Assembly (NCBI GenBank): GCA_045863855.1
Contig: BTVV01000142.1
Coordinates: 1-14,914 of the forward strand
From: Planctomycetota bacterium
Lineage (GTDB): Bacteria > Planctomycetota > SZUA-567 > H5-PLA8
Length of the DNA stretch: 14,914 bases
Reading direction: 5' to 3'
Part shown: in pieces, positions 1 to 14,914 of the stretch
Position numbering within the stretch: position 1 is the stretch's first letter
How the letters are laid out: each line of letters begins with the position of its first letter
The notes under the pieces: generated by a model
What the model was told of the DNA's origin: nothing
The model's database searches: none
What the model saw: only the letters and a program-made list of their open reading frames with translations
Program-made: the position numbers and the translations under genes

Positions 1-7
1 TAATGGA

Positions 8-12
8 CTCCT
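8..12 (-). promoter_or_regulatory. Probable Shine-Dalgarno (AGGAG) of a divergent gene starting just beyond the left edge
   Basis: Plus-strand ctcct at 8-12 reads AGGAG on the minus strand, followed by 7 nt (TCCATTA) to the window edge. That spacing would place a start codon immediately outside the window. The start codon itself is not visible. Confidence 0.4.
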
Positions 13-83
13 ATCGCGTATGGTCGCGGCGACTCGAAATCGCTCGTAAGTGAGGTTCAAGCGTGGCTGTTCAAAATTGCGCA

Positions 84-112
84 TTGCCAGCACGGGGTGC
101 GTTCCTTATTAT
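84..112 (+). promoter_or_regulatory. Sigma70-type promoter for ptsI: TTGCCA-N17-TATTAT
   Basis: TTGCCA at 84-89 and TATTAT at 107-112 are each 5/6 to consensus with exact 17-bp spacing, in an AT-richer intergenic patch of a GC-rich genome. This predicts a TSS near 119-120. Confidence 0.7.
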
Positions 113-259
113 TGTGTGCGGCAGGCGGTATTTCCCTGAAATTCACAGGCGGTGCAGCGGCTGCATCGTGCGGCTTGACGGGCTTCCAAGGTAAGCTCGG
201 CAAGAGCGTGGGACTCACAACAGGACGCTCAACGCGCGGGCTCGCTCGCGGATTCAGCC

Positions 260-2020
260 ATGGAAATTCTTAAAGGGATTCCCGTCTCGCCCGGTGTGTA
301 CATCGGGGAAGCCTTCCTGCTGGAAGGCGAGGAAGTGCGCATTCCTAAGCGGATGGTACCGCCGGATCGCGCGGAGGCGGAAGCGGCGCGTTTCGAGGCC
401 GCGGCGGGGCAGGTGCTGACAGAGCTGGACAGCCTGCGCGGCGTGACGGAATCGCAGTTGGGCCCCAACCTCGCGGCGATCCTTTCGGTGCAGACGCAAC
501 TGCTGCGCGATCCGTCGCTGCGCGAGCGGATCACGAACCGGGTTATCAAACAGCATCATTCGGCCGAGTACGCGGTCGCGCGGACTTTGCGTGAAGTCGC
601 CAAGGTGATGTCGGCGAGCCAGAGTCAACTGATCAAAGAGCGCAGTTCGGACATCATCGACCTCGAAAAGCGGTTGTTGAAAGAACTGCTGGGCGAGGAA
701 GGCGAAGACCTGGAGCACTTGCAGCGGCCGGTGGCGCTGGTGGTACACGACTTAGGCCCTTCGCAAACGGCGGCGCTGGACCGGAACAAGATTAAGGCCT
801 TCGCGACGGATGCGGGCGGGCGGACGAGCCACACGTCGATCCTGGCGCGTGCGCTGCAGATCCCGGCGGTGGTGGGGCTGGAGACGATCAGCACCGATAT
901 CACCGGCGGCGAGACGATCATCATCGACGGGAACCGCGGGATCGTGATCCTGCGCCCGGACGACCGGACGCTGGCGCGCTACAAGAAGCTGCAGGTCGAG
1001 TTCCAGGAATTCGAGAAGTCGCTGATCAAGGACAAAGACCTGCCGGCGGTGACGCAGGACGGCCGGGAAATCCGCGTGATGGCGAACGTCGAATTCCCCG
1101 AGGAAGTGCTGGACGCGATCACCAACTATGGTGCGGCGGGCGTGGGACTGTTCCGGACCGAGTTCCTGTACCTGAAGAGCGGCGTGATGCCGACGGAGCA
1201 AGATCACTTCGAAGCGTACAAGCAATCGCTGCTGCATTTGGGCGGGCGGCCGCTGGTGATTCGCACCTTCGACTTGGGCGCGGACAAGATCGATCCGGCG
1301 TACTCGGTTTCGGAACACAATCCGTTCCTGGGCCTGCGCAGCATCCGCGTATCGATGAAGCGTCCTGAGAATTTCCGGCTGCAAGTGCGCGCGATCCTGC
1401 GTGCTTCGGCGCAGGGCAAGATCCGGCTGCTGCTGCCGATGATCTCCTGCATCGAGGAGCTGCGCTGGGGGCGCTCGACGATCGAAGAGATCAAAGGCGA
1501 ACTGCGCGCGCGCAACGAGCGCTTCGACGACGAGATCGAGATCGGCATCATGGTGGAAGTGCCGTCGGCGGCGCTGCAGATCCGCGCCCTGGCGCGCGAG
1601 TGCGATTTTCTTTCGATCGGGACGAACGACCTGATCCAGTACACGCTGGCCGTGGACCGCGGCAACGAACACGTGGCGCATCTGTTCACGCCGGCGCATC
1701 CGGCGATCCTGACGCTGGTCAAGATGATTGTCGACGCGGGGCGCGAGTTCGAAGTACCGGTGGCGATGTGCGGCGAGATGGCGGGCGATCCCATTTACGT
1801 GCCCCTGCTGGTGGGTCTGGGACTGACGGAAGTATCGGTCACGCCCAAGCTGATCCCTGAAGTGAAGACGATCGTGCGCAGCGGCACGTACGAGCGCTTC
1901 AAGGAGATCGCCGGGAAGGTGATGGGGATGGACGAAGTGGCCGAGATCGCGGACTTCCTGCGCGACGAACTGGACGCGGTCTTGCCGCCGGGCAGCAAGT
2001 TCGGCGCGGGGCGGAGCTAG
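260..2020 (+). CDS. ptsI: Phosphoenolpyruvate-protein phosphotransferase (PTS Enzyme I)
   Basis: 586 aa. Has N-terminal KGIPVSPG, phospho-His motif GGRTSHTSILAR, GVGLFRTEFLY, IRTFDLGADK, NPFLGLRSIR, GIMVEVPSAA, SIGTNDLIQYTLAVDR and the catalytic Cys in MCGEMAGDP. There is no N-terminal GAF domain, so it is not PtsP/EI-Ntr. Confidence 0.97.
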   Translation: MEILKGIPVSPGVYIGEAFLLEGEEVRIPKRMVPPDRAEAEAARFEAAAGQVLTELDSLRGVTESQLGPNLAAILSVQTQLLRDPSLRERITNRVIKQHHSAEYAVARTLREVAKVMSASQSQLIKERSSDIIDLEKRLLKELLGEEGEDLEHLQRPVALVVHDLGPSQTAALDRNKIKAFATDAGGRTSHTSILARALQIPAVVGLETISTDITGGETIIIDGNRGIVILRPDDRTLARYKKLQVEFQEFEKSLIKDKDLPAVTQDGREIRVMANVEFPEEVLDAITNYGAAGVGLFRTEFLYLKSGVMPTEQDHFEAYKQSLLHLGGRPLVIRTFDLGADKIDPAYSVSEHNPFLGLRSIRVSMKRPENFRLQVRAILRASAQGKIRLLLPMISCIEELRWGRSTIEEIKGELRARNERFDDEIEIGIMVEVPSAALQIRALARECDFLSIGTNDLIQYTLAVDRGNEHVAHLFTPAHPAILTLVKMIVDAGREFEVPVAMCGEMAGDPIYVPLLVGLGLTEVSVTPKLIPEVKTIVRSGTYERFKEIAGKVMGMDEVAEIADFLRDELDAVLPPGSKFGAGRS

Positions 2021-2028
2021 GAGCACGT

Positions 2029-2832
2029 ATGCTGGCGGAAAATCCGATCGGGATTCGAAACGGCTGTCTTTCGGCGGGCTGGCGCGAGGCGTTCGCGGTG
2101 GCGAAGGATGCCGGCGCGGAGTGCCTGGAACTGGATGTCGACGCCGAGTACGCCGATTTCCCGCTCTACAGCGCCGCCGGGCGGAGCGAGTTGCAGAAGC
2201 TGGCGGCTCAGAGCGGCGTGAAGCTGGTCTCGATCTGCCTCGGCGCATTCTGGAAGCTGAGTCCTTCGAATCCGGATGGCGCAATCCGTGCGCGTGCGGC
2301 CAAGCTGCTCAAGGAGACGATCGCCGGATGCGACGCCATGGGCATTCCCTACATCCTGGCGCCGTTCACGCATCATGAAGGCGCGACGGTGGAGAGCCAG
2401 CGCGCGGGCTGGGGCGAGGTGCTGGGGCAAGTGGTACCCGCGCAGAAGCAAGCGAAGGTCAAGACCGGGCTGGAACTGTGCGCGCGGGATTTCGCTCATT
2501 CGGCCGGAGACGCGATCGAGATCCTGACCGCAGCGTCCGCGCCGCCGAATATGGGCGTGTACTTCGATACCGCCAACGGCATGCACCGCGGCCACAAGCC
2601 GGAGGAGGAGATTCCGCAGTTGGCTGCGGCGAAGCGCCTGACGGTGGTGCACATCAAAGATTACCGGAACTGCCATCTGGGCGAAGGCAGCGTGAATTTC
2701 CCGGCGGTGAAGCGTGAGCTGGAAAAGGCGCAGTATCGCGGGCCGTTCGTGCTGGAAACGCCGAGCGGAGACGATCCGCTGGCAAACGCGAAGCGGAACC
2801 TGGACTTTACGAAACAGCTCTTCCGCGGTTGA
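2029..2832 (+). CDS. Sugar-phosphate isomerase/epimerase, xylose-isomerase-like TIM barrel (AP_endonuc_2 family, UlaE/hexulose-phosphate epimerase-like)
   Basis: 267 aa. Metal-ligand pattern GLE...YFDTAN...VHIKD...LET plus LGEGSVNF and YRGPFVLE. SD AGGAG (2019-2023) overlaps the ptsI stop. Substrate cannot be assigned. Confidence 0.85.
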   Translation: MLAENPIGIRNGCLSAGWREAFAVAKDAGAECLELDVDAEYADFPLYSAAGRSELQKLAAQSGVKLVSICLGAFWKLSPSNPDGAIRARAAKLLKETIAGCDAMGIPYILAPFTHHEGATVESQRAGWGEVLGQVVPAQKQAKVKTGLELCARDFAHSAGDAIEILTAASAPPNMGVYFDTANGMHRGHKPEEEIPQLAAAKRLTVVHIKDYRNCHLGEGSVNFPAVKRELEKAQYRGPFVLETPSGDDPLANAKRNLDFTKQLFRG

Positions 2833-2847
2833 GCAAACGCAGGCCGG

Positions 2848-4992
2848 TCAGTTGTAGTGCATCCCGTAGCCGCCGTTGTGGTCCTTGAGCGCGGCCACGA
2901 TGATCCAGAAAAAGGTGGCGAGCGCTTCGCCGACGATGAGTCCAATGAAGAAGTTGCGCCCGCGCAGGTAAACGCGCTGGCCGCCGAAACGCACGATCAG
3001 CGTCTTGATCAGCCAACCCAGGAAGTACGTGAACCACATGCGGTGGATGGGCCAAGGGCCCATCCACATCACGTAGCCGATGGGATGCGGCCACCAGAAG
3101 AGGCGCGTGCGCAGGAGCAAAAACGCGCCCATCATCAGCGCCCCGACGCTCATCCAGACGATCTTGTGCGTGTCGGGACGGGCCACCTTCGGCACCTCGG
3201 CGGAAGGGACCTCTTTGCCGCGTTCCGCAAACTCGGCTTCTTTCTTTTCCCAAGCGTTCATTTTGGAGACGGTATCCGCCATCGAGCGGAACTCGCCTTG
3301 CGGGTGGTTGTCGAAGGCCCATCCAAACTGGCGCGCGCCCCCCGGATAACGGTAGGCGGTGCTGTAAAAGCTATAGAAGCTGACGCCGAAGGTGACGGCC
3401 AGCGCCGCGACGAGCCCGATGACGAGAGGCTTGCGGCGCAGGTTCGTGACGGAGCCCAGATGCAGCGCGCCGAGGATATTGATCATCGGGTTGCTGCGGT
3501 ACCAGTCGAAGACGAAGATGCGGCTCCAGATGCTGAGCATGATGAAATTCTGCGGTCCCATGGCGACGGGGGTGAAGATCTGCGCGAGCAACTGGGCGGG
3601 GTTGGAGCCCATCTGGAGGAAAAAGACGCCGCCCTCGCTGACGAGGCGCGAGATGGCGGTGGCCGAGAGGAGCAGGATTACGGCGGCGGCCAGCGCCCAG
3701 TACCACGAGATGCCCGCGACGAGGACCATCCACAGAACGGAGCCGATGAGGCCGCCGATCAGGAGAAACCAGAGCGCGCGGGCCTTGCTGGCCGCGCCAG
3801 CTTCGTTTTCGGCATGCAGCCCCAGCGCCTGGCGGAGACTGTCGAGCAAGATCGTCCGCGCCATGAAGAACCCGATCAGGACCATCATGAAGGCCGCGCC
3901 CATGCCCTGGGAGGTGAAAATGCTTTGAGGGCCGTCGAAGCCCGAAAAATACCAGCCGTTGCTGCCTAAGCCGAAGCCCAGCACGGCGATCAGAATCCCG
4001 AGCTTCAAGACCACGATGTAAAAGAACCAGAGCGAGAAGCTCACTTCGAGCGAGATGAGGTACATGATCCCGATGACGGAGGGATAAATGTTCATGTAGA
4101 CCGGGTGCAGATGTCGCCAAGGCGGTTCGGTGAGGTAGGTCCAGTCCATGTGCGTGTTGTGGAGCTGGATGGTGGGCCAAGTGGGGAAGTAGTCGACCAT
4201 CGCGTTCCATCCGTGCAGAAGGAACGTGACGGCCAGGCCCCAGTAGGAGAGGCGGTCTTTGAAGAACAGGGGCACTCCACCGCGGCCGCCCATGCCGACG
4301 GTCATGGCTTCGGGAATCTGGGCCAGCGGGAAGGGGAGGCGTTCGCGGTCGGACCACTGCCGGTGCAGGAGCGCCGAGAGGGCAAAGAACATGCCCAGCA
4401 CCATGACGAGTGCGAGGAACCACCAGAGGTAAGGTCCGATCAAACTTTGCCACGGAACCGAAGTATTGGGCGGGAGGCCGGCAAAGAACCATTCGACGGG
4501 CCGCGGATCGGTGCTGAGGGGATCGCTGGGATCGCGCGCGGCGAGGTGGCCCGGGATGAACGGATGGAGCAGGTGCTCCCAGTCGTTCTCGGGGCGGGCG
4601 TAGTAGAAGCTGCCCAATTGCGCCACCGTGCCGTAGGCCATGAAGCCGTAACCGGGAAGCGGATTGATCAGCATCGTCATGGCGAAGACGAGCGCGACAT
4701 CCTGGCGGCTGAGGCCGACGGTCTCGCGCCAGTGTGCGAGCGCGACGTTGCAGAGCACGATCAATACGAAGGAGAGCACGACCGAGGACGCCGGGAGGAG
4801 ATTCAGCGTCAGGACGGTATGCCGGATGACGTAGTCGATCTGCGGGATCAGGTAACTGAGCGCTGCGCAGGCGATCAGGCCGGCGGCCCAGCCGCGCACG
4901 GTGGGATTCGTGGCCTGGGCGTGGTCGAGCCCTTGCAGGCGCGCGCGATCTTCGGCGTCGAAACGAGGCCCGCCCCGGTACGAATCGGCCAC
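2848..4992 (-). CDS. Large polytopic membrane protein, DUF6785/DUF6784-type (putative OPT-like peptide transporter)
   Basis: 714 aa, GTG start with GAGGG/GGAAG upstream, and many hydrophobic segments. Family-type motifs recognised: RQWSDRERLPFPLAQIP, YLISLEVSFSLWFFY, SRLVSEGG, FWWPHPIGY and RFGGQRVY..GRNFFIGLIVGE. Transport function is inferred. Confidence 0.7.
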   Translation of the reverse strand: MADSYRGGPRFDAEDRARLQGLDHAQATNPTVRGWAAGLIACAALSYLIPQIDYVIRHTVLTLNLLPASSVVLSFVLIVLCNVALAHWRETVGLSRQDVALVFAMTMLINPLPGYGFMAYGTVAQLGSFYYARPENDWEHLLHPFIPGHLAARDPSDPLSTDPRPVEWFFAGLPPNTSVPWQSLIGPYLWWFLALVMVLGMFFALSALLHRQWSDRERLPFPLAQIPEAMTVGMGGRGGVPLFFKDRLSYWGLAVTFLLHGWNAMVDYFPTWPTIQLHNTHMDWTYLTEPPWRHLHPVYMNIYPSVIGIMYLISLEVSFSLWFFYIVVLKLGILIAVLGFGLGSNGWYFSGFDGPQSIFTSQGMGAAFMMVLIGFFMARTILLDSLRQALGLHAENEAGAASKARALWFLLIGGLIGSVLWMVLVAGISWYWALAAAVILLLSATAISRLVSEGGVFFLQMGSNPAQLLAQIFTPVAMGPQNFIMLSIWSRIFVFDWYRSNPMINILGALHLGSVTNLRRKPLVIGLVAALAVTFGVSFYSFYSTAYRYPGGARQFGWAFDNHPQGEFRSMADTVSKMNAWEKKEAEFAERGKEVPSAEVPKVARPDTHKIVWMSVGALMMGAFLLLRTRLFWWPHPIGYVMWMGPWPIHRMWFTYFLGWLIKTLIVRFGGQRVYLRGRNFFIGLIVGEALATFFWIIVAALKDHNGGYGMHYN

Positions 4993-5105
4993 GATTTAGC
5001 TTCCGCCCTCAAGGGTTGACAAGGAGTCTATCGCACATACCCCGACCGCACGGCTTCGTCGGACGGAAGCTTGGAAATTGACCCCTCTGCCGGGAAAAGA
5101 ACGCA

Positions 5106-5867
5106 TCATGGATGCGGCGGGTCCACGAGCTCCCAAGTTAAGGGTAGCGCTTTAAGCCATTGTTCGGCAAAGTGCCGGGACTGGCGGCGGTGGAACTTGT
5201 CCCATTGCTGCCCCATGCGCTGAAATTTGCGAAGGACTTTCAAGAACGCCTGCAAGGGCTGCGCGGATTCGCACGCAGGCAGCAGCTGGTCGCGAATTTC
5301 GGGATCGCCGCAATCCTGGGCGAAGGCACGCAGCCAGAGGCGGTGCTGTTCTACGTCGGCGACGGGAATGCGCTGCAGCGGCTGGCTGGGATCGAAGTGG
5401 CTGGTGAAATCGCTGGGCGCATCCGCGGGCACGGCAGGCTTAGGCGCTGGCTTCGTTTGCTCGGGCGGTTTCTCGCCAAAGAGCGAAGCGAGTTTCTTGG
5501 CGCTGGATTCGCGGCGCGGATCGCCGCCGCCGAAGGGGTTGGTCGATTCCTTCTTCTCGCGCTTCCAGAAATCCCCGCCGAATGTGTCCTTCTTGGGCGT
5601 CGGATCGTTCTTAAAGAGGTCGGCTTTTCTCGCCACACCCCCGGACGGACCGAACGGAACGGGTTCGCTGCGGATAGTGACGTCGCCGCCTCCGGGCGGC
5701 AGCGGCGCGATACGGGGCGAGGGCGGCACGTCGTGAACTTCTTCGGGCGTCAATGTGCGCGAAGTGATCTCGCCGCTGCGCAGGTCGAGGTAATACGCCA
5801 GGAGCTTGTAATCGAACGCGGTCACAGCTCGGTACAGCGCGTCGGCATCGATGCGAATATCGGCCAT
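5106..5867 (-). CDS. UPF0158-like protein with a long internal low-complexity insertion
   Basis: Start reassigned to ATG 5867 (MADIRID..., 253 aa), which has GAGGG upstream. The longer ORF call overlaps the divergent cobA start. YYLDLRSGEI at the N terminus and RIP...F...D.EIRDQL...F.KVL....QW.KF.......AEQWL at the C terminus match the UPF0158 pattern as I recall it. Confidence 0.65.
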   Translation of the reverse strand: MADIRIDADALYRAVTAFDYKLLAYYLDLRSGEITSRTLTPEEVHDVPPSPRIAPLPPGGGDVTIRSEPVPFGPSGGVARKADLFKNDPTPKKDTFGGDFWKREKKESTNPFGGGDPRRESSAKKLASLFGEKPPEQTKPAPKPAVPADAPSDFTSHFDPSQPLQRIPVADVEQHRLWLRAFAQDCGDPEIRDQLLPACESAQPLQAFLKVLRKFQRMGQQWDKFHRRQSRHFAEQWLKALPLTWELVDPPHP

Positions 5868-5893
5868 CGGTTCGTCCCTCGCGAACGGCGCGG

Positions 5894-5899
5894 AGTATA
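5894..5899 (-). promoter_or_regulatory. Candidate -10 element (TATACT) for the UPF0158-like gene
   Basis: Plus-strand agtata at 5894-5899 reads TATACT on the minus strand, about 26 nt upstream of ATG 5867. No convincing -35. Confidence 0.45.
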
Positions 5900-5936
5900 G
5901 CGGATTTCTGCGCATGGCCGCCAGCAGCGGCTGGCG

Positions 5937-5966
5937 TTGGATGAAAGTCGGCCCGCGGGGTACTAT
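5937..5966 (+). promoter_or_regulatory. Candidate promoter for cobA-hemD: TTGGAT-N18-TACTAT
   Basis: TACTAT at 5961-5966 lies 25 nt upstream of ATG 5992, with a weak -35 TTGGAT at 5937-5942. It is back-to-back with the minus-strand -10. Confidence 0.4.
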
Positions 5967-5991
5967 GGGCGCGTCGCCATCGGGGAAGCTC

Positions 5992-7623
5992 ATGACCGCT
6001 GCAGCCAACGATCCGTCACGAACGCAGGGCCGCGTCTATTTGGTGGGCGCCGGACCGGGCGATCCAGGCTTACTTACCCTCCGGGCGAAGGATCTGCTCG
6101 AGCGCTGCGACGTGCTGGTGTACGACGCGCTGGTCACGGCTCCGATTCTGGCCATGGCGAACCCGGGCGCGGAGCGGATCTACGTCGGCAAGCGCGGGAA
6201 CAAGCACGAGGTCGAGCAGCCGGACATCAATGCGATTCTGGTGGAGCAGGCGAAGCGCGGCAGGCAGATCCTGAGGCTCAAGGGCGGCGATCCGTATCTT
6301 TTCGGGCGCGGCGCGGAAGAAGCGGCGTACTTGATCGAGCGCGGTGTGGCGGTGGAAGTGGTGCCGGGCGTGACGGCGGGGATCGCAGCGCCGGCGTACG
6401 CGGGGATTCCGGTGACGCATCGGGCGCACGCCAGCGCGGTGGCGTTCGTGACGGGGCACGAGGATCCGACGAAGCCGGAGAGCGCGCTGGATTATGCGGC
6501 GCTTTCGAAGATCGGGACGCTCTGCTTCTATATGGGCGTGAAGAACTTGGGCCGGATTTCGGGAGAGCTTTCGAAGCATCTGCCGCGCGAGACGCCCGTA
6601 GCGGTGATCCAGTGGGGCACGACGCCGCAGCAGCGCACGGTGACCGGGACGCTGGCGGATATCGAAGCGAAGGTGCGCGAGGCGAAGCTGGAGGCGCCGG
6701 CGCTGACGGTGGTCGGGAACGTGGTGAAGGAGCGCGCGGGGCTGAACTTCTTCGAGAGGCGCCCGCTCTTCGGGCGGCGCATCGTCGTCACGCGCAGCCG
6801 ACTGCAGGCGAGCGACCTTGCCGAACGGCTTACGTCGCTGGGCGCGGAGGCGCTGCAGTTGCCGACGATCCGGCTGGAGCCGCCGGAAGACCGGCGGGCT
6901 CTGGAAACGGCGGTGCGGCACCTCGACCGCTTCGACTGGATCGTGCTGGCGAGCGTGAACGGCGTCGATGCGCTCTTCGACGAACTGGCGCGACAAGGGC
7001 GCGACGCGCGGGCGCTGGGCGCGGCGAAGGTGGCGGCGGTAGGCCCGTCCACGCAGGAGCGGCTTCTGGAGCGTGGCATTCGCGCGGACCTGGTGCCTCC
7101 GAAGTACGTCGCCGAATCGATCGTCGAGAGCCTGCGCGCGGCGGGCGTGTTCGGGGCGCCTCCGGCCCGTGAGTCCCAACTGGATGTGGCGCTATCGAGT
7201 GACGGGGCCGCGCCGTTCGCGAAGCCCGATGCGGGCACGCCGCGCTTCCTGCTGGCGCGCGCCGATATCGCGCGGAGCACGCTGCCTGAATTACTGCGCG
7301 AAAGCGGCGGCAGCGTCACGGAAGTGATCGCGTACCGCACGGTGCTGGAGACGACCGGGCAGGAAGCGGCGCTGGAAGCGCTGGCCGCGGGCGAGGTGGA
7401 TGCGGTTACCTTCACCAGCAGCAGCACGGCTCGGAACTTCGCGGAAATTCTGGGGCCGGAGCGCCTCAAGCAGGCGCTGGCTTCCCCGCGGCTGAAGCTG
7501 TTTTCCATCGGCCCGATCACGAGCCAGACCGTACGCGAACTGGAAATGCCGTTGAGTGGCGAAGCGGCGGAGCACGATATTCCGGGGCTGGTGGCATTAT
7601 TGAAGCAGGCGTTTGCCCGTTAA
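5992..7623 (+). CDS. cobA: Bifunctional uroporphyrinogen-III C-methyltransferase / uroporphyrinogen-III synthase (CobA-HemD fusion)
   Basis: Start ATG 5992 after GGGGAAG. CobA motifs: VYLVGAGPGDPGLLT, YDAL, RLKGGDPYLFGRGAEE, VVPGVTA, GIPVTHR, FVTGHED, YMGV. HemD part from RRPLFGRRIVVTR: ASVNGV, AAVGPST, AYRT, FTSSST, SIGPITS. Confidence 0.95.
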   Translation: MTAAANDPSRTQGRVYLVGAGPGDPGLLTLRAKDLLERCDVLVYDALVTAPILAMANPGAERIYVGKRGNKHEVEQPDINAILVEQAKRGRQILRLKGGDPYLFGRGAEEAAYLIERGVAVEVVPGVTAGIAAPAYAGIPVTHRAHASAVAFVTGHEDPTKPESALDYAALSKIGTLCFYMGVKNLGRISGELSKHLPRETPVAVIQWGTTPQQRTVTGTLADIEAKVREAKLEAPALTVVGNVVKERAGLNFFERRPLFGRRIVVTRSRLQASDLAERLTSLGAEALQLPTIRLEPPEDRRALETAVRHLDRFDWIVLASVNGVDALFDELARQGRDARALGAAKVAAVGPSTQERLLERGIRADLVPPKYVAESIVESLRAAGVFGAPPARESQLDVALSSDGAAPFAKPDAGTPRFLLARADIARSTLPELLRESGGSVTEVIAYRTVLETTGQEAALEALAAGEVDAVTFTSSSTARNFAEILGPERLKQALASPRLKLFSIGPITSQTVRELEMPLSGEAAEHDIPGLVALLKQAFAR

Positions 7624-8462
7624 TCGAAGACGATGGTACGGTTGCCGTGCACGAATAGGCGTTCCTCGAAGACCAGCCGCAGCGCTTTGGCGAGCACCAG
7701 CTTCTCGACGTCGCGCCCGGCTTGAGCCATGGCGGCGGCGCTGAAGGTGTGGTCCACGTGGGTCACGTCCTGCGCGATGATGGGCCCTTCGTCGAGCGCG
7801 TCGGTGACGAAGTGCGCGGTGGCGCCGATGATCTTCACGCCGCGGCGGAATGCCTGCCCGTAGGGATTGGCGCCGGCGAAGGCAGGCAGGAACGAGTGGT
7901 GGATGTTCACGATTTTGCGCGGCCAGCGTGCGACGAATTCCGGCGTCAGGATGCGCATGTATTTGGCCAGCACGAGGTATTCCGGCGCGTAGCGCTTTAG
8001 CAGCGGCTGTAATTGAGCTTCGTGCGCCGCGTGTTCGAGTCCTGTATGAGGCACGCATTCGAACGGCAGCCCGAAGCGCCGGACCAGGATTTCGAGATCG
8101 GTATGGTTGCTGATGACAGCGGCAATGCTGGCATGCAGGTCGCCGTAGGAGTGGCGGAGAAGCAATTCGCCCAGACAGTAGGGTTCCTTGCCGGCGAAGA
8201 CGACGATGCGCTTAGGCTCGAGGGCGGCGATGCGTACGCATGCCTCGGTCGGCAGGACGCGGATCAATTCCGCATTGACCTGCGCCTGATCGAGGGATCC
8301 GGCGCATTCGGTGCGCATGAAAAAATGCCGCGCGTCGCGGTCGACGAATTCCTGGTTGCGGACGATATTGAGTCCTTGGCGAAAAAGCACGCCGGATACC
8401 GCGTGTACGAGGCCGGTGCGGTCGGGGCAGTCGATCAGAACAAGCTGGTTGGGGCTGGTCAT
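7620..8462 (-). CDS. purU: Formyltetrahydrofolate deformylase
   Basis: Start reassigned to ATG 8462, giving the typical 280 aa. N-terminal ACT domain (IDCPDRTGLV, FFMR), VISNH, LVLAKYMRILT, NIHHSFLPAFAGANPY.QAF.RGVKIIGATAHFVT..LDEGPII.QDV and terminal NRTIVF. Confidence 0.97.
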   Translation of the reverse strand: MTSPNQLVLIDCPDRTGLVHAVSGVLFRQGLNIVRNQEFVDRDARHFFMRTECAGSLDQAQVNAELIRVLPTEACVRIAALEPKRIVVFAGKEPYCLGELLLRHSYGDLHASIAAVISNHTDLEILVRRFGLPFECVPHTGLEHAAHEAQLQPLLKRYAPEYLVLAKYMRILTPEFVARWPRKIVNIHHSFLPAFAGANPYGQAFRRGVKIIGATAHFVTDALDEGPIIAQDVTHVDHTFSAAAMAQAGRDVEKLVLAKALRLVFEERLFVHGNRTIVFD

Positions 8463-8587
8463 GACGGCGATTCTCGCCGCAAAGCCCGGATCTGAAAAGC
8501 GCAGCACAGGTTTCCCGGGTGCGGGAAGCGCGCTAATCGGATAAGTAATACCCCGTTCCTCAACGGTACGGGAGGCCGGGCGAAGAG

Positions 8588-9967
8588 ATGCCGCCGTCGG
8601 TGCGACGCGAACTTTCCGGGTGGGCGCGTTACCCGGTGGAAACTTGCCACGAATTCCGGCCCGAGCGGCGCGGGGCGGTGGCCGAAATTCTGGCATCCGG
8701 CGGGCAGAGCAGCTACATTGCGCGTGGATTGGGCCGCAGTTACGGCGACTGCGCGCTGAATCGTGGCGCCGGTGTGGTGAACCTGACGCGGCTCGACCGA
8801 TTCCTGAATTTCGACGAAGACACGGGGGAAGTGCGCTGCGAAGCGGGCGTGAGCTTCGAGGCGTTGCTGCAGACGTTCCTGCCGCGAGGCTGGTTCCCGC
8901 CGGTGACGCCCGGTACGAAGTTCGTCACGGTGGGCGGCGCGATCGCGAACGATATCCACGGCAAGAATCACCACGCAGACGGCACCTTCGGCGCGGCGGT
9001 GAACGAGGTGACGCTCCTGACGCCGAACGGCGAGCGGGTCGTCTGCGGTCCGCAGCGCAACTCGAACCTGTTCTGGGCGACGGTGGGCGGCGCGGGGTTG
9101 ACGGGGTTCGTCCTGGACGCTCGCTTTCGGATGCTGAAGGTCGAGACGGCTTACCTGAAGGCGGATCACCTGCGCGTGAAGGGGCTTGCCGAGGCGATGC
9201 GCGCGATGCTGGAGTCGGACGCGGGGTATCGCTATTCGGTGGCATGGATCGACGGATTGGCGCGCGGGAAAAGCTTGGGTCGCAGCGTACTGATGCGCGC
9301 GAACCATGCGCGGTTGTCGGACCTGCCGGCGGGGACGCCCAATCCGCTGTGGCCGCCGCCGCGGGGGCGCTGCGGCGTACCGTTTAATCTTCCCTCCCTG
9401 ACGCTGAACCGCTGGAGCGTGCGCGCGTTCAATACGCTGTACTACGCCACGCACGGCGATGCGGCCGGGAAGCTGGTGGACTTCGACGCGTATTTTTATC
9501 CGCTGGATTCGATCGCGCACTGGTACCGGCTCTACGGCCGGCGCGGCTTCGTGCAGTTCCAAGTGAGTTTTCCGGCAGCGACCGCGGAAGCGGGGCTGGC
9601 GGAAGTGTTGGAGAAGCTTGCGGCTTCGGGGCGTGCTTCGTTTCTCGCGGTGTTGAAACGGTTCGGCGCGGCGAACGCGGGATGGCTCTCGTTTCCTTCG
9701 CCCGGATTCACGCTGGCTCTCGATTTACCGATGCGCGACGGATTGCCGCGCATGCTGGGCGAATTGGAAGGCCGGGTGCTGGCGCACGGCGGGCGGATCT
9801 ACGCAGCGAAGGATGCGTTGACGACCGCCGACGCGTTTCGTGCGATGTATCCGGAGCTGGGACGCTTTCGCGCGTTGCGCGCGGAACTGGATCCGCGGGT
9901 ATTGCTTTCGAGCAGCCTGGCGCGGCGGCTGGGATTGGCGCGGGCGGGCGCGGAGGCGTTCGCATGA
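8588..9967 (+). CDS. dprE1: FAD-dependent decaprenylphosphoryl-beta-D-ribose 2'-oxidase-like protein (DprE1/NoeH-like)
   Basis: 459 aa. Motifs LSGWAR, IARGLGRSYGD.A, PVTPGTKFVTVGGAIANDIHGKNHH, LFWATVGG.GLTG, YSVAWID, FYPLD, YGRRGFVQFQ, SFLAVLKRFG, LSFP..G.TLALD and GGRIYAAKD, together with adjacency to dprE2- and ubiA-like genes. Confidence 0.88.
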   Translation: MPPSVRRELSGWARYPVETCHEFRPERRGAVAEILASGGQSSYIARGLGRSYGDCALNRGAGVVNLTRLDRFLNFDEDTGEVRCEAGVSFEALLQTFLPRGWFPPVTPGTKFVTVGGAIANDIHGKNHHADGTFGAAVNEVTLLTPNGERVVCGPQRNSNLFWATVGGAGLTGFVLDARFRMLKVETAYLKADHLRVKGLAEAMRAMLESDAGYRYSVAWIDGLARGKSLGRSVLMRANHARLSDLPAGTPNPLWPPPRGRCGVPFNLPSLTLNRWSVRAFNTLYYATHGDAAGKLVDFDAYFYPLDSIAHWYRLYGRRGFVQFQVSFPAATAEAGLAEVLEKLAASGRASFLAVLKRFGAANAGWLSFPSPGFTLALDLPMRDGLPRMLGELEGRVLAHGGRIYAAKDALTTADAFRAMYPELGRFRALRAELDPRVLLSSSLARRLGLARAGAEAFA

Positions 9968-10728
9968 GCGGCCTGCGCCAGGGCGCCGGACGGAGCGTGT
10001 TGATCTTCGGCGCGACGAGCCCGGTGGCGCGCGCACTGGCGCGGGAGTTCGCGCGCTGCGGCTACGAACTCTTTCTTGCCGGCCGGGCGGGGGAGGATCT
10101 GGAAGCCGTGGCGGCCGACCTGCGCATCCGGCACCGTGTTCCCGCGCACGCCTGCCCGTTGGATGCGCTGGCGTTCGAGACGCACGGCGCGTTTTTCGAA
10201 GCGCTGGCGGCGCGGACGGGGGAGTCGCTGTACGTGGCGGTATTCTGCATCGGTTCGATGAGCGACCAGAAAGCCGCGGAACGCGATTGGGAAGCGTCGC
10301 GGGCGATGCTGGACACGAACTATACGGCCGCGGTCTCGTTGCTGGAGCGCACGGCAGCATACTTCGAGCCGCGCAAGCGCGGCGTGATCGGCGTGATGGG
10401 GTCGGTTGCCGGGGACCGGGGCCGGCAGAGCAACTACTTGTACGGTTCGGCCAAAGCGGGTCTTGCGGCATACGCGCAAGGGTTGCGAAACCGGCTTTGG
10501 CGCTCGGGCGTGCAGGTGACTACGATCAAACCCGGATTCATGGACACTCGGATGACGTGGGGCAAGGCGGGTTTGTTCGGCGTGGCCACGCCAGAGGGAG
10601 CGGCGGAAGGGATCTTCGCCGCGCTGGCCGCGGGGCGCGACGTGGCGTACGTCCCGGGCTTCTGGCGCGGGATCATGTTGCTGATTGGCGCGGTGCCCGA
10701 GCGTGTGTTCAAACGGCTTAAACTTTGA
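9964..10728 (+). CDS. dprE2: Short-chain dehydrogenase/reductase, DprE2-like decaprenylphosphoryl-2-keto-pentose reductase
   Basis: ATG 9964 overlaps the dprE1 stop (ATGA). Has Rossmann motif LIFGATSPVA, SVAGDRGRQSNYLYGSAKAG (YxxxK), GLRNRL, IKPGFMDTRMT and C-terminal PERVFKRLKL, all typical of the DprE2-like clade. Confidence 0.85.
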   Translation: MSGLRQGAGRSVLIFGATSPVARALAREFARCGYELFLAGRAGEDLEAVAADLRIRHRVPAHACPLDALAFETHGAFFEALAARTGESLYVAVFCIGSMSDQKAAERDWEASRAMLDTNYTAAVSLLERTAAYFEPRKRGVIGVMGSVAGDRGRQSNYLYGSAKAGLAAYAQGLRNRLWRSGVQVTTIKPGFMDTRMTWGKAGLFGVATPEGAAEGIFAALAAGRDVAYVPGFWRGIMLLIGAVPERVFKRLKL

Positions 10729-10738
10729 AAGCGTAAGC

Positions 10739-11638
10739 ATGCCAGAATCGTCCGAAGCCGAAGTTCCCGCCGCCGAAACGCCGATGCGCGCGCCTTGGGT
10801 GCGCCTGCTGCGCCCGCGCCAATGGGTCAAGAACGGCTTTGTTTTCGCACCCCTGGTCTTCACGGGGTTGTACCATCAGGAGCCGTCGCTGCTTCGCGTC
10901 GCGGCGTTGTTCGGGCTGTTCTGCGTAGCCAGTTCGGCGGTGTACGTTTTTAACGACCTATTCGATCTGGAAGATGACCGGAAACACCCGGAAAAGCGCT
11001 GCCGCCGGCCGCTGGCGGCGGGCGCGATTTCTCCCACGGCGGCCTGGGTGCTGCTGGCCTGCCTGGAAGCGATAACGGCGGGAGCCGCAGTGCTGCTGGG
11101 ACGAGTGGGGTTGGTGCTTGCGGCTTACCAGGCGTTGAACGTCCTGTACACGGTGCGGCTAAAGGATGTGCCGATCGTGGATCTGTTCTGTATCGCGGCG
11201 GGATTCGTATTGCGGGTCTATGCGGGGGCGGTGATTCTGGACGTTCCGCTCTCGCCCTGGATGCTGAATACGACCTTATGCTTGGCGCTGTATCTTGTGG
11301 CGACGAAGCGGTTACAGGAGAAAAAGGCGCACGAGGATTCGGCGCGGCCGGTGTTGAAGCAGTACTCGCAGAGCTTGCTGGAGTACTTCGCGTTTCTCTC
11401 GGCGGTGGGAGCGCTTTTATTTTACGGCATTTTCGCACTGACGGTGCGCAAGGAGCTGGCGCTCTCGATTCCGCTGGTGCTGTTTGGATTCTTTCGCTAT
11501 CGCTACATCGTGGATTGCCTGGATGGGGGTGAATCGCCCACAGATGCGCTGTGGCAGGATTTCCCTCTGGCGCTGACGGTTCTGGCGTGGGTGGGCGTCT
11601 GTTTTTACGCCATGCGCATGGAGGGGCTGGGATCGTGA
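10739..11638 (+). CDS. UbiA-family polyprenyl-phosphate 5-phosphoribosyltransferase (DPPR synthase, Rv3806c/NoeC-like)
   Basis: Start probably ATG 10739 (alternative ATG 10784). Motifs RPRQWVKN, SSAVYVFNDLFD...DRKHPEK..RPLAAG, Y...LK.VPIVD..CIAAGFVLR, KR..E and C-terminal ESPT, with multiple TM helices. Confidence 0.88.
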   Translation: MPESSEAEVPAAETPMRAPWVRLLRPRQWVKNGFVFAPLVFTGLYHQEPSLLRVAALFGLFCVASSAVYVFNDLFDLEDDRKHPEKRCRRPLAAGAISPTAAWVLLACLEAITAGAAVLLGRVGLVLAAYQALNVLYTVRLKDVPIVDLFCIAAGFVLRVYAGAVILDVPLSPWMLNTTLCLALYLVATKRLQEKKAHEDSARPVLKQYSQSLLEYFAFLSAVGALLFYGIFALTVRKELALSIPLVLFGFFRYRYIVDCLDGGESPTDALWQDFPLALTVLAWVGVCFYAMRMEGLGS

Positions 11639-11745
11639 TGGGTTCTGGGGCAGTTGCGTTTGCGCGGAGGACGCTATAGGACTATGAGCCTCATGCGGAT
11701 CGAATGCTTGTCAAACCTTCAGCTTGCATCGCGGGCCTTGAGTAA

Positions 11746-13614
11746 ATGAGCGATCCAGGCACTCACGGTCCAACCATCGCCGATGCGCTGATGAACGCAC
11801 CCATTCTCGGGAAATGCGACCGCTTGGCGCTGGCGCGCTTGGTTCCGCACGCAGTGGAATTGCGATTCCAGCCGGGCGAGAAGCTATACGAGAGCAACGG
11901 CCCGGCGGCACAGGCGTATTTGCTGCGGCGTGGTTCGGTCCGGCTGATGGACGGCGGCCGGGTGATCGAGGCGGTGCACGAAGGATTCGTGGGTGAAGAA
12001 GCCGCGGTGGAAGGCAAACACTATCTGACCGATGCGGTGGCCTCTGAGGAAGTCGTGGCGCTGGGAATTTCGCGGGAGTCGCTTCAGGCCCTTTCCAAGA
12101 TGGATCCGACGGCCAAGGCGGGCTTCTACCACAGCCTGATCAACCATTTCGCCGGCGAACGCGAGTTCCCGGTGGAGATCGGCAAGAAGAAGAAGTCTGG
12201 CGAAGCGGCCTCCTGGTTGCAGGCCGTGGGATGGTTGGCGGCGATTGTGGGTCCGGCCTTCGTATATTACCTCGCTTCAGCGAATGGCATGCAGTCGCGC
12301 GAAACGAACTACTTGGCGGTTTTCACGGCCACGACGCTGATGTGGGTCTTTCGCCTGCTGCCCGAATACATTCCGGCGATCTTCGTGGTGCTGGCTTCGA
12401 TCATTCTGGGCGTAGTTCCTGCTTCGGACGTGCTATCGGGGTTCGCCTCGGGCAGCTTTTTCATGGCGATGAGCGTGTTTGGGATCGGCGCGGTGCTGGT
12501 GCGTTCGGGCCTGATTTACCGGTTATCGCTGTGGCTGTTGAAGCACGCGCCGGCCACGCAGTTGGGCTACGAGTGCGCGATGATGCTCGTGGGGTTGCTG
12601 CTGACGCCGGTGCTGCCATCGGCGAACGGCCGCGTCTCGCTGATGGCTCCGCTGCTGGAAGACATCACGGATGCGGTGCGCTACAAACGCGGGCAGATGG
12701 CCGCGACGCGACTGGCCGCGGCTACCTTCACGGGGGCCACGGCGCTTTCGGCGATCTTTCTGACGAGCAAGTCGATCAACTTCGCGGTGTACGATCTCTT
12801 TCCGGCGCAGGTGAAGTTTCAGTTCACCTGGGGCTATTGGATCGTCGCGGCAGCGGTGGTGGGCGGCATCATCGTGCTGGGGCACTTCGCGCTCTCGTTC
12901 GTCTTCTTTCGAAACGAGGAAAAGCCCTACCTGAACCGGAGTCGCGTCACCTCGCAGTTAAAGGTGATGGGTCCGATGAGTAAGGAAGAGTGGATCGCGC
13001 TTTCGGGGATCGTCTTTTTCGTTTTTGGGGCGCTGACGAGCAGTCTGCACAAAGTCCAGCCGCCCTGGATCGGGCTGGCCGTGCTGTACATGCTGATCAA
13101 CCTAGGCGTCTTTTCCAAGAACGACCTGCGCAAAGAGATCGACTGGCCGTTCCTGCTGATGCTGGCGGGGATGGTTAGCATCGTGAATACCATGGAGAAG
13201 CTGAAGCTCGACGACTTGCTGAAGAAGCACATCGAGTGGATGGGCGAGTACCTGCGGGACGACTTATTTATTTTCTTGCTGCTGCTCTCGGCGTTCATCT
13301 TCCTGATTCGCCTGGTGATGCCCAATAACGCGGCCATCGTTTTGTTGTGCACGGTATTCCTGCCGATTGCCGATGAACAAGGCGTATCGGCGTGGATCCT
13401 GGCCTTTGTGATTTTGCTGGTCAGCGACGGATTCGTGATGGCCTACCAGTGCACCTATTACCTGCAGTTTCAGGAAGAGCTGGAGGGCAAAGGCGACGAC
13501 GTCCCGCTTTACAACGAGAGGCGCATGCTCTGGTATAACCTCTTCTCCAACGCCATACGCATAGGAGCCGTGTTCGCATCGGTACCCTATTGGAAAATGT
13601 TGGGGCTGCTATGA
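11746..13614 (+). CDS. Cyclic-nucleotide-binding (cNMP/Crp-type) domain fused to a DASS/SLC13-family permease
   Basis: 622 aa. The first ~135 aa fit a cNMP fold (FQPGEKLYESNGPAAQAYLLRRGSVRL...GFVGEEA...AVASEEVVALGISRESL). The rest is hydrophobic with DASS features: LSGFAS, RSGLIYRL, TPVLPSANGR, MGPMSKEE, IDWPFLL and a second hairpin LVMPNNAA. Confidence 0.85.
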   Translation: MSDPGTHGPTIADALMNAPILGKCDRLALARLVPHAVELRFQPGEKLYESNGPAAQAYLLRRGSVRLMDGGRVIEAVHEGFVGEEAAVEGKHYLTDAVASEEVVALGISRESLQALSKMDPTAKAGFYHSLINHFAGEREFPVEIGKKKKSGEAASWLQAVGWLAAIVGPAFVYYLASANGMQSRETNYLAVFTATTLMWVFRLLPEYIPAIFVVLASIILGVVPASDVLSGFASGSFFMAMSVFGIGAVLVRSGLIYRLSLWLLKHAPATQLGYECAMMLVGLLLTPVLPSANGRVSLMAPLLEDITDAVRYKRGQMAATRLAAATFTGATALSAIFLTSKSINFAVYDLFPAQVKFQFTWGYWIVAAAVVGGIIVLGHFALSFVFFRNEEKPYLNRSRVTSQLKVMGPMSKEEWIALSGIVFFVFGALTSSLHKVQPPWIGLAVLYMLINLGVFSKNDLRKEIDWPFLLMLAGMVSIVNTMEKLKLDDLLKKHIEWMGEYLRDDLFIFLLLLSAFIFLIRLVMPNNAAIVLLCTVFLPIADEQGVSAWILAFVILLVSDGFVMAYQCTYYLQFQEELEGKGDDVPLYNERRMLWYNLFSNAIRIGAVFASVPYWKMLGLL

Positions 13615-14651
13615 ATCTCCAGAAGATCACCAGCGCGTTTATGGTGCTGTTCCTGGCGATCGTAGGATCGTTCCTGATCCACGAAAGCTTGAAGCGGCCG
13701 CGCATTCTGGTTCTGCACAGCTACTACACGGATTACGCGTGGGTAAAGGACATCGATATCGGGATCAGGCGCGAGCTGGGTTCGCGGCCGTACAACTTGC
13801 GCTTCCATTATATGGACACGAAAAGGCATCCGTTTCCCGAGTTCATGGAGAAGGCGGGCTTGACGGCGCGCCGGATGATCGACGAGTGGCAGCCGGATAT
13901 CATTATCGCGGTGGACGACAACGCGCAGAAGTACGTGACGCGTTACTACATCGACGATCCGAACAAGGTGATTTTGTTCAGCGGATTGAACGCCGAGCTT
14001 CAGGACTATAACTTCCATACGGCCAAAAACGTGACGGGCATCATCGAGCGCATTCCGTACGAGGCGGCGCGGGACATTTTTCTGCAGCTCCTGCCTTCCG
14101 ATAAGCGCCGCGTGTACCACATTTCGGACGACTCGGAAACTTCCGTGGCGATTCACAAGGAAATCGAGAACTTCGACTGGAGCCCCTTGAAGTTCGTCGA
14201 GTCCAAGCAGATCACCACCTTCGGGCAGTGGAAGGAAGCGGTGAAGGACGCCGAGGACGAATGCGACTGCCTGCTGATTACGCACTACCACACGCTCAAA
14301 GACGACAACGATCCCACTAAGATCATCAAGCCCATCGACGTGGTGACGTGGACCGAACAGAACACCAAGCTGCCGACCTTGGGTTTCTGGGGCTTCTTCG
14401 TCGAAGAAGGCGGCATGATGGCGGTAGCCGTTTCGCCGTACGAGCAGGGGGAGATCCCGGCGCGCATGGCTTGGCAGATCATCGAAGGCGGTATCAAGCC
14501 TCACGAAGTGGCCGAGAAATTTCCGTGGCAGAAGAACCGGCTTTTCGTGATGTTCATGCGCGGATCGACCTTCCGCGAACGCCTGAAAGGCCAGGAAATG
14601 CCGCTGATTCTGGAAGCCTTCGCCCGGGCCATGAATCACTATTACGAATAG
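13611..14651 (+). CDS. Membrane-anchored ABC-type solute-binding-like protein (type 1 periplasmic binding fold, ABC_sub_bind-like)
   Basis: ATG 13611 overlaps the permease stop (ATGA), giving 346 aa. Single N-terminal hydrophobic segment with no lipobox Cys. Motifs ILVLHSY..DY.W...I..GI, YMDTKR, PDIIIAVDDNA, FSGLN, NVTGIIE, ISDDSETS, GGMMAVAVSPYEQG. Confidence 0.8.
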   Translation: MNLQKITSAFMVLFLAIVGSFLIHESLKRPRILVLHSYYTDYAWVKDIDIGIRRELGSRPYNLRFHYMDTKRHPFPEFMEKAGLTARRMIDEWQPDIIIAVDDNAQKYVTRYYIDDPNKVILFSGLNAELQDYNFHTAKNVTGIIERIPYEAARDIFLQLLPSDKRRVYHISDDSETSVAIHKEIENFDWSPLKFVESKQITTFGQWKEAVKDAEDECDCLLITHYHTLKDDNDPTKIIKPIDVVTWTEQNTKLPTLGFWGFFVEEGGMMAVAVSPYEQGEIPARMAWQIIEGGIKPHEVAEKFPWQKNRLFVMFMRGSTFRERLKGQEMPLILEAFARAMNHYYE

Positions 14652-14653
14652 TG

Positions 14654-14914
14654 TCAGTCGAGCTGGGTGCGGTTGCTGCGTAGTTCGTTGCTGCGGTAGG
14701 CCTCGATCAGCTCTTCCAGCAGTTCGATTTGAGCGCGAAGGGCGACGCCACGCTCGGTGTCGGCTACACGGCGCGGCTTGTCGTGGCGGCGCAATTCCCG
14801 AATCTCGGGAATGATGTCGACGCCGTCTCGCAACGCGGCATCCACGGATTCGAAATGGTGATGCTTGGCCAGGAAGGTGCGGTCGGCCTCCAACACCAGC
14901 GTATAGCCGTGATC
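14654..14914 (-). CDS. fbp: C-terminal fragment of class III fructose-1,6-bisphosphatase (gene runs off the right edge)
   Basis: The frame is open to the edge: DHGYTLVLEADRTFLAKHHHFESVDAALRDGVDIIP...RRVADTERGVALRAQIELLEELIEAYRS. This matches the class III FBPase C terminus pattern GYTL...H..FES...A...G.DI....V.DT..G..L..QI..L..L..AYR. The GTG at 14896 is internal. Confidence 0.8.
   Translation of the reverse strand, partial: DHGYTLVLEADRTFLAKHHHFESVDAALRDGVDIIPEIRELRRHDKPRRVADTERGVALRAQIELLEELIEAYRSNELRSNRTQLD

Follow-up and report, generated by a model that had tools for sequence, protein, structure and literature searches.

A two-gene unit in a Planctomycetota genome may encode an undescribed kind of binding-protein-assisted transporter. 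In the window (the whole 14,914-nucleotide stretch of DNA analyzed here), the gene for a permease that fuses a cyclic-nucleotide-binding-like (CNB-like) domain to a DASS-fold transport domain (P0001) overlaps the gene for a membrane-tethered, PF04392-type binding protein (P0002). We put the chances at about even that the pair works as a binding-protein-assisted DASS carrier, by analogy with the TRAP and TAXI-GltS systems. A literature search, with most subscription journals outside its reach, turned up no description of a DASS carrier paired with a binding protein or of a CNB domain fused to one, in agreement with the initial annotation, which knew of no characterized example. Current annotation of the module reads only "anion permease" and "ABC transporter substrate-binding protein."

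Layout and conservation of the pair

The permease gene (11746..13614, + strand) encodes 622 aa with matches to PF00027 and PF00939, and the binding protein gene (13611..14651, + strand) encodes 346 aa. As read from the sequence, the TGA stop of P0001 shares positions 13611..13614 (+) with the ATG of P0002, an ATGA stop/start overlap that is indicative of translational coupling and recurs in homologous pairs. We favor the ATG at 13611 over an upstream TTG at 13590 as the start of P0002 because Met1 is invariant in an alignment of 22 homologs. Past the TAG stop of P0002 (14649-14651), a convergent gene outside the unit, encoding the C terminus of a class 3 fructose-1,6-bisphosphatase (14654..14914, - strand; PF06874, E 5.8e-15), ends at 14654, 2 nt beyond that stop, and closes the unit. 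The initial annotation had described a cNMP-domain/DASS fusion that overlaps an N-anchored binding protein by ATGA, in a unit closed by a convergent gene 2 nt after the stop and free of any ABC ATPase, ABC permease, DctQ, or kinase; the Pfam matches, the overlap, and the PF06874 gene bear this description out, and a scan of the 18 larger ORFs in the window found none of the excluded types among them.

Upstream of the permease gene, the motif TTGCGT, 15 nt, TATAGG (11654..11680, +) is conserved in the window and in two same-genus relatives (L001 and L002) and is a possible promoter of the two-gene unit. A consensus promoter scan of the window called no promoter, this motif included. Terminator-like sites in the window number 8, not clearly above the shuffled expectation of 4.6 ± 2.3, and lie inside genes, and an Rfam search of the window matched no family.

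A permease homolog lies on the same strand and within 300 nt of the binding protein gene in 71 of 79 metagenome loci, counts that include many near-copies and therefore overstate the number of independent observations. Among the 71 paired loci the permease is upstream in 68 and downstream in 3; of the loci with enough flanking sequence on either side, only 1 is without a permease. At one locus the ORF between the permease and the binding protein is itself PF04392-like. The stop/start overlap, of 4 nt or 1 nt, is present in 38 of 56 near-full pairs, with a gap of ≤20 nt in 7 more. The two proteins also co-diverge: their pairwise identities correlate over 38 pairs (r = 0.85), a value reached by 0 of 2000 partner shuffles. 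Among 401 Planctomycetota genomes, 5 have a binding protein at the orthologue level and 4 have such a permease, each time next to the binding protein gene; in the fifth genome a permease C terminus lies at a contig end. The module is represented by 634 cluster representatives at E ≤1e-30 and is found, by source record names, in Cyanobacteria, Gamma- and Deltaproteobacteria, Spirochaetota, Firmicutes, and Planctomycetota. Again by source record names, Thiohalocapsa marina and [Leptolyngbya] sp. PCC 7376 carry at least one of the two genes. Adjacency of permease and binding protein is far beyond chance.

No ABC importer permease or its ATPase is present among the 194 flanking ORFs of homologous loci. 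Orthologous binding proteins beside ABC importer genes, the finding that the initial annotation had named as contrary to its proposal, were thus not seen, and its expectation that the pair would be conserved across genomes without ABC genes held in several phyla. A binding protein of the ABC importer class, with a cognate permease and ATPase encoded alongside, was found neither in these flanking ORFs nor in the window. These results bear on the possibility that the two genes are co-transcribed yet functionally independent, with the binding protein serving an ABC transporter or sensor elsewhere and the permease working alone in the manner of VcINDY. PF04392 is named after ABC systems, and in two Planctomycetota genomes (G178 and G318) the pair is followed by a TonB receptor and a FecCD-type ABC system, but we rejected that system as a partner because it has its own Peripla_BP_2 protein. 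The TrpX equivalog model, moreover, gives P0002 28.1 bits against a cut-off of 390, and unrelated genes would not be expected to lie side by side, overlap, co-diverge, and be present or absent together in one phylum after another. We consider such independence very improbable.

A DASS-fold permease with a CNB-like cytoplasmic domain

The transport domain of P0001 spans residues 162-622 (12229..13611, +) and matches the DASS/SLC13 family (PF00939 Na_sulph_symp, TC 2.A.47) with 108.9 bits over residues 162-560 (cut-off, 27). Its score against the NCBIfam DASS subfamily TIGR00785, 136.2 bits, is below the cut-off of 198.6, and judged by this score P0001 is a divergent branch of DASS. When a profile of the membrane domain only was compared with solved structures, the plastid carriers DiT2.1 (1.5e-16) and DiT1 (1.6e-15) were matched, as were NaS1, VcINDY, and NaDC3; in the same search LaINDY did not reach E 0.01 and Pho90 gave no significant sequence match. 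Nearly all of 117 permease homologs are ∼610 to 630 aa long and have the same PF00027 plus PF00939 architecture.

In DASS/SLC13 carriers, two hairpin-tip motifs of the Ser-Asn-Thr type bind substrate and cation. The first hairpin motif of P0001 is Pro-Ser-Ala-Asn-Gly-Arg (12616-12633, +, within the DASS domain), in which P291 and R296 never vary, and N294 hardly does, among aligned permease homologs, and the second hairpin tip reads Pro-Asn-Asn-Ala-Ala. R296 aligns with an Arg of DiT1 and DiT2.1, and the position of the exchanger-clade Na2-site His is Ala in P0001. One structural account describes an Arg at the Na1 site, where it takes the place of Na+, and a His at the Na2 site as conserved in DASS exchangers (PMC7553777); in our reading, the DiT Arg probably corresponds to LaINDY Arg159. 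P0001 is most likely an elevator-type secondary carrier of the DASS fold that moves an anionic solute and whose nearest kin are the exchanger-type DiT proteins of plastids.

The cytoplasmic CNB-like domain occupies residues 39-117 of P0001 (11860..12096, +) and belongs to PF00027 cNMP_binding (38.3 bits; cut-off, 27.5), with a profile that matches PKG and PKA domains. In the cassette region (11992-12042, +) the Gly-Glu is kept and the Arg of Arg-Ser/Thr-Ala is replaced by Tyr93 (codon at 12022-12024), which stands opposite the canonical cyclic-phosphate-binding Arg in profile alignments to PKG and PKA and is invariant in a 27-sequence alignment. P0001 therefore lacks the combination of Gly-Glu and Arg-Ser/Thr-Ala by which a functional cNMP sensor is recognized; more distant CNB-DASS relatives retain the canonical Arg-Ser/Thr-Ala cassette. 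Of the earlier proposal that a cyclic nucleotide gates the carrier, the PF00027 match stands and the gating, with Tyr93 in the place of the Arg, is weakened to a possibility. The ligand of this domain is probably intracellular and need not be cAMP or cGMP.

The tethered binding protein and its relatives

P0002 belongs to PF04392 ABC_sub_bind (34.5 bits; cut-off, 25.9) and is the only match to that family in a scan of its whole genome. In a structure model with a mean pLDDT of 84.8, a predicted hydrophobic membrane anchor helix (residues 3-27; 13617..13691, +) precedes a two-lobed type I periplasmic-binding fold of alternating strands and helices (residues 30-346; 13698..14648, +), whose best Foldseek matches are 3LKV (E 2.6e-12), 3LFT (2.1e-11), and 6HNJ (query/target TM-scores 0.65/0.74). 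In the cyclase P0125, a homologous domain is placed between a signal sequence and a membrane helix, and the domain is therefore extracytoplasmic. A cytoplasmic location, considered on account of the basic residues after the P0002 anchor helix, was rejected, since the extracytoplasmic domain of P0125 has the same before strand 1. The earlier recognition of the LHSY/YMDTKR/DDNA domain as an extracytoplasmic sensor region was likewise sound, with the domain type found in cyclases, phosphatases, and kinases.

In type I binding folds, positions at strand ends and in loops line the ligand cleft. Mapped onto the model, the positions at which at least 90% of 38 binding proteins agree fall at the ends of strands and in the loops that follow, in both lobes, and conserved polar residues at these presumed cleft positions, together with the invariant P291 and R296 of the carrier hairpin, speak for a carrier that works with a binding protein. 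A different account holds that the PF04392-like protein has lost solute binding and is a structural, stabilizing, or assembly subunit, somewhat as DctQ is to DctM, and possibly a docking platform for nearby soluble binding proteins. Phe14 of the anchor helix, conserved in at least 90% of P0002 homologs, would fit such a role, as would residues 261-280, the most conserved stretch, in which a loop modeled with low confidence might touch another protein. Several lineages also encode a binding protein from a different family immediately next to the pair: SBP_bac_3 in L044, L045, L048, L049, and L050, Peripla_BP_6 in L052 and L057, NMT1_3 in L033, L061, and L077, and PBP_like_2 in L061. Most loci, the window included, have no second binding protein, however, and conserved polar residues at cleft-lining positions of both lobes would be hard to square with lost binding; we regard an accessory subunit as improbable.

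A regulatory role has more in its favor. The tethered protein could sense a ligand outside the cell and gate or modulate the carrier without donating substrate, or the carrier could be a transceptor that signals to the CNB-like domain. More distant stand-alone paralogs of P0002 (27-35% identity) have signal transducers as their coupled partners, namely a CHASE histidine kinase, HAMP-PAS kinases, and a chemoreceptor: the coupling to histidine kinases is translational, another paralog lies directly upstream of the chemoreceptor gene, and one sits after a Ser/Thr kinase. The wider PF04392-type family can therefore act as a co-sensor, and P0002 may have a regulatory role for the same reason. The P0002-type domain is also fused to class III cyclases and SpoIIE-type phosphatases, genes for which adjoin the pair in several loci, and the fold matches of P0002 include LuxP, which serves LuxQ as co-sensor, although this is a generic type I fold match. 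Against regulation, a Pfam scan found no recognizable output domain in P0001, and the CNB domain is, to our knowledge, an input module in all characterized proteins. The hairpin motifs of the carrier are strongly conserved, as in a working transporter, and in a tree the binding proteins of the pairs group together (SH-aLRT 100), separate from the sensor-fused and transducer-coupled paralogs. We judge a regulatory or sensory role rather unlikely, while giving it more weight than an accessory subunit.

Proposed mechanism and comparison with known systems

Under the preferred reading of a binding-protein-assisted carrier, P0001 and P0002 would form one functional unit of an anion carrier and a dedicated, tethered periplasmic binding protein. 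The binding protein would capture the solute outside the cell and pass it on to the carrier in its outward-facing state, in the way of TRAP, TTT, and TAXI-GltS systems, and the cytoplasmic N-terminal CNB-like domain would tune carrier activity in response to an intracellular ligand. Docking of P0002 on the carrier and the direction of transport are both presumed in this scheme. Somewhat more tentatively, at a little below an even chance, we propose that the PF04392-type protein supplies an anion to a DASS elevator carrier, itself a dimer, whose activity a repurposed CNB-like domain controls from the cytoplasm, that in some lineages the operon adds a cyclase or PP2C phosphatase with a paralogous outside sensor to make a self-contained sense-and-import circuit, and that the cargo, to go by hints from the neighbors, is phosphate or else a phosphorylated or related anion. 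This lead to the substrate is a weak one, and the neighbors among the flanking ORFs are too variable for a firm call of substrate from gene context.

Several observations weigh against the preferred reading. No permease/binding-protein fusion was seen among 4 longer binding protein relatives or the 117 permease homologs; P0123 (684 aa) is a binding protein with large insertions. The carrier keeps an Arg (R296) that probably corresponds to the exchanger-clade Arg of the Na1 site, and the binding-protein-dependent carriers known to us are ion-coupled importers, not exchangers. Aromatic amino acids are not typical DASS substrates, yet they are the ligands of all three structurally solved PF04392 proteins (PMC10443332). 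The TIGR00785 score below its cut-off and the paralogs coupled to kinases and a chemoreceptor count on the same side.

Before 2025, binding protein use by secondary carriers was known only for TRAP and TTT systems, TAXI-GltS being the third class, and the TAXI-GltS study asks why partnerships of this kind are so few and whether an elevator mechanism is a prerequisite (PMC12344293). If our preferred reading is true, the DASS carrier and its tethered partner would be another independent case on an elevator fold and would bear directly on that question. The DASS carriers VcINDY, NaCT, and NaS1 are structural and biomedical models that are regarded as needing no partner. A naturally associated protein, together with a sensor domain built into the cytoplasmic side, would be new handles on the regulation of elevator carriers.

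Among known systems, the DASS exchangers DiT1 and DiT2.1 (9mcr, 9mcu) are the best solved-structure sequence matches and have an Arg after the first hairpin tip that aligns with R296; unlike the window pair, they and LaINDY function without a binding protein or sensor domain, and the exchanger His is not kept in P0001. In yeast Pho90, too, a cytoplasmic regulatory domain stands at the N terminus of a DASS carrier, but that domain is an SPX domain, not a CNB-like one, and there is no binding protein. One report describes Pho90 as a phosphate-specific DASS cotransporter (PMC13394699). LuxP-LuxQ offers a type I binding fold that docks on a membrane protein, and P0002 paralogs are coupled to kinases and a chemoreceptor; the LuxP partner is a signal transducer, whereas the partner in the window is a carrier.

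TRAP (DctPQM, SiaPQM) and TTT (TctABC) systems carry out the binding-protein-dependent secondary transport that we propose here by analogy, and the DctM subunit is described as sharing the DASS elevator fold (PMC12344293). The window pair has no DctP, TAXI, or TctC binding protein and no Q/B small subunit; no DctP, TAXI, or DctQ was found in the window, and the DctM match of 14.9 bits is below the cut-off of 23.8. DASS carriers are homodimers (PMC7553777) and TRAP membrane components are monomers (PMC12344293).

The closest parallel is TAXI-GltS of Bordetella pertussis (BP0403/BP0402), described by Jaques et al. in 2025, in which a lipid-anchored binding protein is translationally coupled to an elevator-type carrier (PMC12344293). 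The two systems share a membrane-attached binding protein coupled to an elevator carrier of a kind that normally works alone, with no ABC or TRAP membrane genes. They differ in families (TAXI and GltS of the ESS family versus PF04392 and DASS), in the natural fusions and measured ligand, L-glutamate, of TAXI-GltS, for which the DASS pair has no known counterparts, and in the cytoplasmic sensor domain, which TAXI-GltS lacks. The authors of that work expect more such classes (PMC12344293), and the DASS pair described here may be one of them.

A translationally coupled permease and binding-protein pair

Two genes on the forward strand make up the unit. The first (11746-13614) encodes P0001, a 622-aa protein with PF00027 and PF00939 matches; the second (13611-14651) encodes P0002, a 346-aa protein matching PF04392 (ABC_sub_bind, 34.5 bits), and its ATG overlaps the TGA of the first gene at 13611-13614. 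A convergent class 3 fructose-1,6-bisphosphatase gene ends 2 nt past the second stop. This ORF and domain reading confirmed the arrangement described in the initial annotation, a CNB/DASS fusion overlapping a binding-protein gene by ATGA and closed off by a convergent gene, and a domain scan of the window ORFs found no ABC, TRAP-Q, or kinase gene, in keeping with its claim that no ABC, DctQ-like, or kinase gene belongs to the unit. P0002 is the only PF04392 match in the whole genome, which has six class III cyclase matches elsewhere. The intergenic segment at 11654-11680, with TTGCGT and TATAGG 15 nt apart, is shared by the window with two relatives of the same genus. A consensus promoter scan did not call it, and it is a possible promoter for the pair. 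Just 5′ of the pair, genes for an FAD-binding oxidase (PF01565), a short-chain dehydrogenase, and a UbiA prenyltransferase follow one another (8588-11638) in a layout resembling the DprE1/DprE2/prenyl-phosphate pathway; dehydrogenase and UbiA genes likewise lie upstream in L002, a same-genus relative. The reverse strand at 2848-4992 encodes a large membrane protein (714 aa) of the uncharacterized families DUF6785 and DUF6784.

A collection of 5.8 billion proteins yielded 356 relatives of P0002 at E ≤ 1e-3. The 120 listed of these are 282 to 426 aa long and 42 to 58% identical to P0002, save the two closest Planctomycetota relatives at 99% and 80%, and their source names cover several phyla. 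With a profile built from 22 relatives we collected 79 metagenome loci, many of them near-copies of one another, and sought the permease by tblastn with P0001. A same-strand permease homolog lies within 300 nt of the binding-protein gene in 71 of the 79 (68 upstream, 3 downstream), and in one more (L034) it lies 1.2 kb upstream, the ORF in between being itself PF04392-like. Four loci have the binding-protein gene at the contig start with no upstream room, two have room on neither side, and in one (L008) the permease is absent despite ample space on either side. Of 56 near-full pairs, 38 share 4 nt or 1 nt between stop and start, a count that may somewhat favor overlaps because the script took the start nearest the expected position; gaps of at most 20 nt separate 7 more. 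Other layouts include two complete pairs in tandem (L004:2199-8026) and a single binding-protein gene preceded by two permease genes (L059:1927-6709, L070:2764-7519).

Among 401 Planctomycetota genomes, five have a binding protein at orthologue level (E < 1e-100). Four of them also have an orthologue-level permease, encoded next to the binding protein in every case, and the remaining one has the permease C terminus at a contig end. Orthologue-level matches come from 2 of 288 genera and any match at E 1e-20 from 12; the module is patchy within Planctomycetota yet spread over many phyla. Pairwise identities of the two proteins correlate (r = 0.85, 38 pairs; none of 2,000 partner shuffles as high), which shows shared history as a unit, not contact. 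Very probably the two genes form a unit that is conserved, inherited together, translationally coupled, and free of ABC components; it is highly improbable that their products are functionally independent.

Gene neighborhoods of the pair

We scanned up to two flanking ORFs of 90 aa or more to either side of each pair, 194 in all. No permease or ATPase of an ABC importer is among them; the only ABC match, in L057, is an exporter-type fused protein on the opposite strand. The initial annotation had asked whether the pairing is conserved across genomes without ABC genes, as these adjoining permeases and flanking ORFs indicate it is, and the contrary pattern, binding proteins consistently beside ABC ATPase or permease genes, was not seen in the flanking ORFs. 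Downstream of the pair, two Planctomycetota genomes encode a TonB receptor and a FecCD-type ABC system; we rejected the ABC system as a partner of the pair's binding protein because a Peripla_BP_2 protein of its own comes with it. Other binding-protein families (SBP_bac_3, Peripla_BP_6, NMT1_3, PBP_like_2) are represented next to the pair in several lineages, the first three types at L048:1630-2400 (where the gene overlaps the permease start), L052:1403-2614, L057:768-1967, L033:1995-3038, L061:3797-5128, and L077:3021-4415.

Recurrent companions of the pair are signal transducers with a paralogous PF04392-type outside domain. In five loci the gene immediately following the binding-protein gene encodes a class III cyclase (L009:8059-10080, L013:8032-10077, L017:7987-9993, L027:756-2735, L028:7953-9938). 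These proteins of 660 to 680 aa include that outside domain, a membrane helix, and a cyclase domain of the class III adenylate/guanylate type. The truncated locus L015 probably has one as well, and a dCache cyclase lies near the pair in L023. Cyclase domains occur in 6 of the 79 loci, 35 loci having at least 2 kb of downstream sequence. The next genes in L009 and L013 encode further CNB-domain carriers (SulP-STAS-cNMP; MFS/TLC-HEAT-cNMP). A PF04392-DUF3369-SpoIIE phosphatase adjoins the pair in L079 and L080, where a STAS protein is encoded too, and an anti-sigma-kinase-like protein is encoded in L055 and L056; all four gene sets look like a partner-switching signaling cluster, and in all four the permease lacks the CNB-like domain. 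This CNB-less variant sits with phosphosulfolactate synthase (ComA) and histidine phosphatase genes (L079:1554-8967, L080:1397-8961, L055:424-4637, L056:1557-5770).

Phosphate-scavenging-type genes beside the pair are PhoX-like (L004:8054-9919, L017:9990-11834), a PF04185 phosphoesterase (L074:8048-9403), and a PstS-like PBP_like_2 (L061:2921-3766). The neighbors in these four loci possibly hint at the cargo. Together with Pho90, a DASS carrier described as phosphate specific (PMC13394699), they weakly point to phosphate or a related anion.

The binding protein and its paralogs

In the AlphaFold2 model of P0002 (mean pLDDT 84.8, pTM 0.77), a helix at the N terminus (residues 3-27) precedes two alpha/beta lobes. 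Among solved structures, the fold is closest to three PF04392 proteins, namely 3LKV, 3LFT (with L-Trp), and CD0873 (6HNI, 6HNJ; target TM-score up to 0.74), followed by generic type I binding proteins, including LuxP; the sequence profile matches 3LKV at 3.9e-6. The three structure-solved PF04392 proteins bind L-Trp, L-Tyr, or L-Phe according to Table 1 of PMC10443332, and the paired family is distant from these aromatic amino acid binders. In P0125, a PF04392-type sensor cyclase, the homologous domain with the same motifs sits between a signal sequence and the membrane helix preceding the catalytic domain; the P0002 domain is therefore extracytoplasmic, and the earlier description of this domain type as an extracellular sensor region is borne out. 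Longer relatives include P0123 (684 aa), with large repeated insertions inside the binding fold, and many proteins of about 640 aa (P0311, P0313, P0316, and others) with two tandem PF04392-like domains.

The residues that at least 90% of 38 paired proteins share, including S37, Y38, W44, T70, K71, D102, D103, Q106, N140, E146, D173, S175, Y226, W247, T248, E278, and Q279, map in the model to strand ends and the following loops of both lobes and, judging from the known fold, would line the ligand cleft. The pattern fits a conserved ligand, and a role for P0002 as a non-ligand accessory subunit appears unlikely. Conservation peaks at residues 261-280, a stretch containing a loop (residues 262-270; 14394-14420) with pLDDT < 50 that may be ordered only with a ligand or partner.

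In a quick maximum-likelihood tree of 61 sequences, all 45 permease-paired binding proteins fall in one clade (SH-aLRT 100) that also contains the unpaired L008 protein and the extra copy from L034 and lies apart from the cyclase- and phosphatase-fused sensor domains and the stand-alone Planctomycetota paralogs (27 to 35% identical to P0002). Paralog genes overlap the start of a downstream CHASE hybrid histidine kinase gene (L084:3560-6903) or HAMP-PAS histidine kinase gene (L087:3-3147, L090:5851-9218), overlap the end of an upstream Ser/Thr kinase gene (L085:3224-6963), or lie 11 nt upstream of a chemoreceptor gene (L086:4292-6933). These stand-alone anchored proteins are likely binding-protein co-sensors, so the wider family includes co-sensors working with membrane proteins, which makes docking of P0002 on a membrane partner plausible. 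The same breadth of the family leaves room for P0002 as a purely regulatory or sensory partner, a less likely reading that we hold only tentatively.

The permease and known carriers

Residues 39-117 of P0001 match PF00027 (38.3 bits), and in profile alignments with PKG and PKA domains the Gly-Glu of the phosphate-binding cassette is kept and the position of the canonical cyclic-phosphate-binding Arg is taken by Tyr93, which does not vary among 27 sequences. The cNMP domain of the initial annotation thus stands as a family match but lacks that Arg. More distant CNB-DASS proteins (26 to 33% identity) retain the canonical Phe-Gly-Glu ... Pro-Arg-Ser/Thr-Ala cassette, and because Tyr93 replaces an Arg kept in them, the paired-family domain is a derived version. 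Given the occasional neighboring cyclases, a cNMP link is possible.

Residues 162-560 match PF00939 (DASS/SLC13, 108.9 bits) and CitMHS, the DctM match falling under the cutoff. Since the NCBIfam DASS subfamily model gives 136.2 bits against a cutoff of 198.6, P0001 belongs to a divergent DASS branch. Among solved DASS carriers, the membrane-part profile matches DiT2.1 (1.5e-16), DiT1 (1.6e-15), NaS1 (∼9e-7), and VcINDY and NaDC3 (∼7e-6). The first hairpin tip, Pro-Ser-Ala-Asn-Gly-Arg, aligns opposite Pro-Ser-Thr-Thr-Ala-Arg of DiT2.1, and P291 and R296 are invariant. In LaINDY, Arg fills the Na1 site and His the Na2 site, both reported as conserved in exchangers and missing in cotransporters (PMC7553777). 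The paired permeases keep the Arg but have Ala at the His position; the sequence therefore does not reveal the ion coupling, and these carriers may work in an exchanger-like mode.

The most likely of the readings, to which we give about an even chance, is binding-protein-assisted transport: a P0002-type protein would assist transport through the DASS carrier, whose cytoplasmic domain would act as a regulatory domain. Public records name these proteins "anion permease," "SLC13 family permease," and "ABC transporter substrate-binding protein." A full-text literature search, with most subscription journals outside its reach, found no DASS/binding-protein system or CNB-DASS study, matching the initial annotation, which knew of no characterized example. 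Among known systems, one to compare is TAXI-GltS, described by Jaques et al. in 2025; as that account puts it, only TRAP and TTT carriers had previously been known to use a soluble binding protein (PMC12344293).
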